DNA of 62,897 nucleotides, filler included, from Pelomyxa schiedti (Eukaryota; Protista; Evosea): the NCBI GenBank assembly GCA_020536535.1. It is 7 parts of 7 records of this genome, joined end to end, with 100 filler letters (N's around TTAATTAATTAA, not from the genome) between each part and the next. Parts side by side here need not be neighbours in the genome. Positions count along the whole stretch, not along the records: positions 26,300 to 36,296 come from JAHLWZ010000271.1; 6 more parts are not named here. One strand, 5' to 3'. Position 1 is the first letter of the stretch; every line of letters begins with the position of its first letter. The notes beneath the pieces are model-generated. The model did no database searches, was not told the origin of the DNA, and worked only from the letters and a program-made list of their open reading frames with translations. The position numbers and the translations under genes were made by a program. Of this stretch, positions 1 through 62,897 are shown one piece after another.

Positions 1-1968
1 GAGCAACCCCTCTTTTATGAAACCGGCATTGAGACATGGCTTCGGTAATGACTGTTGGTTGTTAAGCTTTACCGGGTTTAACCCACACCACAGTGGACTC
101 TCATCGCAAAAACAAATACAGTTGCGGCGTGCACCAAACTGGCCCTATTTAAAAAGGGGCAATGTAACAACTATCATTCGGGATTAACACAAAATATTCC
201 ATATTCTTTTTTGGGACTGGTAATGGTTTGTTGGTGTAAGTATCTTGTTCTTTCTGTAAGTAAGAACAAAGTAGTTTGTGTAGAATAATCGCGAGTAGTT
301 CGAAATTAATACAAATAAGAGCTTAACTTCTGAGAAAGATGTTAGTACTGGTGTTAGTACTGATTCTCCGTGTACTGCCCCTGTGTGAATTACGGGAATT
401 AGGGCATCCAATACTAATGCGGTGGGGTTCTAAGTAGTTCGCAGTCATGAAGAGATGAGGAAGGCAGTGCAACTGAGGTAACCTGTAAATTGCAAGCCAA
501 CAAGAAAGTGGACCATAAAATTAATGTACTCGAAATGCGGGGGCGAAGAAGGCTTACAAAAATCAAACCAATAATTCTCCCCGAGCCGTACGAAAACCGC
601 TTCATAAAAGCGAACCAAACGAGAGGGAGAAATATGTTCTATGGTACGGAAGGACGCTGTTTTTGATCAAAAACAGTCCCAAAATGCACAACACCGACAC
701 CTCCATCGGCTTCAACCTCTTTAAAAGTAAATAGAATCATCAAACTGGTTCTCCATGAATTGGATGATAAGGAACTGGTCTCTTGAATGCAGATGCGGCA
801 CCTCATGTTGCTTCATTTACCTCTAGTTCTAAGCCTTTGTGGTCTGGAGCAGAGGAAAGGAGAGTGGGGGCGATCTGCTGTTCCCATTGGAATTGACCAT
901 TTTCCTTTTAGATCTTGGCGCCATAAATATCCCACAAGGAAAAAGACAAAGCAAAACAAACAAGTACCCGATGTCGTGCAACGAGGTTTCTATGGGCGAG
1001 GCGTCAGAGTCGGGAAATCGAAACGTCGACGACGAATACCAAGAAGGAAGGAAAGTTGATAGGCACGTGATTTGTTATTGTTTTGTGTTGTTTTTTGATC
1101 TTGGTTGTATATCTTGTTTACATGCACAAGGTTGCTTGGGTGGCTTGTCAGAATGGTGGGCGTGGTTCTTGTTTTTGGTGCATCGAAGACAGAAGTTCTG
1201 GAACTCTATGATGCTATTAGGGGAGCTGGGATTCTAGAAGCGCAAGTGTTAATGGGAATGGCAAAGGTTGTTTTTGGTGATTGTTAAATTTAGGCAATAA
1301 TATTAACTCGCATAGGATTGTGCACAGCCTAGAAAGGGCAAAATAACAGTACTGCTAGCGTGGAGGGTCGATCAAGTTCAAGATATCAAGGGGGTGGACT
1401 TCATTATACATTATGAATTGCCGCGTGGGTCAACAGAAAGAGCTGAACGCGAAAGATCTGCAAACAAAACGGCAGTCATTGTGAACATGTGCCCACCAAG
1501 GACAACAGTTCTGTTGTCCCCCTTGGCTGATATGTTAGTAGAGAGGGGTGATAGGGTGTCAGAGTGGGATAAAAAGATTGCGGAGCTCCAGAATCTTGTT
1601 ACAATAGGCAAGAGATTGAGGACAGAGCTAGTTGACACCAGTTTGTTTGCTCCCAAGTGAATTTACTCTAATATTTCTACAAGGTAATGCCAAAAAGGAG
1701 ACTGCAAACTGCTTGAGAGATTCACAGTTGGAGATCAAGCATATGCAGGACCAACTGGAAACTCTTCATGCTGAATATGAAGCCTCGCTTTTTCAGTTGG
1801 AAAAGACAAAAAATGAGTTGCGTGCATCAAATGAGAAACTAGTTACCATGCAAGAAGAATTGTCACAGCTTCAAAAGAAGAGGCGAGGTTTGTTTGTAAG
1901 CACTAGTACAATTCTGTAACCCCTAAATAGAATGTATTGCACTCCTGCGGGAAGGTATGGATGATTAA
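1..1968 (+). CDS. Degenerate DEAD-box-helicase-like (RecA2 domain) protein with C-terminal coiled coil; multi-exon, 5' end uncertain or outside the window
   Basis: Spliced exons from ~1131 read VVLVFGASKTEVLELYDAIRGAGI...GKITVLLAWRVDQVQDIKGVDFIIHYELP...LLSPLADMLVERGDRVSEW, colinear with helicase-C motifs IV-VI but lacking ARGLD and HRIGRTGR. A coiled-coil exon (~1684-1888) and a last exon ending at TAA 1966-1968 follow. A weak Q-motif-like stretch (FYETGIETWL..GLSSQKQIQ) lies at 1-120. Confidence 0.5.
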
Positions 1969-2312
1969 ACAATTAAGAGAAAGTTTTGGTTTTGGCCTGC
2001 CTTCACTGATGTTTTACTAGTTGGGAGTCGTGGGTTTGGGTTTCATTATTAGCTTGTTCAGGGCGTTTTTGGTTTGTTAGAGATTAGTGCTTTTAATACA
2101 TGGAAATGAGCTCCGTCGTAATGAACACAAATGGCGTCGTCTCGGACACCAAAAGGCAACGCAAGTCCCATAATTTTTTTTTTTTCAGTGTGTCGCCTTT
2201 CTTCAAGCCAAAAAATTTTATTTTCCGAAAAAGAGGATTTTGATGGTGAAAGGTTCTGTTTGGACTTGTAATTAACCAAGTTAAGCACTGTTTCGTAACA
2301 GTGTCCCACTTA

Positions 2313-5300
2313 TTACGTTCTGCTTGGGAACAGTGCTTTGGCTTGGGTGAGTATTACGGTGAGTTCGACGTGTAGTTCCGTGAGGCGTGCATTGAGCCAC
2401 TTGCGCCCTTTGGTGGCTAGAATCTCCCACTCATCCGTACTATCCGCAAATAGAATAGAGAGGGCAGAGAGCGCTGCGGAAGGGAGAAAAAGAAATTAGG
2501 AAGGTAGCATGGACTTTGGGGTGTGGTAGTGGCAAGGGGAGGTCAAGTTAAACCTATAGCAGTGCTCCAGATGATAAGGGAATTCTTGGCAGTGGACAAT
2601 TCCGTTGGGACTGTATCCCTGATTTTTTGCATTGTGATTCCTAGGGATTGTCGAAATCAGTGAGAGATGAATTTGATGCAACGCGAACCTAGAATACTCT
2701 CAGCGGCTTCAGTAAAATCCCAGGAGCCATCAGATTTCTGCATAAATATGAATTTGTCCAACGGGCGCACCTATTTAAATGTTAGGAAACGTATTTGGGG
2801 ATTTCTCATGGAGTTTGCATACTTGAGAACCTGATGGAAGAGCTTGTGTGAGTAGTGTGGGTTTCGTGGGTTGTGCTGGAGGCGCTGCCATTGACTGTGG
2901 CATTCCACCCATAAACATGCCAAATAGGGAAGAGGGAGGGGGAGGAGGGGGGGGTGCAGATGCAGGTGTAGGAGGTGGTGGGTATCCATAAGGCTGAGCA
3001 TAAGGCTGAGCAGCCATCGCAGGAAGAAATGCGGGAACCGCCCCTGCTAAGCCACCAATCCCTAATGATTGGAAGGATGAAGCTGGAGGCGCCATCATAC
3101 CAGGCATGAGGTGAGGTAGTGCTTGGGGTTTGAATTCTTCTGATTTCTTCATTTGTTCCTGATGGACACTTATTTGTGGTCGTGGTTGTTCCTGCTTTTG
3201 CTTCTTTTCGTCATTCAGTGCTTTATCCATGGCATAGGCTTGAAAATTAGAACTAAATTCTTCACTTTCTATGGAACTTCTTCTGGCCTTGGCCTGTTTT
3301 TGTTCTGGCTTTGAGGGCTCAGCAGCCTCAGGCTTTAACTCAGCAGCTGCTGCAAAGTCAGCAAAGTCATCAGACACTGACTCAAAGCTGTAGCTAGCCA
3401 TAGTCTTGCCTCTTTGCCGCTCCCTCATCATATTAGCGGGTTCTTCCTCGTCTTCCTCTTCCGATCCAGAGTCAGAATCTGTGTCTGCTGGTAGAGCACC
3501 AAGAGTAGGTGCCCCAAATAGAGCACGGGAACGATAGGCAGGTGCGTAAGCAGCTTCAAACATGTTAGATTGTGATGACAAAGACGACAAAGTGTCGACT
3601 GAATCAATTGAGTTATAATACATTGCATCTAATTGTTAATGAGAACTGGCAGTGGGACTTGAATGTAATAGAAGTACGTGGAGTGGTTGGTATAATTGGA
3701 GTCTCGTTGGAAGCTTTCGCAGAGTATTCAACTGTACGCAGTTGAATTGCATCTAAGAGAATAATGTTATGCAACATAAAAAATGTACTTAAAAGGAACC
3801 TTGGGTCCCATCTGTCCGTGCCTCCGTGCACACAAAGCTGGTATATTTGCTGACAATTTGGTATTTAAGAGCCAGTTCAATTACACGTGGCTTATTTTCA
3901 GGAGCCTCTTCCAGTTCACTGAAGACAGGAATAAATTGGCTGCAACAAGGGAAAAGAGATACTGAATTTTCGTTCTTGCAGCAAGCCTGTGGACTGTAGT
4001 GCCCATCTTGGGTTCAGATATCCTCATTCTACTTCCGTTAGTTCTAGCTGAGGGTTACTTGGTTGCTTACTGAAAAGGAAACGTTATCTCTCTGTCATTT
4101 AAGAACCCCCGCACTCTCCCAATGGAGAGGCCAACATTAGAAGTATCACTTAGAAAACCGTAAACTAGTGGTGTGAGTGGAGATGAAAGGTGCAAAGTTC
4201 TGTACCAAGGAGGCGATCGCCATCAAATATTGGGGGCAGTACTTTAGGTACTTGGTCAGCAGTAACAGAACCCCAATCGATTTCTACATTTTTAAGGATT
4301 GGTTGCAGTGCTCTCTTAATTTGGCCCATCACTTTTGGTTCCAAGCGAACTCCTGAAGTAACAAATTCGGCCTAAACCATTTTAATTTGTAAGATACAAC
4401 TCAACCTAGGAAAGATTATACTTTTCCCCTTGTCGCCGCGGCCACACCTGAAATGAATGCTGTTAATAAAGAGCATGGTTTATATTTCTCACCTCGGACT
4501 AGCTGTGGGCTTGCTTCTGCTGATATCCCAAAAGTGAAAATTCTTGTACCCTCTAATTAGGCAAAAGTAAATAATAGGAGAAAGGATGACAAACAACCTG
4601 CATGTGTTTTTACGTATGAAATAACTTCGTCAGTATTCTTTACTTCACCATCAGTCTACAGAAACACATTAGGACTTGGAAAGAGGGAAAGGTAGCGCAC
4701 TAAGAAGAATATTTGTCGTGGATAATTGGGGTTTGCTTTAGAACTCAATATTGCTTTCATGGGAGGGAGTACATCAGTGCCCTGAAGGTCAGCTTTCATA
4801 TCTAAGACATGTTGTGTGGCAGTCTGAAATCTGTAGAAGAGATAAGTTCTACACAGTGATCTAAAGCATACGTTTCATCATTGTACGGGCGACTTTCAGG
4901 GAACAAAGACTCGAACCGTGTGCCAAAACCAATTACTAATGTCAAAGACAATTAAGGACCGAGAAATAAAATGACAGGTTATACTGTTGAATAGGCACCC
5001 AGTTGGAATACTTCTCAAGAATAGTTGAAGTGCATTTTTTGCCTGGTTAATTCGGCTTCCAGCCATACTTCCACTCCGGTCGATCAGGAACACAAATTCA
5101 CATTGAGGTTCTTCATCTGTACTTACATTCGGGAACAAAGATATCATGGCCACACAAGAGGATTGCTCATCCTGCCCCAAAAAAATTACTGGGTCTCTAA
5201 TTCATTGAAGACCTACTTGCTCTATCAAAGAGAACATAGGGTCAACGGACTTGTCAAGTTCAAACTCAATCCAAAACAGTTCGGATATCTGGCAATCAAT

Positions 5301-6761
5301 TGAGAAATTTAGTCAAGACAGCCTCAAAAGGAACCTGAGGCGCAGAAAATTTCACTGAAACTCCTTCGCTGATTGTGTGGCTGAGAGCCAAAGGGGATTT
5401 AACATTTGTTACAGGAAGACCCAAATTGAATTCACCAGTAAAGGTAAATCCCCGATTGGGAGTGGGAGATGCTGAGTTCTCAGCTGATGGCTCCGCCTTA
5501 TTTGCATTAGGCATTCCGCGTTAGCCGCGAATTATGCATACTGCCATGGGTAAGCATCGTGTGTTCGGCAGTTCAAATCGGAGGTTTCCTTGGTCGCATT
5601 GAAGTTCTTTGTAGTGGGTTTGTACAAAAGGTCAGAGGAATGAAGAGCTACCGGTGACATATTTAAGACTAATTTCAGCCGAACCTCCTGGGGGAAGATT
5701 ACCAATTTGCATTTTCAACATTTCTCCTTGAAGTGGATCCGTTTCTGTGAAGCCAGTTATGGTGTACTTGTAAAGGTGTAAATATAAAAACCTTTTTCAA
5801 GCAGATAGGCACCATGTCCACTGGCTATTGCGTCGTCATACTAAAAGAAACGTGTCAGAGGGAGCAACTAAAGAAGGACTAACTTGATTTGTAGCCGCTT
5901 GTTTCTCTCTAACTACACTGGAAATTACTCGACCTCCCACCGTAACTTCCAAGGCATAAACAGAGAACTCGCTTTGGGCAAACTTATACCTGGACAAAGT
6001 CAAATACACTCCCAAACAACCAAACCAAAGTCACAGATAGGTCTGTTGGGGGATTCACCTGCTTTGCTGGGCATAACCTGGCGTTTGACGATTTGGCTAC
6101 AAATCCCTTCTTAATGGTGGCAACACCTCGCTTGAGCANNNNNNNNNNNNNNNNNNNNNNNNNNNNNNNNNNNNNNNNNNNNNNNNNNNNNNNNNNNNNN
6201 NNNNNNNNNNNNNNNNNNNNNNNNNNNNNNNNNNNNNNCCCCCCCCCCCCCCCCCAAAAAAAAAAAAAAAAAGAAGAAGAAGAAGAAGAAAAAGGCATAC
6301 ACAGCCTCAATTGGCTTGTCCTCCCGGTTAACGAAAAGGTGCCTCATTTCCACATCAGCTGTGACACCAACCACATTCGCAGTCACATTCAGCGCCTCGA
6401 ACGGCAGCGCCGGCACAGCAGCCTGCTCGCCGCCGCCACTCGCAGGGGCGCTTCCCGGCTGCGCTGGCGCCGCTTTTCTGCTGGCAGGAGCAACGTATAC
6501 GCCGCTGAACGGGCGGCCGTAAGTGACCAACGGCGGCAGCGGCGGAGGCGCCGAAGACGCCGACACAGACGCCGTAGAGGCAGGGGGCAAGTCGGCAGAT
6601 CCAGATCCGGAAGGAGGCGCGGAGACGGCGGGTGTCGCCGCCTGTTGGTCAAAGTACATCTGCAGTGCGCCCTCGAGGCTCTGGCCGCCAATGTCGAGGT
6701 ACAGCTCTGCGGTTGTGCGGTCAGATCCCGTTATGTCCTGGAACTGTTGAAGCAAAGACAT
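2313..6761 (-). CDS. VIT + von Willebrand factor A domain protein (vWA5A-like) with N-terminal UBA-like domain; multi-exon
   Basis: N-terminus MSLLQQFQDITGSDRTTAELYLDIGGQSLEGALQMYF is UBA-like. VIT segment ADVEMRHLFVNREDKPIEAVY; vWA MIDAS EFVFLIDRSGSMAGSRINQAKNALQLFLRSIP; typical C-terminal DEWEILATKGRKWL. Stop TAA at 2313-2315. The N gap at 6139-6238 lies in an intron. Confidence 0.88.
6139..6238. other. Assembly gap (100 N) next to a poly-C/poly-A run
   Basis: N run adjacent to a long C homopolymer. Confidence 0.99.
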
Positions 6762-7216
6762 CCTTGCGTAAATGCAGTCCCACTCTTTGTTTGTTGTTGC
6801 CTTTAGTAAATTGATGTTTGGCAGTCACTCCTCGAGCTCGAGTCGTTTTTTGTTCCAACGTTCTTTTCTGGCCCGAGATATGATGATCATCAAGTTGCGT
6901 CTGAGATACTCACCCTCGCATTCATAAATGAGCAAATCTTGCGTTGTTGGCGTGGGGTTTCCATCTCCTGGGTTACTCTCAAAATCCCATTGAGGAAGTT
7001 CGACAAGTGCAACTTGGTTGTGCTGATTCTGGACTTGGAGTTGCATATTTTCCTGGGGGTATTTTTAGCTAATAGGACCAAACGAAACTCAAGCTGGTTG
7101 TACCAATCCTCTGCTGGGGAGTTTATTTAAATAAAACCAACGCAGCACTTCAACAAAATCAAAAACAACACACAAAACAATAAGCAACAAGACCAGAACA
7201 ACAACAAGCAAAGACA

Positions 7217-7526
7217 ATGACTACTGTGGTATCCACTGGAGCCGTTGCACCTCAGCCCTCTGTTATTGTGGTCCAGGCGCCCGCTGCTGCTCCTGCTGCC
7301 CCAGCCCCTATTATTGTTAACAATAACAATAACAACAATAATAACAACAACAATGGCAACAGAATTGTATGTACCCCTTCATTTCACTCCCCTTTTCTCA
7401 TCCACCTCATAGCCAGTCAACCACGTCTGCCACTGTTGCTTGACTTTCTGGACTGCTGGGCTCTGGACTCCATTCTGGGTTCTCGCTTGTTTGGGCTTTG
7501 GCTGTGAGCGACCCTGTGGCAGCTAA
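7217..7526 (+). CDS. Small Pro/Asn-rich protein with Cys-rich hydrophobic C-terminal membrane segment (2 exons)
   Basis: ATG 7217; intron 7367-7412 (GTATGT..ATAG). Exon 2 reads PVNHVCHCCLTFWTAGLWTPFWVLACLGFGCERPCGS*, with TAA at 7524-7526. Poly-Asn is encoded by an AAC/AAT repeat. Confidence 0.72.
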
Positions 7527-7681
7527 CTACCAGAGTGCCACTGTTTCCTTCATTGTTTGTTTCAAAAAAGAGGGTTTTACTAAGAGAATTTTGGGATTTC
7601 TGGTGCTATGTTCTTTGCCTTTTTTTTTTTTATACTGCGTTTTGAGCAGAAACTTGTGTTTGAGGTAATAAGAAAAAGTAT

Positions 7682-9217
7682 CTAACTCTTTACTAGCACA
7701 AACAGGGCAGCTTCGGTTGCACCAAGCCTCACATTATGTGTGGAAACAAGTGTTAATTCTTCTGAATGTTCACATATTGACTCTGGAATCAGCTGATTGC
7801 GTGGTGCAAGAAAAACTGCAATTCCAGACTGCTTGAGCAATGACTTGGTGGTATGTATAATTTGAGAATACAGTGTACTAAGAGTTGTTCCATTTAGGGG
7901 TGTATGCTTCTGGCCAAATGGAGCATCACACAAAATGACATCAAAGCCGCCAAAGTCCTTTCGGAACATCTGGGGTAGAGTTTGTATATCTGCCGCTACG
8001 AGTTGTATGCTGTTGTTAATGTGTGCCGCTTCAGAGTTTAATTTTGCCTTATGCAGCTGCTCGGTAGATATATCGGCTCCTGTGCAATGTATTCCCCTCC
8101 AACAAACAGCAGCTTCCACAAGTATTGTTCCTTGCCCGCACATTGGATCAAGCACTGTAGCTGAATATTGCTTCGGTACCAATGAGGAAGAACTCGACAC
8201 AGTGCCGCAGGTTATCTCGTGTTTAGAAAGGTTAGCCAGAACACACATAGCATGAGCTATAGTTGGCCGCATTCCCCAATGTGGAATATATGGCCTCACA
8301 GATAGTGGCTCTCCAGATAAAGGAAATCCGCACACAATTGCGTTCAAGTCCATGCGAATTGTTATCTCCAGTTCAAAGTTTCGTGGTGATGCTCTCCAGT
8401 TACTTCCGCTGGTGAATGATATCAAGCGAGCAAGCTCAGCAGAAAGGGAATCACTATTGCTCCTTGGAGTTGTGCTATTCTTATCCCGGGATATTTTGCA
8501 TGAAACTCGGAATCCTCCAGGTACCCCAACCTTCAAGTTTGCAGAACCCGTTTTCACTTTCCTCCACAAGCAATAAGCGGCACTCCAATCAACTCGTCTC
8601 ACGAAATCCTTCAGCTTCTCCTCTGAGGAGGTTTCCTTGCCCCTCGGAAATTGCGGGATTCTTTGCACTCTGGCAAGCAGAAATACTCTCTCCACAAGCT
8701 TCAGGTGCATAGCAACATCCCTCAACTGCCTTGGTGTTATCCAATCAGGTAATTCATTGTTCCCTCTCAATCCAGTACCGCTTTCCTCCGCATCACCACA
8801 TTTGCAATTGGATTCGCACTTGCAGATTCCTGAAAATTGCACAATGACCTTACCCGGCAACGCCCAGACTTCAAAAGCCTCCTCCTCAGTCACACTACCA
8901 TTCCTCCCCAACCCACAATTGCAACATAAGCCGCCGCCGCTGCCGCCACCACTTGCTCCCACAATTCCCCCCGAGCCGTGCTCCTTTCTCTTGACTGGTA
9001 GCAACGGCGCCGGCGTCGAATCAGAAGCCGATACGCCCTCGCTCCCCCTGGAGGCCCCAGTCTCTTCGCGGGCACAGCAACTCCCATAATTGCACGCGGC
9101 CTCTGCCCCGTGGTGGCGCCACAGGGATCCGATGGCGACCCGCAACTCCGACTCGGCCAGTGGCTCCAGCCCACGGCCCACAGTTGCGAACACACCCCCG
9201 CACGCGACGTTCATCAC
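7682..9217 (-). CDS. THUMPD2: THUMP-domain class I RNA (guanine-N2)-methyltransferase, THUMPD2-like; intronless
   Basis: N-terminal FATVGRGLEP; THUMP FRVSCK; MRPTIAHAM; SAM motif I VLDPMCGQGTILVEAA; motif IV ILCDAPFGQK. Confidence 0.8.
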   Translation of the reverse strand: MMNVACGGVFATVGRGLEPLAESELRVAIGSLWRHHGAEAACNYGSCCAREETGASRGSEGVSASDSTPAPLLPVKRKEHGSGGIVGASGGGSGGGLCCNCGLGRNGSVTEEEAFEVWALPGKVIVQFSGICKCESNCKCGDAEESGTGLRGNNELPDWITPRQLRDVAMHLKLVERVFLLARVQRIPQFPRGKETSSEEKLKDFVRRVDWSAAYCLWRKVKTGSANLKVGVPGGFRVSCKISRDKNSTTPRSNSDSLSAELARLISFTSGSNWRASPRNFELEITIRMDLNAIVCGFPLSGEPLSVRPYIPHWGMRPTIAHAMCVLANLSKHEITCGTVSSSSSLVPKQYSATVLDPMCGQGTILVEAAVCWRGIHCTGADISTEQLHKAKLNSEAAHINNSIQLVAADIQTLPQMFRKDFGGFDVILCDAPFGQKHTPLNGTTLSTLYSQIIHTTKSLLKQSGIAVFLAPRNQLIPESICEHSEELTLVSTHNVRLGATEAALFVLVKS

Positions 9218-9347
9218 TTGATAGTTCTGTTAAAAAACAAAAAGATGGAAACCTGAACCATACACATCGCCAAAAGGACTTCGTTTTCTTGAGAAATTTC
9301 TCTGGCGAGGTCCATTTGTGGGATTGTTTCTTGTTCACATGAACATG

Positions 9348-10488
9348 TCACTCTTGTTTTGCCAGCCACAGCTTGGTTGATGCAGAGTAGTGTTTCCAGA
9401 ACCTGGGCATGCTCTTTTCTGACTGGCAGAACTCCACAATCTCGTCGTTGGTCAGCCCCAAGGTGCGGATGCAGTGCTCAATGTGACGCGGGGAGGCAAC
9501 AATGGCCCTCATCACATGGAGGCTTTCCCTGGCGAGGTCTCCTGTGATTTCTTCCGGGAACATCCTGTGCAGCATCTTCCACATTGCCAGGCTGATTTTT
9601 CCAACTGACCACGTGTTCATCTTCATAAAAATAGCACGGACCTGCATTTTTTTTTCGTGTGTGTATGTGTACTTTGTGAGTAGTGGTTTTCAAAAAAAAA
9701 CTCTGGGATTGGGTAGTACCTGAGGAAATGGTATGTTGAACTTTCGTATCAGCCACTCAGCAGTGCTTGTCTTGGAGTGACTGACCAACTGCATCAACAG
9801 GGAGGAGTTGGCGCGATTCTGGAGTTGGCACAATTGTAGGTGGTTACTCTCAACCAGCCACTTCACAGCTTTTGTAGAACTGAAGGAGTGTTGACACAAG
9901 CTGGATGCTACCCCTGACTGTGACCACCACGCTATTTGTTGTGCTGATGAGAAGTCCACCCTTGGAGCGTAAAGTGAGAGAGCTTTCCACGCCAGATTGG
10001 CTTGGTCATGTGGCAGCTGAAACGAGTTAAGTAGGTACAAAGTGCCATCGTAGTTATCATTGTCGAGACATGCACGAACTGCCGGAGCAACCTCGGTCAC
10101 ATCAATAGATTCCTTTGGAATACGTTGGAGAACTCCGGCATTTGCTTTTTTGCAGCGGGCACAATCCAACAGTGTCAGATATTTCTTGGTGCCGGTTGGT
10201 CCTTGTTGCTGGGTTTCACTTTGTGGTTGTTGCTGAGAGGGTTTCTTGAAGCCAGGTGGCAACTTCCAAATTTTGGGCCAACAGAGCTTTTTGGATGGCA
10301 GATTGGAGGTCTTTTGGTGGCAAGGTGACCCTCTGCAGCATGAACCTCACTACTTCAATGCTATCTTTCGTATTACAAAAGGCAGATTCCAGATTATGGG
10401 GTCCCACAGGTACAGGGACATGACAATGATCATCAAGCCACTCCATAAGGGACGCATCGCAGACCTGGTGTAACGCACGAAACATCAT
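9348..10488 (-). pseudogene. Ankyrin-like helical-repeat protein of a lineage-expanded family; apparent frameshift and probable 5' truncation
   Basis: Repeated helical motifs (QNLEVATWL, KAVKWLV, TSTAEWLIRKF). The frame breaks at ~10215-10260 in a CAA-rich stretch. One plausible intron lies at ~9642-9719. There is an in-frame stop 6 codons upstream of the 10488 ATG and no AG acceptor in between. Confidence 0.5.
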
Positions 10489-10562
10489 CAGTTGAAAAAG
10501 GGGATTTTAGTTTCCGAGTCGGTTTTTCGCTTTTGTGAGTCGGATTTTCCGGGCCTACTCTA

Positions 10563-13500
10563 ATGTCTGCTACGCACAAGCGGCACCCCTCGCAAGCCAT
10601 ACAGCGCAACACAAAACTAGGTCGTGCGGCCCTGCCCGTAGTCCTCACTGACGCACCAAAAAGGCGCAGGACCGCCGCACCACCACCCCCAAAGTCATCG
10701 ACGCCCACGAGTGCTTCCACTAACAGATCGACAGTACACCACGGGATAGCAACCGCAACCAGCAACACAATGAAAAACCCTGAGACCCCAGCGACGAGGA
10801 AAAACCCCGTGACGACTCGCCCGAGCCAGAATCAGCAACGTGCCGCCGTTACACCTACTGCCCGCGAAGAAGACGACGACGACGACGAGGACGAGGACGA
10901 GGAAACGAGGACCGACCCGGAGCCACCCCCCCTTACTGGCAATTCAACTACCACAGACAGGACCTGCCGGCCCCTACCAATACGGCGAAAACAGCCACTT
11001 CCCATAATACCCCCCTACAGCAACAGCAACAGCAGCAGTAGCGGCCACAAGCCGATGGCCACCAGGAACGTGGACCGTAATCAAACAGGGAACCAGAACA
11101 GTATGAATGGTCACCACAAGGGTGCCATTCCCAAATCGTGGTCGTCAGGGAGTTCAGAACCCATAAGTGCACATGGAAATAAAGGCACTGAGACTGGTGA
11201 GGGGGAGGTCACAGAACCTGCACTGCAACAAACACCTCCCATTGTTCCAAATTCCACCTCCAAACAAAGTGAAACCTCCAAGGTTCCAACATGCCACAAA
11301 AAATCGCCTGTGGCTCCGCTATCCACGAAAAATAAAAAGCCAAAACCAACAACACCTGCAAAAACCCAGAATCATGGAAACACCGCACTTAACACTGGAA
11401 GGGCAATGGGAATATCGGACAAGTTCTCCCAACAATCAATAACCACTTCTGTGTCACAACCAACAAAGTGCCCTTTCCAAGTGGAGGTTAAACCTAAAAC
11501 ACCTGAACCTTCAAGCCGGCAGTTAAGTGCGAATGCAAGGGAAGCCAAAGCCTCCAAAAGAACAAAAAAATCTGAACAAGGAGCAGAACTAAAAACTGCC
11601 AATCAAAGCCAGCCAATCCAAAGCTGTAGAAGTAGCTGCACAACACAAAATACTTCACGAAGTGTTCAATCAATAAGCTTTGTGGAAAATGGGAGAGGCA
11701 CCCCACCATTGGAGGGAATGACAGAGGAAATGGTGCTGAGGTGTGTGGATGGGAATTTTCCTGTTCCACCTGATGCAACCTACTTGGTTCCTCCTTATAC
11801 AACCAGTGTGGACCTCTCCACTTTTGAATGCAGGCAGGTTTTTAAGTGGTTTCTTGATGGCAATGAAGGTGACATTTCTGATGAACTCTACAATAAGGTA
11901 CCTCTGCCCTTCACAGTCTCGATATTGACACCATTTAGGCCTGTACATGTTTGGTAAAAACGGCCTTAAACATATGTAAAAAATATTGTGAATCAAAAGC
12001 AGCAGCTGAGGCGGCCAGGGCAGTTGCCGAAGCAAAGGCTAAAGCAGCCATGGAGAATATAGTTGTAAAACGTATGTTTCATGAAGTCGAGAGTAGCAAA
12101 TTTATCATTCATTTTTGCAGATAATCTTGATACCGTCAGCAAGGAGGCTATGAATGAACTTAGGCGCTATTACATGACTGGGACAGGGATGGTTGGCTCC
12201 TGCAAAATTCTGGTTGAGTTAGAAAAGACAATCAACTCTGTTCAAAAAGCCCCATTTGGCCAAGGCATCGACAAACCCTTTATTATTCTGGATGGGTCAT
12301 CTGGAATGGGCAAGACACAGCTGGCCTTCTCGTTGAAAGAAGATGTCATGTTTGTTTTTTACCCTCTCTTCTCTCATTTTCCTGGTGCTGGAGGCCTTCT
12401 TGCTTGCTGACTCTGAGCAGATACCTTGTTTATAGCGGTGAGAACCAGGATATATACAAGTGCTTTTCACATTTATCAAGTGCATTCAGGCAGTCCGTTC
12501 TCAGAGACTCTGGGTATCTTAAGCAGATCGAAATATCACCACATTGCCATTTCTTGTTTTATGAACAGGCATTGTTGTGGACCACAGCTTTCTTTGACTG
12601 GTGCTTTGGAGAACAGTGGGACCCAAATACCAGGAAACGCAGGATGAGAAATACCCTACATTCCAACTCATCACTGGACCCAGACAGCAGCAACACAGAG
12701 GAGCAATACCCACGGAGACTCCCATATAGCCTTTTGGGAGGGATTAACCACCAAATCACAGGTCCAATGACCAATAGTAACTTTTTGGAAAAGTGGTCGT
12801 GGTTACTGAGAAAGCCTGTTATTTTTATAGACGAGATGCCAGGACAAAATAAGAAGGAACAACTTGTGTTTATGAGAAATCTGTGCCGAACTTTGGGCCT
12901 CACTGTTATTTTGTCTGGCACAAACTCCAGAGCGGTAAATATGCTCAGTACTGACTCGTCACGAATTGAGTCTACCCCTTATCTGTGGTGCCATTTGTTC
13001 CCAAGGCCTTCACCTCCAACACCGATTTCATTGAAAGCATCAAGGGTGCCAAAATATGATCAAATTCTGGCCAAGTGCAACGAAATTGACCCAAGACTTG
13101 CCGATTTCGTCAGGAAGTGCAGCGTCACCTGCAGAGGGTTATTTGTCCTTGCCATGTTGCGTCATTTGGAAGTGACACTTCTGGGTCCCGTGTCTGCACA
13201 CCCTCAAGGCATAATATTATCGCCACTGGAGGTACTGGATGACCTCATGGCAGCGATGTATAGCACAGTGCTTCTGAAGAAGAACTCCATTTACACAACC
13301 CAAGTTGGTCGTTCTGGACAGGTGTTGATGTATTTCTCTGGGATCAAATGTGCATCAGAGGTTATCTCCAAACACTTTGCGTACCTGTATCTTAAAAGGA
13401 AGGATGCTGCCGAAGAAGAGAGTGGTCGGCTTGAATGGCGCTTCTGGCGTAAGGATGGCATCGTTGTGGAAGAGTCGCACAAGGACTTTCCTTTGGATGC

Positions 13501-14434
13501 CACCAAGTTTTGTGGAAACATATATTCACGCCCATACTCCTTCTTCCCCACAATTGAATGCGAACCGCTTCTGTTCCTGTCACTCTGTGCGAATTACAAA
13601 TGTCCGTTCAGCTTCTTGAATGAAAACAGGGAAGGAATTCCTCTTTGCCAGGCTTGGCTGAATCGTGACTTGCTTGCTCAAATTCAGAGACATTTAAAAA
13701 CCCAGACTGAGAGGAGCACAAAGAGCGATGGCTCGATACTGGAGCAGTACGCCGGAGTTGCCATTGCCGCAGCATCGCATCGTGGTGGACTGCAGGGCCA
13801 AAAGGTTCTTCCTTTTCTCACAGCTTTGGTTTACCACCTCTGCGGGAGTCGTTGCTCTGCCAAATTTGAGCGACTAGTCAATAAAAGGTCAATAATACCC
13901 AAAAGCATGCAAGACATGAAGATACCTTTCCTGGCACCACTTGATGATATATTCCCACCATCATTGAAAGCGATTCCCGGTGTGAACGTGGTTGAACTGG
14001 TGAGAACAGACGATCAATCCCAAATGAAAGCTGGCAGCTGCCTGATCGTCGAAGCCAAGGACCACAAAAACTTCGGGGCCTCTGATGTTGAAACAGTGTT
14101 ACGCAAATTCAATCGCCATGCAACAGCGGAGCCACAACTCTGTTTGCTATTCCAGAAGGTGATGAACAAGGACCCGTATGTACTGCACACAACAGGGCCT
14201 ATTTACCAGTTCCGGGTTGAACGGACAGAAGGGATAGAGGCTCTCAGGTGCCTGACACCTAAGTATGATGGGTGTGGAAAAAAACCCTCGAATAAACAAG
14301 GTTCGCAAACCCAAGCAGCACCCTCAAGCAAGGATCCTGACATCAAAATAAATGGCCTGTGCCTCATTTTCGAAGTTGGGAATATCGACCCCCCAGAAAA
14401 CCTCGTGATCGTCCCTGAAAACAGCTTATACTAA
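10563..14434 (+). CDS. Crinkler (CRN)-type P-loop NTPase + PD-(D/E)xK-like domain protein with long disordered N-terminus; about 4 exons
   Basis: Walker A FIILDGSSGMGKTQLAF; QDIYKCF; Walker B VIFIDEMP; FMRNLCRTLGLTVILSGTNS; SDGSILE...AASHRGGLQG; IPFLAP...LVRT...LIVEAKDH. These motifs are characteristic of CRN NTPase-REase proteins. Confidence 0.8.
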
Positions 14435-14509
14435 AAAAAAATGCAATTTTCTGTTGGTCAGATTAGATGGTTCCTTTGTTGTGTTGTCGTGTCCTTTCCA
14501 ATTTGCCGT

Positions 14510-14720
14510 TGTCGGACTTCAAAGAGGCCATGGAACAGTAGTCGGCGATTCCACTGTGGCTGCAGCCTTGACAAGTGCTACGAACAAGGAAGCGGCGTTG
14601 GGCAGGGCATTCAACAAGGCAGCTGAACTTTACAAGAGGGCTGCCGACTTAGGCGAAGCCGCGGTCGGCTTTGTGCCGCCTCGGCGTGTGCTTCCAGAAT
14701 GGAAAAGGTGTCAGTAAACT
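14510..14720 (+). pseudogene. Frameshifted SEL1-like repeat remnant
   Basis: Fragments CSLDKCYEQGSGV, NKAAELYKRAADLG and RLGVCFQNGKGV lie in different frames, and there is an in-frame TAG. Confidence 0.7.
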
Positions 14721-14807
14721 TGGTGGGCAATGCCTCTCGGGGCTGAGTCCGTTGTCTTGATCTTTCTTGTTTCTCGTTACAACAAAGATCGCCCACGAAA
14801 ACTCGTT

Positions 14808-17800
14808 ATGGGAAACAGCGCGAGCACGACCGCTGAGGCACCGCCACCAATGCCACGAGTTCTTCGGAGCGTCGTGAGCTACGACGAGTTCCAGAGGGCA
14901 GTCCGCGGCCGCGCCGAATCCTTCGCGAAGATGGCCCAGTGTGTCACCCCCGGCGACGTGCAGCGTGCGAAAGAGAGCCTGATTGTCGCGAAGAACTTCA
15001 AGGTGTTGATGCAGATACCTGCCCCTGGTGATCCCTGGTATGGCAGTGCAGGCGGGGGATCTTCCAGCACCGGTAGGCTCCTCTTTCCTCCCATTCTTCA
15101 TTCAGTCACGCTTTCCCACTCACGAACGACGTGCATGGCGGTTGGCAGATCCAAATGAATTGACAGGGCTTTCGTATGAGGTGAGGTGCATCGGGGATGG
15201 GCACCCAGAGTTATTCAGGGACCAGTGTTACGTACTAAAGGCTATCTTCAGGAACGGTCTCGGCACAAGGAGTAATCAAAATGCTAGCTTGGAGGTGGGT
15301 TTATTCTTCTCTCTCTCATCATTCATGGAAAAATTGGGGTTCTTACTACCTCTGAAGAATGAGTACCTCGTGCCAACCACATTGGCTCCACACCCAAACA
15401 TCAGTCAATATTTCTGTCAGTTTACTGACCGCATCCCGCTGGAGGGGTATGGCTACCCCTCCCGTTATGGTCTCGAGATTCTGCGGGCGGTTGATTGGGT
15501 TGTTCATGACTTTAATCCAGTGGGATTGAGGCAATTGTTGAGCCACCACAACAGCCCCACAGCTCTCGAATCAGGAGTGGCATTCACCCCTATGACCACC
15601 ACACCATGGCCCATTATTCACAAGTACTCAAGGGATATTTGTGCGGCTCTTGTACATCTTTTCGTGAATCAAACCATTCTCTTTGACATCACATTGGACA
15701 ACATCGTCCTTTCTTCTGTATGTCGCTGTATCTTTTTTGGCTCCAGCGCACTTAAGTGGATCTACTCACCCGAAACAAATGCACAACAAACAAAACAAAA
15801 AAAAAGAACAAAGAGCAAGCAATTCTGATTGACATTGATCGTGCCATAAAATTTCCGAGGACAGAAAACATGGCATTTGAGACTGAAGCAGCTTCTCTCA
15901 TTTCGGTTTTGGGAAATCAAAGTCACGCCGCTCCCGAAATCGTGACGGGAATGGGACAATACAGGGCGAACCCTGATCGCAGTTTAATTCTGTGCTGTGA
16001 CAAGGTATCCATCCATTTCCATTCCAGCAACACAGCTGTTTCTCACATGAAAAAATCCACTCTTTCTCTCCATGGAAACAGCAACCGTCCTTTGCACTTG
16101 GATGTCTTTTGTTTGAAATTGCAATGTGTGGACAGCATCCGCTCCCAAAATATCCAGCTGGAAGCTATTGGTTAGATGGGAAGATAACATTCCCGTTTGA
16201 GAGCCTGAAACCACCAGCATTCCCAAAGGAGTTCTGCAACCTCGTTGGATCACTGTTGAAGTGCGATCCTGAAGAAAGGATGCCTCTGTTGGAAGCATCT
16301 GATGTGCTCTCAAACATTGATCCTCCGTGCTCTGGGGATCTCCTCTCGTTCTACTCTTATGTTGCTCCTCATCTGACAAATGATGCAGGTTTGGGAGAAA
16401 TATCACTTTTTTTTTCACTTATTCATATCCCCCATTCAGGAGCCCTGACAGCCAAGGCAACATATCAGATTCTTTATGGTGGTTCTGCAACAGAGTGTAT
16501 TGGCACCCTGCACAAAGCCCTCCAATTGGAACCCTTGTTCTCACCTGCTTTGTTGCTTTTGCATTACCTCAACTCTGCATGTTCTGCCTGTGATTACGAC
16601 ACAAATAAGAAGTGGTATTTTCATCAACAAAGAATCCTTGGAGCTCTCACAGGCAAGACAGCCACATTCACCACCTCAGATGATGAATTTCTCAGGACCA
16701 CAATCACCAAGACAAACAGAAGCACACTCCCTGAAATGGTTTTGACGGCACTCTGGACAAGGCACATTTCCCATCAAACTGACGACTTCCACAACGCCAC
16801 TCAGTTGATTTTGCAAAAGGCACCAACAGCTGCACTTCATCGGTGGCATCGTGCGCAGACACTGTCTCAATTCTCAGCGTTGGCCTGCCGGTTTTTGAGG
16901 CATGTAATTCACACACGAAACGAAATGATGATGGAAGCACTTTCACAGTTAGAGCTGGGAAGCATTGACTCTGCCCTTGACCTCGTTGCTGATGCAACTT
17001 TCCTGTTTGGCTGTGAGATGAAGATGAACAACTTCGATCGTGTGTCATTTCATTTATGTCCTTTCTCCATTCAACTTAAAAAGGAGAAACATCATTGGAA
17101 CAGAAGTCGCATGAGTGTGAGTACCTGCCTGGATTGTTGTTCCTTTGTTGCCTTCGCTGTGTTATCAATGACCACGTTGCACTGCATCGGCGCATACCAT
17201 CAGGCTTGTCACTCGCTTTTTCTTGTTCCCTTTCTGCTGCTGAGGAAATGAAAGCGCATTGCTTGGATGTTCTAAGCAATGAAACAGCAGCCACATTTGA
17301 ATCAGAGTGGATTGACCTGGTCAAAACAGCAGAAACAAAAGGCCAAGTTGACCAACAAGTATCACCCACGACAGCAACAGAAGAGAACCAACGGCCATCA
17401 CCAGCGTGCATGTATTATGTTGGCTTGTGGAGGACTTTGTGTTCAGACAACAACCGGTCTGCAAGCGAAAGTGCAGCACATATTTGGGAGAAAATGAGTT
17501 CAGGGATGTTCTCAACTTGTGATCCCCATTCCATTTCCTCTGCTACTGTGCAGATACAATGGAGCGCGTCTGCTCTGTTGCGAGTGGGTGTATGCTCTCA
17601 CCTTGGAGTTGGAGGTGTTGGAAAGGACATGGGCAAAGCTGTTTCAATTTACAAGCAGGCTGCCGATGCTGGTGATGCCACTGCAACATACAATCTTGGG
17701 ATGTGCTACTTTGAAGGTGATGGTGTTGAAAGGGACATGAGGAAAGCGGTGACACTGTTTCAGAGGGCTGCTGATGCGGGCAAGACCACAGCCATGTGCA

Positions 17801-18204
17801 ACCTTGGTGTCTGTTACCAGAAAGGCACTGGGGTTGACATGGATATTCACAAGGCAGTTTCGCTGTTCCAGAGGGCTGCTGATGCTGGTGATGCCAGGGC
17901 AATGTGCAACTTAGCCGTGCTTTATCACTGTGGCACTGGTGTTGCAAGAGACACAGGGAAGGCAATCTCGCTTTTACAGCTGGCCGTTGATGCCTGTGAT
18001 GCCACGGCAATGTCCAACCTTGCCGTGTGCTACGAACAAGGCAGAGGTGTCAACAGGGACATTGACAAGGCAGTGGAACTGTACAGCAGAGCTGCACGGC
18101 TGGGCAAAGATTGCGCCGTTTTTCGACTGAGAGAGCTGACCGCACTACAACAATCACAAGGACGGTCAGGCCAGTGGTGGGAAAACAAAGTAGTGCACGA
18201 ATAG
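14808..18204 (+). CDS. Putatively N-myristoylated atypical (PINK1-like) protein kinase or pseudokinase fused to a helical region and about 4-5 C-terminal SEL1 repeats; multi-exon
   Basis: Starts MGNSAS. Kinase motifs: YVLKAI, NE (alphaC), LAPHPNI, catalytic loop ILFDITLDN, LIDID in place of DFG, GNQSHAAPEI, CDPEERM. SEL1 repeats such as AMCNLGVCYQKGTGVDMDIHKAVSLFQRAADAG lie in the last exon. Confidence 0.85.
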
Positions 18205-18272
18205 ACGTATATTTATTATTATAACACACCGTGATTGACTCTTCAGGGTTTTTTTGTGAGGTAATCAAAGCT

Positions 18273-19922
18273 ATGGGAAACCGAAATGTTAGTGCCGTTG
18301 GCTACGGCAATTTCCAGAGGGCCATGCGCGACCGCTCTGCGTTCTTCGCGAAGATGGCGGCGTCTGCACCTGCGGAGCCAGGCACGTCGGGCGTGAGCAC
18401 GATTGTCGCCAGGAACTTCAGGCTCGTGAGGCCAATACCAGTGCCGACCGGTTACCGTGGCAGTGGTACCGTCTCGTTCATTCGCATTCGCCCTTCATTT
18501 CTTCGCGTTTTTTTATGAGTTACGCACACATATGGCAATGACAGGGATTTCGTATGAGGTGAAGTGCATTGGGGAGGGACACCCAGAGTTTTTCGGCGAC
18601 CAGTCTTATGTATTAAAGGCTANNNNNNNNNNNNNNNNNNNNNNNNNNNNNNNNNNNNNNNNNNNNNNNNNNNNNNNNNNNNNNNNNNNNNNNNNNNNNN
18701 NNNNNNNNNNNNNNNNNNNNNNTTCGCGTTTTTTTATGAGTTACGCACACATATGGCAATGACAGGGATTTCGTATGAGGTGAAGTGCATTGGGGAGGGA
18801 CACCCAGAGTTTTTCGGCGACCAGTCTTATGTATTAAAGGCTATTCATGGCTTGACCACGACTGGTGTTCAAGGCGCACTTGAGGTGTCTTGGTCTTTTT
18901 TCCACCCAATCATTTACCATTCAGCCATTTTCCCGGTTCAGAATGAGTCCCTCATAGCGGCTACATTGGAACCGCACCCAAACATCAGTCAATATTTCTG
19001 TCATTTCACTGACCATATCCCACAAGAGTATTGCCATCACATCCCACAGGAATACAAGGAGCTAGCATTTGACACAGTGCACAAGAGGATGAAACCATGC
19101 GTTTGGGTTGTCCTCGAGCACCATTCTGAGACAATGGAGCAATTTTTGAGACACCTCAACAGCACGGTGGCTCCCCAAAATGCCACAGCAACAACCACCC
19201 TTATAACAGCCACACCGTGGGCTATTGTTCATAAGTACTCAAGGGATATTTGCGCGGCTCTTGTGCATCTTTTCCTGAATCATACAATTTACTTTGACAT
19301 CAAGTTGGACAACATCGCTGTGTCTTCTGTGTGTTTCTATTAATCCAACATAAGCGCTGAAGCAAAGAAAATCACACAAAACCAAAAACAGAACAAAGAG
19401 CAAGCAATTTTGGTTGACTTTGGGAGTGCCTCAAAATTCCCAAAGGCGGACAGCAGTACAGGCAGTACATTTGAGATTGAAGCAACTTCTCTCACTTCGG
19501 TGCTAGTAAACCAAAGTCACACAGCTCCCGAAATCGTGAATGGAATTGCGAACTCCAAGCGGAACCCCGATAGCAGTTCAATTCTGTCTTGCTACAAGGT
19601 AACCATTTTCAGACATGAACTGCTTCTCACATGAAAAACAGCAACCGTCATTTGAACTTGGCTGCATTTTATTTGAACTTGCAATGTTTGGGCAGCATCC
19701 ACTTCCTGGATATCCTGCTGCCTATGGACAAAGTGGCGAATGTCAGGTCACATTCTCACTTGAGAGTGAGGAGAATTTCCCCCTGAAACCACCGGCATTC
19801 CCAAAGGAGTTCTGCAACCTCGTTCGATCATTGTTGCAGTGCGATCCTGAAAAAAGGATGCCTCTGCTGGAAGCTTCAGAGGTGCTCTCAAACATTGATC
19901 CTCCATGCCCTTACGATCTCCT
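18273..19922 (+). CDS. Tandem paralog of the atypical kinase(-SEL1) gene, 3'-truncated by a gap
   Basis: Starts MGNRNVS. Motifs YVLKAI, LEPHPNI, IYFDIKLDN, LVDFG, HTAPEI, CDPEKRM. Intron positions match the upstream copy. Confidence 0.83.
18623..18722. other. Assembly gap with duplicated flanks (18502-18622 = 18723-18843)
   Basis: Identical 121-nt sequence on both sides of N100; probably an unmerged overlap. Confidence 0.9.
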
Positions 19923-20022
19923 NNNNNNNNNNNNNNNNNNNNNNNNNNNNNNNNNNNNNNNNNNNNTTAATTAATTAANNNNNNNNNNNNNNNNNNNNNN
20001 NNNNNNNNNNNNNNNNNNNNNN
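19923..20022. other. Artificial contig linker N44-TTAATTAATTAA-N44
   Basis: Six-frame stop spacer at 19967-19978 inside the Ns. Confidence 0.97.
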
Positions 20023-20051
20023 ATTAATTTTAATTCTGTTCTCATTTTAAG

Positions 20052-20396
20052 ATAGAATCAAAACGAATCTGTCATCAAGATCAACGGGGTGTTTGTGATC
20101 GTTCACAAGCACAACCGCTTGTTGATTCCCCAACACCCGTTGAGCAGACTACGATAACCGCACAGGCTGCCCGCAATATGACTGAGACGTCTGTACATAC
20201 AGAGACCAATGCACACACAACCGCAGATCCGACCCTGACACTGAGGCAACAAGTCGAATCTCTGAAGGCCTCTGTGGGAGAGTTGACAAAGCAGAATGAG
20301 CAGGTAATTTCCTTTTTGTCCAATTTCGGGCGGTTTATCACTCCCGCTATCACAAACAGCTCCAATGTGAAAACAGACAGTGCCGTGCCAATTTGA
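20052..20396 (+). CDS. Terminal exon of an unknown gene with a short coiled coil (5' part lost in the gap)
   Basis: Open frame ending ...LTLRQQVESLKASVGELTKQNEQV...SAVPI*, preceded by a plausible TTTTAAG acceptor. Confidence 0.35.
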   Translation: MESKRICHQDQRGVCDRSQAQPLVDSPTPVEQTTITAQAARNMTETSVHTETNAHTTADPTLTLRQQVESLKASVGELTKQNEQVISFLSNFGRFITPAITNSSNVKTDSAVPI

Positions 20397-20636
20397 AGGA
20401 GGCTCTTGATTGTTATCAAACGATAAGCCGTAATGTTTCACGGCTTGAGACCCTCCATCAAGAATCCATAGTGGCTGCAACATCTTCACTCACAACCTCC
20501 ACCAATCATCCCTGAAGAGGGACTGTAATGTAAATGAAACAATAATCAAGAATCCATGGATGGTCACCATCACGAACGGCACTTGACGTTCAAAACCAAA
20601 AAAAGAAGAATAAGATTTTTTTTTCTTGAAGGGGTA

Positions 20637-21532
20637 TTACAAGAAAGCAGAGACGGGGTTGTGGATCCTCAACCTTGGCTCCCTCTCCATGTCATGTGCC
20701 CTTGTGTTTGCGTTCCTTTGCTTGTTGCCTTTGTTTTTTGTTGTTTTGGTGGTGGAATTGGTGGTTGAGGGAGGGAACTGTACTGTTGTGAGGAGGCGGC
20801 CGGCACCACTCTCCAGGCACGCTTCAGTGACCTTGATCTTGCCGGTGGATGGGAACACATACGAGAGAAACCCACCCACTTCAGCAACCACCTGCGTGCA
20901 GTTTGGCATGAGACTGATCACCCTCAGCGCCTTGCTAGTGTTGCCGATGTCCCAGATTTCAAACTTGTGCGGCCTTGAGATGCAGAACAGGCTGGCACTC
21001 AGCTGTGACAGGCTGATTGAGTCGGTGCCAGGATCCTCACACAGCTTCGAGATTGCCCCAGAGTGCTCTTGTATCCTCCACACAACACTGGTCTCACGTA
21101 TGTGTTGTAGAGGTTGTAAAGGCCATGTGAGTATAATGAAGGAGCGCTTTCCCCCTTTCTTTGTGAACACAAGCCCAGTCTCGTGGTAGTTATGCAACTC
21201 AGAAAAGGAGTATGATGTTGACGGACTCAGAACTTGACAAGCACCAGTGGCTGAAGTATTGGCAAGGCTGGCAACCATCAGTGTTTTGGAGGGACTATCA
21301 TCAAAGTTGCACCAAATCATGCAGAGCTCGTCAGGATCCAGCTTGTTGAAAAACATCAGATTCATCTGGGCCATTGGCCTTCCTTGGTACACTGGGAAAA
21401 GACGTATTTCCGGCTGGTTGAAAGTCGCCAGGCTTGCAACACTGACAGATGCGGCACCATCATAATTAACCCACCACTTGTGATTGGCCTCATTGCTACT
21501 CATTCCAGAACGTATCCGGCTGTGATCCCTCA
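20637..21532 (-). CDS. Member of the expanded beta-rich family (body only; 5' end in the gap)
   Basis: Shares family motifs ANHKWWV, FNKLDPDE, LSQLSASLFCI, EIWD...KALRVI and VVAEVGGF. Confidence 0.75.
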
Positions 21533-21632
21533 NNNNNNNNNNNNNNNNNNNNNNNNNNNNNNNNNNNNNNNNNNNNTTAATTAATTAANNNNNNNNNNNN
21601 NNNNNNNNNNNNNNNNNNNNNNNNNNNNNNNN
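21533..21632. other. Artificial contig linker
   Basis: TTAATTAATTAA at 21577-21588 within Ns. Confidence 0.97.
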
Positions 21633-21750
21633 CGTGCGTCGACGACGGGGTCGATAGTGGCGCTAACCACAATCTTCTGCATCCTGGTTGATTCACCTGT
21701 GGTGATTCTCATCTTTGGATCTGATTGTCGGAAAAAAAAAAAGACAACCG

Positions 21751-23160
21751 ACGTGCACGGACGAGCGAAAAACGAACGTCAGCGAAACAGACAAGGTGAC
21801 GTTCGAGCCACTCGTCGACGCACGGTCTCAATTTATGACTCTGTGGGTGCGGTGTGATGGTCGCAAGGTGCACCAACAGAAACAACGGCACACCTCCGCT
21901 TCGTGTTCTTGCGGGCAACCCAAACGTGGTGGCCGACGAACTGGGAAAGAAGTGGGTGGTGTGTTGGTGCTGGACTGTGGCTGTCACTGTTCACCTCTGT
22001 GGCACTGATGAGGCCGTGTACGGCGTGGGTGATGGGACCGGTTTCGTTCATGGGGGAGCGAGGAGGTCAGGGGTCGACGTGTGCATGGGTCTGTCGCCGA
22101 CCCTCGGGGTTGTGTGGGCCAGGTGGCATGACTCTGTGGCAACCAGCATCCCTTGTTGCATCCCTGGGACCAGGTCTTATGTTGTGAGCACAAACGACGT
22201 GGTGGAGGAGGGTTCTGTCAGCGCAATAAATGCTGTTGAAGTAAGGCGTGGTCTTGCTGTTGGTGGTTGTGGAGATGACAGCGACTGTGGGTCAAGTGGG
22301 CCATGTGAGGCTCTCGTTCGATTTCTTGGTTACAGCCTTCCAGCGTGTGCCCGCCGTGTTACAGGTGCAACAGCAAGTGGATGGTGCTGGTTGGTTCCTC
22401 ACACCTTGTGATTTGGAGGATTGAAAACCGCGCATCCGTTGGCAGCTGCAATGTGCCTTGGGGAGCGGGTGTATCTGGATTCCCAGTTGGGGCCAGGTTC
22501 CCTCGGTTTGGCCCACCAGATGGTGATGTTCTTGCAGTTATTGCACAGGATTCTGATCATACTGACTGCTTGTTCTTCGTCGACCTGGGAACAAGTTACA
22601 CCAGCAGTTCCTTGCATGTCTTGAGGAGGTTAACGTTGCAGCCACATCCCACGAACATAATGTGGGTATCCCCGAATGAAATTCTCTCCATCCATGGTGA
22701 CCAGGAGATAAGCGGGCAAGTTGGGGGATGTAATTCCATTTGCATAAACAACACAGTCACTGGGTGCACCGTGAAACAGAGCCGTAGCTTTCCACAGTCC
22801 ACTTACAGAGCTATCTTCAACACAGGCCCATCACACGTGATTGCCGTGAGACAGCACGAGCGCCCCACTGTGGATAGAACAGACCTCCGCCGTGTCTCTG
22901 AGGTGTTCAGAACCTCTGATTTGTACACACCCTGCAACGTGCACGTGGACTCGCATCCAATTTTTTCAGCAGACATGAGCGATTGCGGAGTTTACATCTC
23001 TGTGGCGCCATTGTTGTCAAATGAAGGGAAGTGCATCAGGCACACAATCAAAGACACAGTAACTGGGTATCAACTGGTGGCAGTTACACACAGCCACACT
23101 ACAGCGGCCTCACCAACAAGCCCAGTTTCACCTTCAAACAACCCTTGCATCCTCATGTAA
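21751..23160 (+). pseudogene. Divergent relative of the header/beta-rich superfamily with two frameshifts
   Basis: Segments ARSQF...MVARC...ELGKKWVV...MGLSPTLGVV, CNSKWMV and FFVDLGTSYTSSSLHVL are split over three overlapping ORFs (shifts at ~21845 and ~22340). A possible mutated start (ACG) is at 21751. Confidence 0.6.
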
Positions 23161-23467
23161 CCTCATGCCCACATTCAAGAAATGTTTTTAAGTGGGAAAA
23201 TTACTGCTAGGAGCATTAAAAACAAATCAACATGGTGATGGGATCCGAGTCGCCGCCGTCGTCGTCGTTCTTCACATAATCCGTAAATACTGGTGTAATG
23301 CGGAGACTTCTAATACAGGTTGAATGGAAAAAAGAACTGGAGGCGTAATTATACTTATTTAATAATTTTAAACTTAATTATTATTTAATAATAAAGAAGT
23401 TAATACATTATAATATAAAACGATTCGTTAGAATAAAATCAAAAACACTCCGATAAATAAAATAATT

Positions 23468-23899
23468 ATGTGTGAGAGCAGGACTGGAAAGCTGTTTGTG
23501 CCACCGAGTGTAAACGCTGATGCAGTTTACAACGAGGCTGAGTATTACCAGATACCACTTCCTGAGAGACCACCAACACAGCCACAACAACAACAACAAC
23601 AACCACCACCAGCAGTCATTCATGACTACTTTACCCTCCGTGTGGTCAACAACTCGGAGTGGCGCAACCAGGAATTTGTGAGAGACATCAATGTGGACAT
23701 TGAAATTGAGCCTACAGACAGTGAGTTGAAGGAATTTCTGTACAGCATGCCACTCAAGGAGCTGGGCACCCAAGGCACCCCCAAAGTGGTGACACACATC
23801 GAGGCACACAGTGCATGGAGAGTGAGGAGCTGGACCCACCAGGATTCCAATGGTGTCACTGAGGTATACCTCATCAAGCCTTCTTCATCATCATCTTGA
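23468..23899 (+). CDS. Exon encoding the C-terminal half of a KCTD/T1-type BTB domain plus a short C-terminal domain; upstream exon not found
   Basis: RTGKLFVPPSVNADAVYNEAEYYQIP matches the end of T1-BTB domains; a CAG acceptor precedes RTG. Confidence 0.55.
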   Translation: MCESRTGKLFVPPSVNADAVYNEAEYYQIPLPERPPTQPQQQQQQPPPAVIHDYFTLRVVNNSEWRNQEFVRDINVDIEIEPTDSELKEFLYSMPLKELGTQGTPKVVTHIEAHSAWRVRSWTHQDSNGVTEVYLIKPSSSSS

Positions 23900-24039
23900 A
23901 CAACAAAACAAATGTGTTTTAGAAGTAACTTACTCTTTGTGAGGTCATTACCTTGGAGTTATGTTGGCCACGGTTTTTTCCTCGAAAAAAACAAACTTTG
24001 ATTGTAGATGTCCAACTCAGTGACAAACTTTTTTTGTAG

Positions 24040-26199
24040 ATGTCGACAAAGCCAGGCGTCGTCGAATTTGTTGACAACGCGGTGCAACCCGGTGGTGTGT
24101 ACACTGGACGTATTGTAAACAACATGCCAGATGGCAGGGGCAAGTTCACGTACATGGACACGGGTGAGGTCCAGAATACCTACGACGGCGGCTGGAGCGA
24201 CGGCCTGAGGAACGGCCGGGGGGTGCTCACATGGCCAGACGGTGGTACCTACGACGGCGAGTGGAAGAACGACGCCCAAGACGGGTGGGGCGTGCAGCAC
24301 TGGCCAAACGGCTCGTGGTACGAGGGGCTGCTCCGTGGTGGGTACTTGCGCAGGGGGACGTGGCACGACCCCAACGGCGTTGACGTGAAGGAGGGCGAGT
24401 GGGTGCGGGATGCCTCGGCACAATCTCACAACATGCAAGGATGGGGAGCGTGGAGGAAGAGGATGACCAGGGGTGATGATGGGAGGTACATCGAGGCCAC
24501 AACGAACCAACCTCCTCGTGGTGGTGGTGACGCGGTGGTGCCACAGGCCGGCGCCACCACAGAGGCGATGGTGACTTTGTATGAGGGTGAGTGGTACAAA
24601 GGTAAGATGCATGGGCATGGAATGTGGAAGAGTGAAGAGACAGGCACCATCTGGTGTGGTGAGTTTCAACACGGTGCTCAAAATGGAAAAGGGAGGATGC
24701 TCATTGGTGAGAACAGCCCCCTCAACGACCCAGGAGGGAGCTACGTGGGTGAGGTGAGGGACTGGGAGTTCCACGGGGAGGGTGTGAGGTTGTGGTCAAA
24801 CGGTGACAGGTATCAGGGAAACTGGGTGGATGGCATGGAGCACGGTAACGGGACGAAGAAGTGGGCCAGGGATGGGTCATCATTCACTGGTGTGTGGGAA
24901 AGGGGTGTCCCCGTGAAGGGAACAATGGAGTGGCCAAACGGTGACACGTTCACTGGCACATTCACAGAAGAAGAAGTTGCAGAACCAAAGCAAGGTGGAG
25001 AAACGAGGAGAATCCGTGGTGAGGGTGTCATGTCACTCTCACCGTCACTGTCGTTGGGTGAAAGCAACCAGTGGAAGGGAATCTGAAAGGAAACACATTC
25101 CATGGAGCTGATGGAGTTGCTTTGCATGTGTTGGGATCGTCGCTGCCACAGTTGTTGGTTGAGAGCCAACGGATCAAAGTATTTTTGTTCCTCCCACACA
25201 ATAAACAGCAACTAAAAGAAAAAACCCAGAAACTGAAGGAGGAACACAACAGAGAGAGGGAAATTGAAAGAAATCAATGGAACACTGAAAGAACACAATT
25301 GCAGAACCTGCTGAACATTGCAGAAAAAAAGATAAAGGCATGCTTTTAAACTCTAACATTTAGATAGTAACCTCTCGTTTCACTCAAGCAAAATGAAGAA
25401 GCTTATGGAGTGCTTGGTGTGAATGAAACAAACCAGCAACAACAAATGTGGTCAGAGGCACTTTGTGAGTTGTCCACAGCATTCAAGGTGGCAACCAAGT
25501 TACGATCACAGTTGCAAAAAGCAGCACCTCTGTTGGTCTCACTTGAGCATTCAGTTTCAGTGCTGAAGCAGTTCCTTGAAAGTGCCACAGAAAGGAACCT
25601 TTCACTTGAGGTTCACTTGAAAGACCTGTCAACTCTGAGGAAGGAACTTGAAAAAGCAGTTGATGAGTCAGACTCAAGGTGCAAGCAAGTTCTTGGGCAA
25701 ACACTGACAGTGGAGAGCAGCGAGTCAGAGATACAGCAGTGCTCCAGGACCCTCTCATCATTGATGAAGAAGCTTCTGGAAATCAAGACATTGTCATCAT
25801 TGTCAGGGAACACTGAAGAAAAAGAACGAGGAACACGAGCAGTTCCAACCAAAGGTAAATTCCAGCCACATATTTACCCAGTCTTCAGCTTATGCACCCC
25901 TACAGACATCAACAACTTGATGGCTCTCAAACCATGGTTGCTGAACTCTCTGGAACCTCCTCCACCCTCCTCTTCCTCCACCTGTGTCCCTTTAAGCTTG
26001 CTGTTGAGAGAGATCACAACTGACACAGTGTTGTCGACTCAAGGGGGGGGATGCAACGACTTCGACAAGTGCCACACAGTCATTGACCAACACACAGTGT
26101 TACACAAGGAGTGCACCTCCCAGGCAGCACTTGGTCAGAGGCTCCACAAGGAAATCGAGGATCTCCTTTCAACGTGCCAGGGGCTCAACGAGGCACACA
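24040..26199 (+). CDS. MORN-repeat protein with C-terminal coiled coil; 3'-truncated by a gap
   Basis: Repeated YxGeWxxgxxxGxG units (YDGGWSDGLRNGRG, YDGEWKNDAQDGWG, YQGNWVDGMEHGNG). The frame changes near 25025-25071 (short intron or frameshift), and coiled-coil exons follow. Confidence 0.85.
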
Positions 26200-26299
26200 N
26201 NNNNNNNNNNNNNNNNNNNNNNNNNNNNNNNNNNNNNNNNNNNTTAATTAATTAANNNNNNNNNNNNNNNNNNNNNNNNNNNNNNNNNNNNNNNNNNNN
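26200..26299. other. Artificial contig linker
   Basis: TTAATTAATTAA at 26244-26255 within Ns. Confidence 0.97.
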
Positions 26300-27286
26300 A
26301 TGGGAGTCACGAGGGAAATTAAGCTGCACAACTGCTGGCCCTGGGATAAGTTCCCCCGCGGACCAATTCCCATAAGCCCGTCACACGTTGTACTCACCGA
26401 GTCGATAACAGCCGACTTGGTACAGAACTCACTGCTCAACGTGATGACTCAGCAGAGGCAGTTGATGTTGTCTGGCAAAAGATTCGGTGTGACGAGTGCA
26501 CAAAGCAGCAACAACAAGTGGTGGGTGCGTTGCGATGGTGACGGCACACTGGCAATTGCAAGCCTGATTCTGATTATGGGTAATACTGGTGGGGGTAACG
26601 CTGGAAACGACATCGAAAAGGTGAAAGTGGTGGAAATATCGATGGAGTTCCCCAAAGTACCAGAACTGAAATGTGCCTCAGTTTCATTCTCCATGAAGAC
26701 TCCCAATGAGTTGGTTCTGGTGATGCACGATTCCGCGAGGACAAGAAACATCCTTGCTGTGGTTGATGTTGAGAGGACATTCACATCCAATAAGCTTGCC
26801 ATTTTGAGCATCATCACGTGTCTTGCAACAGCCCGAGGTTCCATTGCAACCTCCTGCGTTTGCATGACAAAATCAACTGGTCAGCGTTCCTTGTTTGTGA
26901 AAGGGCACTATCTTGCAACGGGCCGTGCCACTGTTTATGAAGTTGTCGGGGAGCCTGATGGTGAGATGGTGCCGATTTCCAATCACGTTGGGGGACTGTC
27001 ACAGTTGAGTTCCTCACTGTTTTGCATCGCAAAGAGTGGTGGATGTGTTGCTGAGATTTGGGATTGTCACAACACTTCATCACCACTGAAAGTGATTGAG
27101 GCCATGCCGCAGTCGTCACTGCTGGCACTGGTGCTGGCACACCCAGAGGTTACCTTTCAGAAATCCCAGACCTCATACAAGAATAACAGCATTGAGGTTT
27201 TTGTTGCTGCATCCAAGATTGGAACACTCTTGTTTCCCTCTCAAACAAGTGAGTTTGGTTGCTTTACCTTGTCACACACCACATAA
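26300..27286 (+). CDS. Header/beta-rich family member 1 (5' end in the gap), intronless
   Basis: MGVTREIKLHNCWPW, SSNNKWWV, VVDVERTF, LSQLSSSLFCI, EIWDC; close paralog of the next gene. Confidence 0.8.
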   Translation: MGVTREIKLHNCWPWDKFPRGPIPISPSHVVLTESITADLVQNSLLNVMTQQRQLMLSGKRFGVTSAQSSNNKWWVRCDGDGTLAIASLILIMGNTGGGNAGNDIEKVKVVEISMEFPKVPELKCASVSFSMKTPNELVLVMHDSARTRNILAVVDVERTFTSNKLAILSIITCLATARGSIATSCVCMTKSTGQRSLFVKGHYLATGRATVYEVVGEPDGEMVPISNHVGGLSQLSSSLFCIAKSGGCVAEIWDCHNTSSPLKVIEAMPQSSLLALVLAHPEVTFQKSQTSYKNNSIEVFVAASKIGTLLFPSQTSEFGCFTLSHTT

Positions 27287-27343
27287 CCCTCTTCCGTTGA
27301 ATCAATTTGTGAGATTAAAGTTGATTTCCGTGAAGGAATTGAA

Positions 27344-28770
27344 ATGCAGCGATCATCTCTGTCGGCGTCGATCTGGGGTGTGTTGTCCTCACTGCACGCG
27401 CGCAAACAACTCCACGCTTTTGCGATGGCATCCCACAATCGGTGCGGTGCGTCGAGCCCAGCCCGCCACTTCGTGTCTCTGACTAGTTCGCCATTGTGGG
27501 ACTGGTGCCTCCACGACACCGAGGTTGTGTACGGCGTTGTTGTTGCGTTGCAAGAGACGAACTGCCTGTGCTACTTCACGTTTGGGGTGTCGTGCGCACT
27601 TATGGGAGTCACGAGGTCGATCAAGCTGCACAACTGCTGGCCCTGGAAGAGAGTTCTCCCCAGACCGATTCCCATAAGCCCGTCACACGTGGTTCTCACC
27701 GAGTCTACTCGCAACACGTTCAGATACTCACTGGTCAACGTGGTTACTCAGCAGAAGCAGTTGATGTTGACAACCACTCACGCAGTGGGCGAGANNNNNN
27801 NNNNNNNNNNNNNNNNNNNNNNNNNNNNNNNNNNNNNNNNNNNNNNNNNNNNNNNNNNNNNNNNNNNNNNNNNNNNNNNNNNNNNNNNNNNNNNATAAGC
27901 CCGTCACACGTGGTTCTCACCGAGTCTACTCGCAACACGTTCAGATACTCACTGGTCAACGTGGTTACTCAGCAGAAGCAGTTGATGTTGACAACCACTC
28001 ACGCAGTGGGCGAGATGAGCACACAAAGCAGCAACAACAAGTGGTGGGTTCACTACGACAACGACGGCAGGCTGACCGTTGCGAGCCTGGCAAAAATTAT
28101 GGGTGGCTGTGGTGGAAGCATCGAAAAGGTGGGAATTGCGGTTGAGACCGAGGCAGAACTTACGTGTGCCGCAATTGCATTCAGCAGGGGGATTCCTAAT
28201 GAAGCAGTTTTGGTTCTGCGCGACCCTGGTAAAAAGAGCAATTTGCTTGTGGTTATTGACGTTGAGAAGACGTACACAACCAAGAAGCTGGCTGTTTTGA
28301 GCTTCACAAAGTGCAACGCAACTCCAGGTTCCATTGCATACTGCATCTTCATGATGAAATCCACTGCTGGTCAGCAGCAGCGTGCCTTGTTTGTGAAGAA
28401 TTTCGATTCACCGAACTGTGCCTCTGTGTATGAGGTAACGGAGTCTCTTGGGGAGATGGTGAAAATTTCCCGCAACGCAGAGACGCTGGCACAGCTGAGC
28501 TCCTCATTGTTTTCTATCACAAAGATCGGCGGCTCTGCGGAGATCTGGGATTGCAACAACACCTCGGCGCCAGTGAGAGTCATCAATGCCAGGCTGCTCT
28601 CTGAACTGACAGCGATGGCATTCCCAGAGTTCATCTTCCATCAGTTCACACTAGAGCTCCCAGACCAGAAGTATTTCATTCGGATCTCTGCTGCCTCCAC
28701 TGGAATGAAAGTTGGCATACTCTCACTTCCCTCTGAAATTCGTTTCTTTGACGTTTTCGCCTTAAGTTGA
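27344..28770 (+). CDS. Header/beta-rich family member 2 (spans a false gap), intronless
   Basis: Header ARKQLHAFAMASHNRCGASSPARHFV...PLWDWCL. The ORF becomes continuous when the 121-nt duplicated flank is merged. Confidence 0.82.
27795..27894. other. Assembly gap with duplicated flanks (27674-27794 = 27895-28015)
   Basis: Identical 121-nt sequence on both sides of N100. Confidence 0.9.
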
Positions 28771-28887
28771 AACAACCTGACACTAATTATATTATATTTT
28801 TCAGTGATTTCACCCTTACCAAGAGAGAGGAGAGGAAGGAAGAGGGGTACCCCCTCCTACTCCAAAGTCTACCCAAGAGAGATAGAA

Positions 28888-30147
28888 TCAGGAGGATGAG
28901 GTAACAACAGTGCAAGATTCAATTTCTATGGGTAAAGTGATGGTTCCCAGGAGGAAACCACTGGAATCTGTAACGTCAAAGGCTTGCTTTGTTGGTTTTC
29001 TGTGGAAGATGAACCCTGATCGGGAAATGGCCAGAGGTGGGTCACTGTTGACCACCTGACTAGCAGCAGGAAAACCTTGCATAACTCTCAGTGGAATTGA
29101 AGACTTGTCCCAGATTTCCACAGTGCCAGAATCCTTCAGGATGCAAAACAAGAAAGTGCTCAACTGTGACAAGCACTGAACGTTGCCAGAAATCCACCTG
29201 TATGCACCCACGCCTTCTGCAATTTCAACCACATCATTGGAATCTGGAGGCAGCTGCACCTGACAAATAATGACACGATCACCATTGGCTTTGTTCATGA
29301 GGAGGCTGGAGGAACGCAAAGGGAACAGGCACTCTGTCATGCTCAACACAGAAGCACTCCCTGTTGTAAACGTATTGTTGACATCGATCACAAGGAGGAA
29401 TTGACTCACATCTACACGAAGCATCAAAACTGCTTCATCTGGTGCATAATTGTTGAATGCAATGCCTATGCACTCGAACCATAAGGACTCCTCCAAGATT
29501 TGATGGCAGTGGCGAAGCTTTACTTTACAACCAGCATCACAGTGTCTACAAAATTTACTCTTCTTCTGATGATGAGGAAGAAGACTACTACACTTTGGAG
29601 CCTCCAAATCACCCTTGCCCAGCAGCAAGCTCAAGTTAACAACCACAAGTGTTCTCTTCCTTAATCCGCCGTAATAATGCAGCCACCACTTATGATTGGC
29701 GCGGTGGACGATATTATCAGTGTTGTGGGTTGCCTCGCTCAGCAGCCACCTGCGCTTCCCAGTCACCACGTCCAGCAGAGAGAAGCTCTGGGTGCGCGCA
29801 GCCATCTTCGTGACGACCAGCCGGTCTGGGTCCACCACTGCAGGGGGGCCCTGCCTCGCGCCCAGGCACCAGCTCCCGCGCGACGCCGCTTCCCTGGTCA
29901 CGCTCATCAGCGTCGGCGACACCCCGAAGGTGTAGTAACTCGCGGAACGGGTCCCCGGCCCGGAAACCACCAGCAGGCCAAAGACGGACTCGGAGTCGGG
30001 GCCGAGGCACCAGTCCCACAATGGCGCGGTTGCGAGCCTGGGCAGAGACACGAAGTGGCGCGCTGGGCTCGACGCTCCGCACCGATTGTGGGACGCCATC
30101 ACCAACGCGAGCAGTTGTTCTCGGGCACGCGGTGCATTGAGCATCAT
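28888..30147 (-). CDS. Header/beta-rich family member 3, intronless
   Basis: MMLNAPRAREQLLALVMASHNRCGASSPARHFV; ANHKWWLHY; LSQLSTFLFCI; VTDSSGFLLGTITLP. Confidence 0.85.
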   Translation of the reverse strand: MMLNAPRAREQLLALVMASHNRCGASSPARHFVSLPRLATAPLWDWCLGPDSESVFGLLVVSGPGTRSASYYTFGVSPTLMSVTREAASRGSWCLGARQGPPAVVDPDRLVVTKMAARTQSFSLLDVVTGKRRWLLSEATHNTDNIVHRANHKWWLHYYGGLRKRTLVVVNLSLLLGKGDLEAPKCSSLLPHHQKKSKFCRHCDAGCKVKLRHCHQILEESLWFECIGIAFNNYAPDEAVLMLRVDVSQFLLVIDVNNTFTTGSASVLSMTECLFPLRSSSLLMNKANGDRVIICQVQLPPDSNDVVEIAEGVGAYRWISGNVQCLSQLSTFLFCILKDSGTVEIWDKSSIPLRVMQGFPAASQVVNSDPPLAISRSGFIFHRKPTKQAFDVTDSSGFLLGTITLPIEIESCTVVTSSS

Positions 30148-30236
30148 GATGGTATGAATAAGTGAGTTTTCGCGGAAGTTAATGATGCAGAAGGAGGGAC
30201 AAACAGTTTTATTTGTGGAAATCATTCATCAGCGTT

Positions 30237-31478
30237 TCAAGAGGCACCAGCAGTGAACGAATCAATCTCTATGGGTAAGGTGATGGTGCCCAGGAGGAAC
30301 CCAGTGGAGTCTGTCACGAAAACGGATTGCTTGGTTCTTTTTCGGCGGAAGATGAAGCCTGATTGTGAAATGACCAGAGGTGGTTCAGAAGAAGTACGGT
30401 AGTGCAGAATCCGCAGTGGTTTTGAGGAGTGAAAATCCATCCTGCAGTCCCATACTTCGACATCTGAAGAAATCTTCAGGATGCAAAACAAGAAAGTGCT
30501 CAACTGTGACAATCCCTGAACGTGACCAGAAATAAAGCTGCATTCACCAACACCTTCTTCAACTTTAACCACATAGTCATCACCAAAATGTGGAATCATC
30601 TGAACTTGGCAAATTAACACACGATCACCACCATTATTGGCTTTGCTCATGAGGAGGCTGGAGGAACGCAAACGAATCACACCAACGAAGAACTGGCACT
30701 TTGTGATGCTAAGCACAGAAGCCCTCCCTGTTGCAAATGTTTTGTTGACATCGATCACAAGCAGGAAGTGACTCCTGCCCACAAGAAGCATCAAAACTGC
30801 CTCATCTGGTGCTGCTTGTTTGTTGAACGCAATCCCTGCGCCCTCAACAAACAAGGAATCCGCCAAGATTTTATCACAGTGAGAGATGTCGACTTCAGCA
30901 CAACCATCACAGCAGTGCCGATTCTGTATACAGCTGCGTGATTTGCACCCTCCAGCCCCCACAGGATCCCCACCCAGCAGCAGCAGGCCCAAGTTAACAA
31001 CCACCAGTGCTCCGCGGTCGTAATGCAGCCACCACCTGTGATTGGCACAATGGACGCTTTCGATATCCGCGGCAGAGCCGTGCTCGCTCAACATCCACCT
31101 GCTCTTCCCAGTCACCACGTCCAACAAACAGAAGCTCTGGCTTCGCCCCTCCTTCTGTGTTACAACCAGGTGGCTTGGATCAGCGACGTGGGTCGCCCAC
31201 AGGCACCAGCTCCCGCGCGGCGTCATTTCCCTGGTCACGCTCATCAGCGTCGGCGACACACCGAATGTGTAGTAACTCGCTGAGCGATTCCCCGGCGTCG
31301 AAACTAAAAGACCAAGAACGACCTCGGAGTCTGGGCCGAGGCACCAGTCCCACAATGGCGACGACGACGTGGCGAGGGCACGCACGAAGTGGCGCGCGGG
31401 GCTCGACGCGCCGCACCGATTGTGGGACGCCATCACCAACGCCAGGATCTGTTCGTGTGCGCGCTGTGCAGCCAGCAT
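30237..31478 (-). CDS. Header/beta-rich family member 4, intronless
   Basis: MLAAQRAHEQILALVMASHNRCGASSPARHFV; close paralog of members 3 and 6. Confidence 0.85.
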   Translation of the reverse strand: MLAAQRAHEQILALVMASHNRCGASSPARHFVRALATSSSPLWDWCLGPDSEVVLGLLVSTPGNRSASYYTFGVSPTLMSVTREMTPRGSWCLWATHVADPSHLVVTQKEGRSQSFCLLDVVTGKSRWMLSEHGSAADIESVHCANHRWWLHYDRGALVVVNLGLLLLGGDPVGAGGCKSRSCIQNRHCCDGCAEVDISHCDKILADSLFVEGAGIAFNKQAAPDEAVLMLLVGRSHFLLVIDVNKTFATGRASVLSITKCQFFVGVIRLRSSSLLMSKANNGGDRVLICQVQMIPHFGDDYVVKVEEGVGECSFISGHVQGLSQLSTFLFCILKISSDVEVWDCRMDFHSSKPLRILHYRTSSEPPLVISQSGFIFRRKRTKQSVFVTDSTGFLLGTITLPIEIDSFTAGAS

Positions 31479-31584
31479 CAGCCCCGCTCTTTTGGTTCGC
31501 TCTTCAGAGAAGATAAGCAGGTGAAAACCAGGAATCTCTTGCCATTCTAAATCTAGATTCACTAGCCAACAACTTTTCTTTGTT

Positions 31585-32889
31585 TCAAGGGAGTGCATTC
31601 ACACGGAATTGGGACCAGAGTGTGTCCAACTCAAAGGTGGCAACATACAAGCCAGTGGAGTCAGTCACATCAACGCTCTCATATCCATGCTTGTGGAACA
31701 GGAACCCTGATGCAGCAACCACACGAGATTCCACACCAACGTGCCTTGCTGGCAGAACCCTTAGTGGGGCTGTGGTGTTGTTGCAATCCCAGATTTCAAT
31801 CATCTGACATCTGTTCTTTGTGATGCAGAACAGAGAACCACTGAGCTGTGACAACTGGTTTGTGTCGCGGCAGAGTATCCTCATGGAACCATCATGAGCG
31901 TACTCTTTTACTTCATACACCGTGTTGGAATTCCTTCCAGTGCACAACTCCACAAAGATACCACGCTCACCGTTGGATTTTCTCAATGCAACCGCTGATT
32001 CGAAGAACTTGAAGGCTGATGGAAGCACACACTTGGTCAAACTCAACACTGTGAGGTTCCTTCTCCTGTATGTCTCGTTGATATCAACAACCATGAGAAT
32101 CAGGCCGTGAGGGGCGAAGGAACCTTCAAGAATCACCAGTAATGCTTCATCTGGAACATTCTTGTTGAATGAAATAGAGGTGCACTCGTTGCCATCAGCA
32201 AACACATCACTCAAAACAACAGCAGCATCGTCATCATCACCCTCACGATGTGCCGATGCATCAGCAGCGAGATAACTATTGCGATTGCCATTTCCATTGC
32301 AGTGGCTGTGATGATGATCACCAACTGGGAGGACGCTGGCCACCGCCAATATCCCTCCATTGCTGTGCACCCACCACTTGTGGTTCCCGCCATCCACATG
32401 ATTGACAGTGTAGGTCTCAGTCAGCAACAGACGGCCCAGCTGGTGCCTCTGCTGCCGCTGCTGCTCTGTTGGTTTGCCAATGTCACTCAGGAAGAACATC
32501 GCGACTCCGTCGTCCTCGTCGGCGTACTTGCTGACCAGGAGGCCGCAGCTCAGAAGGGAGTCGTGCCTGCTGTTGGCAGGAATTTTCGCTGGAATCCACG
32601 TGTTGTGGAGCGTCAAGCCCCTCGTGACGCTCGACAGCGCCGAAGAGATCCCAAACGTGAAGTAGCGCCTCCTTTCGAATCGGCACGTGGCGGTCGTGGC
32701 ACCAAACACGACCTCGGTGTCGCGGAGGCACCAGTCCCACAATGGCGCGGTCGCGAGGGGCGGGAGGGACACGAAGTGGCGGGCTGGGCTCGACGCACCG
32801 CACCGATTGTGGGATGCCATCACCAACGCAAGAAGTTGTTCTCGTGCCATAAGTGTGGTCGAGGCTGCGGTTGTTGTTGCCGACATCAT
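31585..32889 (-). CDS. Header/beta-rich family member 5, intronless
   Basis: AREQLLALVMASHNRCGASSPARHFV header; more divergent body with NHKWWVH, LSQLSGSLFCI and EIWDCNN. Confidence 0.85.
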   Translation of the reverse strand: MMSATTTAASTTLMAREQLLALVMASHNRCGASSPARHFVSLPPLATAPLWDWCLRDTEVVFGATTATCRFERRRYFTFGISSALSSVTRGLTLHNTWIPAKIPANSRHDSLLSCGLLVSKYADEDDGVAMFFLSDIGKPTEQQRQQRHQLGRLLLTETYTVNHVDGGNHKWWVHSNGGILAVASVLPVGDHHHSHCNGNGNRNSYLAADASAHREGDDDDAAVVLSDVFADGNECTSISFNKNVPDEALLVILEGSFAPHGLILMVVDINETYRRRNLTVLSLTKCVLPSAFKFFESAVALRKSNGERGIFVELCTGRNSNTVYEVKEYAHDGSMRILCRDTNQLSQLSGSLFCITKNRCQMIEIWDCNNTTAPLRVLPARHVGVESRVVAASGFLFHKHGYESVDVTDSTGLYVATFELDTLWSQFRVNALP

Positions 32890-33038
32890 GGTGATTTTTG
32901 TGAGTTTTCTTTGTGTTTTGACTGGTTTTTTTTTTTTTTTTGAAATCTCACATTAGCATACGACGTTGCCATTGCTGCACATTCCTGAAAGAAAAGATGC
33001 AGGTACTCCATAGCACAAACTTTATTGTGTGATGGGAA

Positions 33039-34271
33039 TCAGGAGGCAACGACAGTGCACGAATCAATCTCTATGGGTAAAGTGATGGTTCCCAAGAGGA
33101 AACCACTGGAATCTGTCACATCAAAGGCTTGCTTTGATGTTTTTCTGTGGAAGATGAGCCCCGACTGGGAAATTACCAGAGGTGTGTCACTGCCTTGAAA
33201 ACCTTGCAGAACCCTCAGTGGTGCTGAGGAGGCATTGCTACAGTCCCAAATTTCAACAACAGTGGCAAAATTCTTCATGGAACCACCCTTCAGGATGCAA
33301 AACAAGAAAGTGCTCAACTGTGACAAGCACAGAACATGACCAGAAATGAACCTGCACGCACCAACACCTTCTGTAACTTCAACCACAGAATCACAGCCGA
33401 AAGCCGGAATCATTTGAACTTGGCAAATGAATACACGATCACCACTGGATTTGTTCATAACGAGGCTGGAGGAACGCAAGTTATTAATGTCAACAGAGAA
33501 CAGGCATTTCGTCATGCTCAACACAGAAACATGTTTGGTGGCAAATGTCTTGTTGACATCGATCACAAGCAGGAACTGACTCGTTTCCACGAGAAGCATC
33601 AAAACTGCCTCATCTGGAAATTGTTTGTTGAACGCAATCCCTGGGCACATGAAAAACAAACACTCTCTCAAGATTTGATGGCAGTTGTGAATCTTTATTT
33701 TTGCCGCGCAACAGTCAGAGTGTAGAACAGCCTGGTTCTGATGAAGATGAAGGTCACCCAAATCGCCGCTCAAGTTTACAACCACCAGTTTTCTAGATCG
33801 ATGGTCATAATGCAACCACCACCTGTGATTGGCAGCGTGTACGATATCCGCGGGAGAGTTGCTCTCGCTCAGCAGCCACGTGCGCTTCTCAGTCGCCACG
33901 TCCAACAACGAGAAGCTCTGGCTTCGCCCAGCCATCTGCGTGACAACCAGGCGATTAGCGTCGACGGCAACGGGGCGCGGCTGGGTAAACCACAGGCACC
34001 AGCTCCCGCGCAACTTCACATCCCTGGTCACGCTCATCAGCGTCGACGACACACCGAATGTGTAGTAACTCGCTGAGCGATTCCCGTGGGTGAGAACAAG
34101 CAGGCCGAGGACGGACTCGGAGTCGGGGCCGAGGCACCAGTCCCACAATGGCGCGGTAGCGAGCGGGGGCAGGGAAACGAAGTGGCGGGCTGGGCTCGAC
34201 GCACCGCACCGATTGTGGGATGCCATCACCAACGCAAGAAGTTGTTCTCGCGCACTTTCTGCAGCCAGCAT
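33039..34271 (-). CDS. Header/beta-rich family member 6, intronless
   Basis: MLAAESAREQLLALVMASHNRCGASSPARHFV; same body motifs; AATAAA downstream at ~33021-33026 (minus strand). Confidence 0.85.
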   Translation of the reverse strand: MLAAESAREQLLALVMASHNRCGASSPARHFVSLPPLATAPLWDWCLGPDSESVLGLLVLTHGNRSASYYTFGVSSTLMSVTRDVKLRGSWCLWFTQPRPVAVDANRLVVTQMAGRSQSFSLLDVATEKRTWLLSESNSPADIVHAANHRWWLHYDHRSRKLVVVNLSGDLGDLHLHQNQAVLHSDCCAAKIKIHNCHQILRECLFFMCPGIAFNKQFPDEAVLMLLVETSQFLLVIDVNKTFATKHVSVLSMTKCLFSVDINNLRSSSLVMNKSSGDRVFICQVQMIPAFGCDSVVEVTEGVGACRFISGHVLCLSQLSTFLFCILKGGSMKNFATVVEIWDCSNASSAPLRVLQGFQGSDTPLVISQSGLIFHRKTSKQAFDVTDSSGFLLGTITLPIEIDSCTVVAS

Positions 34272-34920
34272 CGTTTTCGGGTATTAGCTTTAGCATAAGG
34301 GTGATGATGAGCATCTGAAGCGTCGTTCCTCCCGGGAGACAAAGTTTCGGCGAGAAAGAGGGAGGCTGCGATGGCGCTGGTGAAAACCTCCGGCAACAAA
34401 AAAAAAATAGATCATTGAGATGTGCAAGAGACCTTTTCCTCTGCAACACCAGGTTCTTTCTTTTTTCTTTTTCTTTGACTGCAATTCGCCACATTTTTGA
34501 AAGCTGGTGATTGTGACAAATCGTGGACCGAGTTCTACTCATTTCACTTCAACTTCTGATGAGTCCTCACTACTTGTGGGGAATGCACGAATGATCTCAT
34601 GGTGGATTGATGTGGGACCGGCAGATCTGTTCTAACACAGCCTTGTTGCTGATATCGTTGATCAAGCGCCCGTTTCATTTTCAGGTCGCTCAGGTGGGAC
34701 ACCAGCTCATCCACACCCCCCAATAATAATCGACTTCCGCATGTGAAAGCACAAAACGCGTTTTTCGCAAAATTGAACTTTGAACAAAAAGACCACTTTT
34801 CCTGTACATCGGCAGCTGCACCACCGGTTGATTACAGTACTGAGCACTTGGTTTCCAACCGCCCCTTAATTCAAAGTAATCTCTGCTGAATCCAAAAAAT
34901 AAAAAGCAAGTAACCAACAA

Positions 34921-36296
<1,376 letters not shown>

Positions 36297-36396
36297 NNNN
36301 NNNNNNNNNNNNNNNNNNNNNNNNNNNNNNNNNNNNNNNNTTAATTAATTAANNNNNNNNNNNNNNNNNNNNNNNNNNNNNNNNNNNNNNNNNNNN
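36297..36396. other. Artificial contig linker
   Basis: TTAATTAATTAA at 36341-36352 within Ns. Confidence 0.97.
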
Positions 36397-37485
36397 ATCC
36401 CCCTGTATTGTATGTTTTTTCCTCCTATGACGTCTGGTGCGTGTTGTTTACTTTTGGTGTTGAACGGCGGTGTCGTTTTTTTCAAAGACGATTTTGCGTG
36501 CAACAACCTCTTTTTTTACTTTTCGTTGCTCTTGTTCCCTGTGTGCATAATAAAAAAATTAAAAAATCTTCCCGCACAGGGAACATATGGCGCATACACA
36601 ATCGCGCTTTGTGCACAAAAGGCGCATCTTTCTCAAAATCTCTCGCTTATGAAGAGAACTTGGGCACAGGAAGATTTTTCAGATGCTTCGTATGTAGCAA
36701 ATCTGTCTGTGGGTGTGATTACAGCTTGGTGGTGTGGCTGAATAAGGGTGGAGAGATAGCTGATGCCCAACAATTGTGGGGTGGGTTTCTGGTCATGTTG
36801 AACAAGGTTTCTAGAATTCTATTCACTATTGGTTTTTTCTAATAAATTAGGTAGGTTTCGATGATATTGAAGACATCCTCCTTCCTTAGGGATAATGAGT
36901 GGTTTATTGATGTATGCGGAGGCTTTTGTACAAACGAGCTGGTGCCTAATGTAGACCTGCCAGGTATTAAAAAAAAAAAGGACAGCAATAAATCAACTAA
37001 CAAAATGAAAAAAGCTTCACAACGAGTTTCCTGAATCATCTTTGCTTGTACTTAGACTCGGCTTCATGCCCCGGTCTCTAATATATCTTTGTTCACTGGG
37101 CAGGGAGGATAGCACCAAAGGCATAAATCATCTCATTATTATTGTTAATACTAAACGGCAGGCATTCCCAACAATTATTCGGAACTGGTCTCTACTCAAG
37201 CAAGCTTCTCTTCACCACACCCACAGTTGCAGGTTCCCTTTTCCCATCACTCACTGACAGTCAGCTTGCATGATAAAAACCCACAATCAACACAACACCA
37301 CTTCGATTTTGCCACATCAAATTCAAATAGATTGAAAATAAACAGTTTCTTTCAAATCCTCGGTGTCTCTATCTATTCCTGACTTGAGACCCCAAAGTTT
37401 CTCAACCGGTATGCACCCTAAACTGGCAGTCTACGAAGATCATTTTCAGACAAGCAGTGGCGAGGTGCCTGCGCCACAAGCAGTC

Positions 37486-39406
37486 TCACGGAAAGCATCC
37501 TTTCAGTAGGGTGTTGAGTCTCTCGCCGGCCCCTTCATGTTCGCCTTCTACCGCTCGCTTGTAGAGCGCCACTGCCATTCTGATGTCCTTGGTGACACCC
37601 CGGCCCTTATGGAAACACGTCCCAAGGGCAGCCATTGCCTCCACACAGCCGGAATCGGCTGCCCTCCAGTAGAGAGACACGGCCTGGTGGATGTCCTTGC
37701 CAACACCATGCCCATTCTCATAGCACAGACCGAGGTTGTACATTGCGTAGGTCTCACCGGCATCAGTAGCCTGCTGGAAGAGTGAAGCGGCCCGGCGGTG
37801 GTTCTTGTGAACACCGGTGCCATGGTAGTAACACACACCAAGCTCCACCATGGCGTCGGGATCGCCGGCTTCGGCAGCCTTACTGAAGAATGGTATCGCT
37901 TGAGTTATATCTGTGTCGACGCCATCGCCAGTTTTGTAACACATGGCAAGGTTATACATTCCTTCAGAACTGCCAGCAGCGGCAGCCCTCATGTACAGGG
38001 AGACACCCCGGCCGATGTCCTCAGCAATGCCACTTCCAGTTTGGTAACATACACCAAGGTTATTCATTGCGGTAGCATCGCCAGAATCAGAGGCCTTCAT
38101 CCAAAGTGACACAGCCCGTTTGACATCGACTTCAACACCATCACCGTTTTTGTAACGCACCCCAAGGGTGCACGATGCACCGGCATCACCACCATCAGCA
38201 GCTCTCTGCAAGAGCAGGATAGACTGGCTGGAGTCCCTGCAGACCCCCTGTCCATGCTGGTAGCAGAAAGCAAGCTTCAGTATCGCTCTTGGATTTCCGG
38301 CATCTGCAGACCTCCTCCAAAGTGGGATGGCCTGGGTGATGTCCTTGTCAACGCCAGTCCCATTGCTGTAACACAACCCCAGGTTGAACGTTCCTCTGGC
38401 ATGTTCAGCATCAGCAGCCCTCTGGAAGAGCTGGAAGGCTTTGTTGTTATCCTTAGCCAACCCCCCACGTCCACAACTGTATAATGTACCAAGGAGTGAC
38501 AGACATGAATAACGCAGGAGGTTTCCTGGAGGGCAACTATCTGAAAGTTCCATCCAGATCGGCAAACACGAAGTTACCTCCAAACAGAAAGTTTTCCACA
38601 AAGCCACGAAAAGCATGCGCGCCCACGATGTTTGCCGCCGTTCTTCTTGTTGAGAGTCACTGTTATGCTCCCCTCCTTGTGGCATCGTAGATTGTGACTC
38701 GCCACCAAAGTCCACATCATAAGTGCATGATGCAACAAGGGAGTCCCACTCTTCTGAAAGGCTCGTTGTTGTAGTAGTCCCCTCATCCTCTCCGTTTTGT
38801 TCGTTATGTGTTGGCTGTAGTGCCGCACTCTTGGCTAACAACAGCACGGCCTTGCAATGGCCCATCATGTCGACTGTGGGAGAGGAAATGCCACGGGAAA
38901 ATAAACTTGAAAGGTTTGTAGGAAGCAGCCGATTCAGTGCAACATAATCATTTGTCAGTAGAGCCGCACCGTAAAGAAAGAGCAGCCCAGGGAGGTAACA
39001 TAATTCGTCTACTTGCACTGGTTCATGTGACCCACTTGTTTGTTTTCCTACTTTATTTGTTAGTGGCAAAAACACAGGGGAAAAAAAAAAAGAAACATAA
39101 GTGAGCTGAAAATTGTCAAACCAATGCTGATGTAGTGACAGCTCTCAAAATGTTTCACAGCCTCTGAAACAAGACCAATTGCAGCCTCAGTGTTTCCGGC
39201 CTCCAACTGAGAAAGGGCCTTGAGCATCATTTGGTTTCGTGGGTGCTGCCGAGAATCTTTTAATGGGGTTTTGTTACTTTCGTTTGTGTTTGACGCAATG
39301 GGGTTGTTTTGGGTTGTTTGTTCGACTGTGCAATTTTGCAAGAGTTTGTACTGCACTGTGTTTTAAAAAAAACCATCTGTGGGTTGCCTGTTCGCGTCGA
39401 CGCCAT
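37486..39406 (-). CDS. SEL1-repeat protein (about 9 repeats) homologous to the C-terminal half of the kinase-SEL1 gene; start uncertain
   Basis: RNQMMLKALSQLEAG and CYLPGLLFL match RNEMMMEALSQLELG and EYLPGLLFL of the 14808-18204 gene, followed by a long SEL1 array. Candidate ATG at 39406 follows a CAA-rich leader. Confidence 0.85.
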
Positions 39407-39560
39407 TGTTTTGTTTGTATTGATGGAAAGAAAGCACTGTTCGAAGAAAGGAAGATAAACGGGAATTTTGGGATCCGAAAATTTTTCACTTTTGGGATGT
39501 CCCTTTATGGTTATTATATGAACAAGTCCAGCTCATAGCGTAAGAACGAGTTGCGTTCAT

Positions 39561-39660
39561 NNNNNNNNNNNNNNNNNNNNNNNNNNNNNNNNNNNNNNNN
39601 NNNNTTAATTAATTAANNNNNNNNNNNNNNNNNNNNNNNNNNNNNNNNNNNNNNNNNNNN
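39561..39660. other. Artificial contig linker
   Basis: TTAATTAATTAA at 39605-39616 within Ns. Confidence 0.97.
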
Positions 39661-40170
39661 AGAGGGTGAATGGCGGGTAAAGCCTGCCATGCACTATGTT
39701 TGTCAGTGGCGTCCATTGTCCTGTTGTTGTTGAGTGGTTATAAGACAAGGGAGAGGGAATGTACCTTGGTGATAGATTGTCGGCAGGTCCGCCACCTAAA
39801 TAATATATGTGAGCTGCAGGGGAAAGAAAAAAAGAAGCCACCTACCAGCATCACTGTTCAAAGTGCCGGAAATGCAGAAAAGGGCTGTGGTGTACAACAC
39901 TGGAACCTGGGTCTGGTTACCTACGTATCATGGTTGGGTGATAATACAAAGGGAGAGGGGGATGGGGATTTACCGTGGACAGGCTGTCATCTCAGCAGCC
40001 GACAAGTTGCAACACGACCTGCTTATAAAGTGTGAACTCGAAAAAGAAAAACAGAGAAGATACCTGCAGCTCTGGCTTGGTTCGGAAGTCTGACTGAGTG
40101 CCGCAGGGAATCGGTCTATGTTGCAGTCAGGAAATGGAACACAATAGTAAGTTTAAACAAGACTAAAGAA

Positions 40171-40255
40171 AAACGAGACGAGACGAAACGGAGCGGAGCG
40201 GAGCGAAACGGAACGGAACGAAACGGAGCGGAGCGTAACGAAACGAAACGAAACG
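40171..40255. repeat. Degenerate pentanucleotide repeat (NRRCG)x17
   Basis: AAACG, AGACG, GAGCG, GAACG and TAACG units in perfect 5-nt register. Confidence 0.95.
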
Positions 40256-40797
40256 AAACTCGAAAGGAATAAATTGATACGATTACCCTCCACTTCCATC
40301 CTCGCTAATAAGCTGAAAAACCAAACATAAACTGAAGAGTTTTTATAAAAAGAAGACGATGACAACCTGCTGTCGATGTGGGTGTTGCTCTGTCTTCATA
40401 TGTGGTCCGCCACCGACCCGCTGTCTATGTGGGTGTTGTTTGTTGGTCACGGCTCTGGGCACTTACGTCGGTGTTGTTTCTTTTTATTGTCGTGCAACTG
40501 ATTGTTTTCACGGAAAGTGCAGTTCGCCAACACACAGAGCACTGGCACAGCTGCTGTCACATTCTCTACATGCGAGGCATTGTCCTGCGAGTGCGCGGAG
40601 CTGCGCATGCCACCCGTGAGATCAGGTTCTATTTACCTTCTTCTGTTCTTTTCTATGGGAGAAACCCCAAAAAGGTGCCAACAACCAAAAACGGACAGAT
40701 TTCAGAGAAACTGGCTTTCAAACCCAACACGCTCTGCTGAACTTGAATCGTCAGGCCAATAATAGTAGGGAGGGTTGGACATAATGGAAGGACCAAC

Positions 40798-41823
40798 TTG
40801 TCTTCATCTCTGTTGCTGAGGACCATGTGGGACGAGCACTGTGCAAAGAGGCTGTTCAGGGTGTTGCTTACGAGCAGGTACAAGCTCACTCCCACAATTC
40901 ACTATGTGGAGTTTGGCCTGTCGGCAGTATTGACAGGTGTGACCAGCGCATCGGTGGAGACTCGAGTGGTGAGGGACTTTGAATTATGGGTGGACAGAGC
41001 CCGCTTTATTTGTACAGTTCCGGGAAATGATGGGAAATTCCCGTACCTCATCAAGGATACAATTGGGGGGACAACAAAGCCAGTATGCACTTTGGATAGA
41101 TTACTTCCAGTGATTAGCAGAGAAGAATATGCTATAAATGAGAGATGGTGGGCATTGTTCCTATCCAGCGCTGAATTCCTGGTTATTAACTTGAATGACA
41201 CTCGACCGGCCGAAACGGCAACTAATATCCGAATGCCAGATAGCAGTGATTGGAAATCTGTGTTGGCTTCGAGGTTCTGCAGCTGGAATCCAGACCACTT
41301 TGTTGGCCGGTGGATAGGAACTGACCTCTCTTTGCTTAGAGTGATCGACCTTGACCAAACACAGAAGACCAGGAGTCTGGAAGTGGTGGCAACAACCAGA
41401 GCCCCATTTTTCATTTGCACTGCTTTGCTTTTCAAGAAAAGAAATGCACCAAATGTGTTCATTGTGAAAACGTCAAACGAAATGTGCTGCAGTGGGCTCT
41501 ATGAAATCCAACAAGATACCAGTGAAGTCAAATTGCTCAGGCAGTTTCCTTCACTCTGTACATTTGTGTTATCCCAGGTTAGTCCCACCCTCTTCTGCGT
41601 CTCATTTCCAGTTGTGATGAAGCACGAATTATGGGATGTTAACACCTCAGCGGTGCTGAAAGAGGTACGGAACAATGGCTACTGGATCACCTTGGCAGAA
41701 TCTGAGTTCCTTGTTCATTTTTGCCTTTCCCAGTTGAAGGTGATAGATGCAATCTCAAACACACTCACCATTGACCGCAAGAATACTCCTCTTGACGTTG
41801 AAAGAGTATCGTCATTCCTGTGA
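40798..41823 (+). CDS. Divergent member of the beta-rich superfamily lacking a recognisable header; intronless; start uncertain (possible pseudogene)
   Basis: YVEFGLSAVLTGVT, AINERWW, VIDLDQT...SLEVV, LSQVSPTLFCV and ELWDVN match the family body motifs. Confidence 0.65.
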   Translation: MSSSLLLRTMWDEHCAKRLFRVLLTSRYKLTPTIHYVEFGLSAVLTGVTSASVETRVVRDFELWVDRARFICTVPGNDGKFPYLIKDTIGGTTKPVCTLDRLLPVISREEYAINERWWALFLSSAEFLVINLNDTRPAETATNIRMPDSSDWKSVLASRFCSWNPDHFVGRWIGTDLSLLRVIDLDQTQKTRSLEVVATTRAPFFICTALLFKKRNAPNVFIVKTSNEMCCSGLYEIQQDTSEVKLLRQFPSLCTFVLSQVSPTLFCVSFPVVMKHELWDVNTSAVLKEVRNNGYWITLAESEFLVHFCLSQLKVIDAISNTLTIDRKNTPLDVERVSSFL

Positions 41824-42664
41824 TTCGCATTCTCACCATCACACCAAGAAAAAGAACTTTACGAAACGCCACCACGGTTCCCCGCCACAAAATAACCGAC
41901 AAAGGGGGTCACCCATAACTACACTTCACCTCCATGCCTCTGGGCGCAGGTATCGAGTTCGTGCGCCTTGCGCTCGTGTTCCGCTCGCTGTCGTGGATGT
42001 GGATGCCACCAAACGTAACCAGTGCCGCGCGTCTCGCCGCGTCACAAACTTATGGGGAGGGCACCGTAGCAGCAGCGACGGAACACGAGCTTTTGCCTTG
42101 TTACTGGGGAATGTTGTGGGTGAATCTAGGCCTGTTGGTTTTGATTATTCTGTCTAGGCCCAGGCAGTTTGCGGGTTCAAAGACCCTCAGGTTCCTTCCT
42201 ATTTGATATTGATATTGCTATTTCAATGCAATTGCTGTGAACCTTATCTAATTCAAAATCGCGAAGTGTATATACGGAAGTGCCAATTGTTGTGGTATTA
42301 TTATAACAGTACTGTGTGTAGTAAGTATTAGTACTTTGAGGCAGGTTTGGGTGCTGTGAACTAACTATGGTTAATGATTGCCCTTGTGGTAGCCTCTTAC
42401 CACCGTTCTTGATTGTTACTGTGGCAACTGTGTTTGGTACAATTATAAAACCATCTGGATATGCTTGGATCACACCTGGTTTTGGAAGCAGTTGGGGTTC
42501 ACTGACGTATGTTACCCTTCACACTTTCCTTTTTGTGTAATTTCTGAAGATGGCAGCCCACTTATGGGGCAGTGGATGCCACCGTATACTGTATATTTAA
42601 CGCTGCTTTGGGGGGCGTGACCCTGACATTAGTTCTCTTTTTTAACGAATTATATGAGACAAAC

Positions 42665-43967
42665 ATGTTGATTTTTAGCATTTTTGTGCGAGAAGCATTC
42701 TCCATTAGTAGGCGTCACTCCCCTAACTTGCTCTCATAGTATCTTTAGTGTACTACACTGAATCACGGACAGCACTCGTTTCTGAGATTTGTATTATAAT
42801 CGCAGTGTTGAGTAAGAAAACTCTTGATAAAAGACTGCTGTTTATCAGTCCCAGCAAGTATTATCACTTTGTTTTATCTTCTTCTTCTCATTATCCGGGC
42901 CTGGGGTGCAAAAGGTATTCTGACAGAGTTGTACTTGTCACTGGCGCCGCCTCTGGTATGGGGAAAGAAATTGCCATGCAGTAACATCCCTATTTGTAGA
43001 AGTAATACTAAACTGATGAAAGGTACGCTAAAGGTGGTGCCAAATTGATCTTGTTTGACGTCGGAGATACCTCTCACGTTGAGGAGGCATGTCTATCTTT
43101 TGGCCATCCGCATGGATCATTGTTAGCAATACGAGGAAATGTACTCTCTGCTTCTGACTGCAGTAATGCGGCAGATGCGGCCCAGAAAAAGTTTGGTCCC
43201 ATTAATACACTTGTCCACGCAGCAGGGGTTATTGGAAAAACCAAGACATTTATGGAATCCGAAATAGACGAGATGATGACTATCATGGATGTGAATTACA
43301 GGGGTTCTTTGATGGTAGTCTGGATGCGACCTCTTTTTTTCTACTGAATGCAGGCACAAGATAACCAAAGCCTTTCTACCCCAGCTGACTTTTCACAAGA
43401 GCTCTCGAATTCTGGCATTCAGTTCCTGTGTGTCTCAAACTGGCTCAGTTGGTATGAGCGGATATGTTGCTTCTAAATCCGCCGTTCTTGGATTCTTTGA
43501 CTCCCTGAAAATGGAAATTGGTTGGTATCTAGCAGAAGCTCCCCCCACCTAACTTTTTTTTATTCAGAATATCTTGGCTGTATGGTAACTGTAGTGTGCC
43601 CATGGTATGTTGACACCAACTTGTTCAATAACAGTGGAAGTAGCTGGCACAGGGGTTTGATGTACACGTATGAATTCCCAAAACAAAAAAAATCCACCTC
43701 TACAACCCGCATCCACCATATCCCATAATCATAATTCCTACACATAGACCAGACTACGTAGCCGCCCGAGCTAGAATCGCCTCCGACCGCGGGCTACCGC
43801 GTCTGTTTGTTGCACCCATAATGGCCCTCTTCACATTCTACACTCACCTGAGGTTCCTCCTGCCTGATGTTCACGACACCCTCTCTGCTCTCATTGCGCG
43901 CCGATTCACAGCTGGTCCAGCCAATAGTACTACTGCTACTGTGACTCCACCCACAGCAGGACACTGA
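42665..43967 (+). CDS. Classical short-chain dehydrogenase/reductase (17beta-HSD11/RDH10-like), multi-exon; start uncertain
   Basis: VVLVTGAASGMG (TGxxxGxG); LVHAAGV; MDVNYRG; YVASK (YxxxK); VTVVCPWYVDTNL; TGA at 43965-43967. Confidence 0.88.
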
Positions 43968-44084
43968 AAACTGTCGCCACTACAAATGTGAGTTGTGGAT
44001 CCCAATTCAGTAAGTACAGCACTCAAACAAACAGGCCTGACACTAAAATTCAAAACTTTTTTTTTTCTCTTTGGGTGTTCCTTC

Positions 44085-46379
44085 TCATGGTTGGAAGGCA
44101 GAGGGGGGAATTCCTCCTGTGGCCTGTTCATTGTAAGTTGTTTGTTTGAGAGTGCAGGTGCACGGGCTTACATATCGCGTCTTGAAGGCTGCAAGGGCTT
44201 CATCGTAGTTCCAATTTGTACTTTCAAGGCATTGCACAGCATAACATTCGAGCAAGCGGGTTTCTCTTATCAGCTTGTTGGCCAATTCCGCGTGGTCCTG
44301 GTGGATACTTTAGTGTGGGTCATGGAGGGTCTGATAAATACATCTCTTTTCTTGGGCACTAGTAATCTACAAAAATCTTCCATGTGAAGTTGGTCATTGA
44401 GAATAACTATAGGCCAGACATCTTGAGCAATACCACTTTTTTTCCCTTTAGGACTTGAATAACCCTATGAGTAGATACCTCCTGTTTGGAGCAAGAAGAA
44501 AAGTTCTGGTGAAACTGTAGCTAGTGTCGTCTTAAGTGGCATCAATCATCAGTGACAAACAGAAAAATTACTCACTCATAGAGACCCGCCCATAACAGTT
44601 AATGCACAAAAGGATGGCACCTGGCATGGACTGAACAACATAGCTATCGAAAGTGCATTCTTGAAGGTGGTGTGTAGATGTAGGCATGGAGCCAATGATC
44701 TGCAGTATTTGTTGCTTTCCGAAGCGTAGAAGAGATGCATCATTTGCAGTATCTTAATCATAACAGTGAGAAAAGTCCACTACTCCTCTCCTTCCAATGT
44801 CGAGGAGGGGCATAATAATCCATCAATACCGTGGGCTCTGAGGAGGTTGCGGTTGCTTGTTCTGAACGCCTCTTGAATTCCTTTACCTCTGAAGAATGTT
44901 AAACAAGTTGTGCTGAGCGAACATACCCCAGCATAGACATTGAAAAGAAAGACTGTTCTGTATAGGCATCCCGCAATTCTGTTCTGTCTTTGTCATACTT
45001 ATCAAAAAACCTGTCACTAATGAGAGGGGTATTGGGTACAAGGAAAAGGACATTGTGAGAAATTGGGCAGCTGTGCGTCTAGTATCCTCAGTGTCGGTGA
45101 AATCTGGAATCTGAGGAGGGAGTTCTGCTGCACCACTGGTGATAAAAGAAGGTAAAACAAACGCGCGGAGCATCTTTACTTCAGCCCCATCTAGAAAACG
45201 GAGTTGGGGGAATTTTCTTTCCACATCCCTTCGTCGTACAGTAAGAATGACTTTCCAGACCAAAAAAAAATACGTACGTTTTGTAATTGGCAAGTCCATA
45301 TATTGGGTTCTGTCTCAAGTCAAGTTCTCGTACGCGAATCCGTTTCAAGTGATCAAGTTGTTGAATTTCAGAAATAGTGTTGTCTGTTATTTCCTTTAGA
45401 GATATTATATGTAATGGATATTGGATACTTGAAAAACTAAAATTTTTAAGATCTTTGAGCCTTGTAACCTCGGCTAGCCCAAAGCCAGTTAACGTGCTGA
45501 TGTTGTTCCCTGAGAATGACAGTGATTCGACCTAGATGCGACGGGTAATTGCGATTGAGGAAGAAAGAATATGCACCTGAGGTGTACTCCTTGCAAGAAT
45601 TCTCCAGAGAGTTGCGTATGTAGCAGTCACATTAAAATCCACTGTAGTTCTACAAGGAAGAAACCATAAGCAAAAGTCAGTTATTTTCTACACAAGAGTT
45701 GTATGACCAAAGAGGGAAGAGTACACGCTAATCTTTGTGCGAAGAGAAGAGAGGTCAAGGAATTTGGCTTCACGATTGTAAGCACGATTGACATATTCTT
45801 GTATTGCAGATTCCTTAAGGAACTGTGAGGAATTGGATGGATTTCATCACAAACCAGAACTCGCCCACTGCTTTGCGCCGTGCCACCCGTTTTTGGAGTA
45901 ACAGCAGTGATTATAAGCTGTTTGTACTGTTAGGTAAAAATCTCTAGCGGTGAGGAGAGAACCTTTTCCGATTTGTACAAGAGTGGAGATAAAGCTTGAA
46001 AGGACATAGCCTCTGCCTGGGTGGAAACTTCGAAGAAGCACCTTGGCCCAAAAACCCGTGGCTAAAATTGATTACACTTAATAGAAGTGACCAACTACAC
46101 GTACCTCAATTATAGCTATTGGTTTATCTAGTTTGCTTTTGATGAAGTCCATAACAGCTCCCACTTTGTAATACGTTTTCCAGTTGGAAACCTAAGCAAG
46201 GTTAGGAGGCGAATACAAACACACTATTTACCATGACAGGGAATACATCCTTTTTCCTTGGAGTGAAACGAGTCAAATTAAGTGTGCCAATAAAGACTAT
46301 GTCAAAACTTACTGTGATTGGTTTGGAGAAGCAGAAACTCTCGCCTTTCCCGAACCTTTTTTGTTTGTTTGTTTGCCAT
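44085..46379 (-). CDS. NXF1: Nuclear mRNA export factor NXF1/TAP/Mex67, multi-exon
   Basis: LRR region (VESLSFSGNNI; RELDLRQNPI; KFPQLRFLDG); NTF2-like region (FTRTF; IVINDQLH); C-terminal TAP-C UBA (YAVQCLESTNWNYDEALAAF..GGIPPSAF). Confidence 0.88.
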
Positions 46380-46912
46380 TAGTTCATCTCCCGACAACCG
46401 CAGTCCGGTCACAACGCGTTTGTCTCTAACGTACCAGGAGTTTTGTAAATGACTGTTTCCTTTAGGTTTTGTCGATGCTTCTTCATCTCGACTGGTCCGG
46501 CAGTGCACCGCTAGGCACTATTTTATTGCAATAAACGGAAAAAACCACAAAATAATATGAATCGGGCAACTGAATCTGCCAACAACAAAGGAGAAAAAAA
46601 AAATTTCATTGTCTTCGAGTGTCGATCTCCCTGCCAACAAGAGATAGGAACAGACGAAAACAAATAAAACCGTTAGGGTATTGGGGAGGTAACTAGTTAG
46701 AGTAACCACTTTTCGACTATCTAACACTCTATTCCCCTTGAAAACAGTTTCTGTTTGTTGGGGAACTACACGTGGGACGGGTACCATAAGGAAAATTGTG
46801 GGAGTGGACTCGGGGAGTAGAAGAGTGGGAAAAACAACCAAATAAATTCTAAACAAAAATTTGAGTGTATACAAAAAACATTGTGGCCTCCACGGCCATT
46901 CCCTTATTAGTT

Positions 46913-48540
46913 TTACCTTCTCCTTAGGAGTTCTGCTGTTCGGGGTGGTTCTACAACAAAGGTGTTGTCTGGTAGAACTTTAAATATGTATTTGCTGAAA
47001 GTTCCTGTTTCTGACACGACTGTTCAGGTATGAGGGCGGGTTAATAATATGTCGAGCATCCATACCAATAATTGTGTTGTGATCAGAACCGAAGCAAGCG
47101 ATACATCTTCTGGCAGCGTCGATTGGGAATTGCCCAAAACTCCACTGCGATCCAAAATAAGGGAGAATGCTCGAAAACATTGACAAACTGCAACAAGTAT
47201 TAAGTTGGAAGGGTTAGTAGGGGAAGTGAACCTGGATTGTCTGTTGGCACTTGCAAGTTAAAATTGAGAAGTTGGGGAAAAGGATAGAAGGAAAAAAAAC
47301 CTGTTTTCAGTACTATTTTTTTTTTCTCCCAGGTTAAAAAGAGGGAAAAAATAAAGAAGGGATTACTTGTCGAGGTTGAAGATATGGCAAGTTCCTTTCG
47401 CAGATGTTACTACCAGCATTGTAGAAGCAAAATTTAGGGAAAAGATGTCTGTTGGGTCAGAACCACGCCGGAATTCCATCAACTGACCCGCTGTACTTGT
47501 ATCCCAAATTCGAACTAGAGTACCCTGTGATAAGTGTTACAAAACGGATCTGCCGGCCAGGAAAAGAACTTTTGCTGAAGCTGTTGCTAGCATACTAGCG
47601 TCAGGGTTTAAGGCTAGACTCTTGATTCTGTTGTCATGGGCATCAATCGTCCATTGAGTTGGTGTATTTGTTACATCAAGTAATATTACTTGCCCCATCT
47701 AGATCACATTAAAAGGAATGTTACACTCTGGTACCTTAAAATACCACAGAGCTGGGAGCTGCTACAATTGCCTTCGCGGGATTAGATGACACGGCAAGGA
47801 TTCCTGGGCAATGTCAAAGGTCAAAGAAAAAGTTATAAACTGACCCTCTCTATTATCAGTTTCGAAGCGGCAAATGAGGTTCAAGTCTCCAAAGTTATAA
47901 ACATATCCTTTATTATCCAGTACTACAATTACTCTGAAAATTGAGAATTCTCCAGGTCACATAAGCTGTGTGAGTAGTGTGAAAAAACCTGTCTTTTCGC
48001 ATCTTTACACCCTTCACAGGGCCGTTGAAATCAAGTTCGACAATTTGTTTGTTTTGATAATCATCCCACATGATCAACTGGCAGCAGTTTAAGTTGTAGG
48101 TACAGAAGTGAACACGGCACCTTGGTTGCCGGGTGGATGGGATTCGGACCGCCGCCAACAAGAGCCAATATGTTACATCTTGTTAGAATTAGCGGTTTAT
48201 TTGTGGTTGTGTTAGAGAGAAGGTGAGAACTTGAATAGCATTTCCACGATTCCTACCCCTCCATTGAAAACTGTAACGAAGTTGGTTGTTTGGAATTTGA
48301 TGCAAATTTATTACTTCTGCTGAACTTTGGCTTGAAAGGGTCGCACGCATACACGTAGAAACTGCGTCAAAATAAGACAAAAAAACAAACAAAGAAGGAA
48401 AACCACAGAGCGTGCTAACTAAAGTTATGGGAGGATAATAACCCCAATGTTGTGCCGACAGAAAAACACGAGAAATCTTGGTTAAACGAAGAGTATAATA
48501 TGACTTCGGGTTTTCCGCTCGCATCAGTGACCGCTGCCAT
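46913..48540 (-). CDS. ATG18: PROPPIN WD40 protein ATG18/WIPI (WIPI3/4-like), multi-exon
   Basis: SFNQDFSCFSVGT; NILALVGGG; IMWDD; IDAHD; ATASAKGTLVRIWDT; phosphoinositide-binding EFRRG; LPYFGSQWSF. Confidence 0.92.
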
Positions 48541-48821
48541 TCCCGCAAACCCCCTTTCTCCTTCACACGGGCTATTTTTTCGTTTGCACTTGTTTGTTTT
48601 TTCTCTCCTTTTCGGATCTCGTTACATTGATTGGGAGAAGCGCGATCTCAGAGAATGGCTTCCCTCTTCTCAGCGCCAGCTGTCACTGCACAAGAACTAG
48701 TTTCCAGAGAGTTCTTGTGACTATATCGGTCCCCAACCAGGCATCACCCCTGAGTGACAGTTTCCCCCCCAACCTTGAGATCTAGAAGAAACGAATCACA
48801 TTTTTTTTTTCAAAAACAAAG

Positions 48822-51360
48822 ATGAATGTGATACAGGCCATACAGGAGTACATTACGCGTATAGTGTCGTCGATACCCGGCATGAAGGTGCTGGTGTTGG
48901 ACACAGAGACTGTGGGTTCTTTCTTCTTTTTCCCACGCAAATCTTATGCCATTTTCGCCGTCGAATGACGTTGGGGTGATTTTGGCAACACGACTTAATT
49001 ATTTCTATAAGACGGGCATTGTGAGTATGGTGTACAGTCAGAGTGCCATCCTCCAAAAGGAGGTTTATTTGTTTGAGAAACTGGAAACCCGCAACAGAGA
49101 GACCATGGCACATCTCAAAGCTGTTTGTTTGCTGCGGGGCACTCCGGAAAACGCTCGCCTTTTGCAAGATGAACTGAGGGATCCAAAGTATATGGAATAC
49201 CACCTATGTGAGTAGGCCTGTGACCTTACAACTTTCTAATCAATTTTCCATACTATAGTCTTCACCAACATTGTCAAGTCGTCTTTCCTGGAAGACATTG
49301 CCCAAGCTGACGAACATGAAAAGGTTCAACAGGTGCAGGAGTATTATGCCGACTACTACGCTGTAAACTCGGATCTATTCACTTTCAATGTACCTGCAAT
49401 GTTGTCCACAACTGATCGTGATTTTCTTGTGTGAGCTTTTCCCTTCCGTGTTTTTGTTTTACTCCTCTCAACTACTACAATAGGCAAGGTGAACGTGTTG
49501 CCGACGGTATATGTGCATTAGCACTCTCTTTACGAAAGCGACCATTTATGTGCGGCCCAACAAAAAAAAAAAAATTTAACGGGTTGGGGAAATTGTAACT
49601 TACAAATTTCAATCACTTACCCCATGCTGAATATAGACGATTTCAAAGAACCTCGGAATTATGTCAAAGAGTCGCCCAAGAAGTGACGGTATGCCACTGT
49701 TATGTGCCTTCTCTCAATAACTTCTTCTAGAGAAAAATAACTACTGAAAGTGAACTTTTTGATTTTCGACGTGCTGAAGTTCCTCCAATTGTTCTTGTGA
49801 TAGATAGGAGAGAGGATCCCGTGACTCCATTACTATTGCAGGTACTTGTGTTGCGCACCACTTAGTTTCTAATGGACACCAGTGGACCTACCAAGCAATG
49901 GTCAATGAAATTATTGGAATCCACAATAATAGAGTCGATATGGCACATGTGCCAGGGATTCGTGACGATTTAAGGGTGTGTAGGAACGAAACAGGAAACT
50001 TATTAAATTTTTTATACAGGAAATTGTGTTATCACCTGACCAAGACCAATTTTACCGGGACAGCATGTTCTTAAATTTTGGTGACCTTGGTGCTGCTGTT
50101 AAAGAGTTGGTGGAAACATACCGTGATAAGTCAAAGGGAAATCAGAATATTCAGTCTCTTGGTATATTATCATCGAATTCCCAAAAAGTAAATCAATTGC
50201 CTAATTTAAGTATAGAGGATATAAAAAGATTTGTGGAAAACTACCCGGAATTTCGAAAAATGAGTGGCAATGTGAGTAAACATGTGGCAGTTATGTCTGA
50301 ACTTAGTCGACAAATTGAACTGCGTCAACTACTCCGAGTTAGTGAGCTCCAACAGGAATTGGCGTGCAATCATGACCCGGCTACCGCCTTCCCCGTGTGT
50401 CGTCTTCCACCCACTGGTCTGGTCTGTTTTTCTGATTCACTTCCATCAGAAAATCATTGCACACATACAAGATCGTGCATTAGCAAAAGAAGACATATTA
50501 AAATGTGTGATGTTGTACGCCCTCAGGTAGAAAATTATTGTACATTGCAGAAATATTTACTAATTTAAAAAGATACGAGGAGGGAGGAAGGCTCTCTGAG
50601 GTTTTCCGAGAGATGGAAGTTGCAGGATTTGGCCAGAGCGATATTGATGTATCTTTCTGAATACCTGGGTTTTTTGTAACTTGGACAGATGGTAAATATG
50701 CTTCTGCGCTATGCTGGGGCCAGAATGAGATCTTTTGATTTATTTAGTATAAAAAATATCTGGGAGCGCACTAGGACAGCAGTGAAACGATCTCTGAAGG
50801 TACTGGTTTCTTTTTCAACTTGTCTCCAATGTACAAATAGGGTGTAGACAATATTTACACACAGCACACTCCTTTCCTGTTTGGGCTCATTGACAACATG
50901 CTCAATGGCAGATTGAGGGACCAGGATTACCCATTTGCCTTTGGAAATGCATTTAAAGAGAGGTACCTCGAGCAATGCAACCAGTGCATTTGTAACTCCT
51001 GCCCAAAAGACCAACAGACCTTATCATAGTAATCTTGGGTGGAGTAACCTGTGAGGAAGCTTACAGTGTTGCCGAGATAAATAAAACCAATCCCGGAACT
51101 AGAATTATACTGGGTGGCTCAAGTATAATAAACTCCAACACGTATGCACTTATATCCCAATTCGACCTTGACTGTTTTCCCTCTCCAACCAACTTACACA
51201 AAATAGATTCCTCAAGAACATTGCTGCTGCCAATGGTGTTGTAGCACCCCTCGCTTCCTCTGGGGGAGTAAGCATCACAACATCCACCAGTGCATCACCC
51301 ACAACAACTACAACCACAACCTCCACATCATCCTCCACCTCCGCTTCATCTGGCCACTAA
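48822..51360 (+). CDS. VPS45: Vacuolar protein sorting 45 (Sec1/Munc18 family), multi-exon
   Basis: [11 protein letters not shown]; [15 protein letters not shown]; HLKAVCLLR; [11 protein letters not shown]; WTYQAMV; [19 protein letters not shown]; GGVTCEEA. Confidence 0.95.
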
Positions 51361-51482
51361 AACCCAACACTCTCAACTACAAAACAACATACATACTTGT
51401 ACCAACGCAACCCACAAAAACAAAAAACTAAAAAAAAAAGTCATCTTCTTGTCTTGGTGGTGGCCTTTTCTTGACTGACGAA

Positions 51483-52134
51483 ATGATGTCAACGTCGCGG
51501 CTGCAACAGGTAGACACTGGGCTGTACATAGGGAGCCAAAGCGCGGCGTGTGACTTTGCTACGCTGGAGGCGATGGGCATAACGCACGTGTTGTCAGTGA
51601 TGGCAGGCGCACACACCATGTTTGCGTGCGTGGGCCAGGGAGGAGGCTACACTTTCGTGAGGAAGGCAATACAGGTGCAGGACTTGCCAACTGAAAACCT
51701 GCTGGACAGATTCCCTGAGTGCAATGCGGTAAGGCTCTTTCTTTTTGACTGGAACAAAATTTACCGTACTAAGGTCAGTTTATAGAGGATGCTCTATTCC
51801 GGGGGGCTGTCCTTGTTCACTGGTTCCTTTCCCCTCATTTCTCAGTTTTATGTAGTCTACAAGATTTCATAGTTCGAAATTGCAATTCATGTTTGTAACC
51901 CTACCCTTGTACAAAAAGCTCTGAAGGAGTGAGCCGTTCGGCTACTGTTGTGATGGCCTACTTGATGTGGAAACATCACATTAGCTATGAGATGGCATTA
52001 CAAAGATTGCGCTCTATAAGACCAATGGTATTGGCATGAGAAATCTCTTTGTACCCACAAACAAACAGGTCTACCCGAACGGCGGCTTTGTCACCCAACT
52101 GAAGAAATATGAAAAAATGTTATCTTCCTTCTGA
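51483..52134 (+). CDS. Small atypical dual-specificity protein phosphatase, multi-exon
   Basis: GLYIGS; GITHVLSV; VQDLPTENL; spliced active site VLVHCSEGVSRSATVVMAYLM; PNGGFVTQL. Confidence 0.9.
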
Positions 52135-52315
52135 AAAAGATGAAAACAACTGAATAATGTGAAGGCTACCCCTTTTTTTTATTTAAACAAAAATGGCTGA
52201 TATTGGCCAGGTTATGTGTGCTTAAACTATGAAACCATCATTTAGTTGGTTTCAGAGCAGGCACACAATACAAAGCCACCCTCACACCACTTGAGGTGCT
52301 AGAGGCGAGATATAA

Positions 52316-53292
52316 TCACCGACCCCCAGCTGGATCCTCCTCCGCCCTTGCGGGTTCTGCGGCTGCTCTGTCCTCTGACTCTCCGTTTTGAATGTCTGAT
52401 GTCCACAGAGTCAAATTGTCTCTTAGGAGTTGCATAATAAGTGTGCTGTCTTTGTATGAATCCTCGCTAGGGAAAGGTTAAATAGATTGTTGAGGAGGGA
52501 AAGAGGGCTTACTTGATTGTATCCAACTCGGCAATTGCATCGTCGAAGGCTTTCTTTGCCAGTTGGCAGGCTCGCTCTGGTGAGCTGAGGATTTCAAAGT
52601 AGAAAACACTGAAGTTGAGTGCAAGGCCAAGGCGGATTGGGTGTGTGGGAGGTAAATCTTGTGCAGCAATGTCACTTGCGGAGCGATATGCTACAAGAGA
52701 ATCATCAGCAGATTCTTTTCGAGCCGGCCCAAGAGCAAACTCGGCAAGATATCGGTGATAATCTCCTTTCCTGTGTTACATCAATACAGAAGGGTTTAGC
52801 AAGGAGTGCGCTTACATTTTATAGTAGAACACTTTGCTTTCGGGAGAGGCAGCAGATGGAATTAAATGTGTATCCAAAACTGTCAGAATATCTTTGCAAA
52901 TTCTGGTGAGTTCAGCCTCCACCTTTGCGCGGTACTCCTTCACGCTGTTTGTGTGTGCTTCATTGTTGGGTTTGCTGGATTCTTTCTGCTCAATTGAGGA
53001 AATTACGCGCCACGAGGCTCGGCGAGCACCAACAACGTTCTTGTAGGCAACGGACAACAAATTCCGTTCCTCAACTGCACACGTCGTTAGTGAAAATGCC
53101 AATTTTTTGCTGCATTTTTTTTTACCAGTCAATTCAGTGTCCATGCTTGCGACTTTCTTCATGGCCTCAACCATTTCTGATCCACCGTAAGATCCAAGCG
53201 AACATACACAAAAAAAATAACAACGCACCATCGTATCGCTCAGCCTGTTCAGCGAGCTTGGCCATGTACACAGACTCGTCACGCTCTTCCAT
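52316..53292 (-). CDS. 14-3-3 protein, multi-exon
   Basis: [14 protein letters not shown]; [31 protein letters not shown]; [11 protein letters not shown]; [17 protein letters not shown]; [19 protein letters not shown]. Confidence 0.98.
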
Positions 53293-53554
53293 TGTGTATA
53301 TCGATCTTACGTTGGTTTGTGCGGGGTGCTTTTATTAAAAAAAAAAATGGTTCGCCAAACGAGAAAAATTAGTATGAATTCAATAAAGCCAACTGTAAAG
53401 CCGAAAGAAAACTGGGCGAAAAAAAAAGTGCACTAAAATTACCGTGAAGGTTCTAAGCCTTCTTAAACACAAAGAAAAAACGAGTTTCCCAAAGAATTAT
53501 TTTGCTGTGTGTGGTTGAATGAACAATCCTTCTTTCACTGTTGGTGTGTTGCAA

Positions 53555-54789
53555 TTACTCCATGTCTTCAACCTGTGGTAACTCACCAGATTCCTTTCCA
53601 ACTGCCTCAGATACAATGAGCTTGACATCCTTTGCAAGTACACGTGTTGTGCCCCTTGGGAACCTGTAGCCTTCTGGGTTCCTGTAAGTGCGGCTGGTTG
53701 GCCTATCCATGTTGCGCCTCATTTCACTTCCGGTCTTGGTAACAATGCGAACGTCAACAAAGCCTCCAGAACCCATATCATTGAGTATACCAGCGCAGAC
53801 TGCATCGTGAGCAACTTTTACACCCTCCTCCACAGTCATATTCTCACGCCATTGGGTCTCGAGAACACCTGTAGCAGCGAGGGAGCCTGAGCCCAGGGTC
53901 ATATAAGGAAGCTGTGGAGTTGAATTAAGAGTATGCATTAAAGGGAAGTTAAAGATTATACCTGTGAAGATGAACCATGAGCATAAATCATATGTAACTG
54001 AGGTCCATGAACGTCCACACCACCAAGAATTAGGTGAGCGCCAATATAACCTTGATAGGGAAATAGATGCTGGCGGAGCTGACGAAGAGCTGCATCCACA
54101 CGAGATTGCCTACCAGTATCTAAAGCAAAAGTGGTGAGTAAAATAAAAAGGAAGAAGAGCAAAAGGGGGAAAACCATCATCCTTTTTATAAACTTTCATA
54201 CATACCGTTTTCCAATTTTTTACTATTAACTTATGATCGAAAAAACAAAAAAAACAAAAACAAAAAAAAAAAGAAAGAAAGGGCGGGAGACAGTACTGAG
54301 ACGAAGAAGAGACAACTTTGAGCTGATCAAGTCAGTGCACGCGCCGGTGTCGGCGGAGGTACCGGCGCCCGCGCAGTAAATGTTGGGGGCGATGTAGTGG
54401 ATCTTCTGGCAGTTCTTGTCCGCCACCAGCGGGCCCTCCGTCGCCCTCGTGTCCGCCGCCAGCACCACGGCGTCCCTCGTGCACAGCCCCACGATCGTCG
54501 TACCCGTCTTGTGCACGCGCGTCGCGACGCCGCGGGCGACGGGGTTCCCGCCAGAGGATGGGGAGGGCGTGACGCCGCTGGAGGAGGAGGTGGTCGTGGT
54601 GGTCGTGGTAGTGCCGAGGAGCATGCGGTTGCGATTGACGAGATCGTAGCACATGCCGCGGCGGCCGTTGGTCTGGAGATCGATGGCCTCTTGGTCCGGG
54701 CGCGTAGGGGCGGTGGAGGACACGGGCCTGATGGCAAAAGTGGACAGTGTCGACATCTCGTCTGCGGTTGTCGTCTCTCTGCTCATCAT
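53555..54789 (-). CDS. PSMB7: 20S proteasome subunit beta type-7 (beta2/Pup1), multi-exon
   Basis: KTG|TTIVG autocleavage site; AADTRATEG; [10 protein letters not shown]; [15 protein letters not shown]; TLGSGSLAA; [10 protein letters not shown]. Confidence 0.96.
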
Positions 54790-55197
54790 CTTGTTCTTTG
54801 TTTTTTTTTCTTTTTAGTTTTTTCTGCTTTTCCTGAAAGACTGTGTTGCCCATGGCAATTAATTGCTGGAAGGAGCTGTTCGCTCCACAACTTCTTTTGC
54901 AGATCATGTGGAAGTACTTAGGGTAGGTTCTGTCTCAGTCCCGAGAAAAGCCTCATCATTCTGCTTTCGAGTTTGGACTTGAATTATTTTTTTTCTGCTT
55001 GAGGTTCATCAGCTGAGCTCGGCCGGGCCTCGTTTTTCTTGGTTTCGTTTGCCTTCGTGTCCCATTACCGTCCACTTCCTCGCCACCTCCACATCCAATC
55101 ACCGACATTTAAAAAAAACCCAACACATCCCATCACCCACCCCTAGACAACAACAACAACAACAACAGTAACTACCAACACAGCAACAACCACCACA

Positions 55198-58100
55198 ATG
55201 GGAATTCCCGCATTCTTCCGATGGCTCTCCCAGAAGTTCCCCAAGATCACAGTAGCCGCCACGGCCGGGGAGCCCGAGCGCGGCAGCAGCGCGCACCACA
55301 CCCACACCACCGACGGCGGCATCACCTTCAACAGCGACGGCGTCGTGGTCGGCGGCGGCCCGGCGCCCATCAACACCGCCGAGGCCAACCCCAACGGCGT
55401 CGAGTTCGACAACCTGTACCTCGACATGAACGGCATCGTGCACCCGTGCTGCCACCCCGAGGGCGCGCCGGCGCCGGCGACCGAGGAGGAGATGCTCGCC
55501 GCCGTGTTCGAGTACGTCGACTACCTGTTCGCCATCGTGAGGCCGCGGAGGCTCCTGTACATGGCCGTCGACGGCGTTGCCCCGAGGGCAAAGATCAACC
55601 AGCAGAGGTCCAGGAGGTTTAGGTCTGCTCAGGAAGCTGCTGAGAAGTTGTCAAAGGCTGAGGCTCTGAGGTTTTTTTCTTTTTCTTTTTCTTCTTCTTT
55701 TGCGAAATTGAATGGATATAGAGACTTTTTTTTCGTTCTCTTTTTTTTTTTCCCCCCCTCTACGTATACTGTTGTTATTATATTTAGTTTTCATATTGGT
55801 AGTTGATTTAGTTTTCTTTTTTTTCTTTTTAACACATTCTCCAACGGAGACTGACTTTGTTTTAGGAACAAGTTGATTTCACAAGGAAGGGAAGCATTTG
55901 AAGAGCCAGTAAAATCCTGGGACAGCAATGTTATCACCCCAGGAACTCCTTTCATGGCAAAATTATCACGATCTCTTCGCTACTACATTACACAGCACCT
56001 CAACAATGACCCTGGCTGGAGAGGCATAAAGGTAGTTCTCAGTGATTCCAGTGTCCCTGGTGAAGGCGAGCATAAGATCATGGAATACATCAGGAAACAA
56101 AGAAACAAGCCTGGGTATCCTCCAAACATGAGGCATTGCCTCTATGGATTAGATGCCGACTTGATCATGCTTAGTCTTGCAACCCATGAGGCTCATTTCA
56201 GCCTAGTCAGAGAAGTTGTATTCAACTCTGTTTCCGATTCTAAGTGCTTTGTTTGTGGGCAGCCTGGTCATATTGCAGCACAGTGCCCAGGGAAGGATGC
56301 AAGCTCAGCAGGATCCTGTATCCAAAAGAAACCGTTTCAGTTTTTACACTGCAATGTACTTCGTGAATACCTGGAAAATACTTTGGGTGACGTACAGACA
56401 AGATTTGAGGTTAATATTGAGCGCTTAATTGATGACTGGGTGTTTGTTTGCTTCATGGTGGGAAACGATTTTCTTCCTCACTTACCAACACTGGATATTC
56501 GTGAGGGTGCAATTGAGACACTCACAAATTTGTATAAAACCGTTCTGACCAAGTTGGATGGGTACCTCACTGATAGTGGCACAGTTATAATACCAAATGC
56601 CATGATCTTCATTGAAGAAATTGCCAAACTTGAAGATGGCATTCTGGTTAAGCGGCGTGAAAATGAGAGGCGGCAACAGGCTCGGTACAATAACAACTAT
56701 CGGAATTCTCCACAATCTCCTAGGTCACCGCCACCACTCCTGCCTTTCCAGCAGCCCACTGATAACAGTCAATATTCTACTGCTGTTAGTTCATCTCCTG
56801 AACAACCCCTTGCAGGGAACGTGCAACCCATGAATTTGCAAACTCAAAGAGGAATGCAAGATTTGGACTCCTTAAATTTTGGAGCAGCTAGATCAATCAA
56901 AGGCAGCCTCTTCAGCAGTTCCTCTCCCTTCCCTATTAGATCCCCTCGCACCCCAAGAGATGGGAACTCATTTGACCAGCCACAAGACGAGATCAGGCTT
57001 GGTGACTTTGGTTGGCGTGAACGTTACTACAAGGTCAAATTCAACAAGAACATGGATGACACAGAGTTTTTTACGCAATTATGTGGTTCTTACATGACTG
57101 GTCTATGTTGGGTTCTGAAGTATTATTATCAGGGGTGCTGCTCTTGGAAGGTACTGTCTTCGTTTTCCTTATCCCTGTTGACGGACTTGGTTTTAGTGGT
57201 TCTATCCGTATCATTACAGCCCATTTGCTGGTGAAATTGCGAAGTTTGTGGATCGCAACACGTTTTCCCCTGTTTTTGAGCTTGGAGAACCGTTCCGACC
57301 CTTTGAGCAGCTAATGGGAGTTCTTCCAGCTGCTAGTGCCCACTGTCTACCTGCATGCTATGCTAGTCTTATGTCAGACCCCAAGTCACCTATCATTGAC
57401 TTCTATCCTCTGGATTTTGCTGTGGACTCCGACGGAAAGAAAGCGGCATGGCTAGGTGTGGTCCTATTACCATTCATAGATGAAGAGCGGCTTGTTCAAA
57501 CACTCGGAATGTTTGAGAATCAATTATCTGAAGAGGAAAGATACCGAAATCGTCGCTACGGGAACGACGTCTTGTATAGCCATAAGTCTCACCCGGTTGC
57601 AGAAACTGCTATTCAGATGTATAATGCTGTGCGAAGCAGCACCTCTTCTGAGCAAGCGGATATTTTTGCTACCCTAGAGTTCCGACTACACCAAATTACT
57701 GGTATCATCAGACCGTATTATGACCCTCTCTTGAATGGCATGCCCCAATTACCTGGTGTAACATACCCGAGATTTGCTCAATTTGGCAACATTGAAGAAA
57801 GTGTTGCTGTTTCATCTCTTTTCATCAACCCCACTTACGAGAAGGGAAAGATCTTCATTTCTGGCATACCTGAGGGATGCCAATTACCTCCAAGGGAATT
57901 GAGAGATGTTGATTTTCTACCTCCCGATACCCGAGGGGGTCCTCGCTCATACTTCCGTGGTCAAAACAGGTACCCATACAGCCTTTTTCTATGCTTGTCC
58001 ACTCAATCATTTTAGTCCTGCAGTGAGAATGCTGAATCAAGCTGTACTTTCCAGGCAGAGCAAAGACTATCGTCCTCCACTCTTTCCTGCCACAACTAAT

Positions 58101-59438
58101 GTCGACTCTGCTGTTGAAGAGTCCCGAGATCGATACAAGTCCATGTCAAGGGGAGCCAGATTCAATGCAACGGAGTACAATCGCCGTGGCCAGAATTACC
58201 ATTCCTCACACCATCAGCCTTATTATGATGACGGGTATTCCGGTTCTCAAGCGCAAAACGCCGACAGAGACCTGACCTGGCAACAAAGGAACATGCTTTC
58301 CAGCAGGAGTGAAAAGGACAGAGATCAGACAGATAAAGAACCGGAGAGAGACTCATACCGATCAGATCAACGGACTCCAAGGGAGTCAAACTGGAATCCA
58401 AGCTCCCCAAGTTCCCCGAACTCTTCCTCTTATCAGCCTAATCCCTATCCCAACTCTATGGGTATGGGGTTCAACCCGCCACAATCTCGGGAGTACTATT
58501 CCCAGTATTCTCCCAATGCTACCCAACCTCAACCACAACAAGGGTACTACAACTCTTCGCCTTATTCGTCATTATACAGTGGAAATGTTAACCAACCACA
58601 ACAAACAGGATCACTTGCACAGCAACCAATGCCACCGCCACAGCATCCCGGCCCACAGTCACAACAGCCATACATGCCACGTTCACAACCACAATCACCT
58701 TACTTGTCCACACAGCAGCCATACTCCCCCCACTTCTCCCCTCGCATGGAAAGTCAACCAGCTGTACCGTCAGCACCAGCTATGCCGCTACCGCAACAGG
58801 GAACCAGCTCTTATCCTCCCTATGGCTCCTCCAACTGGGGTGGTTCCCCCTCATATACCTCGTATGGTGGCTACCAACCTCCAACTTCCTACTACGGGCC
58901 TCCACCCTCCTCTCGTATGCCACCGCCATCGTCCGTTCCAACGAATCTCTACAACCCCGCACAACCACAACAACCGCCGCAGCAACCTCACAAGTTCCTC
59001 TATTCCAACACTCCTCCCCCTTCTTGGTTGGCATCACCTTCATTCACACAACCCTCTCAAGCTTCGCAACAAAGCACTCAGCTTCCCACACCAAACCCAA
59101 ATAACGCCAACACCGGCACCGCCACCAGCAACATTTCCCCAAACCCTCCAGCTTTTTCACAACCACCAGCAGTAGAACAGACTACAACAAATCCCACAGA
59201 CTCCGCACGCCCACAGCACCCTTGCCAAACACTTTATCAGCCTCCGCATCAAAGGCGAGCATTACTTCAGCCCCCGTCGGCCTTCAGGCAGCAACAACAA
59301 CCCATAAGCCCTGCTCCCTATATCCCTTCTTACTCCCAGCAACAGCCGCAGTCACCACAGCCAATGCAACCCCAAATGCAATCACAACAGAACAGAATGG
59401 GCACATTCCCACCACCAATGTCCTACGGGAAACCCTAA
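55198..59438 (+). CDS. XRN2: 5'-3' exoribonuclease 2 (Rat1) with CCHC knuckle and long low-complexity C-terminal tail; about 4 exons
   Basis: [10 protein letters not shown]; [21 protein letters not shown]; [17 protein letters not shown]; PGEGEHKIM; GLDADLIML; [14 protein letters not shown]; GNDFLPHLP; [10 protein letters not shown]. Confidence 0.96.
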
Positions 59439-59839
59439 TTACTGCTATGTCATTGTGTAAGGCCAATTAACCATCATTCCAAATTGCCTGGTGGCCTGCA
59501 CACAAGTGCAAAATAAACGAGGCTAATCGCCCTCTGTCTTCCCCCAACCCAATTTTTTCCTATGCCGGAATAGTTTGATGGAAAAGGTCTCAAAACACTC
59601 TTTGAAACCAGGGTTTTTCCGATCATTCTTCCCACCTTGGAATAAGAAAAAAAGCACACAGCACAAGGGGCACGATCGAAACCGAAACGGCGGGTCGGTA
59701 CCAGGACTGGCACGGAGCTGCAAGAGACGCGGTGCTGGGGGGTGATGTCGATACCCTCAGGCGTCTGTTGAACAGGAACTCATCATTGGCTATATCACCA
59801 CTCTTGATTAGTACGTGCTAGAGTCCAGTGGTGGCTAAC

Positions 59840-59912
59840 TTGTTTGTTTGTTTGTTTGTTTGTTTGTTTGTTTGTTTGTTTGTTTGTTTGTTTGTTTGTT
59901 TGTTTGTTTGTT
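59840..59912. repeat. (TTTG)n microsatellite running into a contig end
   Basis: Perfect TTTG tandem repeat up to the gap. Confidence 0.97.
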
Positions 59913-60012
59913 NNNNNNNNNNNNNNNNNNNNNNNNNNNNNNNNNNNNNNNNNNNNTTAATTAATTAANNNNNNNNNNNNNNNNNNNNNNNNNNNNNNNN
60001 NNNNNNNNNNNN
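59913..60012. other. Artificial contig linker
   Basis: TTAATTAATTAA at 59957-59968 within Ns. Confidence 0.97.
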
Positions 60013-62897
60013 CCTTGCTGCTTGCCCACACCAGAGATTCCAAGTATTGGCACGCCCCGCACATCTCGGTCTGCACAGATTCCACATCAGATATCATTCC
60101 GGCAATTGTACGTCGCCTCCGCGTACTGCTTGGTTGACAGCTCTACAATCAGGTTTCCATCTCAGGATTGTGCTGCACAATTTGACTTTCTTGCCAGCAA
60201 ATCTTGCATCAATCTCCACATTCTTCCTGCTGGTTTATCCCCGATTTCTCTATCGCCAAGATTTTGGTGTTCCCCCTGGCTGCTGACTCAACATGTCTCT
60301 ATTTGCCATGAGGCCAATCCTTGTTATTCGCCAGTGGCCTCTCTCCAAGCAGGTAACTCCTTAGCTCTCAATGCATGGGGGACTCTTAACCCTGATTGCA
60401 CACAAGGGCATTTGCTTTCCACCTTCCTGTGGGGATCCCATATCAAATTTCTCGTCGTTGGAGACAGCCTGCCAGGTTGCCTCCTCAGAGGAGAAGAGGG
60501 CCATCCATGTTTCCAAGAGGTTGGTCCGCCGCGGATACAGCCTTCCCCCCAATGGCAGCACCAGTGCCTCAAACACTCACCTGGTGAGGTGATCTTGGGT
60601 GTTTGTGGGCGTCAGTCACCCAATGACCGTCGTCGTGTCGTGGTGGTGCGCGTAAAAGGAGGTCGGGGTATCGATGGAAGTAGCACTCAACGTGGATGGA
60701 CGTGACCACACACCGGCCACGGCTCAGACAAGTTCCTCCCCCATCATTATCACATTCACCTTTGCTGTGCCCGGCGACCATGCTCACCTCTGGAAGAGGT
60801 ACCGAAGAGGCCGTTGTCAGATCGAGTATGTACACAAACCGGTGTTGCATTCTAACTTCTTATTACACTAGATATGGACCCAGACAGGAGATGTACCACA
60901 ACTGGCATGTTCACCGTCTGAAACTTCAATCTAATACAGAATGGCACGTGATTACAAGGAGGTGATCACCATTATTCTTTAATGAACTGAATGTTTATAG
61001 CTGCACTCCAAAAACAACACAACAACAGAGATAAGACTAAGCTCCAGGTATACAACGAATTTGCTCTCGTATCGCAAAAGCTGGTTAAACTTATACTGGT
61101 GCAATGAGTCGTTTGTTTTCTAATGCTGTGTGGAGTCCAAGGAATGGTCTGTTGGAGGAGAAATTCTTCCAGGTTCGTAACTGCTGCAATATAATTCCTT
61201 ACATTACACAGCTCACTGGGAGTGGTGATGGAGCTGCTTTGAGTGGGAAGTGTGGAGTTATTGCCGGTACTGTTACTCTTTTTTTTTCCGAACCAGTACT
61301 CTAGAAAATGCAGACTTGGTGTATGAGTTGCAGCAGACTCCTCAGGTTGTTCATCGCACACTTCTCTTCAGTATGCCATTCCCCTCAGAAAATACCCATT
61401 GAGGTCAGCAATTCCCAATGCGAAAAAAGATGTGTATCAGGTTGAACATGAAATAACTGGTTAATAAAACGCCAATATAAGCCAATAAAACAATAAATAA
61501 ATACAAATGAAATGTATAAGCAGTGTTGTATGCATTCCTATCATTTCCACACTAAGCCTGTTGATGCATGGTACCAGTTAGTGTTGGAAATGGTTGCTTG
61601 AGTTTGCCTTTGAAGCTTGGTTGGATTGTCAAACAAGGGCCTGGCAGAACTGCAGGACAAAGAGATGGCCATTTCCGGTTCAAAAATCCACAACAACTAG
61701 CAAGAACACTGGCTCTTAGGAAAAGGGTGCATATTCACAGTGGCACAGAACGGTGTGAGGGCAACCCTTCCCATAAGTGCTTCTACACATAAAAACAGTT
61801 GGTTTTGTGGGAGAAAGCCCTAACACAATCTGGGATCTCCCCCAACAAAGGTTGCAACGAACATTGCATTGATGTGATGTAAGACCACATCTTTGGCATT
61901 CAATCAGTGTCTCAATGACTCTTGGCCTTTATTGGCATAAAAAGTGAAAAAAAAGGAGTACATTGTTTTTGTACACTGGGGTGCAAGTCAAATGAGAAAA
62001 ACAGAATTTTTTTGTGCCGCGGAGCGGTTGGTGTGGCAGCGCGGCGTGTGTGTTTGTTGAATCGGGTTCGCCGTGGTTGCGCTGTCTTGAGAATGAGGCC
62101 TTCATTTCGTCAGGCATAAAGCCCCAAATTTTGAAAAAGCGCGTACAAACTGGAGCGGGCAAGGAGGTTTACACTTGGGAGGTCGTTTGTTTGTGGTTGG
62201 CGTTGGGGAGGAAAAGGAAAAAAAACAAAAAATCTATAGTTTACTATGCCGGTGGTTGAGGATGTATGCACTCCCACTTATTGCCAGTTTCCCTCTTGCA
62301 CAATTTACAACATCCCTTCTTAACGCCTTTTCGCTCTTCATCTCATACTTTTTGAAGGTTGTGGGATTTACAGCTGAGAATAGGATGTCACCAAGGCCCT
62401 GTCTCCCTTTTTATAATCACCCAACTCAGCAATAACTGTCCACTTCCATCACACCAGGCCAGACTTCCACTCAACAACCCACATTCTCACTCTACTTCTT
62501 CTGTCTCACACTCCAATCCTGCTCTAAAGTGGGAAAAAACAATACCAATTTGGAGAAAGTGGAGTTTAGCACCTTAATTTCTTTTTTTTTTTTGAAGTTG
62601 AAAATTGACTTCAGGCCAGGGCACATCAGGGGAGAAGTGGACTCTGGCATGTAGGGGCACTGAAAGTGAAAACCTGAGGAACACGGAGCAGAGCTGCATA
62701 CCATTCTCCTGGGCGGCGTCAGTCCAGGGTACCTATTATGTTTCAGTGATGATGAAAAGGGAGAGGGGGATTTACTATGGTACAAGTAGGACAAGGTGAA
62801 ACGAGGAAAAGAAGAAACATACCAGCGGCCAAGCTGCTGGAAGTCAAAGGGCTCCAATGCCAGCACTCCCATACAGGTTGAGTGCGGGAAAGGATCT

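Follow-up and report, generated by a model that had tools for sequence, protein, structure and literature searches.

Six uninterrupted paralogous ORFs, two on the plus strand converging on four on the minus strand, occur on a Pelomyxa schiedti contig of 9,997 bp that is present in full (JAHLWZ010000271.1; positions 26,300 to 36,296 of the window, a joined stretch of 62,897 nucleotides in all). The six genes are members of a massively expanded, previously undescribed family, restricted to P. schiedti among the matches with a visible source, which is built of two modules, a constant header and a variable propeller; its proteins, predicted to be soluble, may work as modular adaptors. This is the reading that we favour, and it is held tentatively, with somewhat less than even confidence. 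In such adaptors, the constant header would plug every member into one common cellular partner or machine, for which the analogy with F-box/WD40 and DCAF receptors makes a scaffold of the ubiquitin-ligase type the leading candidate, and the variable, highly divergent WD40-like seven-bladed propeller would bind differing targets. The array itself would have grown from an intron-free founder gene by tandem and segmental duplication.

The six-gene array

The first-pass annotation had described six intronless genes in this arrangement and a header common to the five genes whose 5' ends are visible; all six ORFs were recovered at those positions, and the shared header was borne out by sequence. The genes are separated by spacers of 57-149 nt and are summarized in Table 1. 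Their identity to g6 in the family alignment is 29-71%, with profile E-values down to 1e-176, and the likeness among them is, as judged by sequence comparison, far beyond chance. They fall into three subclades, and the closest relative of g5 is found on another contig. The conserved anchors of the sequences are N-x-K/R-W-W, P-D-E, V-x-D-V-x-x-T, L-S-Q-L-S-x-x-L-F-C and E-I/V-W-D. Comparison of the upstream regions of five genes gave no common motif. The header and first ~85 codons of g1 lie beyond the contig end, and the annotated protein P0025 is identical to g1. The annotated model of g6 (Pelo_3492) contains a spurious intron that drops 16 aa including the P-D-E anchor. Since the P. schiedti genome has a mean of 7.43 introns per gene (PMC8887013), the intron-free genes of this family stand out.

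Table 1. Coordinates of the array genes and of the assembly artefact within g2 (numbering of the window)
Feature	Position	Strand	Remarks
g1	26300-27286	+	propeller body only; 5' end cut by contig edge
g2	27344-28770	+	complete member after gap collapse; header 27398-27511
g2 CDS	27344-27794 joined to 28016-28770	+	401 aa
scaffolding artefact	27795-28015	.	100 N and the duplicate of the 121-nt overlap between contigs; non-genomic
g3	28888-30225 (longest ORF)	-	likely start ATGATG at 30147; header 30004-30126
g4	30237-31598 (longest ORF)	-	likely start 31478; header 31338-31460
g5	31585-32889	-	434 aa; header 32725-32847; model pLDDT 85.7
g6	33039-34271	-	410 aa; header 34131-34253; model pLDDT 81

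The run of Ns inside g2 is flanked by two copies of the same 121 nt, one on each side (27674-27794 and 27895-28015, 100% identical). The genome was assembled with SPAdes at k up to 121 and then with P_RNA_scaffolder (PMC8887013). Because the length of the duplicate equals the largest SPAdes k, the gap represents the join of two graph-adjacent contigs, made without trimming their k-mer overlap. Once the Ns and one 121-nt copy are removed, g2 becomes one unbroken ORF of 401 aa that encodes both header and body, and its sequence is continuous and in frame across the gap. The two halves of g2 were joined by an RNA-based scaffolder (P_RNA_scaffolder; PMC8887013).

Colinear contigs from RNA libraries cover parts of three genes: 28832-29629 on g3, 30222-30584 and 30690-30915 on g4, and 31691-32822 on g5; this RNA evidence consists of assembled contigs, and their source libraries can carry DNA. 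The contig on g5 differs from the gene by 12 mismatches and 4 gaps, and it may therefore represent an allele or a near paralogue.

Size, distribution and selection of the family

A profile search of 1.84 billion proteins, in which cluster representatives were counted, gave 364 representatives at E<=1e-3, and 281 remained at the stricter E<=1e-10; these numbers agree with the large expansion proposed in the first-pass annotation. Among the best 150 of the 364 matches, every named one is a P. schiedti hypothetical protein, and all ten matches sampled across the ranking are likewise from P. schiedti. A further sequence search gave P. schiedti proteins only, plus one Logan contig. Patterns of the close header type, which distant relatives could escape, found no relative in JGI metagenome contigs and IMG/VR. 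The family thus appears to be new and lineage-specific, restricted to P. schiedti among the matches with a visible source. Should all 364 representatives come from Pelomyxa, roughly one in fifty of its genes would be a member of a family without a name in any database. Degenerate copies also occur, e.g. L001:1075-2364.

The ratio dN/dS is 0-0.42 in the header and 0.37-0.51 in the body, and it lies below 1 in all pairs for both modules. Both modules are under purifying selection, which is relaxed in the body. A sliding-window comparison of pN/pS among g3, g4 and g6 gave no convincing window above 1, with a single 30-codon window at 1.22. The suggestion that the body is a diversifying recognition domain is not upheld by these values, as neither the pairwise ratios of 0.37-0.51 nor the windows demonstrate diversifying selection.

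An origin of the family from a retrogene, a transposon or a giant virus, as selfish or foreign cargo that has spread without a conserved host function, is very unlikely in our view. The lack of introns against a genomic mean of 7.43 per gene (PMC8887013), the very short spacers, the hundreds of copies, the degenerate copies such as that at L001:1075-2364 and a reverse-transcriptase gene near one member would all suit such an origin. However, header and body alike have dN/dS values under 1 in every pair, the surroundings of the genes show paralogue similarity only, with neither terminal repeats nor element boundaries, the adjoining genes are ordinary ones of the host, and header patterns of the close type are absent from IMG/VR and JGI metagenome contigs. 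The transposon reading in particular was rejected on the lack of terminal repeats.

Header and propeller

The AlphaFold model of g6 (pLDDT 81, pTM 0.80) shows a header of three helices and, after it, a beta-propeller of seven blades, and the model of g5 reaches pLDDT 85.7 and pTM 0.85, with the header at about 90 with a deeper alignment. Structural matches to the propeller are generic seven-bladed propellers, at Z 16-18 over 260-320 residues, TM 0.5-0.6 and identity of 3-12%, in a flat list from which no family stands out. The seven four-stranded blades of the models, together with these matches, support the earlier description of the bodies as beta-propeller-like. Pfam searches with all six proteins and 85 full-length members gave nothing meaningful and no WD40 match, and PDB sequence searches with three profiles gave nothing significant; no known enzyme or structural family was matched by sequence in either resource. 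The sub-threshold PDB sequence matches are all WD40 proteins, p55/CAF1 at E 0.06 and WDR5 at E 7-10, aligned over the E-I-W-D blade. The model of the KIB1-4/DUF295 propeller (PF03478) was matched by one of 85 members (E 0.0014) and by none of the other 84. No signal peptide or membrane segment was predicted.

The header comprises ~45 residues, with three short predicted helices that surround an invariant loop and lie in g5 at 14-25, 36-39 and 43-56 (pLDDT about 90). Its family-wide consensus is A-R-x-Q-x-x-A-L-x-x-x-S-H-x-R-C-G-x-x-S-P-x-R ... L-W, and the R-C-G loop is joined to the L-W helix by a linker whose length differs among family members, from about 8 to 40 residues. In the alignment of 85 members the header is the conservation peak, with R28, C29 and G30 each at 94% or more and a mean top-residue frequency of 0.52 against 0.28 in the body; across 88 headers R-C-G is invariant. 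The header is therefore a separate N-terminal module far more conserved than the body, as had been proposed. An N-terminal three-helix module of ~45 aa fits the F-box layout, but this feature is generic and undiagnostic. An organelle-targeting role for the header was considered and rejected, as the loop is invariant and the module is predicted to be a folded helical unit; furthermore, two supplementary files of the genome paper do not contain any of six family members, of which two are encoded on this contig.

The first-pass annotation had likened the header to an F-box or BC-box, and this comparison finds no sequence support: hmmscan against Pfam with 8 and then 88 headers, at a cutoff of E<=10, returned no F-box (PF00646/PF12937), F-box-like, BC-box, LisH or other match, a header profile found no chain in the PDB, and the sole F-box lead is a language-model score at noise level. 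That the header is an extremely divergent F-box or other cullin-adaptor box, and the family Pelomyxa's dominant repertoire of SCF/CRL substrate receptors, is unlikely. The module order, a small three-helix N-terminal module and then a seven-bladed propeller, is that of FBXW and DDB2-type receptors, and the family is hugely expanded. The closest language-model neighbours are F-box clusters for the header (0.76) and DCAF17 for the whole protein (0.93), although such scores are within the range reached by shuffled sequences according to the tool's own figures. A paralogous E2-like (UQ_con) gene adjoins family members at two loci; these two neighbours belong to one duplicated block, and so they are not independent. 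In addition to the null results at E<=10 for Pfam F-box, F-box-like and LisH with 88 headers and to the lack of a PDB chain for the header profile, the conserved motif of the body reads W-D-C-N (W366-D367-C368-N369 in g5 numbering), so that W-D is followed by C-N, unlike the x-R of the DCAF WDxR motif. To our knowledge, the invariant R-C-G loop is not a feature of the F-box (PF00646), which also counts against this reading.

True promiscuous adaptor domains combine with many kinds of body. In a header-only word search over proteins of 225-717 aa, and among the best 150 of the 364 profile matches, the header was seen solely before this propeller and on no other kind of body. The header may accordingly be integral to the fold and not a docking module. 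The extra domains in long matches vary from case to case and seem to stem from merged gene models. A related alternative, which we consider unlikely, is that the header caps the propeller as an integral lid with a structural or metal-binding role, either a Cys3-His zinc staple to blade 6 or an H-x-R-C-G active site, and that the proteins are binders or enzymes unrelated to ubiquitin ligases. Conserved Cys/His columns number only four in the alignment of the whole family, with H26 and C29 belonging to the header and C354 and C368 to the propeller (numbered as in g5), and 44 of 85 members have the complete set; however, this co-occurrence is near the value of about 39 expected under independence. 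The header is confidently placed only in the full-length protein with a deep alignment (g5 compared with g6), it was not found on another body in the word search and the matches listed, and many of the seven-bladed structural neighbours are enzymes. Against a rigid lid, a linker of about 8 to 40 residues between R-C-G and L-W would be unusual. A self-association module, LisH-like or coiled-coil-like, through which the propellers would form dimers or oligomers, is highly improbable. LisH-WD40 proteins are common, and the header spacing L..LV......G....A..F, made up of hydrophobic and Gly/Ala/Phe positions, loosely recalls the LisH motif, but the header has no LisH (PF08513) match in Pfam.

Within the favoured reading of modular adaptors, a stronger version can be formulated. 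The header would be a new docking domain, the “RCG box”, and would define a new receptor class amounting to roughly 2% of the Pelomyxa gene set, in which hundreds of propellers connect to one ubiquitin-ligase-like or other effector machine that could police a cytoplasm in which free-living bacterial and archaeal endosymbionts are permanently resident. We regard this version as distinctly unlikely.

Significance and comparison with known systems

Members of the family lack introns although the genome is rich in them, and conservation is highest in a module of 45 residues without a detectable relative. Large families that pair a constant adaptor with a variable receptor mark rapidly evolving recognition, often innate immunity, e.g. 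plant and nematode F-box proteins, BTB-MATH proteins and NLRs. Pelomyxa houses bacteria and a methanogen free in the cytosol (PMC10579272). A role of the family in immunity or symbiont control is pure speculation; a receptor repertoire, if true, would provide a concrete starting point for studying how a eukaryotic host deals with its resident prokaryotes. A partner of the header, if there is one, would define a new protein-interaction domain, whereas a header without a partner would leave a lineage-specific propeller expansion of interest mainly to protist genomics.

Several known systems resemble the Pelomyxa family. Generic propellers (lactonase/YVTN, methylamine dehydrogenase heavy chain, BtuG, mLST8 and WDR4) have the same fold, and none carries the Pelomyxa header. 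LisH-WD40 proteins of the LIS1 and TBL1 type are alike in placing a short N-terminal helical motif before a WD40 propeller, whereas the Pelomyxa family is without a LisH match. The FBXW receptors and the plant F-box-Kelch and F-box-DUF295 (KIB1) families share with it an N-terminal helical module followed by a propeller, a large lineage-specific expansion, and a constant end joined to a variable recognition domain. In contrast to these F-box families, the Pelomyxa header has no F-box signature, its R-C-G loop is foreign to F-boxes, and it was not seen on LRR, Kelch or other bodies in the word search and the matches listed; with respect to KIB1-4, only one of 85 Pelomyxa members touches the propeller model, at E 0.0014. 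Although the Pelomyxa family has W-D-C-N and no WDxR, and shows no sequence homology to DCAF proteins, the CRL4 receptors of the DCAF/DDB2 type, DCAF17 included, combine an N-terminal helical H-box with a seven-bladed WD40 propeller and thus have the same module order and blade number. The DCAF17 clusters are also its closest language-model neighbours, at a recognition score below the tool's own reliability mark.

The paralogue array and its RNA-library contigs

Positions 26300-36296 of the window are one complete 9,997-base contig of the published single-cell assembly, which carries six long ORFs of a single family, g1 to g6 (see table). The first-pass annotation described six intronless genes here, and both the ORFs and the joint-free RNA-library contigs agree with this; such intron-free genes are unusual for a host genome averaging 7.43 introns per gene (PMC8887013). 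ORF g1 begins at contig base 1 and aligns to g2 only from g2 residue 86, so that its header, the conserved N-terminal module, was lost at the contig edge rather than being truly missing. Judged from a comparison of start regions among the genes, g3 probably starts translation at 30147 and g4 at 31478. No shared motif was found when the upstream regions of the array genes were compared. A multi-exon alanine aminotransferase-like gene lies about 700 nt from g6 in divergent orientation and runs past the contig end; a T-rich unit of 28 nt, perfectly duplicated in tandem, probably sits in one of its introns.

Features of the array contig and of related loci (window coordinates unless a contig is named; L001 and L002 are other P. 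schiedti contigs; spacers use the likely starts of g3 and g4)
Feature	Position	Strand	Remark
g1	26300-27286	+	long ORF, family member
g2	27344-28770	+	long ORF, family member
g3	28888-30225	-	long ORF, family member
g4	30237-31598	-	long ORF, family member
g5	31585-32889	-	long ORF, family member
g6	33039-34271	-	long ORF, family member
Spacer g1-g2			57 nt
Spacer g2-g3			117 nt, convergent
Spacer g4-g3			89 nt
Spacer g5-g4			106 nt
Spacer g6-g5			149 nt
RNA-library contig, g3	28832-29629		run X2; colinear, no joints
RNA-library contigs, g4	30222-30584, 30690-30915		run X1; colinear, no joints
RNA-library contig, g5	31691-32822		run X1; colinear, no joints; 12 mismatches, 4 gaps
Aminotransferase-like gene	34982-36296	+	multi-exon
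ORF fragment	35372-35761		similar to human and barley ALT2 structures (3ihj, E 3e-10)
T-rich tandem duplication	36047-36102		28-nt unit
Extra family ORF	L001:1075-2364	-	degenerate C-terminus
Header remnant	L001:7933-8307		opposite strand, downstream of P0005
E2-like gene	L001:3703-5449	-	HPN motif and Cys present
E2-like gene	L002:~8100-10036	+	HPN motif and Cys present

Within g2, a run of Ns is flanked by two identical 121-base copies, at 27674-27794 on the left and 27895-28015 on the right. In a k=121 graph, neighbouring contigs share an overlap of exactly 121 bases. The assembly was built with SPAdes, using k-mers up to 121, and then P_RNA_scaffolder (PMC8887013); an RNA-pair scaffolder would insert Ns and keep the duplicated overlap, which explains the gap. 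Removal of the Ns and one copy yields an uninterrupted 401-aa ORF that encodes the header and the whole body, and the flanks are thus continuous and in frame. Their joining through RNA read pairs is an indirect sign from which transcription of g2 is inferred.

For the other genes, two single-cell RNA libraries from the same study (runs X1 and X2) supplied assembled contigs. Because such libraries can carry DNA, the contigs on g3, g4 and g5 support transcription of these genes but do not prove it; the g5 contig possibly represents an allele or near paralogue. No X1 or X2 contig lies on g6. Over 28800-34700, X1 covers g4 and g5 and X2 covers g3, which could reflect cell-to-cell variation in expressed copies or sparse sampling. 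Contigs from two runs of unrecorded library type (X3 and X4) contain joints between header regions of different paralogues within 31338-34131 (e.g. 31799 to 34131; 32719 back to 31338), most simply amplification or assembly chimeras formed via the conserved header and not real rearrangements.

The best two database matches for the array, Pelo_3492 (g6) and Pelo_3490 (g3) of Pelomyxa schiedti, are misannotated: the former has a spurious 16-codon intron that deletes 16 residues including a conserved P-D-E anchor, and the latter is truncated at both ends, opening inside the header and finishing in the wrong frame. No identical counterpart of g2 or g4 was present among the annotated proteins retrieved. 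Long family matches of 800-1800 aa hold either two to four copies of the header-propeller unit or unrelated domains (UQ_con, kinase, Sel1, Med22, Tectonic). Since the annotation of the array contig is itself faulty, the simplest explanation for them is that the annotation merged separate gene models. Decaying copies also exist, as the degenerate ORF on L001 (annotated as two small genes) and the header remnant near the annotated protein P0005 indicate.

Family size, selection and history

Word-based searches returned 19 and then 25 relatives, all "hypothetical proteins" of P. schiedti except one Logan contig; all family members are annotated as hypothetical. The expanded family suspected from the window was confirmed by a profile search of 1.84 billion representatives, which found 364 proteins at E<=1e-3 (of these, 281 reach E<=1e-10 and 82 reach E<=1e-30), counting one representative per 50%-identity cluster. 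Ten of ten matches sampled from top to bottom of the best 150 of the 364 belong to P. schiedti. Its 149,016 introns at 7.43 per gene (PMC8887013) imply about 20,000 genes, and the family would form about 2% of the gene set if the 214 matches beyond the best 150 are also from Pelomyxa. Restriction to Pelomyxa holds as far as seen, since other Archamoebae may be thinly covered in the searched library; JGI metagenome contigs and IMG/VR contained no close-type header pattern (the form in g2-g6 and near relatives). One Pelomyxa paper makes no mention of F-box or a gene family (PMC8887013), and another none of propeller, WD40, ubiquitin or gene families (PMC10579272).

Among the window genes, dN/dS (Nei-Gojobori) is 0-0.42 in the header (dS 0.2-0.8) and 0.37-0.51 in the body (dS 1.5-2 between subclades), and no stretch convincingly exceeds 1 in sliding windows across the close trio g3/g4/g6. 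Purifying selection thus acts on both modules, and more strongly on the header than on the body, where it is relaxed; the two do differ in constraint, as had been proposed, but the diversifying body of the first-pass annotation is not supported by these estimates. In g2-g6, GC3 is 0.8-0.9 over the first ~150 codons (header and first blades) versus about 0.5 downstream. Identical residues share identical codons at 0.6-0.9 in the header, versus about 0.5 expected from codon bias, and at 0.4-0.55 in the body, versus 0.35 expected. Low header dS is thus partly codon bias, and the rest could reflect patchy gene conversion or nucleotide-level constraint. Other frames and the opposite strand also carry long spurious ORFs, which overlap the header regions.

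A maximum-likelihood tree gives three subclades: {g1, g2}, {g5 + P0008} and {g4, (g3, g6)}. The annotated protein P0008 is on another contig, L001, which also holds a member of the sister clade to g3/g4/g6. These relationships argue that the array arose by tandem duplication together with segmental duplication or rearrangement, and not in a single recent burst.

Header, propeller and possible roles

A beta-propeller-like body had been predicted, and modelling upholds it. The g6 model (23-sequence alignment; pLDDT 81, pTM 0.80) is confidently all-beta over residues 50-409 with a low-confidence header. In the g5 model (85-sequence alignment; pLDDT 85.7, pTM 0.85) the header reaches pLDDT ~90, helices 14-25, 36-39 and 43-56 precede the beta domain, and the sole poorly modelled part is a His/Asp-rich insert (195-214). 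Foldseek (PDB), an ESM Atlas shape search and VIA-align all give seven-bladed propellers (TM 0.5-0.6, Z 16-18, identity 3-12%); the match list (lactonase/YVTN, methylamine dehydrogenase, BtuG, AztD, mLST8, WDR4, IFT-A) is flat and no single family stands out. In the PDB, the deep family profile reaches WD40 proteins alone, below significance (p55/CAF1 E 0.06; WDR5 E 7-10) and on the blade ending E-I-W-D; the most fitting description of the body is thus a WD40-like propeller that has diverged very far. In place of the g5 insert, g6 has a subclade-specific Cys/His-rich insert between blades (residues ~165-200, about 33670-33780; pLDDT <50 at 174-184), with equivalents in g4 and g3 (CxxC..C..HCH-like). 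The family proteins have no membrane segment or signal-like N-terminus and so are probably soluble, cytosolic or nuclear.

The near-constant header on a variable body holds family-wide: R-C-G is invariant in 88 headers, Q and H are nearly so, and mean top-residue frequency in 85 full-length members is 0.52 in the header versus 0.28 in the body. The close-type header reads M-A-S-H-N-R-C-G-A-S-S-P-A-R-H-F-V...P-L-W-D-W-C-L and that of distant members A-R-D-Q-F/L-x-A-L-x-x-S-S-H-P-R-C-G-x-x-S-P-A-R...L-W, with ~8 to 40 residues of linker before the L-W helix. This anatomy, a small and tightly constrained constant module joined to a variable propeller in hundreds of copies in one lineage, is, by analogy, tentatively best explained by modular adaptors, in which every member would reach one common partner through its header while the propellers would differ in the targets they bind.

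A specific version, in which the header is an F-box or cullin adaptor, is doubtful, since no sequence test assigned it to such a family: the header matched no Pfam model and, as a profile, no PDB chain, and the F-box/BC-box-like assignment made at first was not upheld. Language-model neighbours (F-box clusters for the header, 0.76; DCAF17 for the whole protein, 0.93, with a sub-par recognition score) are leads only by the tool's own statistics. Other members form small clusters amid ordinary host genes (kinases, Ras/Roc, clathrin adaptor, Bud13), and at two loci they have a multi-exon E2-like gene (UQ_con E 1e-18) as direct neighbour, which the L002 annotation fuses to a family member as Pelo_1808. 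The two E2-like genes are paralogues inside one duplicated block, so the adjacency is a single observation, which does no more than hint at the ubiquitin system.

The main rival to modular adaptors, somewhat less probable even than the F-box version, makes the header an integral part of the propeller, possibly zinc-stapled or catalytic. It is favoured by the exclusive pairing of the modules, the header being found only ahead of this seven-bladed propeller in the word search and among the profile matches listed. Exactly four Cys/His columns are conserved in the 85-member alignment (g5 numbering), a header pair (H26, C29) and a propeller pair (C354, C368), suggesting a putative Cys3-His metal site that would tie the header to blade 6; the complete set is present in 44 of 85 members, which is not above the expectation for independent columns. 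That the header serves self-association, or that the family is a selfish element, is less likely. The header is new, whilst the propeller fold is known and the architecture resembles that of known receptor families.
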